Assembly: GCA_963790805.1 (NCBI GenBank)
Contig: CAWBPL010000002.1
Coordinates: forward strand, 192,696-256,695
DNA: 64,000 bases
DNA from: Candidatus Gottesmanbacteria bacterium
GTDB taxonomy: Bacteria; Patescibacteriota; Microgenomatia; UBA10105; UBA927
Direction of reading: 5' to 3'
A program made the translations under genes and the position numbers. Positions 1 through 64,000 of the stretch are shown piece by piece. Within the stretch, counting starts at the first letter, position 1. Each line of letters starts with the position of its first letter. The notes under the pieces are model-generated. The model saw nothing but the letters and a program-made list of their open reading frames with translations, did no database searches and was not told the origin of the DNA.

Positions 1-344
1 TCAAACGTTTTATGCAGCACTTCTATTGTTTTTACATTGTGCTGCTTCAAAACAGCTTTGAATCCCTCCACGCCTATTTTTAATCCCTCATCGTTAAGAT
101 GCGCTTGAGCCATCTCAAACGTATCTAAAACCACCAGTAATTCCCGAATAATCTGTTCTGACGCCTGTTTTTCTTTTTCAAGAGACAATTGCGCCGTACG
201 CCGTTCCAGATTCTGATAATCCGCAAGCGCGCGCAAATATTTGTTCTTCCACTCTTCCGCCTTTTTCCCCGCTTCTTCGAGCTGACGTGTGCACTCGTCA
301 GTCGAATGATCCGGTATATGCTGTTTAGTGTCGTGTTTCTTCAT
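1..344 (-). CDS. grpE: GrpE nucleotide exchange factor; 3' end cut by the window edge
   Basis: My translation of the minus strand from ATG at 344 gives MKKHDTKQH...WKNKYLRALADYQNLERRTAQ...ELLVVLDTFEMAQAH. This is the GrpE-type coiled-coil with the ADxxNxxRR signature. It lies directly downstream of hrcA, the classic hrcA-grpE order. Confidence 0.8.
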   Translation of the reverse strand, partial: MKKHDTKQHIPDHSTDECTRQLEEAGKKAEEWKNKYLRALADYQNLERRTAQLSLEKEKQASEQIIRELLVVLDTFEMAQAHLNDEGLKIGVEGFKAVLKQHNVKTIEVLHKTF

Positions 345-363
345 GACTGATGACATAAACTCG

Positions 364-1098
364 TTACCAAGAACTGGCAAACTCTCCTATAAGCCCGCCC
401 ATATACCGGACAACCGGCACTATATATGAATAATTCAAGCGTGACGGCCCCACAACGCCAATAGCTCCTGACACGTGAGGTGTACTGAATTTGGTATAAA
501 TAAATCCGCATTGCGATAGGGTGCTGCGTTCTCCAAAATCTTCACCCAAAAGAATATCAAAAAGATCTTCATGCGCCTTAAGAATCGTCCACCAGTAATC
601 AAATTTATCAAGTGTTTCCAAAAGGTTGTGCGTCAGTTCGTAGTCGTAAAATTCCGGCATGTCAAGGATATTAGCCGCTCCGGCATAATAAAGATCACCT
701 TCAGCGGTTGCAGTTATCGCTAAGGTTTTCGTACGTTCAGCGAGTGTTTTTGTCGCCTCACGCAGTAATTTGTCTACCTCCTGCCGGTAATCCCAAATTT
801 TTTCTTTCACCGCAACCTCATCGGTCACTGACATATCGTGCGGCTTCATAAGCTGCTGGACATAGTAGTGCATAGCCTCGGGCGTGGGGCTTCGACCGGC
901 GGACGTATGCGGCTGATGCAGGAGCTTCATATCGGTTAAACGTACCATTTCGTTTCGAATGGTCGCGGGCGACACACCGAGATTATATTTTTTATCCAGA
1001 GTTTCAGAACCCACCGGTTCAGCCGTGGCGATATATTCCTCTATAATGGCTTTAAGAATTTGAATTTGTCTTGGTGTTAAATCTTTAATCTGATCCAT
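364..1098 (-). CDS. hrcA: Heat-inducible transcription repressor HrcA (short 244-aa form)
   Basis: The N-terminal winged helix LTPRQIQILKAIIEEYIATAEPVGSETL...GVSPATIRNEM and the C-terminal GAIGVVGPSRLNYSYIVPVV are typical HrcA blocks. A CIRCE operator lies upstream. Confidence 0.9.
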   Translation of the reverse strand: MDQIKDLTPRQIQILKAIIEEYIATAEPVGSETLDKKYNLGVSPATIRNEMVRLTDMKLLHQPHTSAGRSPTPEAMHYYVQQLMKPHDMSVTDEVAVKEKIWDYRQEVDKLLREATKTLAERTKTLAITATAEGDLYYAGAANILDMPEFYDYELTHNLLETLDKFDYWWTILKAHEDLFDILLGEDFGERSTLSQCGFIYTKFSTPHVSGAIGVVGPSRLNYSYIVPVVRYMGGLIGEFASSW

Positions 1099-1140
1099 AT
1101 ACTGCCTTTCAATATGGGCATAATTACATTATAACTGATT

Positions 1141-1167
1141 TTAGCAATAATATACATCGAGTGCTAA
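1141..1167. promoter_or_regulatory. CIRCE operator (HrcA binding site) upstream of hrcA
   Basis: TTAGCAATA-N9-GAGTGCTAA compared with consensus TTAGCACTC-N9-GAGTGCTAA: left arm 7/9, right arm 9/9. It is 43 nt upstream of the hrcA ATG. Confidence 0.75.
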
Positions 1168-1177
1168 TTTCTGTCAA
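1149..1177 (-). promoter_or_regulatory. sigma70-type promoter of hrcA-grpE overlapping CIRCE
   Basis: The minus strand reads TTGACA (1177-1172), a 17-nt spacer, then TATATT (1154-1149). CIRCE occupies the spacer and the -10 region. Confidence 0.6.
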
Positions 1178-1255
1178 GACCATTTTTTACAGCTTTGTAT
1201 TATTCCTCACCGACTCTTGCACACAGGTAAAAACTTATCCATAATAAGAACACGG

Positions 1256-2365
1256 ATGAAAAAAGTTTTCCTGTTTGTTTCTATTGGAATTATCTTACTC
1301 GGCATTCCTGCAACGATCTTTCTTGTCGGCCAAAATCAGGAACTCCGGCAACGTGCCGCGCCTGCAACAACCCTGTCACTGAGCCCGTCAACAGTGAACG
1401 CCAAAACCGGCGACACATTTTCACTCGAAGTTAAACTGGATTCAGCCAATAATCAGGTCGCTGTCGTTCAAATTCACATTCTCTATGATCCCACGAAACT
1501 GCAGGCAGTTGATATCACAAACGGTCCTTTAGCACCAAGTATCAGAGCTTCAGGAAAAATTGACCCCGGCGGGGTTGCTTCCATAACCGTCGGAGCAAAG
1601 GATAACACAACGCCAATTACCGGTGCCGGCACAATTGCAGTACTCACCATGAAAGCTGCAACCCCTTCAGCCACTCCCCTATCAGTCAAATTTGCTCCGG
1701 CTCCCGACACCTACGCAAATGCAATTGGAGAAGGACAAAATAATGTGCTCGTTGGCACAACGCAGGCGTCGGTAACAATACTTAATGCTGACGGGTCTCA
1801 AGCACAAGCTGATGCATCTAATACCAATACGGTATCACAATCCGATGCGCAGGCAGCCACTGTCGCTGCTAACGCAACACCCACTGATACGCCTGAAGCA
1901 AGCCAAAGCGCATCGATGTCGATTGGTTTTCAAGATACTACAACAAATACCTCTACGGCAGCACCTGTCATTACATCGTTAACACAAAATCAAAGCGTCA
2001 CAACGCAAACACCCCTGATACAGGGCAAAGGAATTCCGGGTTCAACCATTACGATCGTTATTCATTCGGCAAGCGCGCAAACCGCAACCGTCACCGTAGA
2101 CGCCAACGGCAATTGGTCCTACACACCAACAGCACCGCTGGATCCCGGGCCCCACACGGTGCAAGCTATGGCGACCGATCCCACAACCGGCCAAACACAA
2201 ACGACTACAACGGCGATTGTCGTGTCCGGCGGGAGCACTTCAGAAAGTCCTGCAACCGGAAGCGCGATGCCGGCAACCGGAAGCACACAAGTAACCATAT
2301 TCTTAATTGCCCTGGGAACATTCCTTCTGGTTTCCGGAGCTCTGTTGCCCGTATTTATACAATAA
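1256..2365 (+). CDS. Secreted surface protein with cohesin-like and Ig-like domains and a C-terminal PxTG plus TM anchor
   Basis: Start trimmed to MKKVFLFVSIGIILLG (signal/TM). LSLSPSTVNAKTGDTFSLEVKLDS...VQIHILYDPTKLQAVD is cohesin-like. An Ig-like block IQGKGIPGSTITIV...DANGNWSYTP follows. The tail is AMPATGSTQ plus a hydrophobic helix. Confidence 0.6.
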   Translation: MKKVFLFVSIGIILLGIPATIFLVGQNQELRQRAAPATTLSLSPSTVNAKTGDTFSLEVKLDSANNQVAVVQIHILYDPTKLQAVDITNGPLAPSIRASGKIDPGGVASITVGAKDNTTPITGAGTIAVLTMKAATPSATPLSVKFAPAPDTYANAIGEGQNNVLVGTTQASVTILNADGSQAQADASNTNTVSQSDAQAATVAANATPTDTPEASQSASMSIGFQDTTTNTSTAAPVITSLTQNQSVTTQTPLIQGKGIPGSTITIVIHSASAQTATVTVDANGNWSYTPTAPLDPGPHTVQAMATDPTTGQTQTTTTAIVVSGGSTSESPATGSAMPATGSTQVTIFLIALGTFLLVSGALLPVFIQ

Positions 2366-2369
2366 AGCC

Positions 2370-3779
2370 ATGGCAAACGTATTTACTAATCCGGCAAAAC
2401 CGCGACTCATGCAGCTTGTTTCCATCATTGCGCTTCTTATTTTTATGCCGTTGCTGCTTTTTGGCGCACAGGAAGTAGCTACTATTTTAACCAGAGCCTC
2501 CGGAACTCCTGCAAATATCATTATAAATACAACCGTCCTCTTAGAGCCGCTGAATTTAGATTTCTACCATGCGTTTTCTCAGGGCGGTGAATCTACCGGC
2601 AACATGCTCCAGCCGGTGGTCAACGAAGTAAAAGCGCTCAATCCTAAACTCATTCGGATTGACCATATTTATGACTATCATCATGTCGTCACGAAATCAG
2701 CAGATCAGCTGTCTTTCGACTGGTCAGACCTTGATAGCGAAGTCAATACGATTTTAGCAACCGGTGCAAAACCCGTTCTCGTTTTATCGTATATGCCGCC
2801 TGCTATCGCAAAAGACGGTAACGTCGTTAACCCTCCCAACAACTGGAATGACTGGTCTCTGGTGGTGGAACGCACAATTGAGCACTACAGCGGCAAAAGC
2901 GGAATGAACTTAAGCGGCGTGTATTATGAGGTATGGAATGAACCCGATTTGGCACAATTCGGCAGTTGGTCTTACGGCGGCGATAAAAACTACATTACTC
3001 TCTATCAATACGCCTCATCAGGCGCCAGAAGCGCTCAAAATGTCAACAGATTCTATCTTGGAGGGCCTGCAACAACCGGACTCTACAAATCATGGATCAC
3101 GGCTCTCGCCGGAAGCGGCGCGCGGATCGATTTCCTTTCGTGGCACACATATCAGGTAGATCCGCTCAAATACGATGCAGACCAACAAAACCTTGCCAAT
3201 TGGCTGCTTCCATATCCGGAACTTTCACTCGTACCGAAACTTATTACTGAATACGGCTTCACCGGCGATAAGTCAGCCGGCTATGGCACAACGTACGCTG
3301 CCACTCATGATATCGCAGTTATTCGTCAACTCATAAGTAGCGGCCTTACCTATGCCTTTGCGTTTCAACCAATCGATGGTCCACACCAGCAGGTAGGCAA
3401 CGGTTGGGGACTTATCACCAATCAGGATAACGGTCTAACAAAGAAACCCCGTTATTATATTTACTCATTTCTCGATTCTATGGCAGGCACGCGAATTTCA
3501 CTCTCGGGAGAAGGTTCGTGGGTAACCGGATTTGCCAGCACAAAAGACGGAGTTATTCGCGTATTACTCGTTAATTTTGATCCGGATGGAACGCATACAG
3601 AAACCATTCCCGTAACATTTAACGGTCTGACTCAGGGAGAAACGTGTTCCTACCGACAACGGTTTTTCTTAGGCCACGATGTCACACTTTCCGAAACGAT
3701 TACCGATACAACCTTGAAAGAAAATGTTTTAATGCCGGCCTTAACGAGCGTCATTCTTGAGCTGAATTGTAAAAAGTAA
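2370..3779 (+). CDS. Secreted glycoside hydrolase, clan GH-A (GH39/GH5-like)
   Basis: Start trimmed to MANVF...IIALLIFMPLLLFG (signal/TM). YYEVWNEPDL is an acid/base NEP motif and LITEYGF is a candidate nucleophile Glu on a TIM-barrel-like spacing. The family assignment is by motif only. Confidence 0.55.
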   Translation: MANVFTNPAKPRLMQLVSIIALLIFMPLLLFGAQEVATILTRASGTPANIIINTTVLLEPLNLDFYHAFSQGGESTGNMLQPVVNEVKALNPKLIRIDHIYDYHHVVTKSADQLSFDWSDLDSEVNTILATGAKPVLVLSYMPPAIAKDGNVVNPPNNWNDWSLVVERTIEHYSGKSGMNLSGVYYEVWNEPDLAQFGSWSYGGDKNYITLYQYASSGARSAQNVNRFYLGGPATTGLYKSWITALAGSGARIDFLSWHTYQVDPLKYDADQQNLANWLLPYPELSLVPKLITEYGFTGDKSAGYGTTYAATHDIAVIRQLISSGLTYAFAFQPIDGPHQQVGNGWGLITNQDNGLTKKPRYYIYSFLDSMAGTRISLSGEGSWVTGFASTKDGVIRVLLVNFDPDGTHTETIPVTFNGLTQGETCSYRQRFFLGHDVTLSETITDTTLKENVLMPALTSVILELNCKK

Positions 3780-3781
3780 AT

Positions 3782-5434
3782 TTACGTTAATTGTTCCGGC
3801 TTGTCTCCATCAATCACTTCACTCGCCGGCTCCAAGAGGACAGGACTACCTCGTCGAACACGCTGCATGAGCGTAATAAATGCATGCACTTCTCCTATAT
3901 TAAAAAGCCAGGACATACCGAAATAAACGATTAATCCGGCCCCCATTGAGAGCGATGTCAATAAAATAAGACCAAATGTGCGTGTTGTATCAAAAATTAA
4001 CTGGTCAAATAATTTCAGCGGAATATATACAGCTATTCCGGCTAATAAGGCCGCGATGAGCATTTTTACCGGCGGGAGAAACAGTGTGCCTTTAGAAAAA
4101 TGTCCTATTTTTTTATCTAAAACGATGAATAATATCAATGCATTCAAAATACTTGCTATAGACGTTGACAATCCGAGTGACCACACGGGAAGATGGAACA
4201 CAAGAATAAAAATGATACTGATGATGCTATTCGTCAAAATTGAAATAACACTTATGATAACGGGCGTTTTTGTATCATACAGGGCGTAAAATCCCCGTGC
4301 TAATACATGGACTGCCGATTGGGCAAACAGCGAAAGACTAAACATAAAAAGGGTCATGCCGGTCAGATATGTTGCTTGCCAGTCAAATCGTGCAGCACCA
4401 AAAATGAGACGAACAATTGGTATTCGAAGAACTATAAACAATACGGAAGAAGGTAATACAAAAAATAAAATCTGGTGGATCGCGCTGATAATCGATTTTT
4501 TATATTGATCCTTGTCTTCTTTGACAGATGCTGCGGAAAGCGTCGGAAGCGCAGCCTGAGCGATGGTCGCTCCAAACAGCCCGACAGGTACCTGTTGAAG
4601 ATTTTGCGCGAAATTAAATATTGTGACCATGCGGGCACCCAGAAGGCTTGACATCATAAGATCAACGGTCGAGTCAATCTGAGATACTGCAAGGCCAAGC
4701 GTTCGCGGACCGATAAGTCGTCCCACTTCCCTCACTCCCTTGTTATGAAAATCAAAGCTGAATGAATGTCGATAGCCAACTTTTAAAAGAACAGGGAGTT
4801 GTATGAGCATGAACAACAATGCTCCCAACCCGACCCCTGCAACCGGAGCATAAAGACCAATAGTGCCGGATAACGTAATTATTCCAATAATAATGCCCAC
4901 GTTATAGACAACCGGAGCAAGGGCAGGCATAAGAAACAAATTGTAGGATTGGAGTATTCCGGTAAAAAAATTTCCGACAAGAAGCGGGATTACCTGACAA
5001 ACGATCATAATTCTACTAAACGTCGCCATGAGTTGAATCTGTTTATCTGAAAACCCAGGTGCCAAAAATCTGGAAAACTCTCGCGACCAAATAAATATGG
5101 GGAGCGCCAGTATAGCAAAAAGAACAACGCTTATATTGGTAACGATCGCCGCCATGTGCCATCCTTCTTTTTCTTTCTCCTGAGTTAAATATTTCGTAAA
5201 AACAGGAATAAACGCACTGGTGAGGGCCCCAGTAACCAACAGTTCAAAAATCATATTGGGAAGTCGAAATGCGGCAAAATAGACACCTAATTCATCCGGC
5301 GCAAATCGCGCCGCCAACAGGCGATCACGTACCAAACCCAATATACGCGAAGTGAGTACCATTGAAACGAGAATTATCGCAGCGGATCCAACCGAATTCT
5401 GTTTTCTGGTTATAATATCCCAAACACGTTTCAT
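3782..5434 (-). CDS. murJ: Lipid II flippase MurJ (MviN)
   Basis: SRILGLVRDRLLAARF...GVYFAAFRLPNMIFELLVTGALTSAFIPVF is a classic MurJ N-terminus. The protein is polytopic and 550 aa long. Confidence 0.9.
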   Translation of the reverse strand: MKRVWDIITRKQNSVGSAAIILVSMVLTSRILGLVRDRLLAARFAPDELGVYFAAFRLPNMIFELLVTGALTSAFIPVFTKYLTQEKEKEGWHMAAIVTNISVVLFAILALPIFIWSREFSRFLAPGFSDKQIQLMATFSRIMIVCQVIPLLVGNFFTGILQSYNLFLMPALAPVVYNVGIIIGIITLSGTIGLYAPVAGVGLGALLFMLIQLPVLLKVGYRHSFSFDFHNKGVREVGRLIGPRTLGLAVSQIDSTVDLMMSSLLGARMVTIFNFAQNLQQVPVGLFGATIAQAALPTLSAASVKEDKDQYKKSIISAIHQILFFVLPSSVLFIVLRIPIVRLIFGAARFDWQATYLTGMTLFMFSLSLFAQSAVHVLARGFYALYDTKTPVIISVISILTNSIISIIFILVFHLPVWSLGLSTSIASILNALILFIVLDKKIGHFSKGTLFLPPVKMLIAALLAGIAVYIPLKLFDQLIFDTTRTFGLILLTSLSMGAGLIVYFGMSWLFNIGEVHAFITLMQRVRRGSPVLLEPASEVIDGDKPEQLT

Positions 5435-5511
5435 TGAACGTATTATAGCGTAGTAATACTACAAAAAATACTCCATTTTCGTCTTTTTAGCTTTTCGAAT
5501 CTGGTGTTTTA

Positions 5512-5520
5512 TGGTATACT
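5512..5520 (+). promoter_or_regulatory. Extended -10 promoter element (TGgTATACT) for rpsT
   Basis: TG at 5512-5513 and TATACT at 5515-5520. The rpsT ATG is at 5529, only 8 nt after the -10, with no Shine-Dalgarno in between. Confidence 0.4.
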
Positions 5521-5528
5521 ACCAATCT

Positions 5529-5768
5529 ATGCCAATTATTGCCAGAGCAGCTAAAAAACTTCGACATGACCGACGTCGCACAAAAGTGACGATGGCCTCA
5601 CGTGAGGCATTGCGTAATCTTATCAAATCGTTTCGTAAATCACCTTCAAAAAAAACTCTCAATCATGTATTTCAGGCGCTCGATAAAGCCGCAAAACGAA
5701 ATATTATCCATGCCAATAAAGCAGCTCGGCTAAAATCCCGATTGTCCGACGTAATCGCAAAAAAATAG
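5529..5768 (+). CDS. rpsT: 30S ribosomal protein S20
   Basis: MPIIARAAKKLRHDRRRTKV...AAKRNIIHANKAARLKSRL is a typical S20. The start was trimmed from the ORF-track ATG at 5511. Confidence 0.9.
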   Translation: MPIIARAAKKLRHDRRRTKVTMASREALRNLIKSFRKSPSKKTLNHVFQALDKAAKRNIIHANKAARLKSRLSDVIAKK

Positions 5769-5912
5769 AGTCCTGTCCTTTCGTTTTCAAAAACACCATC
5801 CCCTGTTATTCAACAAGAACCCTTGCTATACTAAAACTGTGCCAGGCAACGAAGTATCTTGTGAAATAGGTATATTCGTTTCCACGGCTGTTTGGTGTTG
5901 CAATACATCATT

Positions 5913-6464
5913 ATGCCTGCCAACAATGTTTCGATAAATTTACTGGGTGATTCTGACATGGAACATACGCCAGCCGGACGTATCGTTGGTTGGGCTGTCA
6001 CCTATGGTCGGTATATTATGATCGGTACGGAAATTGTGGTACTCCTTGCATTTATATCGCGGTTTAGTTTAGATCGAAAGCTTACGGATCTCAAGGAAGA
6101 AGTATCGCAAAAACAAAATATCATACAGGCAAATACGTCATTTGAAAATGATGTGAGAACACTTCAGGATAAATTAGCAAAAATAAAGACAATTACGACC
6201 TCGTCTCCTGATCCCACGAATACCCTTTCGATATTTGAAACTACTCTACCGGCGGGTGTGTACTTTCAAACCTTTGATTTAACCAATAATCAGCTTACGA
6301 TTCAGGCAATTGCTGGTTCTACGGACGCTTTCTCCCAACTTATCGCGAACTTACAGGCAAATAACAATCTTACTGCTCTGGATTTTGGCGCTATTAAACG
6401 TGATCCGTTGCTTGGTATCCAATTTACCTTTAAAGCTCAAGTCATTGGCGCAAATACCAAATAA
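5913..6464 (+). CDS. PilN-like type IV pilus assembly membrane protein
   Basis: A short N-terminus, one TM helix (YIMIGTEIVVLLAFISRF), a coiled-coil and then a periplasmic domain give PilN-type architecture. A PilO-like gene follows. Confidence 0.5.
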   Translation: MPANNVSINLLGDSDMEHTPAGRIVGWAVTYGRYIMIGTEIVVLLAFISRFSLDRKLTDLKEEVSQKQNIIQANTSFENDVRTLQDKLAKIKTITTSSPDPTNTLSIFETTLPAGVYFQTFDLTNNQLTIQAIAGSTDAFSQLIANLQANNNLTALDFGAIKRDPLLGIQFTFKAQVIGANTK

Positions 6465-6470
6465 TGCACT

Positions 6471-7145
6471 ATGCCGTATAACTATAAAACCGAGTTGCAA
6501 CGATATCGAAAATATTATCAATCAATTGAACCTTTGTTAAAAAGGCCATCCGCACGCGCCTATACTACTGTTGTGTTTTCATTTCTTGCGATATCCCTTT
6601 TTGGATTGTATGCAATCCTTCCCACCGTGCAAACAATATTATATTTGCGTCGAGAGATCACAGACGAAACGAATACAAATAAAGAGATGGATAACAAAAT
6701 TAACGCACTTATCGATGCACAAGCATATTATCAGGAAATAGAATCGCTTGTTCCCGCCGTAGATCAAGCATTACCTCCTGATCCGGATGCTGTACCGATC
6801 GTTGTTCAATTAAGAAATCTGGCAAGTCAAAGCGGTGTTTTAATATCATCTATCCAACTGCCAAGTGTTCCTCTTTTGGGAAAAGATACGCTTAATCCAT
6901 CCGCCCATAGCTCAAATGGTTCTTCTAAACAACAAATGTTTAATCTTACAATCGCCGTTAAAGGTACGTATCCGATGATAAAAGCGTATTTGGACGGTAT
7001 TATCAATATGAGAAGAATTGTTGCCATTAACGGTATAACCATTACTCCCATAGAGAATGCATTAACGAGTAGTCAAAGTGCTGTTCCAAGTAGTAGACTA
7101 CTACAGTTAGCGTTGAAACTACAAACATTTTATTTGATCAAATAA
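6471..7145 (+). CDS. PilO-like type IV pilus assembly membrane protein
   Basis: One TM helix (TTVVFSFLAISLFGLYAIL), a coiled-coil, then ALPPDPDAVPIVVQLRNLASQSGVLISSIQL. This is PilO-like architecture in a position coupled to the PilN-like gene. Confidence 0.45.
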   Translation: MPYNYKTELQRYRKYYQSIEPLLKRPSARAYTTVVFSFLAISLFGLYAILPTVQTILYLRREITDETNTNKEMDNKINALIDAQAYYQEIESLVPAVDQALPPDPDAVPIVVQLRNLASQSGVLISSIQLPSVPLLGKDTLNPSAHSSNGSSKQQMFNLTIAVKGTYPMIKAYLDGIINMRRIVAINGITITPIENALTSSQSAVPSSRLLQLALKLQTFYLIK

Positions 7146-7147
7146 AT

Positions 7148-7342
7148 ATGGATAACGATCGAGATTTATTACTTGTATCTGTATTTACATTCCTCACTGT
7201 CACTCTCTGGATTACATTTGAGTTATTAAAAACAGTTAAAACAACTACCGTATCCAATACGACCCAACAAGTTGTTGTTCCGCTTTCATCAAAAATCGAT
7301 ATTGATACGCTTACAAATATTGCGAACAGGAGAGTATACTAA
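7148..7342 (+). CDS. Small single-pass membrane protein in the pil-like operon
   Basis: 64 aa with one TM helix (LLLVSVFTFLTVTLWITF), tightly packed between neighbours with 2-4 nt gaps. Confidence 0.4.
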   Translation: MDNDRDLLLVSVFTFLTVTLWITFELLKTVKTTTVSNTTQQVVVPLSSKIDIDTLTNIANRRVY

Positions 7343-7346
7343 CACC

Positions 7347-8660
7347 ATGAAAACGCCAACAAAAATCCCTACGATTATTGGATTATTACTTATCTTCGCT
7401 CTCGTCGGGAGTATTATCGCATTGGAACGAATATTTCGATCTCCCTCAGGAGCGGCCGGATCTCAAGAACCAACAAATGTTCACATAACCAATGTTTCCG
7501 ATTCGTCGTTCACCGTTTCATGGCTAACAGATGTCGCAACATCAGGTACGCTTCTTACCAAAACAACCGGAATATCGAATCACGTATACTATGACGAGCG
7601 CGATCTAACGGGTAAATTAGGTACTTATACAACCCACTATATTATGGTACGTGACGCCAGTCCTTCAACGGATTATTCCCTCATACCATTATCAAATGGT
7701 AAAGAGTATTTCAGTGATGGAAAACCATGGAGTATACACACACCGATAACGCTTTCTCCGCAGAGCGGCGGCCTTGAGCCCGCATATGGAACTATCCAGC
7801 AAACAAACGAACAGCCCATGGGGGGAGCACTCGTTTATCTCACCATCGACGGCGGACAAGAATTATCCGCTCTAACAAAAGCATCAGGATTGTGGTTAAT
7901 ACCCTTAAATCAAATTCGAAAAAATGATCTCACTGATTATTTACCTACCTCAAACCGTATGACCGAAAATATTCTAGTTCAAGCCAACGGCTTACAAACT
8001 ACAGCGATCACAGACACATTAAACGATTCTCCAGTTCCTGAAATGACGCTCGGCAAAATTTATGATTTTCGTCACCAACAAGCAAAAACGTCAGAATCCA
8101 ATACTCTTGCGAGTAACCAACTGCCAACCAACGGCACGGTGCTTGGCGATACCACAAATCGTTCTTATACGGTTTCATTAGTCTCACCTGCTCAAGGGGC
8201 GGGGCTTTCCGCCACGCTACCACTTATTCAGGGAACCGGAATTCCCGGTACGTACATCGGTATTAGTCTCGGTATTACACAGGTTATGACGGGTTCGACA
8301 AAAGTCGATCCAAACGGCCAATGGAGTTTTACTCCGCCAAAAACGTTAGCACCAGGCAAACAAAGCGTAACTATTTCAACCGTTGATAGTAAAAACCAAC
8401 CCGTTGCCATCACACATACGTTTGAAATTTTCAAAAGCGGCACACAGGTATTGGGCGATGCAACAGCATCAGCAACTCTTACACCAGAAAGTAGTCCAAC
8501 GGATACGATAACTGAGTCCCCAACACCAGTGTCAGTTCCGGAATCAACGCTTTCCGGTCAACCGCCTCCCAGTACGGGAGATGAATTTCCTACAATCATA
8601 TCTCTTATACTCGGTATCGTATTGTTATCAGGAGGAGCAACTATTGCTGCATTGAAGTAG
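7347..8660 (+). CDS. Surface protein with FN3-like and Ig-like domains and a C-terminal PxTG plus TM anchor
   Basis: Start trimmed to the ATG at 7347 behind AGGAGA. The N-terminus has a signal/TM. TNVHITNVSDSSFTVSWLTD is FN3-like, and IQGTGIPGTYIG...DPNGQWSFTPP is Ig-like and resembles the repeat in CDS 1256-2365. The tail is PPPSTGDEFPTIISLILGIVLL...K. Confidence 0.55.
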   Translation: MKTPTKIPTIIGLLLIFALVGSIIALERIFRSPSGAAGSQEPTNVHITNVSDSSFTVSWLTDVATSGTLLTKTTGISNHVYYDERDLTGKLGTYTTHYIMVRDASPSTDYSLIPLSNGKEYFSDGKPWSIHTPITLSPQSGGLEPAYGTIQQTNEQPMGGALVYLTIDGGQELSALTKASGLWLIPLNQIRKNDLTDYLPTSNRMTENILVQANGLQTTAITDTLNDSPVPEMTLGKIYDFRHQQAKTSESNTLASNQLPTNGTVLGDTTNRSYTVSLVSPAQGAGLSATLPLIQGTGIPGTYIGISLGITQVMTGSTKVDPNGQWSFTPPKTLAPGKQSVTISTVDSKNQPVAITHTFEIFKSGTQVLGDATASATLTPESSPTDTITESPTPVSVPESTLSGQPPPSTGDEFPTIISLILGIVLLSGGATIAALK

Positions 8661-8736
8661 TATCTGAATGAAAAACGAGATATTCTAGAAACAGATGGAA
8701 ATAATACGTTTAATATGCGTATAATGAATTAATTCT

Positions 8737-9402
8737 ATGCGTTTTATAAAAAAATACTGGTACTTTACCTTCATTACCTTCATAACAGTCGGATTAGGAA
8801 TTGTGACGTTTTTAACAAGTCAACAACTTACTAAAACCACGCCCGTAGCACCGAATGTACCGCAAATTACTCCAAAAGCTGCTGAGCAAGCCTGTACCCT
8901 TACATTTAATCTCATAACGCCAACCACCAGTCTTACGCCGACTTCCACGCCAACAAGCACGCCGACTTCCACGCCAACAAGCACGCCGACTTCCACGCCA
9001 ACAAATACGCCAACACCCACGCCTCTTGCAGGGTGCAATAACTCCTGTACGGTCAACGCTGACTGTTCAAATGGATTAGTGTGTGTCAGCAGTGTTTGCC
9101 GTAACTCCAGCTGTTCTGACCAGACGAACTGCACGTGCCAATCAAATACTCCCACACCCACGCCAACACCGGTCCTGTCGGGTTGTAACAATGTCTGCAC
9201 CTATAATACAGATTGTACGAGCGGACTTGCCTGCGTTGGAGGATTCTGTCGAAATCCTGTATGCTCAGATAAAACAAGCTGCGTGTGCCAAACCACAACG
9301 CCAACACCTCAGACACCGGTTACAGGAACAGGCCCCTCTGTTCTTGGGGCATCTGTCGTTAGTGGAGCATTTCTCTTAATTCTTCTCGGCCTCGCTTTAT
9401 AA
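8737..9402 (+). CDS. Cys-rich repeat surface protein with Pro/Thr linkers and a C-terminal PxTG plus TM anchor
   Basis: N-terminal TM, a (TSTP)n linker, and two 6-Cys modules GCNNxCTxNxDCxxGLxCVxxxCRNxxCSDxTxCxCQ. The tail is TPVTGTG plus a hydrophobic helix. Confidence 0.6.
   Translation: MRFIKKYWYFTFITFITVGLGIVTFLTSQQLTKTTPVAPNVPQITPKAAEQACTLTFNLITPTTSLTPTSTPTSTPTSTPTSTPTSTPTNTPTPTPLAGCNNSCTVNADCSNGLVCVSSVCRNSSCSDQTNCTCQSNTPTPTPTPVLSGCNNVCTYNTDCTSGLACVGGFCRNPVCSDKTSCVCQTTTPTPQTPVTGTGPSVLGASVVSGAFLLILLGLAL
8935..9006 (+). repeat. 24-bp in-frame tandem repeat, 3 copies, encoding the TPTSTPTS linker
   Basis: ACGCCGACTTCCACGCCAACAAGC occurs at 8935-8958 and 8959-8982 (both perfect) and at 8983-9006 (22/24). 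Confidence 0.9.
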
Positions 9403-9405
9403 ATT

Positions 9406-10437
9406 TTAATTTAATTCACCGGAAATATACGATTGCACGGTATCCCAATCGTCTTTCGGAACTAATACATAAAGTCCGTTATACAGCGAGGGCGAAGGTT
9501 CTATTAATTGAGACTCAAAAGAAATTTTTTTCACTTCGGATTGATTTGTTTTCAAAAACCGTTTTCCGACGGTTAATAACTCCCCAATATTCATATCCGT
9601 ATCCGTCGCATCATCTATAGCTTTTGGTAACAATGTTAACCTGTGAAACGTCACCCACCGCGTGGGATGCATAATAGTGTCCCTGAGAGCCAAAAGAATA
9701 TCTTGTTGACGGCGACTTCGGGCAAAATCACTTCCTTCTTCTCCATCCGCGTGCCTGCTTCTCACATAGATTAACGCACGATCCCCATCCATGTGTTGCC
9801 ATCCCGCATCAAAATGCACAGTCTCATAGACGCATGCGTTCGTAGGATCCCCAAGACACGTATCATGTTCTTTTCCCGGAACGGGGTATTGCGTATCGGT
9901 GAATGCCTTGCTCACGTTGACATCTATCCCCCCAAGTAAATCAATAATATTTTTAAATCCGGTAAAATCGATAACCAAACCATATTGAATAGGCATCCCG
10001 ACAACATCCTCAGCTATAACTTTCGCAAGAACCATGCCTCCGCCTTTTTCCTTGAGTTCTCCGTAATAATACGCACTATTCACTTTGTCTTTCAGGGTGT
10101 CCGACCAGACATCACGAGGGATAGAGATAAGTGATGTCACTTTCTTTACGTTATCAAGTGACAGCACTATCATCGTATCAGTCAAATCCGCGCCTTCATG
10201 GGTACCACCACCAATTCCGAGCAACAAAACGTTTGTACGATTATGTGAAGACTGCAGTGTGATTCCGTCATTCAATATCAATTGAACGACAAGCTCGGGG
10301 GTTATACCCGTTTCTTCCATAAACAGAATAGCTCTTGAAACACCAAAGACAATGCCGATGCAAATCACTACTGATAAACAAAGAATGAGGAATTTATACA
10401 GCTTCGGAATAACGCGTCGTTTAACCTTCGTATCCAT
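9406..10437 (-). CDS. LytR-CpsA-Psr (LCP) family cell-envelope phosphotransferase
   Basis: N-terminal TM, then NVLLLGIGGG...ADLTDTMIVLSLD...SLISIPRDVW. These are LCP core motifs. Confidence 0.85.
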   Translation of the reverse strand: MDTKVKRRVIPKLYKFLILCLSVVICIGIVFGVSRAILFMEETGITPELVVQLILNDGITLQSSHNRTNVLLLGIGGGTHEGADLTDTMIVLSLDNVKKVTSLISIPRDVWSDTLKDKVNSAYYYGELKEKGGGMVLAKVIAEDVVGMPIQYGLVIDFTGFKNIIDLLGGIDVNVSKAFTDTQYPVPGKEHDTCLGDPTNACVYETVHFDAGWQHMDGDRALIYVRSRHADGEEGSDFARSRRQQDILLALRDTIMHPTRWVTFHRLTLLPKAIDDATDTDMNIGELLTVGKRFLKTNQSEVKKISFESQLIEPSPSLYNGLYVLVPKDDWDTVQSYISGELN

Positions 10438-10467
10438 AACAAATCGACAAAACTACAACGTTTTCAG

Positions 10468-11154
10468 TTATCGTGTCGCAGCCAGAGCCGCATGAATAAG
10501 ATGGGAAAATTTTTGTGGATCCAAACTTGCCCCCCCAGGCAACACTCCATCAATAGCTTGTTGCGAAACGAACGAAGCCACATTATCGCCTGTCACGCTG
10601 CCACCGTACAAAACAGTAGACGCACCGGTGTTGTTTTTTATTGCAGTAACGACGCTATTCGCGTTTTCCGGCGAATCAGTCTTTCCAGTCCCTATAGCCC
10701 AAACCGGCTCATACGCCACAACTTCAACATTCGCGGGAACCGGTGTTTTGTCATCCTGTACACAAAATATTACCTTAAGACCCGAGGTGTGAGCTTTCTC
10801 CACCTTTGTTGCAAGATCGCTGTCACTCTCGCCAAAATATTTTCTTCGTTCCGAGTGTCCGATAACAACCCAGTCAGCCACCTCTTTTATCATTTTGGCG
10901 GTAACTTCTCCTGTATACGCGCCCTCATCAAATTTCGATACGTTTTGGGCCCCAAGCAAAAGAGGCACTTTACCCGCTTTCAAAGCATAATTCATAACGG
11001 AAAGAGAGGAAAATGGCACGCAAACGACGACGGGCGTATTTGATAAATCAGCTGTTACATCGCTCAGCATGCCCGCAATATCTTTAACCCACGCTTGGGA
11101 TTCTGCATTTGTTTTATTACTTTTCCAATTTCCTGCAATAAAGAGTTTTTTCAT
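10468..11154 (-). CDS. tpiA: Triosephosphate isomerase
   Basis: FIAGNWKSNKT, VIGHSERRKYFGE, AYEPVWAIGTGKT and YGGSV are all TIM signatures. Confidence 0.9.
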   Translation of the reverse strand: MKKLFIAGNWKSNKTNAESQAWVKDIAGMLSDVTADLSNTPVVVCVPFSSLSVMNYALKAGKVPLLLGAQNVSKFDEGAYTGEVTAKMIKEVADWVVIGHSERRKYFGESDSDLATKVEKAHTSGLKVIFCVQDDKTPVPANVEVVAYEPVWAIGTGKTDSPENANSVVTAIKNNTGASTVLYGGSVTGDNVASFVSQQAIDGVLPGGASLDPQKFSHLIHAALAATR

Positions 11155-11172
11155 ATGATAAGATTATACTCT

Positions 11173-13020
11173 ATGACAAAGAGCTTGCTCAACGACTTAA
11201 ACAAAAAACAACAGGAAGCAGTCATGTGCACTGAAGGACCGGTTCTTATTCTTGCCGGTGCCGGATCGGGAAAAACCAGAGTACTCACCTATCGAGTCGC
11301 ATATCTTATCAGCGAAAAACACGTTTCGCCGTTCCACATTCTTATGGTCACATTCACCAATAAGGCTGCAGATGAAATGGGCAAAAGGATCAGAAAACTA
11401 TTGGGCACCTCATACGACGTACCTTTTGCCGGTACATTTCACGCATTTTGCGTAAAAACTCTCCGAAAATACGGCTCTCATATCGGCGTTGCGCCTGGGT
11501 TTCTCATTTATGATGAGCAGGATCAGATGGACGCAATTAAGGATGTTATGAAAACGCTGGATTTATCTACGAAAAGCTTTAATCCGGGCGCTGTTGCCCA
11601 CACCATATCAGAAGCGAAAAACGAGCTTATTTCTGCCACCGAATATCCTCAATACGCCCGCGGATATTTTCAGGAAGCCGTTGCAAAAATATATCTTGCA
11701 TACCAGCAGTTGCTGAAAAATAATGAAGCGCTCGATTTTGATGACTTATTAGGTAAAACCGTTGAGTTATTTCAAAAAAATAAAGAGGTTTTAGGTAAAT
11801 ATCAGGAAACGTATCATTATATTCTCGTTGATGAGTATCAAGACACGAACAAGGCGCAATATTTACTGACAAAATTTTTGGCCAGCCGATATCACAATAT
11901 TTGTGTGGTCGGCGATGCATCACAAAGTATTTATCGCTGGCGGGGCGCTGATTTTCGCAACATTACGAATTTCAAACATGATTATCCCGATGCTCACGAA
12001 TTTCATCTCGAGCAAAACTACCGCTCAACACAAAATATTTTGGACGCGGCACACGGAGTGATATCGAAAAACACGTCGCACCCCATTCTAAAACTCTGGA
12101 CGGAACAGGCCAGCGGCGATCATATCACGCTCTATGAGGCACGTACCGAACACGATGAGGCAACATTTCTCGTGCAAACTATTCTTCAGGCTAATCGCCC
12201 GTTTCACGACTTTACCGTTCTTTATCGCACAAATGCCCAATCCCGCGTCATTGAAGAGGCTTTTTTACATGCTGGAATCCCATATCTACTTGTCGGAGGA
12301 ACTCGGTTCTATGAACGGAAAGAAATTAAAGATGTTCTTGCGTATCTTCGAATAATAGCCAACCGCAAAGATACTGTTTCTTATAAACGTATTGAAAAAC
12401 TGGGAAAAAATAGGATGGCAAAATTTATTGAATTCTCCGAGAACATACACAAAAACAATACCATGATAAATTTGACGACCCTCGAACTCCTTGACCAAAT
12501 ACTGGCTATCACTCAGTATCTGGAATTATATGATGCCAATGTCGAAGAAGAAGCATACCGGCTGGAAAATATCAAAGAATTACGATCGGTCGCAACGGAG
12601 TTTCCTGTTCTTTCCGAATTTTTGGAAACGGTCGCACTCGTTGAACAGGAATATGAACCGGTTGCAGTAAAACTGCGCGAAGCCAACCGCGATGCTGTCA
12701 CGCTTATGACACTTCACGCGGCAAAAGGTTTGGAATTTCCCGTTGTCTTTATGATTGGCATGGAGGAAGGGTTATTTCCTCATAGCCGTACGCTTATGGA
12801 TCGCGAGGAACTGGAAGAAGAACGGCGGCTTTGTTATGTAGGCCTCACCCGCGCAAAAGAAAAATTGTATTTAACCTATGCAAACCGCCGATTATTTTTT
12901 GGTACGAGAACACAAAACATGATCTCGCGATTTATCGCGGATATTCCAGCCCACGTATTAGACCTCAACGTATCGCTGAATGCCGATCGCGGCTTCAGTG
13001 AAGACGACATGCTGCTATAA
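11173..13020 (+). CDS. UvrD/PcrA-type superfamily 1A DNA helicase
   Basis: Start trimmed to MTKSLLNDLNKKQQEAV. Walker A is AGAGSGKTRVL, followed by DEYQDTN, YRWRGA, NYRST and the C-terminal LMTLHAAKGLEFPVVF...RRLCYVGLTRAK. Confidence 0.85.
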   Translation: MTKSLLNDLNKKQQEAVMCTEGPVLILAGAGSGKTRVLTYRVAYLISEKHVSPFHILMVTFTNKAADEMGKRIRKLLGTSYDVPFAGTFHAFCVKTLRKYGSHIGVAPGFLIYDEQDQMDAIKDVMKTLDLSTKSFNPGAVAHTISEAKNELISATEYPQYARGYFQEAVAKIYLAYQQLLKNNEALDFDDLLGKTVELFQKNKEVLGKYQETYHYILVDEYQDTNKAQYLLTKFLASRYHNICVVGDASQSIYRWRGADFRNITNFKHDYPDAHEFHLEQNYRSTQNILDAAHGVISKNTSHPILKLWTEQASGDHITLYEARTEHDEATFLVQTILQANRPFHDFTVLYRTNAQSRVIEEAFLHAGIPYLLVGGTRFYERKEIKDVLAYLRIIANRKDTVSYKRIEKLGKNRMAKFIEFSENIHKNNTMINLTTLELLDQILAITQYLELYDANVEEEAYRLENIKELRSVATEFPVLSEFLETVALVEQEYEPVAVKLREANRDAVTLMTLHAAKGLEFPVVFMIGMEEGLFPHSRTLMDREELEEERRLCYVGLTRAKEKLYLTYANRRLFFGTRTQNMISRFIADIPAHVLDLNVSLNADRGFSEDDMLL

Positions 13021-13032
13021 CGTACCTTTTTT

Positions 13033-14238
13033 TTATTCCCCCAAGAGTACTTTATTGACAACGTAATCCAGCTGGGCGATTTTTACGGCTGTCTCGTTTA
13101 CCTTATCGTAATTTATTTTTGCATTGTTTATCGCTTTCATATTATAACTTTCTAAAGCGGCAACAACTGCAGATTGTTTATGACAAATCTCCGCATGAAG
13201 CGTATCAAGCTTTGCGTTTCTTGCCAGTTCATCCGCTTTCTTTTCTGCCAATCTGTAACTTTCCACATTGTGCCTAATAAACTCCTTGCGTATGGCAATT
13301 GCATTCTTCTTTCCAGGTGCCGTATCGGTACGCAGGACGTGATTATCAAACTCTATGTGTCCGTTCCACCCGAGTTTCTGTAACATCCAGAACACACCAA
13401 TGATTTCTTTCACGCCGTCCATACCGGTCATGGTGGGATTGTCATTATCAAACTGTCCTGGTTTCTGATTTCCTAAGTGCATAAAAGGCAACTTTTTTGC
13501 ATGCACCGCCATCGCAATTGCGTTAATTGCAGACAAATTCGTCATTCCTTCGTGTTGCAATATTTCTGGGTTTACTCCCCAAAAATCAGGATCTTCCAAA
13601 CGGCTGATAAGCGCAAGCGCATGGCCGGTGGTAGCCAAAAACATTTCACCCCGCGGCTCATTGGGCTTACTTTCAATCGTACCGCCTTTAATGGAAAAAT
13701 TATTTTCCTTAATATACCGCGTTGCCAGATTAAGGCCTTGCTCAATATATGTGTAGCATTTTTCCCACGGTATTGCGAACTGACACTCGAACCCGTCACG
13801 CGCCACCCAATAAGTAAGATATTCCGCACCGAAAAAATTACCGATGCGAATGGTCCGCATAACTTTTTGTGCAGCTAAGGCTCTTATTTCCGGATCGGGA
13901 TTAGTAAGTCCCCCGTTTCTGAAAACCGAATTCCCGTGCAAACTGCAGGTTATCATTTTCATACGAAGACCCGCAGCATCCATCTTTTTTTTGATTGTAT
14001 GGATGGTCTTATATGTCACGCTATTTTTATTCTGGTCATCGCTCGGGTTTGCAGGATCCCAACTGACGAGATCATCGTCATGCGCTGATGTAAAATCAAT
14101 AAGTCCTTTTGATTTTGCATCACACAAAATATCGACAATTTCTACTGAAGTCAGCTTATCCATGACGGGACCGCCAAACGGATCGCCTACAGGATTGCCT
14201 ACGCACCAAAAGGGCATAGAAAGTTTTCGTTTTATCAT
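13033..14238 (-). CDS. xylA: Xylose isomerase
   Basis: Start trimmed to the ATG at 14238 behind AAAGGAGAG. Motifs FWCVGNPVGDPFG, FTSAHDDDLV and IESKPNEPRGEMFL are xylose-isomerase-type. A xylulokinase gene lies upstream. Confidence 0.85.
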   Translation of the reverse strand: MIKRKLSMPFWCVGNPVGDPFGGPVMDKLTSVEIVDILCDAKSKGLIDFTSAHDDDLVSWDPANPSDDQNKNSVTYKTIHTIKKKMDAAGLRMKMITCSLHGNSVFRNGGLTNPDPEIRALAAQKVMRTIRIGNFFGAEYLTYWVARDGFECQFAIPWEKCYTYIEQGLNLATRYIKENNFSIKGGTIESKPNEPRGEMFLATTGHALALISRLEDPDFWGVNPEILQHEGMTNLSAINAIAMAVHAKKLPFMHLGNQKPGQFDNDNPTMTGMDGVKEIIGVFWMLQKLGWNGHIEFDNHVLRTDTAPGKKNAIAIRKEFIRHNVESYRLAEKKADELARNAKLDTLHAEICHKQSAVVAALESYNMKAINNAKINYDKVNETAVKIAQLDYVVNKVLLGE

Positions 14239-14263
14239 ATACTCTCCTTTCAATTTTTTTATA

Positions 14264-15769
14264 TTATATATATTTGTGCAAATAATTTTCCCATCGCTTA
14301 TACGCATCCTGATACGCCTGTTGTTCTAAAGGATTTGGTTTGATTGTTTTTATAATTTTCAAATTTTTAAATGCTTCGTGAGCAGAGGGATATATTCCTG
14401 CTCCGATACCTGCACCCCGTGCTGCGCCTTGAGCTCCGTCAGTATTGTAGAGGTGAATCACTGAATTTGTAAGAGTTGAAAATGCGTTGGCAAACAGCGG
14501 ACTTAAAAACATATTGGCGTAACCGGTTTTAATAACCTTTATAGAAAGCCCCATTTCTTTCATAACCTGCAATCCGTAATTCATAGCAAAGACAACGCCT
14601 TCTTGAATTGCTCTGGCGATATGTCTTCTGGTATGAATTGTTAAATTAAGCCCATGAATGGATGCACCGATGTTCTTATTTTCCAGCGTCCGTTCGGCAC
14701 CGTTGCCAAAAGGCAAAATACATAAGCCTTCAGAACCGATCGGCGCAAGGGCGGCCATATGATTCATTTCGTCGTAACTTAAACCCTCTTTACTAATCGT
14801 AAACAGCTTATGTTTTGACCATGAATTGAGAATTCCGGCCCCGTTTAAACAAAGAAGCGTTCCATACCGAGGGTGTTTTTTCGTATGATTTACATGGACA
14901 AATACGTTCACGCGAGATTTTTTATCCGACAGTGGTTTATCTCCAACGCCATATACAACGCCCGAAGTGCCTGTCGTTGCCGCAATCTCTCCCGGATTAA
15001 GAACACTCAGGGAAAGCGCATTATTCGGCTGATCGCCGGCGCGATACGAAACCGGCACTCCCACCGGCAAACCTGTTAACTCTGCTGCTTCTTTTGTGAG
15101 ATGTCCTTGTATAGAAAATACAGGAACAATTTCCGGAATAAAACGTTTTGGGATACCATAATAGTCAAGCACTATGTCTGCGATATCATCTTTTTGGTAA
15201 TCCCAAAGAATTCCCTCTGAAAGCCCTGTTGTGGTAGTTTTGAGTTCTCCCGTAAACTTATATGCAATATAGTCACCCGGAAGCATCATCTTATATACTT
15301 TTTTGTAAACGTCGGGCAAATTCTGTTTTACCCATGCAAGCTTTGAGGCGGTGAAATTGCCGGGTGAATTTAACAAATGAGTAAGGCATTTTTTCTCACC
15401 AATTTTTTTAAATGCCCTATCACCCAATTCTACGGCCCTGCTATCGCACCAGATGATAGACGGATACAAAACATTCATATGTTTATCAACGAGAACTAAT
15501 CCGTGCATCTGATAGGTAATCCCTATGGCCTTAACATCTTTTAGTTTATTTCCAACCTGAATTTTAATTTTTAACGTTGCCTGAACGATATGCTTCCACC
15601 ACATGTCAGGATGTTGCTGGGCCCAGCCGGACTTCGGGGAATCAATCGCAAGTTCGGTATCGGTGGAGGCGGCTTTTGCAATACATTCACCTGTCCCAAT
15701 ATCAATAAGCGATGCTTTGATAAATGAACTGCCTAAATCGTATCCGAGTAAATATCCGCCTGTTGACAT
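14264..15769 (-). CDS. xylB: Xylulokinase (FGGY carbohydrate kinase)
   Basis: Start trimmed to MSTGGYLLGYDLGSSFIKASL, the FGGY N-terminal motif. GTSGVVYGV and GGAQGAARGAGIG C-terminal motifs are present. It is adjacent to xylA. Confidence 0.8.
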   Translation of the reverse strand: MSTGGYLLGYDLGSSFIKASLIDIGTGECIAKAASTDTELAIDSPKSGWAQQHPDMWWKHIVQATLKIKIQVGNKLKDVKAIGITYQMHGLVLVDKHMNVLYPSIIWCDSRAVELGDRAFKKIGEKKCLTHLLNSPGNFTASKLAWVKQNLPDVYKKVYKMMLPGDYIAYKFTGELKTTTTGLSEGILWDYQKDDIADIVLDYYGIPKRFIPEIVPVFSIQGHLTKEAAELTGLPVGVPVSYRAGDQPNNALSLSVLNPGEIAATTGTSGVVYGVGDKPLSDKKSRVNVFVHVNHTKKHPRYGTLLCLNGAGILNSWSKHKLFTISKEGLSYDEMNHMAALAPIGSEGLCILPFGNGAERTLENKNIGASIHGLNLTIHTRRHIARAIQEGVVFAMNYGLQVMKEMGLSIKVIKTGYANMFLSPLFANAFSTLTNSVIHLYNTDGAQGAARGAGIGAGIYPSAHEAFKNLKIIKTIKPNPLEQQAYQDAYKRWENYLHKYI

Positions 15770-16143
15770 ACTCTTTGGGTCACATTGTACCGCTTTTTTG
15801 CAAATATGCAAAAGGGCAGATAATCTTTATTATAAAATAAAGTGAAAAAGTACCAGAATAAGAGATGCAACAACCATAAATACCGACAGCGACATTTCAA
15901 CTATGAGGAAAATTCGCGCTATTCCTTTGACATGGGAAAATGAAAAAAAGGGAAAAAGCCTGCTGTCTATCGGCAACCAACTAATCGCTTCGGCATGGTG
16001 AGAATGATGAGTAACTGTTACTCGTCTTTTTTTCATCAGTCTCATTGTATCATAGGCACAAAAGAGAGATACATCATTACCGCCAAATCAATTAAAATAA
16101 ATTAACACCCGTAGCAAATTTCGCTGCGAAGGGTATAATAAAT

Positions 16144-17163
16144 ATGATGAAGACCGATAGGACAATCCGATTAGTAAACGAAACCGACAAAACCCAGTGG
16201 GACAAAGTCGTACAGCATCCATTACAAACATGGGAATGGGGAGAATTTCGAAAAGCTATGGGCGTTGACGTTATGCGCCTTGGAGTATTTGAACATAATA
16301 ATCTTATTGAAGGGTGGCAAATTTCTTTTCATAAAGTTCCCCTTTCCCCGTACTACATAGGGTATTTCCCTAAAGGACCAATGCCCACCCAAGAAATGCT
16401 CGGAGAGTTAAAAAAACTCGGAATGAAAAAACGAGCGATATATATTCAGTTAGAACCTGATGTATCCGCCGAAGAATCATTTGCTACGGATATAGGAAAA
16501 TTGCTTCGCAAATCCCATCGGCCATTATTTACGAAATACACGTTTGTCCTTGACCTGTCAAAATCTGAAGATGAGCTTCTGAAAGCGATGCATCCAAAAA
16601 CCAGATACAACATCAGGGTCGCCGAACGTCACGGTGTCACCGTTGCGGAAGATAATTCCGACAAGGCATTTTCCTCTTATCTTCAACTCTCGGAGGAAAC
16701 CACACGCCGCCAGGGATTTTACGCTCATAATGTAACGTATCATAAAACCATGTGGAAAATTCTCCATAAAAGCGGTATTGCCCGGCTGTTCACGGCAATG
16801 TATCAAAATAAAATTCTTAGTGCATGGATACTTTTTTTCTGGAAAGACATGGTATACTATCCGTACGGCGCATCCTCACGAGATCATCGGGAAGTCATGG
16901 CGCCGAATTTACTCCTTTGGAAAATAGCCCAGCTGGCAAAAAAAGAGGGATATTATTATTTTGATCTCTGGGGTGCAATGGGTCTTCATCCTGACACCCG
17001 CGATCCGTGGTATGGATTTCATCGATTTAAAGAAGGATATAATCCGACACTCGTTGAATTTGCCGGTTCGTACGATCTTATCATTCACCCTGTCCAATAT
17101 ACTTTTTTTGCGCTTGCAGATTCTCTCCGGTGGAAATTCCTCAAAGCAAAAACTCATCTCTAA
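16144..17163 (+). CDS. FemAB-family peptidoglycan interpeptide-bridge aminoacyltransferase
   Basis: QTWEWGEFRKAMG..., KTRYNIRVAERHGV and YYFDLWGA...GFHRFKEGY are FemX/MurM-like. A TATAAT at 16134-16139 lies just upstream. Confidence 0.75.
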   Translation: MMKTDRTIRLVNETDKTQWDKVVQHPLQTWEWGEFRKAMGVDVMRLGVFEHNNLIEGWQISFHKVPLSPYYIGYFPKGPMPTQEMLGELKKLGMKKRAIYIQLEPDVSAEESFATDIGKLLRKSHRPLFTKYTFVLDLSKSEDELLKAMHPKTRYNIRVAERHGVTVAEDNSDKAFSSYLQLSEETTRRQGFYAHNVTYHKTMWKILHKSGIARLFTAMYQNKILSAWILFFWKDMVYYPYGASSRDHREVMAPNLLLWKIAQLAKKEGYYYFDLWGAMGLHPDTRDPWYGFHRFKEGYNPTLVEFAGSYDLIIHPVQYTFFALADSLRWKFLKAKTHL

Positions 17164-17165
17164 TT

Positions 17166-17996
17166 ATGGAGCCTCAACAGTCAACACTTTATGCAAAATA
17201 CATGATGGCGCTTAAGTGGACAGTTATAGAAATCGACGGCATTCATATTTTTCTGAAACGGTTTCCGCTCTTTGGGGGAATTGCTAAAATCCATAGACCA
17301 CAAAAACTGCCGAATGCGCAAAAGCTTATCCCCATACTTCAGTCTCATAAGATAAAAACGCTTGTTATCGAGCCGATAGCCACTCAAAATCAACAGGAGC
17401 TCAATCAGTGGTGCCTGTCGCTTGCCAGATATGTCAAAGTGAATACCGCCCCCTATCTGCCCACCAAAACTATACGAATTGATGTAACTCCAAAAGAAGA
17501 TGAAATTTTCCATTCGTTTTCTGAAGCAAAACGCCGCGCCGTGCGTCGAGCAACAAAGCTCAACGTATCGATTAAACAATCGACATCTATTGATGATCTT
17601 ATACGAATTAAAAATAAATCTTCAGGGTTATTTGGATTCATTACCACAACAGGCATTAAAAAGCTCTGGCCAATTTTTGCTCCCCAACACTCAGCAATTT
17701 TATTAGCATACAGCGGTGATGAGCTTATTGGAGGGGTCCTTCTCTTATTTTGGGATACAATTGCTTATTATTGGATAGCAGGTGCTACCAAGAAAGGAAA
17801 AAAACTCTATGCCCCAACGCTTCTTGTTTGGGAGGCGCTCAAACTTTCTAAAAAGCACGGTGCAAAACTATTTGACCTCGTCGGCGTCTGGGATGAACGA
17901 ATTCCCAAGCAGAACACAGACTGGAAAGGATTCACCAAATTCAAAGAAGGCTTCGGAGGGAAAACCCTCTATTATCCGCTTGTTTTGAATAAATAG
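17166..17996 (+). CDS. Second, divergent FemAB-family protein
   Basis: Start trimmed to MEPQQSTLYAKYM. AKRRAVRRATKLNV and LFDLVGVWDE...WKGFTKFKEGFGG parallel the upstream paralog. Confidence 0.6.
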   Translation: MEPQQSTLYAKYMMALKWTVIEIDGIHIFLKRFPLFGGIAKIHRPQKLPNAQKLIPILQSHKIKTLVIEPIATQNQQELNQWCLSLARYVKVNTAPYLPTKTIRIDVTPKEDEIFHSFSEAKRRAVRRATKLNVSIKQSTSIDDLIRIKNKSSGLFGFITTTGIKKLWPIFAPQHSAILLAYSGDELIGGVLLLFWDTIAYYWIAGATKKGKKLYAPTLLVWEALKLSKKHGAKLFDLVGVWDERIPKQNTDWKGFTKFKEGFGGKTLYYPLVLNK

Positions 17997-18001
17997 TACG
18001 C

Positions 18002-20899
18002 TCAATTCCACGCTTCGCAAATAAGTCTGAATTCGCAAAAATCGCAGTGTTTCCCCGGAGTTGGGGCAAAATCGCTTCGCTCAATTTCAGCGGCTTTTGC
18101 GACTATATCTTTTTTTGCCTGTGCCAGTTCTTCTTTCGTCCGTGTTGCCGAAATTTTTTCCTGTCCTTCGAAAAAATAAAATGAGACGATTACTTTTTCC
18201 GGAGGTTTATGAAACATACCTCCGACCGACGCGCTTAGTGCATATACAGTTAACTGCGGATCTTTCGTGACATCCCGTGATTTTGGAGCAGTTCCTGTTT
18301 TATAATCAATAATTTCAAGTGTTCCGTCAGGATAAGTATCTATACGGTCAATTTTCCCGCCAAGAGTTAACGTTGGAGTAATTTTAATCTTGAATGGTTC
18401 TTCAAGCTTTGTCGGAATAATTTTTGGATTATACCCTTTTTCATAAAATTCACCTAAAAGTTCTTTTCCGTGTGCTTTCATTTTGGCTTCATATTGTTTG
18501 TCTCCATATCCTATCGATGACCAATGGTCATCCAACAAGTTAATGAGCGTTTGTTTCGCGGGATGATCTCCATTTCTCACCAGCTCATAAAACGCGCGCA
18601 CGGTTCTGTGAATTGTGTCGCCAAATGATAACGCCGCAGACGGCGGAACCGGAAGTTTTACAATATACCGGTATTTATACTGCAACGGACACGTGGTGAA
18701 TGTTGAAAGTTGTGAATAGGATAAAAAAGGAATATGTTGACGCACGCGTTTGTTTTCTTCATTCGTTTCATCTTTTTTCCAATCGAGAAAACTTAATTGC
18801 TTCGTTGTTGTCGATTCTTCGGGTTTGATATGTGATATATCACCCACGGCCTCGGAAATAAAAGGTGATAATTTTTTCTCCCGCTTGCCCTCTCCGTAAA
18901 ACTTTGCGCCCGTAAGATACAAAAGATCGCGCGCCCGTGTCATGCCGACGTAAAACAACCGCCGTTCTTCTTCCATGTGATAATCTCCACTCGGCAATAC
19001 TTCTTTAATGAGTTTTTCCGGAATGGGAATTTGCTCTTTGCGCTCTGTCGTCGGAAACCGTTGCGATACGAGATTCACCAAAAAAACGACTGGAAATTCC
19101 AAACCCTTCGCAGAGTGAATCGTCATAATGTTAACGGCGTTGTTTTCCCCCCAATCCGTATCGGTTGCAAGAGGGGATTCACCCAGATTCATCGAAAGAT
19201 CTATCCAGTCTACAATGGCAAAAACTCCTGCGTCCTCATGATCCACTTCATACGTTTTGAGTTTATTAAAAAATTTCGAAATGTTCCCCGCTATTTTTTC
19301 TTGCTTTACCGTTTTGTATTCCGCAAGCGTTTTCAGAAGCCCAGTCTCTTCCAAAAAATAATAAAGAATCTGTCCTGCCGTTTCTTTTTTGATAAGTCCT
19401 AGGTGCTTATGGATAAGCGAAACTATGTTTGCAATCTTTTTTTCCGAATCGTCGGAGACAAATGGTCTTGGATCAATATGACTTACCAATTTTTCGCACG
19501 ATTCAAAAAGAGATACACCATATTTTTTCGCGTAGTTGGATAAAGATGCAACATCGCGTGGCAATATATTTAGCCAATCCATCGTAAGCAGTCTGTACAT
19601 CGCAACACTGTCTTCAAAATTATACAGAACCTTGAGATATGCGATAAGGTCTTTCACTTCCGGCTGCCGAAAGAGCTGACCGGGCCCTAAAAATTGATAC
19701 GGTATTCCCGCCCGACCCAACGCGCGCGCAAACGGATCGGCATGGTTGTTCGCGCGGACTAATATAGCAACATCGGAATACGAATATTCTTTCTGCTCCT
19801 TCATAATCATAGCGATAGTTCTGGCTACCGATTCCGCCTCATTTTCTACGCGATCTGCGTACATAACGTGAATAGCTTCTCCGTTAACTCGCCTGAAACT
19901 ATCCAGTTTTTTATCAATTTTTTCCGCGACTTCTAAGCGGTCAGGGTTGTTGTGTTGTATAAGATCATACGAACGGTCAAGAATTTCTTTGGTCGAGCGA
20001 TAATTTTTTGTTAACACGATAATCTTGGCTTTCGGAAACGATTTCCGGAACTGAATCATGTTGGAAACTGCAGCTCCGCGCCAACGGTAGATTGCCTGAT
20101 CATCATCACCAACCACGGTAATATTTTTCCTTTTTCCTGCTAGAAGAATTGCGAGTTCATTTTGTGCAAAATTCGTATCCTGAAATTCGTCTATAAGAAT
20201 GTATTTGAATTGCTCCTGATATTTTTTAAGAATATTCGGTCGGGATCTGAAAATTTTCAATGTTAAACTGATTAAATCAGCGTAATCGCACACTCCTTCT
20301 TTTACCTTCAATTCCTCGTACGTTCTGTACGCGTTTGCGAGTTCTTCGTACTTTGCTTTTTCTTCTTTATCAAAACTTTTCTGTTTCTTAATCCAATAAA
20401 AATATTCCTGAGGAGTCGCATCTTCATCTCTCAACCTGCTGAAATGCTGCACCATGCCGTCAATAAATTTATTTGGATTTCCGTACGGCCGGAAATATTT
20501 GAGATTGAATCGGAAAATATTTTTCCGGAAAAAAAGTATGGTTTCCGCCTCTGTCATAAGCGTGTATCCCGGATCGATACCGATATTAATAGCTTCATTT
20601 CGAAGTATCCGGTCACAAAACGAATGGAACGTCGAAATCCACATCTGCGTAACGCCATAGGGCATAGCCATATCGACGCGTTCTTCCATTTCGCGGCTCG
20701 CCTTTTCCGTAAACGTCAGCGATAATATTTCCTGCGGAAGCGCTTTGCCGGAAGAAATGAGGTATTTGATGCGATCTGTAACCACAGTCGTTTTACCCGT
20801 CCCTGCTCCCGCGATAATCATTAACGGGCCTTCGCCATGTTCAATGGCTTTCCGCTGTTCCTGATTTAATGTCCGATCTTCAACTGATACCTTTGTCAC
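18002..20899 (-). CDS. UvrD-type helicase fused to a C-terminal PD-(D/E)XK (Cas4/AddB-like, 4-Cys) nuclease
   Basis: Helicase motifs are AGAGTGKTTVV, DEFQDTN, YRWRGA, NYRST and IMTIHSAKGLEFPVVF. The C-terminal 250 aa carry TCPLQYKYRY...IDRID...IIDYKTG...CDFCEFRLICE, a RecB-family nuclease with a Cys cluster. Confidence 0.8.
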   Translation of the reverse strand: MTKVSVEDRTLNQEQRKAIEHGEGPLMIIAGAGTGKTTVVTDRIKYLISSGKALPQEILSLTFTEKASREMEERVDMAMPYGVTQMWISTFHSFCDRILRNEAINIGIDPGYTLMTEAETILFFRKNIFRFNLKYFRPYGNPNKFIDGMVQHFSRLRDEDATPQEYFYWIKKQKSFDKEEKAKYEELANAYRTYEELKVKEGVCDYADLISLTLKIFRSRPNILKKYQEQFKYILIDEFQDTNFAQNELAILLAGKRKNITVVGDDDQAIYRWRGAAVSNMIQFRKSFPKAKIIVLTKNYRSTKEILDRSYDLIQHNNPDRLEVAEKIDKKLDSFRRVNGEAIHVMYADRVENEAESVARTIAMIMKEQKEYSYSDVAILVRANNHADPFARALGRAGIPYQFLGPGQLFRQPEVKDLIAYLKVLYNFEDSVAMYRLLTMDWLNILPRDVASLSNYAKKYGVSLFESCEKLVSHIDPRPFVSDDSEKKIANIVSLIHKHLGLIKKETAGQILYYFLEETGLLKTLAEYKTVKQEKIAGNISKFFNKLKTYEVDHEDAGVFAIVDWIDLSMNLGESPLATDTDWGENNAVNIMTIHSAKGLEFPVVFLVNLVSQRFPTTERKEQIPIPEKLIKEVLPSGDYHMEEERRLFYVGMTRARDLLYLTGAKFYGEGKREKKLSPFISEAVGDISHIKPEESTTTKQLSFLDWKKDETNEENKRVRQHIPFLSYSQLSTFTTCPLQYKYRYIVKLPVPPSAALSFGDTIHRTVRAFYELVRNGDHPAKQTLINLLDDHWSSIGYGDKQYEAKMKAHGKELLGEFYEKGYNPKIIPTKLEEPFKIKITPTLTLGGKIDRIDTYPDGTLEIIDYKTGTAPKSRDVTKDPQLTVYALSASVGGMFHKPPEKVIVSFYFFEGQEKISATRTKEELAQAKKDIVAKAAEIERSDFAPTPGKHCDFCEFRLICEAWN

Positions 20900-20947
20900 A
20901 GTGGGGATATTATATACCTTACATTTAACTCGTCTACTAAACGTGCT

Positions 20948-22153
20948 TCATTTATTGTGAGTGTTATAAAAACCGTCGACGTCGGAGGTTGAATTGTGTA
21001 TTTGCGTTGCGTGATCCATGATAAATTTTTTCCACTCATTAGCTAATGCAATAACGCCTTCTAGGCTATTTAGTTCGACGGTATCACCACGAACTGTATG
21101 ATTTTTCCGATCATACGGAACGATACAAACATAACTTTCGTCCCAAATACCAAAATCCGGTTCTATAATTTTTTCTTTTATATCATCATACAAACATAAA
21201 TATATATGTATGCCGGCGGCTAGATCGAGTTCTATTTGTTGCTTCCATAAAGGATTCTTAATATCAGAAAGCTTCTCTAATACAATTACCCGTGTAAAAT
21301 CTCCAATTCTTCTTGCTGCCCTACGCGCATCTTTCATATATTGGAGATTTGGATTCCAAAAAGATGATAATCCTGTAAAAGCTGTACAAAATCCGCTCTT
21401 TTCTAAATGACTAAAACGAAAAACTCCCTCACTTAATGCTTCTTGTGCTTTTAATTTAATGACTCCGCCCTTGGTAGCATGCATGTAATCAATCGCTCCG
21501 ACTTTCTGTCGGAGAGCAAGATAACGCTGGAAAAGAGTCAGGTCGAGCCGAGTAAGGCAAAGATCTAAGACAAGCGGGAATTCATTCAAATTCACCTCAC
21601 TATTCATATGGCCCGCTCTTTTTACAAGTATCATTGAACTATTAAGAGCATTGCCAAACAATTGTGAGTGATTTTTTGATACGTATGGGTCGGTATCAGA
21701 ATACAGAACATATGATACCGGAATTGATTTTTTTAATTCTTCAAAATCGAAATCCGTTTTGTAAAAACTACTATTTACAATATCAAATTGCCAAAATTTT
21801 TTCGATTTTACCGGATCCATAAACGGGCTAACAAAAATCGCACTATCTAACTGAAGATGAAAATGCTCCACTGCATGTAAAATAAATACGGGACCTAATG
21901 AATGTCCAATAAAACACAACTTTTCTCCTTTATGAAAAGACTTAACAATAGGCTCCAACACTGCCAACCAGTTGGCGAGCGTTTGTTTCTTCGCTACGAT
22001 GCCAGGTCCAGCCTTCGTTAGCTCGTCCCAAGATTCAACAGGAAATTGAGGTACAATGACTGTTTGACCGAGTGACTCAAGTTTATCTTTCAATTCCGGA
22101 AACCAGTTACCCTCTGGACTTCCGAATGCTCCATGGATTAGTACGAATTTCAT
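20948..22153 (-). CDS. Fusion protein: N-terminal alpha/beta serine hydrolase (YdeN/RBBP9-like) plus an uncharacterised C-terminal domain
   Basis: Start trimmed to MKFVLIHGAFGSPEGNWFP. The nucleophile elbow is FIGHSLG. The C-terminal ~200 aa (..PDFGIWDESYVCIVPYD..) have no function I can assign. Confidence 0.55.
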   Translation of the reverse strand: MKFVLIHGAFGSPEGNWFPELKDKLESLGQTVIVPQFPVESWDELTKAGPGIVAKKQTLANWLAVLEPIVKSFHKGEKLCFIGHSLGPVFILHAVEHFHLQLDSAIFVSPFMDPVKSKKFWQFDIVNSSFYKTDFDFEELKKSIPVSYVLYSDTDPYVSKNHSQLFGNALNSSMILVKRAGHMNSEVNLNEFPLVLDLCLTRLDLTLFQRYLALRQKVGAIDYMHATKGGVIKLKAQEALSEGVFRFSHLEKSGFCTAFTGLSSFWNPNLQYMKDARRAARRIGDFTRVIVLEKLSDIKNPLWKQQIELDLAAGIHIYLCLYDDIKEKIIEPDFGIWDESYVCIVPYDRKNHTVRGDTVELNSLEGVIALANEWKKFIMDHATQIHNSTSDVDGFYNTHNK

Positions 22154-22169
22154 ATATGTATTTATTGTA

Positions 22170-23189
22170 TCACTCTTCTTTTGCATCGCCATGCAAGAGG
22201 TGAGTGCTTTCTATTTTTTGTCCGAGTACCTGAAATGCACCTGTTACCGAACTCATACTATTATAGGCATTACTCACGTGTTTATTAAGAACGCCGAGAT
22301 TTTCTTCAACTTTTGCGTAATCTTTTTGTATAGCCCGAAGAAGCCGGAAGACTTCGCGGGATTTTTGTTCAAGATCCTTCCCCTGAAAACTCAAAAGCAA
22401 TACCTGCAAATGTGCATAGAGCGTGTTAGGAGAAACCGGATACACTCGAAGGCCGCGCGCAAATTCCATAAGTTCGTTCATATTGGCTATTTCGTAGTAA
22501 ACCGATTCCGACGGGATATACATAAGCGCGAAATCGAGCGTTCCTTCTTCCGGCAAGATATATTTTTTACTAATATCATTAATATGTTTTTTGACGTCCG
22601 CGACAAAATCCCGTTTCGCCTGATTTCGTATAATTTCCGTTTCGCCGTTATGCATAATCGTAAAATTTTCCATGGGAAATTTGGAATCTATGCATAAAAG
22701 TCCCGCGTCTGTTTTTAAAACCGCATCAACTTTAACACCGGATTTAAAAGGATATTGTAGATGGAACGAATTTTTCGGAAACGTCTGACCGATCATATCT
22801 TTCAGTACCTGTTCGCCGATGTTTCCGCGCAGTTTCGGCGACTGCAAAAATTCCTGAAGACTTCTGATGCCGCGGCCGACTTCCGACATCTCGCCGACGT
22901 TTTTATTTAACGCACCGATCACGCGTGCCGCTTCATCAAGGCGTTCATTAAGCTGCCGGGAATTTGATTGAAGAGTCCTTGTCATTTCAACAGTGGATCC
23001 GCGCATGGCATCGTTGAGCGTTTTATTCGTATGCTCAATCGTCGTCTGCATGCTTTTCAACCATTCAACCAAGGCGACGTCATCAGTTTTTTTCAGTTTG
23101 GATAATTCATTTTTCAAAATCCACGCCAGAACGGAAAACCCCAAAAGAATCACGAGAATAATGACAATAAAATCCGGCTGCATAAGCAT
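22170..23189 (-). CDS. rmuC: DNA recombination protein RmuC
   Basis: N-terminal TM and coiled-coil, then VDAVLKTDAGLLCIDSKFP, FALMYIPSESVYYE and VYPVSPNTLYAHLQ. These are RmuC nuclease-like core motifs. Confidence 0.85.
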   Translation of the reverse strand: MLMQPDFIVIILVILLGFSVLAWILKNELSKLKKTDDVALVEWLKSMQTTIEHTNKTLNDAMRGSTVEMTRTLQSNSRQLNERLDEAARVIGALNKNVGEMSEVGRGIRSLQEFLQSPKLRGNIGEQVLKDMIGQTFPKNSFHLQYPFKSGVKVDAVLKTDAGLLCIDSKFPMENFTIMHNGETEIIRNQAKRDFVADVKKHINDISKKYILPEEGTLDFALMYIPSESVYYEIANMNELMEFARGLRVYPVSPNTLYAHLQVLLLSFQGKDLEQKSREVFRLLRAIQKDYAKVEENLGVLNKHVSNAYNSMSSVTGAFQVLGQKIESTHLLHGDAKEE

Positions 23190-23262
23190 GGCAACAATAA
23201 CACAAATCGGTTTCTCTGTACAAACGTATCGACTGATAGATAAATATGGTACGCTAAAAGTT

Positions 23263-23598
23263 ATGAGACAGTTTCTTTCTCACACACATCTCCAACAAAC
23301 ACAACATAATGTCATATGGATTATTGTCGGGATTTGCAGCTTAAGCGGCTTAGGATGGCTGATAAACACTTTGGATCCAAATTATCTCCAATCGCTTATA
23401 CTTTTTTTTACTATTCTTTTCGTAACGGTGTTCAGCATCACGATGTTTATTACAAATATTGTGCGACGTTCTGTTTTACTGGGTAGTGGGGTATTCGTCT
23501 TTTTTCTCCTCCGGTTTTTAGGCCTTCGGGAACCAGTATATATAATATTGTTAGCGCTCTCGCTCGTTTCCCTTGAGCTCTATCTTCAAAAACGGTAA
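23263..23598 (+). CDS. Small multi-pass membrane protein (start uncertain)
   Basis: Only the distal part of ORF 22993-23598 lies outside rmuC. It encodes 3 hydrophobic helices (VIWIIVGICSLSGLGWL, LILFFTILFVTVFSITMFI, LLGSGVFVFFLLRFL). Confidence 0.35.
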   Translation: MRQFLSHTHLQQTQHNVIWIIVGICSLSGLGWLINTLDPNYLQSLILFFTILFVTVFSITMFITNIVRRSVLLGSGVFVFFLLRFLGLREPVYIILLALSLVSLELYLQKR

Positions 23599-23669
23599 AA
23601 ATGCACCGCACGCTTATCCACAACCGTATAATTGTGGATTTCGCTCTCTTGAATTAGAATAAGCCTCAT

Positions 23670-25112
23670 ATGGCCAAGTTCTACATCACATGCTCTATCC
23701 CCTACGTCAATGCGGCTCCTCATATTGGTCACGCGATGGAATTCGTTGAGGGCGATACGATCGCCCGCTATCACAAACTCTTGGGAGAAGAAACGCTTCT
23801 TTTGTCCGGCGGCGATGAAAACGCGCTGAAAAATGTACAAGCAGCAGAGAAAGCGCGTATCCCCGTCAAAAAATTTATTGATGACAATACCCAAAAGTTT
23901 TTTGAATTAACCAAAGCATTACATTGTGATTTTGATGTCTGGCAAAAAGGAAGCGACGTCAAGCATCACTTTAAAGCGAGTCAAAAACTCTGGGAATTAT
24001 GCAAAAAAGATATTTATAAAAAATCCTATGAAGGATTATATTGCGTCGGGTGCGAAGCGTTTTATACAAAAGATGAACTCAACGAAAACGGCGAATGTTT
24101 CGAACATCCCGGCAAAAAATTGGAAACCGTTAAAGAAGAAAATTATTTTTTCCGTCTTTCAAAATATCAAAAACAATTAATAGATCTTCTTTCGACTGAT
24201 ACAATCAAAATCATTCCGGAATTCCGGAAAAATGAAATCATATCATTTCTCAAACAACAGCTTCTTGATATAAGTGTTTCACGGAGTAACGCCAGGGCAA
24301 AAAATTGGGGCGTCCCTGTTCCCGACGACCCCACGCAGCGTATGTATGTCTGGTTTGACGCGTTAAATATTTACCAAAGTGGTGTCGGGTTTGGATGGGA
24401 TGACAAACAGTACAACAAATGGTGGCCGGCTGACGTCCACGTAATCGGCAAAGGCATAAACCGGTTTCATTCGATTTACTGGCCGGCATTTTTGTTATCC
24501 GCAGGACTTAAACTTCCAAAAGCAATTTTCGTGCACGGATATTTTACCGTCAACGGGCAGAAAATGAGCAAAACCCTCGGCAATGTTATCGACCCCGCTG
24601 AATTGATTAAAAAATACGGCGCAGATCCACTGCGATATTATCTTTTGCGCGAAATTCCGCCAACCAGCGACGGCGATTTTTCAGAAAAAAGATTTAAAGA
24701 TCTTTATAATGCAGATTTAGCTAATGGGCTTGGTAACCTTGTTGCCAGAGTCGCCAGACTTTGCGAAACGAGTAAATTCGCTTTTCCTCCTAAAAAACAT
24801 TCTTGGATTCCAGAATCTTTATTATCAGAAGAACTATCAAAATATCGATTCGATAAAGCGCTTGAACTTTTATGGATAGGGGTTGAAACGGCAAGTTCTG
24901 TTACATCTCTTAATAAATTAATAGATGAAAAGAAACCATGGGGTCTTACAGGAGATGAATTAATGAAAACATTAAGCTTTTTGGTCGAGGAAATTCGTGG
25001 GGTCGCCACTGAGCTTCAACCTTTTCTCCCTGACACCGCGCAAAAAATTCTTGATCAATTCAAAGGACCGACTATTAAAGCGCAACCGCCATTATTCCCG
25101 CGCATTGTTTAA
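23670..25112 (+). CDS. metG: Methionyl-tRNA synthetase (short form without a C-terminal appendix)
   Basis: SIPYVNAAPHIGHAME is the HIGH motif, a Cys-containing zinc knuckle CVGCEAFY...C is present, and KMSKTLGN is the KMSKS motif. Confidence 0.9.
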   Translation: MAKFYITCSIPYVNAAPHIGHAMEFVEGDTIARYHKLLGEETLLLSGGDENALKNVQAAEKARIPVKKFIDDNTQKFFELTKALHCDFDVWQKGSDVKHHFKASQKLWELCKKDIYKKSYEGLYCVGCEAFYTKDELNENGECFEHPGKKLETVKEENYFFRLSKYQKQLIDLLSTDTIKIIPEFRKNEIISFLKQQLLDISVSRSNARAKNWGVPVPDDPTQRMYVWFDALNIYQSGVGFGWDDKQYNKWWPADVHVIGKGINRFHSIYWPAFLLSAGLKLPKAIFVHGYFTVNGQKMSKTLGNVIDPAELIKKYGADPLRYYLLREIPPTSDGDFSEKRFKDLYNADLANGLGNLVARVARLCETSKFAFPPKKHSWIPESLLSEELSKYRFDKALELLWIGVETASSVTSLNKLIDEKKPWGLTGDELMKTLSFLVEEIRGVATELQPFLPDTAQKILDQFKGPTIKAQPPLFPRIV

Positions 25113-25122
25113 TGCGATAACT

Positions 25123-25896
25123 ATGTTTATCGATACACACTGTCACCTCATGTTCGAACAGTTTGATGCTGACCGCCCGATGGTTGTCGGCAATGCGAAG
25201 AAAGTCGGCGTCAAACACTTTATAACACCGGGTGTCGACGCATATTCTTCCAAACAAGCCGTAGAGCTAGCACATAAATATCCAGGCGTTATTTTTGCAA
25301 GTATCGGATTTCATCCATATGAAGCAAGCCATAACCCAGATCTATCGGTCTTAGAAAAATTAAGAAACCCGTCAGTTGTAGCTGTCGGAGAATGCGGATT
25401 GGATTATCACTTGTTTAAAGGTGAGGTTGCGTCCGGCAAAAAACAGGAACAGAAGATATTGTTTGAAGAACAGCTCCGTTTTGCGCTCAAGTATAATCTT
25501 CCGGCTATTATGCACTGCCGCGATGCATATGAGGACTTCTTTCAGGTGCTCGATAGTTTACCCCAAGGCCTCCGAGGGGTGATTCATTGTTTTTCCGGCG
25601 GGCTTGAGGATTTGCGCGAAGCGAAACGCCGGAATTTTTTTGTCGGCATCGACGGAAACGTCACGTATTCCAAACGATTAGCGCTTATCGTACCCCAAAT
25701 TCCCCTTTCTATGCTTCTTTTGGAAACCGATTCACCATATCTCACCCCCATCCCCCATCGCGGACAACGGAATGAACCAAAACACATTCCTCTTATTGCG
25801 AAAAAAATTGCGGAACTTATGAATATGCCGGTTTCAGATATAGAAACGCAAACAACCCACAATGCTGAAACAGTATTCTCTTTTACCCACCTGTAA
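25123..25896 (+). CDS. tatD: TatD-family metal-dependent hydrolase
   Basis: Start trimmed to MFIDTHCHL. VAVGECGLDY, IMHCRDA, VIHCFSG and ETDSPYLTP are TatD signatures. Confidence 0.85.
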   Translation: MFIDTHCHLMFEQFDADRPMVVGNAKKVGVKHFITPGVDAYSSKQAVELAHKYPGVIFASIGFHPYEASHNPDLSVLEKLRNPSVVAVGECGLDYHLFKGEVASGKKQEQKILFEEQLRFALKYNLPAIMHCRDAYEDFFQVLDSLPQGLRGVIHCFSGGLEDLREAKRRNFFVGIDGNVTYSKRLALIVPQIPLSMLLLETDSPYLTPIPHRGQRNEPKHIPLIAKKIAELMNMPVSDIETQTTHNAETVFSFTHL

Positions 25897-25966
25897 ACTC
25901 CGTTTCTTGTGCATGACAACCGTGCTATAATAAAAAGGCGAAGATATATCAATTTAGGTCGATTTT

Positions 25967-27388
25967 ATGCGCCAATTATTAAACCGCTATCCGGAAAAAT
26001 TTACCCGAGGATTGGAGATAGCCGTTTCAAGTTTATCGTGGATTCTTATCACCATGCCGCTTTGGCTTTCTTTCTGGCATCCGGCGCTTGTTGCATACCT
26101 TATCATAACGTTTGATGTATTCTGGTTTTATAAATCGTTTACTCTCGCATTTAATGCCATACAGTCATTTGTGACACTTAATGCTCACGTCAAAATTGAT
26201 TGGCTCGGATTAACAAAAAACCAACCGCATTTTGATGAATTACATCATGTCATCGTTATTCCCGAATATCATGAACCTATCCATATACTGCGAAGAACAC
26301 TTCAAAACCTCGTCAATCAGGATTTTCCGAAACAAAAAATCATCGTGGTTTTAGCCACAGAAGCCAAAGATCCGGATGCTGTAGAAACGTCCGAACAACT
26401 ACAGAAAGAATTTGCGAATCAATTTGGAAAGTTTATCGTAACGAGACATGTTTTAAAACCGGGAGAAGTTGCGGGAAAATCTTCTAACATGGCATGGGCC
26501 TCAAGACAAGTCGTAAAAAAACTGAACGCGTGGCATATACCGATTACCTATATCACCATGACGTCATGCGACGCTGATGCGCTTCTTCATCCGAAATATT
26601 TTTCTTACCTAGCTCATCTCTTCTTAGCGGACGATGAACGCATGTATCATTTTTATCAGGGCGCAATTCTTTTTTACAACAACATCTGGCGTATCCCTCT
26701 GCCGAGCCGCGTCGTCAATACAATGTTTAGCATCTCAAACCTCGCTCTTCTTTCTCAAAAAAGCAAACTTATCAATTTTTCAACGTACTCGCTGTCTCTT
26801 GCGACCGTCGTGAAGGTTGGATACTGGGACTCAAATATCATTCCTGAAGATTATCACATGTTTTTTAAGGTGTACTTTGCCTTGGGAGAAAAAGTCCGCA
26901 CAAAAAGTATTTTTTTGCCGCTCCTTTTAGATTCTGCAGAGAGTCGCGGATTCTGGCGAACAATGATTAATCAGTATGAACAATCAAAACGTTGGGCATG
27001 GGGCATTTCCGATATTCCGTTCGTTCTGCAAAGCGCTATGATCCATAACGAAATACCGCGTACAGATCGCCTACGCCGAGTCACGCAGCTTCTTGAACAA
27101 CACGTATTCTGGCCGTCAAACTGGTTTATTTTAACGATCGGCAGCGTTTTGCCGCCGCTGATTAATCAGGCATTCGCACGAACCGTCTTAGGACATAATT
27201 TGGCGCAGTTATCATCAGGAATTTTAACTCTTTCGATGATTTTTCTGCTTATTATCATAATCCTCGATTGGCGTACAAAACCTCCCCGACCAAAGGAATT
27301 TGCCACATGGAGACTTCCGTTTCTTTATATACAATGGTTAACGGTCCCGTTTGTTTCTTTCTTTCTTTCAGCGCTTCCCGGGACTTGA
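25967..27388 (+). CDS. Membrane-embedded processive family-2 glycosyltransferase
   Basis: VIVIPEYHEP...NLVNQDFP, TSCDADA (DxD) and EQSKRWAWG (QxxRW), flanked by TM helices. See findings for a possible +1 frameshift at the 3' end. Confidence 0.75.
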   Translation: MRQLLNRYPEKFTRGLEIAVSSLSWILITMPLWLSFWHPALVAYLIITFDVFWFYKSFTLAFNAIQSFVTLNAHVKIDWLGLTKNQPHFDELHHVIVIPEYHEPIHILRRTLQNLVNQDFPKQKIIVVLATEAKDPDAVETSEQLQKEFANQFGKFIVTRHVLKPGEVAGKSSNMAWASRQVVKKLNAWHIPITYITMTSCDADALLHPKYFSYLAHLFLADDERMYHFYQGAILFYNNIWRIPLPSRVVNTMFSISNLALLSQKSKLINFSTYSLSLATVVKVGYWDSNIIPEDYHMFFKVYFALGEKVRTKSIFLPLLLDSAESRGFWRTMINQYEQSKRWAWGISDIPFVLQSAMIHNEIPRTDRLRRVTQLLEQHVFWPSNWFILTIGSVLPPLINQAFARTVLGHNLAQLSSGILTLSMIFLLIIIILDWRTKPPRPKEFATWRLPFLYIQWLTVPFVSFFLSALPGT

Positions 27389-27482
27389 TGCGCATACGCG
27401 CATGATCCTGGGTAAACGATTGGAATACCGCGTGACAGAAAAGGTATAATAACTACAAAGGTGTATTCCAATCCGTGTCTCT

Positions 27483-28838
27483 ATGATGAATTTTCTTCTC
27501 TTTCATACGCCGCTTTTTTATCTCACTCAAAGCGTATGGCGGGACGAGGCGTATTCCATTCTTCTTTCTGAACATTCACCTCTTTTCTTTTTTCGCGTCA
27601 TATTTGACCCGCCGCTCTATTACATACTGTTACATTATTGGATGAAGCTATTCGGTGAAAGCGAAATTGCGGCGCGCAGCCTGTCACTTGTCGGATTTGC
27701 GTTTGCAACTATAATCGTTATTTATTGGGCAGAAAAATTATTTAAGAAACACTGGCTTTCGTGGTTTCTTCCCGTTTTCTTTTTTTTGAACCCGATGCTT
27801 ATCTATTTTGCTTTTGAAATACGCGCCTACGGATGGTATACATTTTTCGCTGTAGCTTCAATGTTTACCTATTTTGAGCGCCGATGGAAACTGTATACTG
27901 TCGCAACACTTTTAGGTTTATATACGCATACCTACATGATCTTTATACCAATTGTACAACTGATTCACTATCTGATTATGGAGAAAAAAATACGGATTTT
28001 TACGCGATTTTCAACGTTTATTCGTGATCCAATGGTACAATCAACCGCCGTAATCGGTCTGGTGTTTGTTCCTTGGCTCTACGCTATGCTTCTTCACGTA
28101 TCCAAGCTCTCACTTTCTTGGTATTTTCCGGTCGACCTGCAGTTAGTAAAATCGGTTCTTGGTAACATTTTTTTGGATTACGAAGGAACACCTTGGTTTT
28201 TGTGGATATTTACCGCTTACGTGTCTCTCGTACTTCTTCTCGCATCCATAGTTTCAATGCTTCAAAAAAAATTCCGTATGCGAAACGGTTTCTTTTTTCT
28301 TATGCTCTATGTCCCAGTTATAATCGTTGTCGGTGTTTCTTTTATAAAACCTCTCTACGTAAATCGATATTTAATTCCATCAACGATCGCTGAAATATTT
28401 CTGGTCATCTTCGCTATCGAGGCTATTAAAAATAAACTCATTCAAAAAATTGTTGCCGCCGGACTGCTTCTTTTTGTTGTCGGCTTCAATACGTGGTATC
28501 CCCTTCAACATAAAAAAGTAGATATCCGCACAACAATCTATCAGGTGAACGCCCTATTGCAAAAACGCGACGTTGTGCTTGTCGACACCTCACTCGTATT
28601 ATTTGAAACTATGTATTATAGTCATGACCGCTCGAAAGTTTATTTCTATAATCCGCAAGGCGAAGCATTTCCTTGGTACGTGGGAGACTCCATCGTCTCA
28701 CATTCTCAGATCGTAACAGAGCTCCCTCCATACCCTATTCGTGCATTTATTATCCACAAAGACGGATCATACGATATTTCATATAATACCAATATTACGT
28801 ATCATCCGAAACTACCCTCAAAAGGTAAAACACCATGA
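27483..28838 (+). CDS. Polytopic membrane glycosyltransferase (GT39/ArnT-PMT-like, GT-C fold)
   Basis: About 12 predicted TM helices, an early RDEAYS loop motif (the acidic loop typical of GT-C enzymes) and a soluble C-terminal domain. The family is assigned by architecture only. Confidence 0.55.
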   Translation: MMNFLLFHTPLFYLTQSVWRDEAYSILLSEHSPLFFFRVIFDPPLYYILLHYWMKLFGESEIAARSLSLVGFAFATIIVIYWAEKLFKKHWLSWFLPVFFFLNPMLIYFAFEIRAYGWYTFFAVASMFTYFERRWKLYTVATLLGLYTHTYMIFIPIVQLIHYLIMEKKIRIFTRFSTFIRDPMVQSTAVIGLVFVPWLYAMLLHVSKLSLSWYFPVDLQLVKSVLGNIFLDYEGTPWFLWIFTAYVSLVLLLASIVSMLQKKFRMRNGFFFLMLYVPVIIVVGVSFIKPLYVNRYLIPSTIAEIFLVIFAIEAIKNKLIQKIVAAGLLLFVVGFNTWYPLQHKKVDIRTTIYQVNALLQKRDVVLVDTSLVLFETMYYSHDRSKVYFYNPQGEAFPWYVGDSIVSHSQIVTELPPYPIRAFIIHKDGSYDISYNTNITYHPKLPSKGKTP

Positions 28839-29215
28839 ACATTAAATTTCGCTCAAATGACAACCTCTCCGCGTGGAAACTCGCAAAAACCAATTGGCTC
28901 GTTCAACTGGTTACGAAATTTGTTGTTTTTTTCACTCTCGCATCGCTTCTTGTCATCGCATTCAAATGGAATCACCTCCCCCCTATGGTTCCGCTCTGGT
29001 ATTCCCGTGCGTGGGGGGCAGATCAGCTAGCACAACCATACTGGTTATTTGTTTTACCTCTTGCTGCGCTTCTTATTTATTTTATTAATCTATTCCTTAG
29101 TATTTACGTAACGGCAGAATACCTCATTTTCACGCAGGTGCTTTTCATTGCCTCATTTCTATTTAATCTGTTATCGTTTATCGCTCTTATAAAAATTTTG
29201 TTTCTTGTCTCGTAG
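28835..29215 (+). CDS. Small membrane protein, translationally coupled (ATGA overlap) to the GT-C gene
   Basis: 126 aa with 3 hydrophobic helices and a 4-nt start/stop overlap. Confidence 0.45.
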   Translation: MNIKFRSNDNLSAWKLAKTNWLVQLVTKFVVFFTLASLLVIAFKWNHLPPMVPLWYSRAWGADQLAQPYWLFVLPLAALLIYFINLFLSIYVTAEYLIFTQVLFIASFLFNLLSFIALIKILFLVS

Positions 29216-29221
29216 GTTCTT

Positions 29222-30304
29222 ATGAATTTTGTTATTCCGTTTCTATCAGCGTTTATTGTGACGCTTGGTATCACCCCTCTGATCATCAAACTTGCAAAAA
29301 AATACAATCTTGTCGATAACCCCAAAACGCGCTATCACCCTGCTCACACGCATAAAGGAATCATTCCTCGCGCCGGCGGGCTGGCGTTATTCATAGGGGT
29401 AAGTGCCAGTATGCTTTTTTTTGTACCCATGACAAAAGTCGCTGTCGGAATTCTTTTAGGATCTGCGCTTCTGGTCGGTGTCGGACTTCTGGATGATAAA
29501 AAAGATGTTAACCCTTATGTCCGCCTTACCATAAATATTATTGCAGCTATCATTGTCGTTTTTGCTGGCGTCGGAATACCGTACGTCACCAATCCCCTTA
29601 CGGGCGGAGTTTTTCATTTAGATACCCTACGATTAACATTCTCGTTTATAGGTTCACACTCTATAGTTGTTTGGGCCGATATATTCGCATTTCTCTGGAT
29701 TTTGTGGACAATGAATATCATCGGGTGGTCAGCCGGCGTTGACGGTCAAATGCCGGGATTTGTCGCCATAAGCGCTTTTGTTTTAGGATTATTATCATTA
29801 CGATTTATTGCATTAGACCCGTCACAAACAAATGTCACCATTCTTGCATTTATTATTGCCGGCGCATTTGCCGGTTTTGTCCCCTGGAATTTTTTTCCGC
29901 AAAAAATTATGCCGGGATATGGAGGAAAAACGCTCGCAGGATTCTTGCTCGCTATCTTAGGAATTCTCTCATACGGCAAAGTCGGTACAGCGCTATTGGT
30001 ACTTGGTATTCCCATGATGGATGCATTTTATACTCTTCTTCGCCGATTGGGTCACAGTAAATCACTTGTTTTAGCTGATCGCGGCCATCTCCACCATAGA
30101 CTGCTCGATATCGGCTGGGGTAAGCGAAAAATCGCCTTGTTTTACTGGGGAGTGTCAGCTATACTGGGTGCAATTGCGCTCACAGTGACAAGCGCACAAA
30201 AATTATTTGCATTTTTATTCGTTGCTGTGAGTGTGGGAGGATTTTTATTATGGATCGCCTTCTTCTCTCAATTTTCAAGACCGCAAGACCCAGACAATGG
30301 CTGA
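29222..30304 (+). CDS. Family-4 glycosyltransferase (MraY/WecA-type polyprenyl-phosphate sugar-1-phosphate transferase)
   Basis: LVDNPKTRYHPAHTHKGIIPRAGGLALF, LLDDKKDVNP and GYGGKTLAGF are MraY/WecA family motifs. The protein is polytopic. Confidence 0.8.
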   Translation: MNFVIPFLSAFIVTLGITPLIIKLAKKYNLVDNPKTRYHPAHTHKGIIPRAGGLALFIGVSASMLFFVPMTKVAVGILLGSALLVGVGLLDDKKDVNPYVRLTINIIAAIIVVFAGVGIPYVTNPLTGGVFHLDTLRLTFSFIGSHSIVVWADIFAFLWILWTMNIIGWSAGVDGQMPGFVAISAFVLGLLSLRFIALDPSQTNVTILAFIIAGAFAGFVPWNFFPQKIMPGYGGKTLAGFLLAILGILSYGKVGTALLVLGIPMMDAFYTLLRRLGHSKSLVLADRGHLHHRLLDIGWGKRKIALFYWGVSAILGAIALTVTSAQKLFAFLFVAVSVGGFLLWIAFFSQFSRPQDPDNG

Positions 30305-31188
30305 AAAATCTTGCCTTATTCGCCACAATCCTCATCACCGGCCATATATTTGAAAAAAACGCATTTATGGCGGCATTCATGGGGTTTATCTCCTATTGTT
30401 TGTTATCTTCATCAAATTATATTTTCAACGACATAATGGATGCTCCGCGAGACAGAAAACACCCATTTAAAAAATTCAGGCCGATCGCAAGCGGACTACT
30501 GAAGGTACCCGTCGCGATAATGACTTCGGTTTTATTCTTATGTGTGGGATTAGCTCTTGCATACTCATTGGGTTGGTTATTTTTCATGTTCTCAGTGGTT
30601 TTTATACTTCTTGAATATTCCTATACGTTATTTCTGAAACACATATCGGTTATCGATATTATCGCCATTACGGCCGCCTATTTTTTGCGCGTCTATGCCG
30701 GAGAAGCCGCAACCGGATATCATATTTCCGTTTGGCTCGCGCTTGCCGTATTGTCGCTCGCTCTTTTTCTTGCTGTCGGTAAACGTCGCGCAGAACTGAC
30801 GCTTCTTCAGGGATATAAGGGAGGGTTGCCTAATGAAACACGTGTAACCCTTTCACATTATTCTGAAAAACTTCTTGATACATATACGGCAATGTTTGCG
30901 AATTCAACATTTATAACCTACTCGTTCTATACGTTTCTCGAACGACCGGTAAATCAGGGATTTTTCTTTAAAAATTACGGTGATTTTGTTTCTGATCTGC
31001 CGGGAAGAAAATGGTTGATGGCGACGATTCCTTTCGTTCTTTACGGCATCATGCGATATATGCAGCTCATTTACGAAGGCAAGGGAGAATCACCAGAACA
31101 ACTGTTAACATCCGATAAACCCCTCCTGACCACAGTAATTCTCTGGGGCGTCTGTCTTATGGTGGTCGTCTACGGAATCGGGGGCTGA
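30250..31188 (+). CDS. UbiA-family prenyl-phosphate phosphoribosyltransferase (decaprenyl-phosphate phosphoribosyltransferase-like)
   Basis: ARPRQWLKNLALFA and NDIMDAPRDRKHPFKKFRPIASG match the Rv3806c-type NDxxDxxxDRxHPxKxxRPxAxG motif. It overlaps the upstream gene by 55 nt. Confidence 0.75.
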   Translation: MDRLLLSIFKTARPRQWLKNLALFATILITGHIFEKNAFMAAFMGFISYCLLSSSNYIFNDIMDAPRDRKHPFKKFRPIASGLLKVPVAIMTSVLFLCVGLALAYSLGWLFFMFSVVFILLEYSYTLFLKHISVIDIIAITAAYFLRVYAGEAATGYHISVWLALAVLSLALFLAVGKRRAELTLLQGYKGGLPNETRVTLSHYSEKLLDTYTAMFANSTFITYSFYTFLERPVNQGFFFKNYGDFVSDLPGRKWLMATIPFVLYGIMRYMQLIYEGKGESPEQLLTSDKPLLTTVILWGVCLMVVVYGIGG

Positions 31189-31205
31189 TAATCCGCACGG
31201 GTACG

Positions 31206-32084
31206 TTACTCGACTTTATCGACGTATTGACCCGACACCCAACCGTTGTTTGTGCCGTCGTAATTTATTTGATACCAGCCGTTCTGACTGTCAACAATAG
31301 TAAACATATCGCCGGGGTTTACCCGGGCGGCTTCTGTTGCAGTTGTCGAAGGATCTACCCGCACTCTCAAAAATCCTGTCGGTGTATCTTTAATAACGAC
31401 ATACGGTTTAGCGGGCGGCGTTTTTTGCGCACCGGATTGTGTTGACGTTTTTGTTTTTCCCGTTGGCACCGGAGTAAGCGTTGCTTCTGGCGTTGCTTCG
31501 GAAGTTGAGGAACCGGGTGAAAGAGCAAGCTTGAGGTCAGCAAGCAACCGGTATCCCGGCGTCATTTTAATTTTTAGAGTCCGCGTGAGAAACCCGACGC
31601 TCGTGATGCTGACGTCATGATCTCCGGCAGCAATATCTTGAATCGATAAAGGCGTGACGCCTTTAACAACATCATCAACAAGTACAGTCGCTCCGTCTGG
31701 ATTAGTAGTTACGGCAAGTTCGGACTGTGCGCTTGTTATTTTTTCCAGCCAAACGATGTCGACCGCTGTCGTTAGTTCCGAATCACTTATATCGGCATTG
31801 ACATAGGTTAACAAGTTTTGTCCTATCGTCACTCTTCCCTGCCACTGCGTCTGCGATGTCGTGCTGTCTGGAATAAGTTTTAACGTATACTGACCGGCTT
31901 GAACTTTATCCCTATAAGGGGTTTTTCCAATATTTTTGTCGTCCAAAAAAACGGTTGTTTCCGGAGAGCTATCGACGCGCAATTCACCCTCTTTCGGTCC
32001 TCTGGTGCTTAAATATCGTGCGATTGCGGCAATAATAATGATAAGTCCAATTAATGCAACAAGAAAGAAAATTTTACGCCTCAT
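31206..32084 (-). CDS. Membrane-anchored PEGA-domain protein with a C-terminal SH3b domain
   Basis: Start trimmed to MRRKIFFLVALIGLIIII. There are two PEGA-like repeats (VDSSPETTVFLDDKNIGKTPY and TNPDGATVLVDDVVKGVTPL). The C-terminus GFLRVRVDPS...GWYQINYDG..GWVSGQYV is SH3b-like. Confidence 0.65.
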   Translation of the reverse strand: MRRKIFFLVALIGLIIIIAAIARYLSTRGPKEGELRVDSSPETTVFLDDKNIGKTPYRDKVQAGQYTLKLIPDSTTSQTQWQGRVTIGQNLLTYVNADISDSELTTAVDIVWLEKITSAQSELAVTTNPDGATVLVDDVVKGVTPLSIQDIAAGDHDVSITSVGFLTRTLKIKMTPGYRLLADLKLALSPGSSTSEATPEATLTPVPTGKTKTSTQSGAQKTPPAKPYVVIKDTPTGFLRVRVDPSTTATEAARVNPGDMFTIVDSQNGWYQINYDGTNNGWVSGQYVDKVE

Positions 32085-32279
32085 GTGTTTTCGATCATAG
32101 CATAAAAACGCGCTGACAGGCAAATTATGAAACGCATTCGCCCGCGTTTCCAGCCTTAAGAATTGCCCCATTTCCCACCCGAACTACCTTATTATATAAG
32201 CCTATAAACTTGACTCCGTAAGAAAGTTGTAGTATAGTTCTTTTTTACCGCACTCCATAAGGGGTGTTTTTTTAGACCT

Positions 32280-32951
32280 ATGAACCAACAAATATCTCGG
32301 TTCATGAATGATCTTCGAGTACTTCTTACAACTGCCCTGACCACTCAATCCGAAGAAGGAAGTGGTTTGGGAATATTTTTGCGGGCGCTCCTTCGAAAGC
32401 GAAAATTCAGTTTCCGTCAGGTCGTCGGCGTAAACCTCGCAGGATTAGCGTTTTTTACCGCTGTCGTCGTACCCCAGAGCCAGTCGATGGTCTCAGATCT
32501 TGTCGTCTCTCAACAAACACAAAGAAATGTCATCGTTGTTGATGATTCCCCCTCACTTTTTCAGTGGCCCTTAAGAACATTCGGTATCTCGCAGGAATTT
32601 TCGGTTGTCCACCCCGGAATGGATTTAACCGACCCTATCGGAACAACAATCTATCCGATCGGCGATGGGGTTGTTACGTGGATTAAATATTTATCTTACG
32701 GCTACGGATACCACGTCTTGATAACAAATGATGACGGTGTTCAATCATTGTATGCGCACATGTCAAAAATATTCGTTCATGAGGGACAGTCTGTTGCCAA
32801 AACAACCGCACTTGGAGAAGTGGGTGTAACAGGTTGGACGACAGGACCCCACGTGCATCTTGAAGTCTATGAGCAGGGTTCAGCAACCAATCCTCTCGAA
32901 GTATTACCACAGCTTAAAGACGTTAACGAGATAGCTGAAGCGCAGCAATAA
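32280..32951 (+). CDS. M23-family peptidoglycan metalloendopeptidase
   Basis: HPGMDL...IYPIGDGVV...GYHVLITNDDGVQSLYAHMS...GWTTGPHVHLEVY contains the HxxxD and HxH motifs. Confidence 0.8.
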   Translation: MNQQISRFMNDLRVLLTTALTTQSEEGSGLGIFLRALLRKRKFSFRQVVGVNLAGLAFFTAVVVPQSQSMVSDLVVSQQTQRNVIVVDDSPSLFQWPLRTFGISQEFSVVHPGMDLTDPIGTTIYPIGDGVVTWIKYLSYGYGYHVLITNDDGVQSLYAHMSKIFVHEGQSVAKTTALGEVGVTGWTTGPHVHLEVYEQGSATNPLEVLPQLKDVNEIAEAQQ

Positions 32952-33786
32952 TCATCACGGCGGCAGCAGAAAACCGGATCGCATAAACCTTCATCGTATG
33001 TTTCTCCAGTAATTTCGGGGCAAAAAAAGAAAACAGTACCCCGAGTACCACTGTAAGGGGTGCTGACATGATTGCTGCAGAAATGCCGATATTTATTGCA
33101 TAAGCTGCATTTGCTGCAAAAATTCCCATTGTTGCGAACAATGAGTGTCCGACAACGCCGCTCCATTGGTCCCGTTGAATTTTTCTCACATCATCTCGGA
33201 AAAACCAGATGGTCGGAATAATAAATACGAACGTTAAAAAGTTTCCCCATAACGTGACTTCCCAAAACCCCTCGAACTTCATAGCATATTTCGTCGCTGC
33301 AGCAAACATCGCCGAACAGATGGTTGTAATAATCGCGAGTAAAATAGACCGATGAAAAAACGACTTAAGCGTTAATCGCTCGTCCATAGTGATAAAAAGA
33401 CCGGCAAAAAGCATAAGAACTATTAATCCTATCTGATAACCCGCTATTCGTTCATGAAATAAGAAGACCCCTAAAACGACGCTAGCTGCCGTGCGAAGGT
33501 TATACATGGGTCCCAACACCGACACGTCAAGCGCATACATGGCAAAAATAAAAAGAGTCCCCGCAAGTGTTGAAAAAAATCCAAGCAATAACAGCGGCCC
33601 CCAGTGCGTCGGCATTTGTACGTGTGCCGCAAGTGCAAACGGTAAGGTAAAAATCACAATGAGCAGGTTCCAAATGAAATTAAAAAGCCACGGATTGGAT
33701 AATTGATGTTTACTGGAAAGTTTTCCAGAAACTACACCAAGTGAGTAACTCAAATTGGCAAGCCATGCAAAAATATAAAACGGCAT
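32923..33786 (-). CDS. EamA/DMT-superfamily transporter
   Basis: 10-TM protein with duplicated EamA-like halves. The start is set at the ATG at 33786 (MPFYIF) rather than the GTG at 33804, because the upstream repeat element runs to 33795. Confidence 0.7.
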   Translation of the reverse strand: MPFYIFAWLANLSYSLGVVSGKLSSKHQLSNPWLFNFIWNLLIVIFTLPFALAAHVQMPTHWGPLLLLGFFSTLAGTLFIFAMYALDVSVLGPMYNLRTAASVVLGVFLFHERIAGYQIGLIVLMLFAGLFITMDERLTLKSFFHRSILLAIITTICSAMFAAATKYAMKFEGFWEVTLWGNFLTFVFIIPTIWFFRDDVRKIQRDQWSGVVGHSLFATMGIFAANAAYAINIGISAAIMSAPLTVVLGVLFSFFAPKLLEKHTMKVYAIRFSAAAVMIIAALQLSR

Positions 33787-33794
33787 GATGAGGA

Positions 33795-33888
33795 AAGTAT
33801 ACACCCATCTTACTCAGATTTGCATCCCGATCCGATCGGGAGAAAAAATTGATTAGATGAGCTGGATACCCGAAGGGTATAACAAAAT
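33795..33888 (-). repeat. Copy A of a ~94-nt structured intergenic element (candidate 5' leader RNA)
   Basis: 84/94 aligned positions are identical to 35697-35789 by hand alignment. It contains the hairpin AUACCC-UUCG-GGGUAU (33866-33880) and the palindrome CCCGATCCGATCGGG (33826-33840). It fills the cutA-to-EamA gap. Confidence 0.8.
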
Positions 33889-33896
33889 ACGGGGGG

Positions 33897-34223
33897 TTAT
33901 TTTATTTCTCCTTTAATCCATTCATAATATTTTTTGGAAACATTCGCAACAGGAATAGCAAGAATGCATGGAGTGTCCGATGAATGAACGGCTTTCACTT
34001 GGCGCTCAACGTCGGAAAATTTCTTCCCGAGCGTCTTCACAATAAGAATCGTCTCGTGGCCTTCTTCAAATTTTCCGGTTTTTGGCGGCCAGAAATAAAC
34101 GGAGTTCATACCGGGAATAATATTAATGCAACCACACAAACGTTTATCCAGTAAATGAGTTCCGATCTTTTTCGCCTCATCGGAATCTTTGCATGTTATG
34201 TAAACAAGAATCATGTCAGTCAT
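33897..34223 (-). CDS. cutA: CutA divalent-cation tolerance protein
   Basis: ILVYITCKDSDEAKKIGTHLLDKRLCGCINIIPG..SVYFW and a C-terminal YYEWI are typical of the ~105-aa CutA1. Confidence 0.8.
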   Translation of the reverse strand: MTDMILVYITCKDSDEAKKIGTHLLDKRLCGCINIIPGMNSVYFWPPKTGKFEEGHETILIVKTLGKKFSDVERQVKAVHSSDTPCILAIPVANVSKKYYEWIKGEIK

Positions 34224-34230
34224 ATATACG

Positions 34231-34695
34231 TTATAACAGTTTATACATGGTTATGGAATCAGTGCCCCGCGAAAATCCCATTTTGGCATACCACCCGAGA
34301 CCTTTTATGTTTTTAGGGTTTACGTTAAATGTCAGGGAGTCTATATGCTTTTTTTTCAGTCTTCGCATAGTTTCCTGCATAAGTTTGTTGCCGATCCCCC
34401 GTCTTCGGTATCTTTCATCGACAAAAATCCCGGTACAATATCCCCACCCTCTCATCACGTATGTTATGCACATACCGACCGGTTCTTTTCTTCCGTTTTT
34501 GGCAACGAGAAATATATCATTTCGGGGATGTTGAATCCAATCAATAATCGCTTTTTTGGGGTACCATTTTGTATCATTATCGCTCCAGAGTTCCGTGTTA
34601 TCTTCCCCCCAGCGCCAGAGGCGGTCTACGTCGTTTAATGTCGGTTTCGTAATATGAATGCTTCCGTTACTTTTTTTCTGTGTACCCGTATACAA
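34231..34695 (-). CDS. GNAT-family N-acetyltransferase
   Basis: GIFVDERYRRRGIGNKLMQETMRRL is the acetyl-CoA binding motif A (R/Q-x-x-G-x-G/A). The start appears to be TTG behind GAGGTG. Confidence 0.75.
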   Translation of the reverse strand: MYTGTQKKSNGSIHITKPTLNDVDRLWRWGEDNTELWSDNDTKWYPKKAIIDWIQHPRNDIFLVAKNGRKEPVGMCITYVMRGWGYCTGIFVDERYRRRGIGNKLMQETMRRLKKKHIDSLTFNVNPKNIKGLGWYAKMGFSRGTDSITMYKLL

Positions 34696-34723
34696 TCACC
34701 TCAAACCATGAATCTTGGATAAA

Positions 34724-34747
34724 GGTAAAAGGCCCCAAGCGGGACCT
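34724..34747 (-). terminator. Candidate rho-independent terminator after the alpha/beta hydrolase gene
   Basis: The minus strand reads AGGTCCC-GCTT-GGGGCCT followed by TTTTACCTTT. The stem has one mismatch. Confidence 0.4.
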
Positions 34748-34808
34748 GTTCTTTTTCCTGTTATTATCCGTGGAATACCCATGATACTATCACAATTAAG
34801 GCACTTTG

Positions 34809-35690
34809 TTAAATCGAGGACACCCATGAAGAGATTGCGGCAACGGCCTCTTTTTCCTTACCAACATAACTATGCGTCGTCTCAGGAATAATAATGCTTG
34901 CATAGTTTGTTGACCGCTGATAATGATCAAACACCTGTTTAATCTTATCAACTGGTTTATTGGCAGTTTCATCATTTTGAGCAAAAACCATAAGAAGCGG
35001 CTTCCGTATTTTCTGAAAAACTGTCAGCACGTTTTTTTTATCCCAATAATTAAATACATCTTCCTTCGATCCGGGCGAAAGAAGACTAAGCCATCGCTTT
35101 GCAGTCATCGGAAAGAAATGCCGTAATAATATTTCATCACCCTTCCCCTCTGCTACTAATTTCTTCATGAGCGCGAGATTTTCATCATAAAGTTTTCTGT
35201 CTGTATTTTTAGAAAATCTATCCGACATCGGACCAGCCAATACAACGGCAATCATCCGCGGATCGCGTCTCATCCCCGCGTAATAGCACGCTTTATTTGC
35301 CCCAGTGCTGTGTCCAACCAAAACAACTTCACTAAATCCCTCACTCGCTAAAAATCCGATTGCGGCATCAATGTCATAAACGCAATCGGCAAATACTTCC
35401 AGACCTGCACCTATCATCTTATGCGCAAATCCTGTCTTTTTTCTTCCGTCGGTTTTCCGCATATTCGCAACGACGTCATGTCCGCGGTTATTGAAAGCGG
35501 CAAATCCCCACCCAAATCTTTCGCATTCATCGGCAAACGCATCATTAATAAGCGGATCCCCGTAAAATCTTCCCGTGAGTCCATGTATCCACAAGATCGC
35601 CTTCTTTCCCGGCTTCGCCGGCCTGAAAAATATTCCCTGATGCACCAATCCGTCACCAGTCGTAATTTCCGATAGATAAAAGGGGTTCAT
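34809..35690 (-). CDS. Alpha/beta-fold hydrolase (DUF1749-like)
   Basis: AILWIHGLTGRFYG and VVLVGHSTGANKACYY (GxSxG elbow). A catalytic His is plausible at ETTHSY. Confidence 0.7.
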   Translation of the reverse strand: MNPFYLSEITTGDGLVHQGIFFRPAKPGKKAILWIHGLTGRFYGDPLINDAFADECERFGWGFAAFNNRGHDVVANMRKTDGRKKTGFAHKMIGAGLEVFADCVYDIDAAIGFLASEGFSEVVLVGHSTGANKACYYAGMRRDPRMIAVVLAGPMSDRFSKNTDRKLYDENLALMKKLVAEGKGDEILLRHFFPMTAKRWLSLLSPGSKEDVFNYWDKKNVLTVFQKIRKPLLMVFAQNDETANKPVDKIKQVFDHYQRSTNYASIIIPETTHSYVGKEKEAVAAISSWVSSI

Positions 35691-35696
35691 GTGGAT

Positions 35697-35789
35697 AAGT
35701 ATACACCCACCTTACTCAGCTATGCATCCCGATCCGATCGGGAGAAAAATCTGATTAGGCGGGCGGATACCCGAAGGGTATAGCAAAAT
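35697..35789 (-). repeat. Copy B of the ~94-nt structured intergenic element (candidate 5' leader RNA)
   Basis: It has the same two hairpins as copy A with 100% identical stems. It ends 6 nt before the hydrolase ATG (35690) and fills the whole gap to the upstream stop (35792). Confidence 0.8.
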
Positions 35790-35791
35790 TA

Positions 35792-36358
35792 TCAGCCGAG
35801 AGAAGGTGCTGGGTGGACCAATGATTCAGGATTTACTGGCTCCAGTAATACCTCCGTTAAATCCTCATGCGTATACACCATACGTAAATCTATATACGCC
35901 GGAAGTGTGAGGGTATGTAACCTATCTAATTCAGCAATAAGCTGTATTCCATTCGCTTCTGTGGGGGTTGAATTATATAGTGCAAAAGCTCCGCTTATAT
36001 CAGATTGCAATTCGTCTACATCTCCCGTCAATATGTTATTCGCTTTTAAAGCGCGATCGATATCATTAGCCAAACCCCACGGAGTCTCTCGTAATAAAAA
36101 TGGGCTGTGATATCTGGACATCCTCGGGTCAATCCAATCTGCAATTCTCTTACCCATAACGCCGTTGTCTATGTATAAGCGCCGATTGATGCCTCCGCCT
36201 CTGATGTCGGAAAACGGTAGATTCGCCCGCCAATCACGAAAATAGCGAATTCCTTTCCCTTTGCGTGTACCCTCACGAACTTCCGCTTCAATTTCTTTTC
36301 TGCTTACCTCAGGAGGTAACTGCATTAAATTATTGTATTCGAGTCTCCACATATTCAC
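35792..36358 (-). CDS. Hypothetical protein (188 aa)
   Basis: The ORF has normal composition and sits in an operon position. I recognise no motif. Confidence 0.4.
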   Translation of the reverse strand: MNMWRLEYNNLMQLPPEVSRKEIEAEVREGTRKGKGIRYFRDWRANLPFSDIRGGGINRRLYIDNGVMGKRIADWIDPRMSRYHSPFLLRETPWGLANDIDRALKANNILTGDVDELQSDISGAFALYNSTPTEANGIQLIAELDRLHTLTLPAYIDLRMVYTHEDLTEVLLEPVNPESLVHPAPSLG

Positions 36359-36423
36359 TCCAGCACGTATTATAGCACCGCGCGCAAAATGTACTAATAA
36401 AAATTTTCTGCTATACTTTTCGT

Positions 36424-37059
36424 GTGAACATTCATATTCAAATACTCAATGCCAACGGACGGCTTACGCCGTTTATAAATACTATAGAAACGGCATCAAA
36501 ATCCGCAATCGATCACGTAACGAAATATATTCCCGTTGATAACGTCGATATTATTTTCTACGACCATCCCGAGCGGGCTATCGATCATCTGGGATTCGGC
36601 GGATATTCCCTTACGGACAATGTTGCGATGATTCCGGTAAATCCGAAGTTTCCAGAACTGGAAATACGTTTAAAAGAAAATTTCGTACGGACTCTGTCGC
36701 ATGAACTCTATCATTGCCTGCGACACTATACGTATACCAAGAGACACACGCTTTTCGAATCACTGGTGAATGAGGGGCTTGCCGATCATTTCGATATTGA
36801 AATAAATAAAAAAGAGCCGGAAAAGTGGGACACGGCGCTTGATAAAAAACAGGTTGAAGAATGGACGAAGCGCGCGAAGAAAATATGGAACAGTTATAAC
36901 TACAATCATCCTGCATGGTTTTTGGGATCAAAAATACTTACCATCCCCCATTGGGCCGGTTACAGCATCGGATTTTCAATCATCGAGAAATATCTGCAAA
37001 AACATCCGGACAAAAAACCTTCGAATCTTTATAACGTTGAGGCAAAAGAATTTTTGTAA
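36424..37059 (+). CDS. Putative Zn-dependent peptidase (DUF2268-like, HExxH)
   Basis: LSHELYHCLRH (HExxH) followed by NEGLADHF (third ligand region). The start appears to be GTG. Confidence 0.55.
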   Translation: MNIHIQILNANGRLTPFINTIETASKSAIDHVTKYIPVDNVDIIFYDHPERAIDHLGFGGYSLTDNVAMIPVNPKFPELEIRLKENFVRTLSHELYHCLRHYTYTKRHTLFESLVNEGLADHFDIEINKKEPEKWDTALDKKQVEEWTKRAKKIWNSYNYNHPAWFLGSKILTIPHWAGYSIGFSIIEKYLQKHPDKKPSNLYNVEAKEFL

Positions 37060-37174
37060 TATTTTATAGCATATATTTTAGGCCGTTATTGCAACCTAAC
37101 CCGAATTTTTATACAATAGCGACTACTTATTGAGGTTTTCCTCGTTCTCAAACTTCTGCCAGTTCGCGATAATT

Positions 37175-38011
37175 ATGAACGTAGACAGTGATTATCGATA
37201 TCATTTTCAAGAAATCTTATCACCCGAGGATATCTATACACGCCTCGCCCTCCCGTTATCAGATGTTGATCGTCAAAATCTTTTAAAAATGCTCGTCGGT
37301 TGGAAAATTGCCAATAGAGTACGCGACGGCCAAACAATAGGACTAGGTTCCGGAACAACTTCTGAAGCTGCAATTCGAGCGATCGGTGAACGGTTACACC
37401 ACAAAAAAAGCCTTCAAGTTGCCGGCATCGCTACCTCTAGAAAATTAGCAGTTCTTGCGGGAAAATTGGGAATATACGTGGAAGATTTTGATACCACTCT
37501 TAATGGTATTCGTACTACCCCGAAAGGCGTACAAGACGTCGTTTGGGGATTTGACGGAGCTGATGAGGTTGAAGTAATCCGTAATCAGGAAAAAATCATC
37601 GGATTTCGCATGATAAAAGGCGGCGGCGGAGCCCACACCATTGAACGGGCCAATGCAAAAAGATGTCAACAATGGATCGGCATTGTTGACGAGAGCAAAA
37701 TCGTACCAAGCTTGGGAGCTTTTCCTGTTGCAGTGGAAGTTATACCGAATCAGGAAGAACATGTGAGAGCAGCTCTTATGAGCGGATTCAGTCCTCTAAA
37801 TATTACTCGAAAACCTGCTTTTACTACTGATTTGGGAAATATCATATTAAATGTCAACATGGGACAAGGAAGAATTAAAGATGAGTGGGAAACACAGTGG
37901 CGGGAAATTTCCGGCGTCATCGACACCGGATTATTTATTCATGAAGTAAAACCATACGAAGTCCTCGTAGCTCACGCCGACGGATCTATCGAATCTCTAC
38001 AGCCTCAATAG
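37175..38011 (+). CDS. rpiA: Ribose-5-phosphate isomerase A
   Basis: Start trimmed to MNVDSDY. GLGSGTTSEAAIRAIGERL, GFDGADEV and KGGGGAHTIER are RpiA signatures. Confidence 0.8.
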   Translation: MNVDSDYRYHFQEILSPEDIYTRLALPLSDVDRQNLLKMLVGWKIANRVRDGQTIGLGSGTTSEAAIRAIGERLHHKKSLQVAGIATSRKLAVLAGKLGIYVEDFDTTLNGIRTTPKGVQDVVWGFDGADEVEVIRNQEKIIGFRMIKGGGGAHTIERANAKRCQQWIGIVDESKIVPSLGAFPVAVEVIPNQEEHVRAALMSGFSPLNITRKPAFTTDLGNIILNVNMGQGRIKDEWETQWREISGVIDTGLFIHEVKPYEVLVAHADGSIESLQPQ

Positions 38012-38245
38012 CGTTACGGCGAATACGAATTGCCCATAAATCAAAAAATCTTCTTCGCGTTTTGGGAAAAATTAATACGCGCGAATGAGATTTGAATGCA
38101 AAGAGCATTATTTTGACTTCAGATCTATAGGATCATATAATGCCCCTATCGCAGATAAAGAAGAAAGGAAAGTATTCCTCAACAACGAGAAATTGCTCCA
38201 ACTATTCTGACAGGTGAGTCTGAAGTTGCCAAAAAGCAACTTGCC

Positions 38246-38875
38246 ATGGTCCTGCGGTTACATCCGCGCATAAAAAGGTTCCATATTGACGTTATCACGG
38301 ACGAATTTTTGCGTAAGCAGGATGCTGACGGCAAACCGACGCTCGCTTTAGAGCAATGGATGCAATTACTACAAGAAGGATCTTTCTCAAATGACACACC
38401 AATTGATGTACACCTTATGACCGTCGATCCCATACAATATATAGCCTCATGTTACGAAACAGGGGCCGCGAGAGTGTATGGTCATATCGAACACATGACG
38501 GGCGATGCTATGGCACGCATAGAATTTATTACTGCTGTAACTCAACTTGGCATGGAAGCCGGTCTGGCACTTGATTTAACAACTCCCGTACAAGAAATTT
38601 CCGATATCGTTGATCAAACAAATCTCAACGCCGTACTGCTTCTTGCGGTTGCAGCAGGCAGACAGGGACAGAAATTTCATGAGGAAGTAATAGGAAAAAT
38701 TACTCAGTTGAGAACTCTGGGGTTTACCGGCCCGATTTGCATTGATGGCAATATGAACATGAATACTATCCCGCCTTGTCTTGATGCTGGAGCCAGCTAT
38801 GTCGGTGTTGGTAGTGCACTTGTCGGTGCCCAAACCCAAGAGCAAATGCAAATAAACTGGGCGCAGTTGCAATAA
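38246..38875 (+). CDS. rpe: Ribulose-phosphate 3-epimerase-like TIM-barrel protein; 5' end unresolved
   Basis: FHIDVITDEF and VHLMTVDP resemble the Rpe metal-binding His/Asp motifs. The in-frame upstream sequence encodes EIAPTILTG, the usual first beta strand, but has no ATG/GTG/TTG. See findings. Confidence 0.55.
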   Translation: MVLRLHPRIKRFHIDVITDEFLRKQDADGKPTLALEQWMQLLQEGSFSNDTPIDVHLMTVDPIQYIASCYETGAARVYGHIEHMTGDAMARIEFITAVTQLGMEAGLALDLTTPVQEISDIVDQTNLNAVLLLAVAAGRQGQKFHEEVIGKITQLRTLGFTGPICIDGNMNMNTIPPCLDAGASYVGVGSALVGAQTQEQMQINWAQLQ

Positions 38876-38920
38876 TCAATCCCCGCTTTCATAGGTGAGG
38901 GGTAACAATTGGAATACTAA

Positions 38921-39895
38921 CTATACCTTGATTTTTAGTGACATAAAATACCAATTGAGTCTGACTAATAAATTTATTAAAAATAAAATGCTGTAAGGTA
39001 TTAAACGGTCAAAAATTAATAACATCCCAGCTGTTAATATCGCTAAAAAGAAATTGTTGGTGGAATTCATTAGTCTTACGACCCCAAAAATGTCGCGATG
39101 GAAGAAATAATAAATAAGATAAATGATCGAAAAAAATCCAATAAACGTTCCAGCTGCTCTATATGTTATTGGGAAATCTGATCCTGAAATCTTTGGTTTT
39201 TCAGATGTCTGTGTCAAATCCTCCAAATCATTATATGAATAAGGAGTGAAAATTCCTGCTGCGAAATCTTTAGAATTTTTAATTTTTTTCCCAAAAAAAT
39301 ATAAATTCACTTTTTTCAAAAAATTATTTGTTATTGGTATTAATTCTAATACTATTTTTTGCAAATATACTTGCATCCTAAATAATATTTTTGCACCAGT
39401 TTTAATATGCAATTTATATATATACTCAACAACTTCTTTGGGTTCAACGTAGTTTTTCTTCGTTAAATCATAAATTCTTTGTTCATCAAGATTAAATTCA
39501 TATCTAGAAGTTATTTCAAGATCCACTGGTTGTCTTGTCGCTTTGCTTTCACTAACTGATTCTTTAGTCGGTGAATCTTTATCTAAAAAATAGAAATTAT
39601 TCTTAATCAAGTAACGACTGGATTTAATAACTGCAACATAAAGCGGTACCTTTTTAGCATCTTTTGATTCATGTAAATCCTTAGTCAAATACCATACTCT
39701 AATCATCGCAACAGAATCGTTTTTACCATTTGGGAATTTTACAGGAATAAAAGCATTATTTTTTTGATAGTCTTTAAGCAAACTTAAACCCACAGCCTCA
39801 CTACTATCTTGCCATGGAATAATTTCCACGTCTTTTATTGTGGTAAAAAGATCTGAAATATGTTTAGTTTCCGGAGAAATGTTTATCGTTGACAT
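38921..39895 (-). CDS. Hypothetical membrane protein encoded by a strongly AT-rich gene
   Basis: 324 aa, Lys/Asn/Ile/Phe-rich, with 3 C-terminal TM helices. Hand counts of two 60-nt lines gave 27% and 13% GC, far below the neighbouring genes. Confidence 0.45.
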   Translation of the reverse strand: MSTINISPETKHISDLFTTIKDVEIIPWQDSSEAVGLSLLKDYQKNNAFIPVKFPNGKNDSVAMIRVWYLTKDLHESKDAKKVPLYVAVIKSSRYLIKNNFYFLDKDSPTKESVSESKATRQPVDLEITSRYEFNLDEQRIYDLTKKNYVEPKEVVEYIYKLHIKTGAKILFRMQVYLQKIVLELIPITNNFLKKVNLYFFGKKIKNSKDFAAGIFTPYSYNDLEDLTQTSEKPKISGSDFPITYRAAGTFIGFFSIIYLIYYFFHRDIFGVVRLMNSTNNFFLAILTAGMLLIFDRLIPYSILFLINLLVRLNWYFMSLKIKV

Positions 39896-39922
39896 TATGT
39901 ATAATTTTAAATTTAACTCTAC

Positions 39923-39949
39923 AAAAACCCCCTCTTTCGAGGGGGTTTT
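39923..39949 (-). terminator. Rho-independent terminator of groESL
   Basis: The minus strand reads AAAACCCCCTC-GAAA-GAGGGGGTTTTT, 13 nt after the groEL stop. Confidence 0.75.
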
Positions 39950-39961
39950 GAGTTTATAATC

Positions 39962-41628
<1,667 letters not shown>

Positions 41629-41640
41629 TTACCTCCTATA

Positions 41641-41939
41641 TTATGAAACGATCGCCAATATATCTTTCTGTTCAACGATGCATCCATTCTTCTCCATTTA
41701 CTTTTACTTCGTTGCCGCCCCATTTTTTATACATGACCTTCATCGCCGACTTTCACAACCATGGGGACTTTTTTTCCTTTCTCATCAGTGGTGCCGGGGC
41801 CGACGGCCATAATTTCGCCCATCTGGGGTTTTTCCTTCGCAGTGTCCGGAAGAATGATACCGGACGGAAGTTTTTCTTCCGCTTCAAGCGGTTTAACGAG
41901 CACATTATCAAATAACGGCTTTATGTTGGTTTTTGCCAT
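41641..41939 (-). pseudogene. groS: Co-chaperonin GroES, interrupted by two +1 frameshifts as assembled
   Basis: The ATG at 41939 sits behind AGGAGG and gives [49 protein letters not shown]...VKVGDE. The frame shifts near 41737 to [19 protein letters not shown], then near 41680 to IVEQKDILAIVS-stop. 299 nt minus 2 gives 99 codons. Confidence 0.8.
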
Positions 41940-42007
41940 AAAGACCTCCTTTTTAAATAAATAACCTGATTTTTTTGTGTGGGCTGCCACACACTTCAGC
42001 AAAACTG

Positions 42008-42034
42008 TTGGCAGTCCTATGAAGTGACTGCTAT
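42008..42034. promoter_or_regulatory. CIRCE-like operator upstream of groES
   Basis: TTGGCAGTC-N9-GACTGCTAT compared with TTAGCACTC-N9-GAGTGCTAA scores 7/9 in each arm. The C>G and G>C changes are compensatory and keep the palindrome. Confidence 0.5.
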
Positions 42035-42061
42035 TTTAGCTTCCATAAAAAACATTGTCAA
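42033..42061 (-). promoter_or_regulatory. sigma70-type promoter of groESL
   Basis: The minus strand reads TTGACA (42061-42056), a 17-nt spacer, then TAAAAT (42038-42033), immediately followed by the CIRCE-like palindrome. Confidence 0.6.
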
Positions 42062-42929
42062 GGGGTATCTTCTTAACGCGAAGTCTTTTGGCAAAATCTT
42101 TTTTAATCCACACACGGGCATCCTTAGGATGGAACCGAAGTACGCCATCAGATATTACTTCATGAGACCGCCGCGACGCCATATACCACAACTGGAAAAA
42201 TTTGGCGGGTGCTTCAAACAAACGGAAGAATTTTCGCGAAAGCCTTGTCCACCAGTGGGAAATCTTGGGATGTTGATTGCGGCCGACGTTTTTTATGCTC
42301 CATGCAACCGGCAAAAATTCGCTTACCCAGCGGTTTGCCTGCAAAAACCGCCAATAGGTATTTCTTCTCGACCATAACGGCTCCATCTGCAGCACTTCGT
42401 GGGCGCTAAACAGATCCCTTTCTCCTTCCGTCACCGTCATCGCTTCTTCGCTCATAAACATATTGACGCAGATTTTATTTTTTACTTTCTTGTCCGCCGG
42501 TTTTCTTCTTCTGCCGATAAGATCAAGCATGAGCACGACAAGAAGACGGCTGATCCAGAGCGTCCGTTTGGCAGTAATAAAAAATAAATCGATGTCATCA
42601 TCAGGCGCGGCATTATTGACGGCGACCCCTCCGGTAACCCCGATGAGAAATATCGTCGGTATATATTGAAGCCATCGGCCGACTGAACGCGCAATTTCCC
42701 ACTTTTCTTTCGCGGCCTGCGCGCGTTTCGATGACGATTCAAGAATGCTTTCGCGGTTTTTCAAAAACAGCAGATAATTTTTTTGTCTGACACCGGAAAT
42801 TGCACTCAAGTGAACATTTTTCCCCGGCGTTTGTTTGATACACCAGTAGTACAAATCATCCTCAGTGAGTGGATAATCAAATACATCAGCATAGGCTACC
42901 GTTGCATAGAGATAATCTGAAATTTTCAT
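42036..42929 (-). CDS. Hypothetical protein with a nucleotidyltransferase-fold motif
   Basis: GVTGGVAVNNAAPDDDIDLFFI resembles the G[SG]..DxD minimal nucleotidyltransferase signature. The rest is unassigned. Confidence 0.45.
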   Translation of the reverse strand: MKISDYLYATVAYADVFDYPLTEDDLYYWCIKQTPGKNVHLSAISGVRQKNYLLFLKNRESILESSSKRAQAAKEKWEIARSVGRWLQYIPTIFLIGVTGGVAVNNAAPDDDIDLFFITAKRTLWISRLLVVLMLDLIGRRRKPADKKVKNKICVNMFMSEEAMTVTEGERDLFSAHEVLQMEPLWSRRNTYWRFLQANRWVSEFLPVAWSIKNVGRNQHPKISHWWTRLSRKFFRLFEAPAKFFQLWYMASRRSHEVISDGVLRFHPKDARVWIKKDFAKRLRVKKIPLDNVFYGS

Positions 42930-42937
42930 AAATGTTC

Positions 42938-44551
42938 CTATGGGGAGGTTGTTGGGGCAGTAACCGTCAATCCATAACTTCCCAGAACTTGCGCAAATCC
43001 GTCTGCTGCCGTTGCTAACGCCTGTGTCGGAGCTGTCCCCTGACCCACGGCGTTGATGGCATCACCCATGTATTTTATCAGTTTATCGTTAATTCCGTCA
43101 TCAAACGTTCGTGAGGCCAATGGAAACGACTTGGCCGTCGCGGCCTCATTAATATACGCTCCGACATACGGATCGTTCGTGAGGGTGCTTGCTAAATCGG
43201 TGCGCGCATACGGTTCCCCGAATAAGCGTGTTTTGGACGCATCGGTATAAAACTGTGTTACGACATCGCGACTGGTCATATATTTTACGAGCTGCCACGC
43301 CAGTTCCTGATTCTTACTTTTCGACGAAACCGCTTCCACCCAATATGAAGCCCAGTTTACCGTATTTCCGGGTAATTGTGGAATAGGGACAACTTTAAAA
43401 TTTAATTTCGGATTTGCCTCTTTCACATCAAACACCCGCCATGACGGAGCCAGTATCATTGCGACCTTGCCGGACGCAAACGCGACAATGGAATTGTCCA
43501 TAGAGTCGTTCCATGTATAGACGGGGTCCGTTGGAGTCGAAAACTTCCGGTAAAATACAATCGCCTGCTCCGCCTGCGTCCCTGTGGGAACTGATAACTT
43601 GGCGCCGTTTTGCATCATCATGGTGGCTATAATATCGCTGAAATTTTCTATATTGCCGGTTGTCCCCAAAGCTATGGCTGATGTGACTATGGTATCACCG
43701 TTTTTTACGGTTAATTTGGGAACAATGTTTAAAACATCTTCCCACGTGGCAGGCGGCGTAACGCCCGCCGAAGCAAAAAGATCCTGATTATAGTAAAGAC
43801 CCAGCCCGTCAAACATAATAGGCATCCCGTAAATGGATTGCCCGCCAACAAGGTCGGCGCTCGCCACAGGATAAAACGTCGAAGCGAATTGCGCAGCCGT
43901 CATGATGTCCGCCGGAGCCGGAGCGAGCTCGTTTTGAAACATCGGCACCCACGTATTGTGGATTCTATAGACATCCGGTCCGTCTCCGCGGTCGATAGCT
44001 GCCTGCAGGCGTTCCCGATATTGATTCGGCGACTGCATAGTATAGACAACCGTAACATTGGGATGTGCAGTTTCAAATGCAGTAAGTACGCTTTTCATCG
44101 TTGCGTCATTCTCCCAGAGCCCCCAATAGTTGAGAGTAACTTTTTGTGATCCGCCGGCACCCAAAAAGCCAAGCAAAAATTTTATCCCGACTCCGACAAG
44201 CGCCAATAACACCAATACGCCAAGTATGAGAATCAGTCGTTTAGGCATTGGATTCGAAGGAGGTGGGACGCTCATGGGAACATCTGTCCCTAGTTGATCG
44301 ACAGCTGCTTCTGGAGGTGTCTGGGGGATAAATGGATTACCTGCGTCTGACGCAATCGGTACAACCATCGGTTGATCGGCTTGTTGGGCCATCGGCGTGT
44401 TTGTATCGGGTGGGGAGGACACAATGGTGGGATCAGGACTCGGCGCAGGAGCCGTGGGAGGCACGGTCTCAGGCGACGGTACTGACGGTCCTTCATATTG
44501 CTGTGGTTGAGACATAGTTACTGTGCCTGTTGATGAAATTGGCTCATCCAT
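42938..44551 (-). CDS. Membrane-anchored extracellular solute-binding protein (ABC sugar-type SBP) with a Pro-rich N-terminal region
   Basis: TM anchor ILILGVLVLLALVGVGI, then VTLNYWGLWE...YNQDLF...ILAPSW, a family-1 SBP layout. No permease or ATPase gene is adjacent. The start is uncertain (ATG at 44551 or 44515). Confidence 0.65.
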   Translation of the reverse strand: MDEPISSTGTVTMSQPQQYEGPSVPSPETVPPTAPAPSPDPTIVSSPPDTNTPMAQQADQPMVVPIASDAGNPFIPQTPPEAAVDQLGTDVPMSVPPPSNPMPKRLILILGVLVLLALVGVGIKFLLGFLGAGGSQKVTLNYWGLWENDATMKSVLTAFETAHPNVTVVYTMQSPNQYRERLQAAIDRGDGPDVYRIHNTWVPMFQNELAPAPADIMTAAQFASTFYPVASADLVGGQSIYGMPIMFDGLGLYYNQDLFASAGVTPPATWEDVLNIVPKLTVKNGDTIVTSAIALGTTGNIENFSDIIATMMMQNGAKLSVPTGTQAEQAIVFYRKFSTPTDPVYTWNDSMDNSIVAFASGKVAMILAPSWRVFDVKEANPKLNFKVVPIPQLPGNTVNWASYWVEAVSSKSKNQELAWQLVKYMTSRDVVTQFYTDASKTRLFGEPYARTDLASTLTNDPYVGAYINEAATAKSFPLASRTFDDGINDKLIKYMGDAINAVGQGTAPTQALATAADGFAQVLGSYGLTVTAPTTSP

Positions 44552-44558
44552 AAGAAAT

Positions 44559-44579
44559 ATTGCGAATACTATTCGCAAT
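44559..44579. promoter_or_regulatory. Perfect 9-bp inverted repeat (candidate operator) in the divergent SBP/vanW intergenic region
   Basis: ATTGCGAAT-ACT-ATTCGCAAT. Confidence 0.4.
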
Positions 44580-44611
44580 TGCTGTCACGTATCTAGTACA
44601 ATTATCATATC

Positions 44612-46042
44612 ATGCGTGGGTCAAAGAACAAGACAAAAAAACATATCGCACATATACAGAAACTCTATAAGAAGCTCCCCTTTTGGATAAAGGCCCTTGC
44701 CGCGGGAACGATCGCGTGCGGTTTTTTAACCGGCATACTGGTAACGGTATTTGAACAACAATATCAGGACCGTATCTATCCCAATGTATCAGTTGGAGGA
44801 ATATCGTTTGGCGGAAAAACAAAAGAGGCAGTCGCATCATACTGGAGTACACGTAATCAACCATTTGCAACAGCACAATTTGAATTGAAATTTGAATCCT
44901 ACGTAGCCACGATATCAGGAAGTGATATAGGACTCGGGTATGATGCTGATCTTTCCGCCACACAGGCATATCTTGTCGGTCGATCCGGAGGTTTTTTAAG
45001 CAACCTCTTTGTAAAATTTTTCAGAAAACAGGTAGATTTGCAACCGTATTTTCGATGGAACGAAAGTGGCATTGATGATACATTAAATTCACTTTCAGAA
45101 CAAATAGATATACCAGTCCAAGACGCGCTCTTTCATTTTGCAAATAACAAAGTAACATCATTTAAACCATCGAAAGACGGTCGGGCGCTGAACATGGATG
45201 AAGCGCGCGAACGAATTAAAGAAGCGTTCTATACTGCCGCGCGAACAGATCAGCAGCGTCTTATTATCTTATTACCGGTTGACACTGTCCATCCGTCCAT
45301 TGCCACGAACAATTCCAATTCGTTTGGCATTAAAGAGCTCATCGGTGAGGGGTATTCGGAATTTGAGGGATCAATTCCAGGGCGCATTCATAATGTGGCA
45401 CTTGCCGCATCTCGGGTTAATGGAATTCTTATAAAACCCGGCGCGACGTTTTCGTTTGATGATGCAGTGGGAGACATTACTGCAGCTACAGGATACGAAT
45501 CTGCGTATATTATCAAAGATGGACACACTGTTTTAGGAGACGGCGGCGGCGTATGTCAGGTAAGTACAACACTCTTTCGCGCGGCACTCAATGCAGGGCT
45601 TCCGATTGTTGAACGCCATGCTCACGACTACCGTGTCCATTATTACGAAGAAGGGGGCTTTCCTGCAGGGCTGGATGCGACCGTCTATAGCCCTTCTGTC
45701 GATCTCAAATTTAAAAACGATACTCCCAACTATATACTTATTCAGGCAAAAACCGATACCGAAAATCTGACGCTTACGTTTGATTTGTACGGCACGAGCG
45801 ACGGAAGAAAGTCGATTATTTCCAATACCAAACTCTGGGATGTGGCTCCTCCCCCACCGGACCTTTATCAGGATGATCCGACCATCCCAAAAGGGACAAT
45901 AAAACAGGTAGATTTTTCAGCTTGGGGCGCCAAAGCATCATTTGATTATAACGTGACGCGCGGAACCACTATACTGGAAAACACAACATTTTATTCTAAT
46001 TTTCAACCGTGGCAAGCAGTTTATTTACGAGGAGTACAATAG
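44612..46042 (+). CDS. VanW-family protein
   Basis: N-terminal TM, then GHTVLGDGGGVCQVSTTLFRAALNAGLPIVERHAHDYRVHYY, the VanW core. Confidence 0.8.
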   Translation: MRGSKNKTKKHIAHIQKLYKKLPFWIKALAAGTIACGFLTGILVTVFEQQYQDRIYPNVSVGGISFGGKTKEAVASYWSTRNQPFATAQFELKFESYVATISGSDIGLGYDADLSATQAYLVGRSGGFLSNLFVKFFRKQVDLQPYFRWNESGIDDTLNSLSEQIDIPVQDALFHFANNKVTSFKPSKDGRALNMDEARERIKEAFYTAARTDQQRLIILLPVDTVHPSIATNNSNSFGIKELIGEGYSEFEGSIPGRIHNVALAASRVNGILIKPGATFSFDDAVGDITAATGYESAYIIKDGHTVLGDGGGVCQVSTTLFRAALNAGLPIVERHAHDYRVHYYEEGGFPAGLDATVYSPSVDLKFKNDTPNYILIQAKTDTENLTLTFDLYGTSDGRKSIISNTKLWDVAPPPPDLYQDDPTIPKGTIKQVDFSAWGAKASFDYNVTRGTTILENTTFYSNFQPWQAVYLRGVQ

Positions 46043-46169
46043 GTAAGCTGTACGAGGAGGTGTGTATTTTCGAGCATCGTCACGCAGGGTATGGACAAAA
46101 CATAATAGATACATAACGTTGCTTGACGAGGAGAGCAAAAGGCATACCGACTGATAGCACAGCAATAAT

Positions 46170-46595
46170 ATGGGAAACAAAAACGTGGTCTTAGTTGGCG
46201 GATGTTTTGATTTATTACACTACGGACACATCTCATTTTTAAAACAGGCAAAAGCTCTGGGAGATTACCTTGTTGTTGCGCTTGAGTCAGATGAAAATGT
46301 ACGTCACGCAAAAGGCGACACGAGACCGATCCACACGCAACAGCAGCGAAAAGAAATGTTGGAGGCGGTTTCCTCTGTCGATGAAGTAATTCTCCTTCCC
46401 CCTATGCATTCAGATAAAGAATATTTCGATCTCGTTACTCGCATCAAACCGGCCGTCATCGTCATCACTGAGGGCGATCCTGTTAAAGACAAAAAACAGG
46501 AACAGGCAAATCTCGCCGGTGCACAGTTAACCGTCATTCCCAAAATTCATACCCCATCAACAAGCCAGCTGGCCAAGCTTCTCGATCTCGAGTAA
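46170..46595 (+). CDS. Cytidylyltransferase-family nucleotidyltransferase (TagD/RibL/HldE-C-like)
   Basis: VLVGGCFDLLHYGHISFLKQAK is the (H/T)xGH nucleotidyltransferase motif. 141 aa. Confidence 0.7.
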   Translation: MGNKNVVLVGGCFDLLHYGHISFLKQAKALGDYLVVALESDENVRHAKGDTRPIHTQQQRKEMLEAVSSVDEVILLPPMHSDKEYFDLVTRIKPAVIVITEGDPVKDKKQEQANLAGAQLTVIPKIHTPSTSQLAKLLDLE

Positions 46596-46610
46596 AATAC
46601 AAACATCGCC

Positions 46611-64000: not shown

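Follow-up and report, generated by a model that had tools for sequence, protein, structure and literature searches.

A conserved structured sequence, probably a new gene-control element, interlaced with a putative leaderless promoter in Gottesmanbacteria-like Patescibacteria

A structured sequence of approximately 100 bases, located directly upstream of genes belonging to a NUDIX/DUF1749-hydrolase/EamA cluster, is probably a new gene-control element. As its best explanation we tentatively propose a clade-restricted regulatory module of this cluster, present in a few Gottesmanbacteria-like Patescibacteria, in which RNA hairpins would be interlaced with a leaderless promoter. A preliminary description of the locus had presented it as a candidate novel cis-regulatory leader RNA; that the element is conserved, structured, gene-proximal, strand-specific and without a known family was borne out, but its reading as a leader or riboswitch is only partly supported.

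Two copies, both on the minus strand, are present in the window, i.e., the whole stretch of 64,000 nucleotides that was analyzed. Copy A (33787-33888) fills the intergenic region between the CutA1 and EamA genes, its last base adjoining the EamA ATG (33786-33784). Copy B (35691-35789) lies between a gene encoding a protein of 188 aa, the stop codon of which is 2 nt upstream, and the ATG of a DUF1749 hydrolase gene (35690-35688). As originally described, segments 33888-33795 and 35789-35697 are identical in 84 of 94 aligned columns; the 10 that differ comprise six transitions, three transversions and one indel. Exactly two occurrences of each conserved block were counted in the 64-kb window, while none of 100 shuffles gave two matches, and the covariance model of the element (R1) scores copies A and B at 106 and 93 bits, respectively. 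Both copies recur in an independent assembly, with Logan contig L001 matching the window at 100% identity along 7.7 kb that span them.

The Pfam matches agree with the first assignment of the two downstream genes, viz., an EamA/DMT transporter following copy A (32923-33786, minus strand; 287 aa, start MPFY; PF00892) and a DUF1749 alpha/beta hydrolase following copy B (34809-35690, minus strand; PF08538). All EamA homologs begin MPFY or MPYY, and hence the start of the transporter was assigned to the ATG at 33786 and not to the GTG at 33804. A duplication reaching into the first codons of the two genes (MPFY/MNPFY) was also considered and rejected: MPFY/MPYY is native to all of the EamA homologs and M-x-x-F to the hydrolases. 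The hydrolase gene is followed by a canonical intrinsic terminator detected by the terminator scan (34747-34730), and a similar terminator trails the hydrolase gene of the related locus L090.

The sense strand is predicted to form two hairpins: P1, which is small, and P2, which is long and three-tiered. P1 of copy A (33866-33880, minus strand) has the form AUACCC-UUC-GGGUAU (6+3+6 = 15 nt), such that its loop is UUC rather than the UUCG tetraloop first suggested; its counterpart in copy B is predicted at 35767-35781 (minus strand). P2 of copy A (33802-33864, minus strand; MFE -27.1 kcal/mol, z -2.4) would comprise a basal stem of C/GCUCAUCU paired with AGAUGGGU/G, an internal loop AA/GUA, a middle stem of UCA..UUU with AAA..UGA, a loop UUC/UGC, and the apex UCCCGAU-CGG-AUCGGGA (33841-33825). 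In P2 of copy B (35704-35765, minus strand; MFE -36.5 kcal/mol, z -3.3), CGCCCGCCU pairs with AGGUGGGUG in the basal stem and UCAG with CUGA in the middle stem; the apical hairpin (35743-35727) is the same as that of copy A. These sense-strand folds are more stable than the antisense ones (-25.0 and -30.1 kcal/mol for copies A and B, respectively). The stretch following P2 reads UAUACUUU.

This fold revises the preliminary description in several respects. The second palindromic hairpin recognized there is indeed present, but in the form given above for the apex, and CCCGATCGGATCGGG is only a replaceable apical stem. What had been called a first variable segment is instead the 5' strand of P2, pairing with the 3' block AAG(A/G)UGGGUG as the basal stem; three of the differences that it shows between the copies, as well as the only A/G difference of the 3' block, leave the pairing intact (U-A to C-G, A-U to G-U, and U-G to C-G). 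The 5' arm of P1 could, as was suggested, pair alternatively with GGGUGUAUAC, but such alternatives are not consistently conserved among the copies. A mini-ORF within P2 (AUG, two codons, UGA) was also considered as a conserved feature and discarded; it is not kept in L085.

Three further Gottesmanbacteria-like contigs carry one homolog of the element each; every homolog stops 7-9 nt short of the ATG of a gene from the same cluster and is co-oriented with it. Those of L085 and L090 precede EamA and are orthologous to copy A, and that of L083 precedes the NUDIX gene at the head of a NUDIX-EamA-hydrolase-SDR-EamA gene run. Searches of 784 kb of related loci with nhmmer and R1 recovered exactly five copies (A and B of the window together with those of L083, L085 and L090), all five within the NUDIX/hydrolase/EamA cluster and co-oriented with the adjoining gene, a consistent gene-proximal placement unlike that of a scattered repeat. 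Within this comparative set of five sequences from four genomes, the EamA copies, taken without the apical hairpin, are 84-89% identical between genomes; the corresponding values are 0.55-0.66 for the EamA coding sequence, 0.36-0.46 for its third codon positions, and 44-61% for the protein. Conservation of the copy at the orthologous position far exceeds that of the neighbouring synonymous sites, which indicates selection on the element and not decay. The conservation starts at ATTTT and extends to the parts predicted to be unpaired, namely CC, AA/GUA, UUC/UGC and UAUACU.

Outside of these loci, no match to the element was found in plasmids or phages (blastn), nor to its two-hairpin pattern in viral contigs, and an exact 27-mer of the core had no match in the GTDB genomes, the source genome not being among those representatives. 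The element was also absent from 80 hydrolase loci of GTDB genomes, which instead revealed leaderless promoters of the form TGnTATAMT-6/7 nt-ATG. A few apparent matches were dismissed. The single match of the two-hairpin pattern in JGI metagenomes (L082) is a chance one, inside coding sequence of a high-GC contig, as is that within coding sequence of the closest GTDB relative (L002); none of 116 matches to the 14-mer GATGGGTGTATACT in viral contigs extended past the seed (nhmmer). Two EamA homologs with N-terminal extensions resembling the translated element (P0173 and P0208) have simple leaderless promoters only and a different genomic context.

Across the homologs, the predicted secondary structure is conserved and supported by covariation. 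Homologs and covariation in the stems, whose absence would have refuted the preliminary description, are both present. Pairing is kept in 89-91% of the cells (89.5-91.2%) over the five copies, against 25-46% in slid controls, with four to seven pairs changed on both sides and with compensatory and G-U changes present. The covariation score was reached by two of 500 shuffles with the MAFFT alignment and by none of 500 with the model-fitted alignment (A6), where the structure was derived from the same five sequences and A6 was fitted to the model. RNAalifold recovered the same helices independently, and a simulation involving copies A and B alone gave p of about 0.01-0.03 for the preservation of pairs. 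P1 is paired in 96.7% of the cells of the five-sequence alignment, an A-U pair being replaced by G-C in L090 and U-G wobbles occurring in L085 and L083. The 3' strand of P2 is nearly invariant, and hence much of the apparent covariation is one-sided drift through wobble pairs; where the 5' arm is not exactly complementary to the 3' arm, the changes mainly give G-U pairs, which exist on the sense strand only. Three unrelated apical hairpins occur among the copies, that of the window being replaced in the other genomes by GCAC-AAGA-GUGC, GCAC-AAAG-GUGC and GGAC-AAAA-GUCC, and the arms of P2 lie 24-31 bp apart, a spread of approximately half a helical turn between copies. For the L083 copy (folding z of -5.4), the predicted structure is a three-way junction of very high stability in which UAUACU is sequestered, up to 6 nt before the AUG, and the MFE fold of L085 additionally pairs GGGUAU with AUACUU.

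The 3' third of the element has the pattern of a promoter. In copy A (33796-33824, minus strand), TGCAAA (33824-33819) is followed after 17 nt by TATACT (33801-33796) and, 9 nt further, by the ATG; in copy B (35698-35726, minus strand), TGCATA (35726-35721) and TATACT (35703-35698) are likewise 17 nt apart, with 7 nt to the ATG. In each of the five copies, TGCAWA or TACAAA is separated from TATACT by a spacer of exactly 17 nt and the ATG follows 7-9 nt later, which at the level of sequence pattern is the sigma-70-type leaderless arrangement (TAnnnT 5-10 nt before the start and a -35-like hexamer 16-18 nt apart); the -35 hexamer matches TTGACA at three of six positions. The spacer, CTGAGTAAGATGGGTG, is almost invariant, and in L090, where an indel has shortened both strands of the middle stem, a gain of 1 nt in the 3' loop makes up for it such that the 17 nt are retained. 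The -36 to -13 part of the copy A core doubles as the 3' strand of P2. Window-wide, TATA[AC]T peaks 6-9 nt before start codons (12 cases, against a background of approximately 0.5 (0.52) per distance), and about ten other genes of the window, together with many hydrolase homologs, share this leaderless geometry. The other leaderless promoters of the window are not accompanied by a long hairpin of this kind reaching to the -10 box, and the notion of a general terminator-promoter architecture was consequently rejected.

The preliminary description had instead placed an extended -10 element at the 5' end, TG(T/C)TATAC. The boxes in question, TTTTGTTATACC of copy A (33876-33887, minus strand), which overlaps the 5' arm of P1, and TTTTGCTATACC of copy B (35777-35788, minus strand), do have an extended -10 form, but with a hexamer ending in C, which is weaker than the 3' TATACT and is replaced by TACGCC in L090. 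Over the window as a whole, hexamers with a terminal C are not clearly enriched at leaderless distances, three being found at 6-9 nt, or approximately 0.75 per distance against a background of 0.39. A T-tract followed by TGnTA is nevertheless retained in the four full-length copies and, as the upstream box TTTGCTATACC, in L083, and the 5' box of copy A is homologous to TTTTCTGTTATAAT, the true promoter of the element-free locus L091. Judged by these patterns, the 3' TATACT makes the better -10 box, at a distance of 9 nt (copy A) or 7 nt (copy B) from the ATG. Given the conserved -35/17 nt/-10/7-9 nt/ATG geometry, most of the element may lie outside of the 5' leader of the downstream mRNA; being upstream of the main transcription start, it may be represented as RNA only in transcripts arriving from upstream.

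With respect to the origin of the two copies, the corresponding upstream gene of L085 and the hydrolase start overlap by 4 nt, with no element there, and only a simple leaderless promoter occupies the position matching copy B in L090. Copy B is thus regarded as the derived duplicate. Within the source genome, the EamA copy would have been transferred to the hydrolase promoter, either by duplication or by gene conversion, and the resemblance of the TTTTGYTATAC...TATACT flanks would have favoured this. Locus L091 resembles an empty site, both flanks being fused into the plain promoter TTTTCTGTTATAAT-TTCCTC-ATG. The genes between the hydrolase and EamA form a different set in every relative, and gene content is variable also in relatives without the element. 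In four of the five copies, the stop codon of a co-oriented upstream gene is situated 1-8 nt before the start of the conserved element; the L083 copy is in a divergent intergenic region and has no such gene.

The proposed module would operate in two layers. In the first, the 3' third would serve as a sigma-70-type promoter yielding a leaderless mRNA; in the second, the 5' two thirds would pair, on the sense strand, with the promoter's own -36 to -13 region. Sense RNA entering from upstream would then fold into P1 and P2 right up to the -10 box, being supplied either by read-through from the co-oriented upstream gene or by a start at the element's own 5' TGn-TATAYC box. Read-through is at odds with L083, where an upstream gene cannot provide the RNA. 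The resulting structure could act as a cis-acting control or insulation device, whether factor-bound, an attenuator or a processing site, and would decide the fate of transcripts that arrive at the edge of a gene with a leaderless promoter of its own. Where transcription starts, and hence which RNA holds P1 and P2, is deduced here from sequence patterns only. A bolder version of this proposal, which we consider rather doubtful, is that the element represents a new class of RNA sensor in the Patescibacteria gating a NUDIX/hydrolase/EamA-exporter damage-control cluster. The DNA of the promoter -35 and spacer would double as one strand of a regulatory hairpin, and incoming transcription, or a ligand or protein bound to the conserved loops, would gate a gene having neither leader nor Shine-Dalgarno sequence; such a regulatory logic, if true, would have no described counterpart among riboswitches.

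The alternative that fares best, although an unlikely one, is a classical 5' leader. Transcription would start upstream of P1, the two hairpins with their conserved internal loops would form an aptamer or protein site, and alternative pairings (AUACCC with GGGUAU or GGGUGU, and GGGUAU with AUACUU) would control termination or access to an AUG lacking a Shine-Dalgarno sequence. The conservation of the unpaired parts around a variable apical stem is typical of aptamers, the associated gene cluster is functionally coherent, and subtypes 2c and 2d of the ykkC riboswitches, which control NUDIX and EamA genes, provide a precedent for these gene classes (PMC7266159). The L083 and L085 folds described above also sequester UAUACU or use the GGGUAU/AUACUU pairing, and pairing with GGGUGU can still be formed despite the 5'-arm substitutions of L090; the GGGUAU/AUACUU pairing, however, is weakened in this last copy. 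Moreover, there is no Shine-Dalgarno sequence available for sequestration, the conserved geometry points to a start at the ATG, and no conserved promoter was found upstream of P1, conservation beginning only at ATTTT; RNA initiated from the 5' box could not contain both arms of P1. The scan of 4227 Rfam models, ykkC included, gave no match at the gathering threshold at any copy, with none at E<=10 for the window region or at E<=5 for L083, L085 and L090, in keeping with the earlier failure to assign the element to a known riboswitch class (fluoride, guanidine, ZTP, preQ1 or SAM).

Less probable again is that the region acts purely at the level of DNA, as a promoter with transcription-factor operators (the P1 palindrome ATACCC-N3-GGGTAT and repeated GGGT(G)TAT motifs), the hairpins being by-products of operator symmetry. 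The conserved promoter geometry would be expected in this case, P1 is a 6-3-6 palindrome in which the L090 change from A-T to G-C is symmetric, and a near-invariant spacer is unusual for spacers and typical of operators. Against this, the separation of the P2 arms varies by about half a helical turn among the copies, the changes in the 5' arm mainly yield G-U pairs, which exist on the sense strand only, and the apex is always a hairpin yet of three unrelated sequences; the apical palindrome was itself rejected as an operator, since unrelated hairpins take its place in the three homologs. In addition, Pfam matches of the genes surrounding the L001, L083, L085 and L090 copies include no transcription-factor domain, several of these genes being without any Pfam match.

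A domesticated or selfish mobile element, similar to MITEs or PATEs, with subterminal hairpins like those of IS200/IS605 derivatives and with TATA-type -10 boxes as its insertion sites, or an attC-like site for single-strand recombination bordering a variable gene region, is likewise improbable. The empty site of L091 does resemble flanks joined at TATA, both ends of the element carry TATAC, copy B can be seen as having inserted secondarily where two genes were once tightly joined, and strand-specific hairpins with wobbles, bulges and a variable apex are reminiscent of transposon ends and attC sites; the gene content between hydrolase and EamA, moreover, differs in every relative. This variation, however, extends to relatives without the element, and the copy at the orthologous position is conserved far beyond the neighbouring synonymous sites. 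The 64-kb window has two copies, both in the cluster, with none outside it in the 784 kb of related loci, unlike the many dispersed copies of MITEs and PATEs; Y1 and other transposase families and integrase families were absent from the Pfam matches of the window ORFs (18-47.6 kb) and of the genes of the relatives' loci, and plasmids, phages and viral contigs gave no matches. The attC boxes RYYYAAC/GTTRRRY are absent from the copies, the 5' ends of which read GTTATAC, GCTATAC, GCTATAT, GTTACGC and GCTATAC, with GTT in two of five, and no integrase family appears in the gene lists of the loci. That an ordinary intergenic region without special function was recently and neutrally duplicated, as might be suggested by two copies of approximately 89% identity situated 1.9 kb apart, is very improbable and already contradicted by the sequences of the homologs, which retain 84-89% identity (without the apical hairpin) in three other genomes where the EamA protein retains only 44-61%, and by substitutions that preserve the structure.

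A non-coding element much better conserved than the neighbouring coding sequence offers a concrete and testable candidate for native gene control in the CPR, and its overlap with a putative leaderless promoter asks how leaderless genes are regulated after initiation or insulated within gene runs. Its present value is that of a well-defined lead with a narrow known distribution of four genomes. In the literature searched on leaderless mRNA and riboswitches of the CPR/Patescibacteria, no description of promoters or native riboswitches was found, the sole relevant mention of riboswitches in this context being as a prospective engineering tool (PMC11665869).

Among known systems, the element shares with MITEs, PATEs and attC sites a length of approximately 100 nt, strand-specific imperfect hairpins, an apex that keeps its structure while its sequence varies, direct repeats flanking a three-gene block, and a locus resembling an empty site; unlike them, it is of low copy number, is always at start codons of one cluster, and is strongly conserved at an orthologous site. 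Intercistronic processing hairpins, exemplified by the RNase III sites between genes of phage T7, and intrinsic terminators are approached by P2 in that it is long (approximately 20-24 bp), irregular and located between co-oriented genes, beginning within 10-16 nt of the stop codon upstream, with a moderately U-rich stretch after it. P2 would nevertheless, as judged from sequence, probably make a poor intrinsic terminator: it was not flagged by the terminator scan, the base of its stem is not GC-rich, U accounts for only five (copy A), four (copy B) or three (L083) of the eight nucleotides that follow, and it does not resemble the canonical terminators found in these loci. The weak U-tract and the L083 copy without a co-oriented upstream gene set the element apart from both groups, and the conservation of its primary sequence across genomes sets it apart from normal terminators. 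Like the ykkC 2c/2d leaders, it is a strand-specific conserved structure directly upstream of the same classes of genes (PMC7266159), and it has the variable apical stem and the conserved loops and junctions of riboswitch leaders; it differs from these in being a simple two-hairpin structure with neither a Shine-Dalgarno sequence nor a clear terminator as expression platform, and in overlapping a promoter-like -35/-10 pair such that it may fall outside of the downstream mRNA. Finally, with TATACT 7-9 nt before the ATG and a hexamer exactly 17 nt upstream, it resembles sigma-70 leaderless promoters, but unlike the ordinary leaderless promoters of the window, which have no conserved upstream hairpins, its -36 to -13 region forms one strand of a covarying helix.

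The repeat reported in the preliminary description was borne out on realignment: copy A (33888-33795) and copy B (35789-35697), both on the minus strand, differ at 10 of 94 alignment columns (six transitions, three transversions and one indel). The conserved blocks each occur exactly twice within the window, no shuffled sequence gave two matches, and an independent Logan assembly (contig L001) is identical to the window over 7.7 kb, both copies included. The Rfam search proposed for the element was run and matched no family there, at gathering thresholds or with the cutoff relaxed to E<=10. Along the minus strand, a 188-aa gene without an assigned function is followed in turn by copy B, the DUF1749 hydrolase, GNAT, CutA1, copy A and EamA. 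A canonical GC-rich terminator (GGUCCCGC..GGGGCCU plus a U-tract; 34747-34730, minus strand) lies 3' of the hydrolase gene and is recognisably conserved in the related contig L090 (~5020-5050).

The surroundings of this cluster have features of their own. The stretch 36424-39895, which separates GroEL from the 188-aa gene, holds Rib-5-P isomerase, Ru-5-P epimerase and DUF2268 genes (plus strand) and a 324-aa gene that likewise has no assigned function; in the related loci L085, L087 and L090, the unknown gene and the hydrolase directly follow GroEL, which makes this a local rearrangement adjoining copy B. Both groES and groEL (39965-41950, minus strand) are split by frameshifts. The GroEL N-terminal half ends ...KGYASPRIS before a stop, with its continuation in another frame near 41020-41040; ORF 39965-41017 matches in Pfam only positions 245-487 of the Cpn60 profile; and GroES stops after ...VKVGDEGHV, then continues in another frame. 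These splits are either long-read homopolymer indel errors or real pseudogenes or frameshifts. The 221-aa ORF 8737-9399 contains, at 8923-9035, 12/24-nt units repeated in tandem (ACGCCGACTTCCACGCCAACAAGC...), and its product is probably a low-complexity repeat protein.

Folding of the sense strand predicted a structure that differs from, and is larger than, the two hairpins originally proposed, comprising a small 5' hairpin (P1) and a long hairpin of three tiers (P2). P1 is AUACCC-UUC-GGGUAU, with a 3-nt loop in place of the UUCG loop first described, and the first of the segments formerly taken as variable is not unpaired, forming instead the P2 basal stem (GCUCAUCU in A, GCCCGCCU in B) with AGAUGGGU and AGGUGGGU, respectively, just 5' of TATACT. 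Above it stand a middle stem (UCA(G)/CUGA plus UUU/AAA) and an apex, UCCCGAU-CGG-AUCGGGA in both copies. Within the basal stem, the copies differ by a U-A to C-G change on both sides, an A-U to G-U and a U-G to C-G. In simulations that scattered substitutions of matching number and type at random, ~1% of trials had five or more changes in paired positions, no more than one pair broken and a compensatory change on both sides of one pair. Owing to its G-U pairs, the sense strand gives the more stable fold (-27.1 and -36.5, versus -25.0 and -30.1 kcal/mol for the antisense); the energy of copy A is typical among random mutants of B, and hence energy alone is not evidence.

Relatives of the hydrolase and EamA proteins were found in Patescibacteria, mostly labelled Gottesmanbacteria, the closest being only 60-67% identical. 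Their loci share a backbone, GroES-GroEL-unknown-hydrolase-(variable genes)-EamA-(M23, reverse strand)-PEGA/SH3-UbiA-GT4, the right-hand side of which is the same in the window. Between hydrolase and EamA (33897-35690 in the window), the genes differ in every genome, with the backbone syntenic on both sides (window, L083, L085, L086, L087, L089, L090 and L091). The contents are SDR; aldehyde dehydrogenase and cupin; GNAT and aldehyde dehydrogenase; GNAT and CutA; isochorismatase and CutA; or DLH and SDR, and the interval is a hot spot of gene-content variation among the relatives. In the majority of relatives, the cluster genes are preceded by a tight junction or by a simple TGnTATAMT-6/7 nt-ATG promoter. 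Homologs of the element, the lack of which would have refuted the original proposal, do occur, preceding EamA in L085 (4918-5018; protein 62% identical) and L090 (6922-7018; 44%), and in L083 (1763-1869) preceding a NUDIX gene that heads the run NUDIX-EamA-hydrolase-SDR-EamA. Neither nhmmer nor a covariance model of the five copies detected any others across the window and 784 kb of related loci, and Rfam gave no match in L085, L090 and L083 either; the evidence base is five element sequences from four genomes. Without the apical hairpin, EamA-linked copies are 84-89% identical, compared with 55-66% for the adjacent EamA coding sequences and only 36-46% for their third codon positions, and the element is therefore under far stronger constraint than its neighbours. 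Copy B is the secondary copy, because its apex is that of A and relatives have, at the same junction, either tightly spaced genes or just a simple promoter.

The apex forms a hairpin in every genome, its sequence never being shared between genomes (GCAC-AAGA-GUGC in L085, GCAC-AAAG-GUGC in L090 and GGAC-AAAA-GUCC in L083). The middle stem is UCAG/CUGA in L085, GUAG/CUAU in L083 (including a C-G to U-A change) and, in L090, UCAG/CUGA with the mismatched pair lost from both strands, while P1 has a U-G wobble in L085 and L083, and an A-U to G-C change with one C-A mismatch in L090. In a MAFFT alignment of the five copies, 89.5% of cells pair (versus 25-46% with slid partners), four pairs have changed at both partners, and 2/500 shuffles reached the covariation score; a model-fitted alignment, which leans towards the model, gave 91.2% pairing, seven two-sided changes and 0/500 shuffles. 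The postulated stems thus do covary among these five sequences, and RNAalifold on its own predicts the same P1 and P2.

The 3' third of the element resembles a promoter. All five copies read TGCAAA, TGCATA or TACAAA, exactly 17 nt, TATACT, 7 or 9 nt, ATG; L090 keeps the spacing because its 3' internal loop is 1 nt longer, which makes up for the 1 nt lost from each strand of the middle stem. Within the window, TATA[AC]T stands 6-9 nt before candidate long-ORF starts in 12 cases versus ~0.5 per distance elsewhere (for example, at 5515, 7335, 16134, 36412 and 61352 on the plus strand and 61344, 36374, 11168 and 5447 on the minus), and hydrolase homologs of other genomes have the same TGnTATAMT-6/7 nt-ATG arrangement. 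In the window, about one-fifth of a crude gene set carries the motif at this distance, often preceded by TGn, which suggests that leaderless mRNAs are widespread in this Patescibacteria genome. At 5447-5515, two divergent leaderless promoters stand back to back around a GUAGUAUUACUAC-type inverted repeat. The element's layout is not a generic terminator-promoter one, since at none of the window's other leaderless promoters does a long hairpin of this sort run up to the -10 box. Positions -36 to -13 of the promoter double as the 3' strand of P2 and are almost invariant; in the 5' strand, changes accumulate as wobbles or compensatory substitutions, a pattern that fits two constraints acting at once. 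The 5' box TG(T/C)TATACC, put forward earlier as an extended -10, fared less well: its T-tract and TGnTA are kept in all copies (in L083, as upstream box TTTGCTATACC), yet the hexamer ends in C and degenerates to TACGCC in L090, and C-ending hexamers showed no clear leaderless enrichment in the window.

In four of the five copies, the stop of a co-oriented gene lies 1-8 nt upstream of the point at which the element's conservation begins and 9-16 nt before P1, and transcripts of that gene would therefore have to enter P1 and P2. The L083 neighbour is divergent, with its own TGCTATAAT-6 nt-ATG promoter, and hairpin RNA could there come only from the element's own 5' boxes. In this copy, the P1 module is tandemly duplicated (1758-1800; TATACCCTTCGGGGTGG followed by TATATTCCCTTCGGGGATCC) and includes a well-formed extended -10 (TGGTATATT); pairing of the first GGGGUGGUAUA with UAUACUACCC, immediately 5' of ATG, would give a predicted three-way junction, including UAUACU, that is very stable (-42.4 kcal/mol, z -5.4). 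P2 itself appears to be a poor intrinsic terminator.

At the level of sequence, these comparisons establish a structure of two hairpins, strand-specific, strongly conserved and confined to one clade, that is joined to a promoter-like core; in every copy the element stops 7-9 nt short of the start codon, and the genes it precedes all belong to one cluster. The reading tentatively preferred, itself somewhat short of probable, is a composite one: the core would make leaderless mRNA, and the hairpins would act as RNA on transcripts arriving from upstream, serving as insulator, attenuator, processing site or factor-binding site. A classical 5'-leader riboswitch is rather unlikely; ykkC subtype 2c/2d riboswitches, which control NUDIX and EamA genes (PMC7266159), provide a gene-class precedent, yet no ykkC match was found at the element. 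The alternative pairing suggested earlier is feasible, AUACCC being complementary to GGGUAU and also to GGGUGU at the P2 base and the L090 substitutions leaving both pairings possible, but is not required by the data. A purely DNA-level operator or promoter, for which the promoter-like core might speak, is distinctly unlikely. The differing apex sequences argue against the CCCGATCGGATCGGG palindrome as a protein operator, and a rigid DNA-binding dimer on the two P2 arms is disfavoured because their separation of 24-31 bp varies among copies. Hardly likely, too, is a MITE/PATE-like or attC-like element. The 5' box has its homolog in the promoter of L091, a locus lacking the element, where the element's 5' and 3' flanks are joined at the TATA box upstream of EamA (1318-1354; TTTTCTGTTATAAT-TTCCTC-ATG), an "empty site" compatible with insertion into a -10 box or with deletion between two TATAC repeats; in the loci covered, the element failed the tests applied for MITE/PATE and for integron attC. 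Neutral duplication, which would speak to the two copies in the window, is scarcely credible beside the constraint on the element.

Among known systems, the element would work like a cis-regulatory structured RNA, yet is a member of no Rfam family, and it contains the sequence arrangement of a sigma-70 leaderless promoter; it is best filed among promoter-proximal structured regulatory elements, as a new form.
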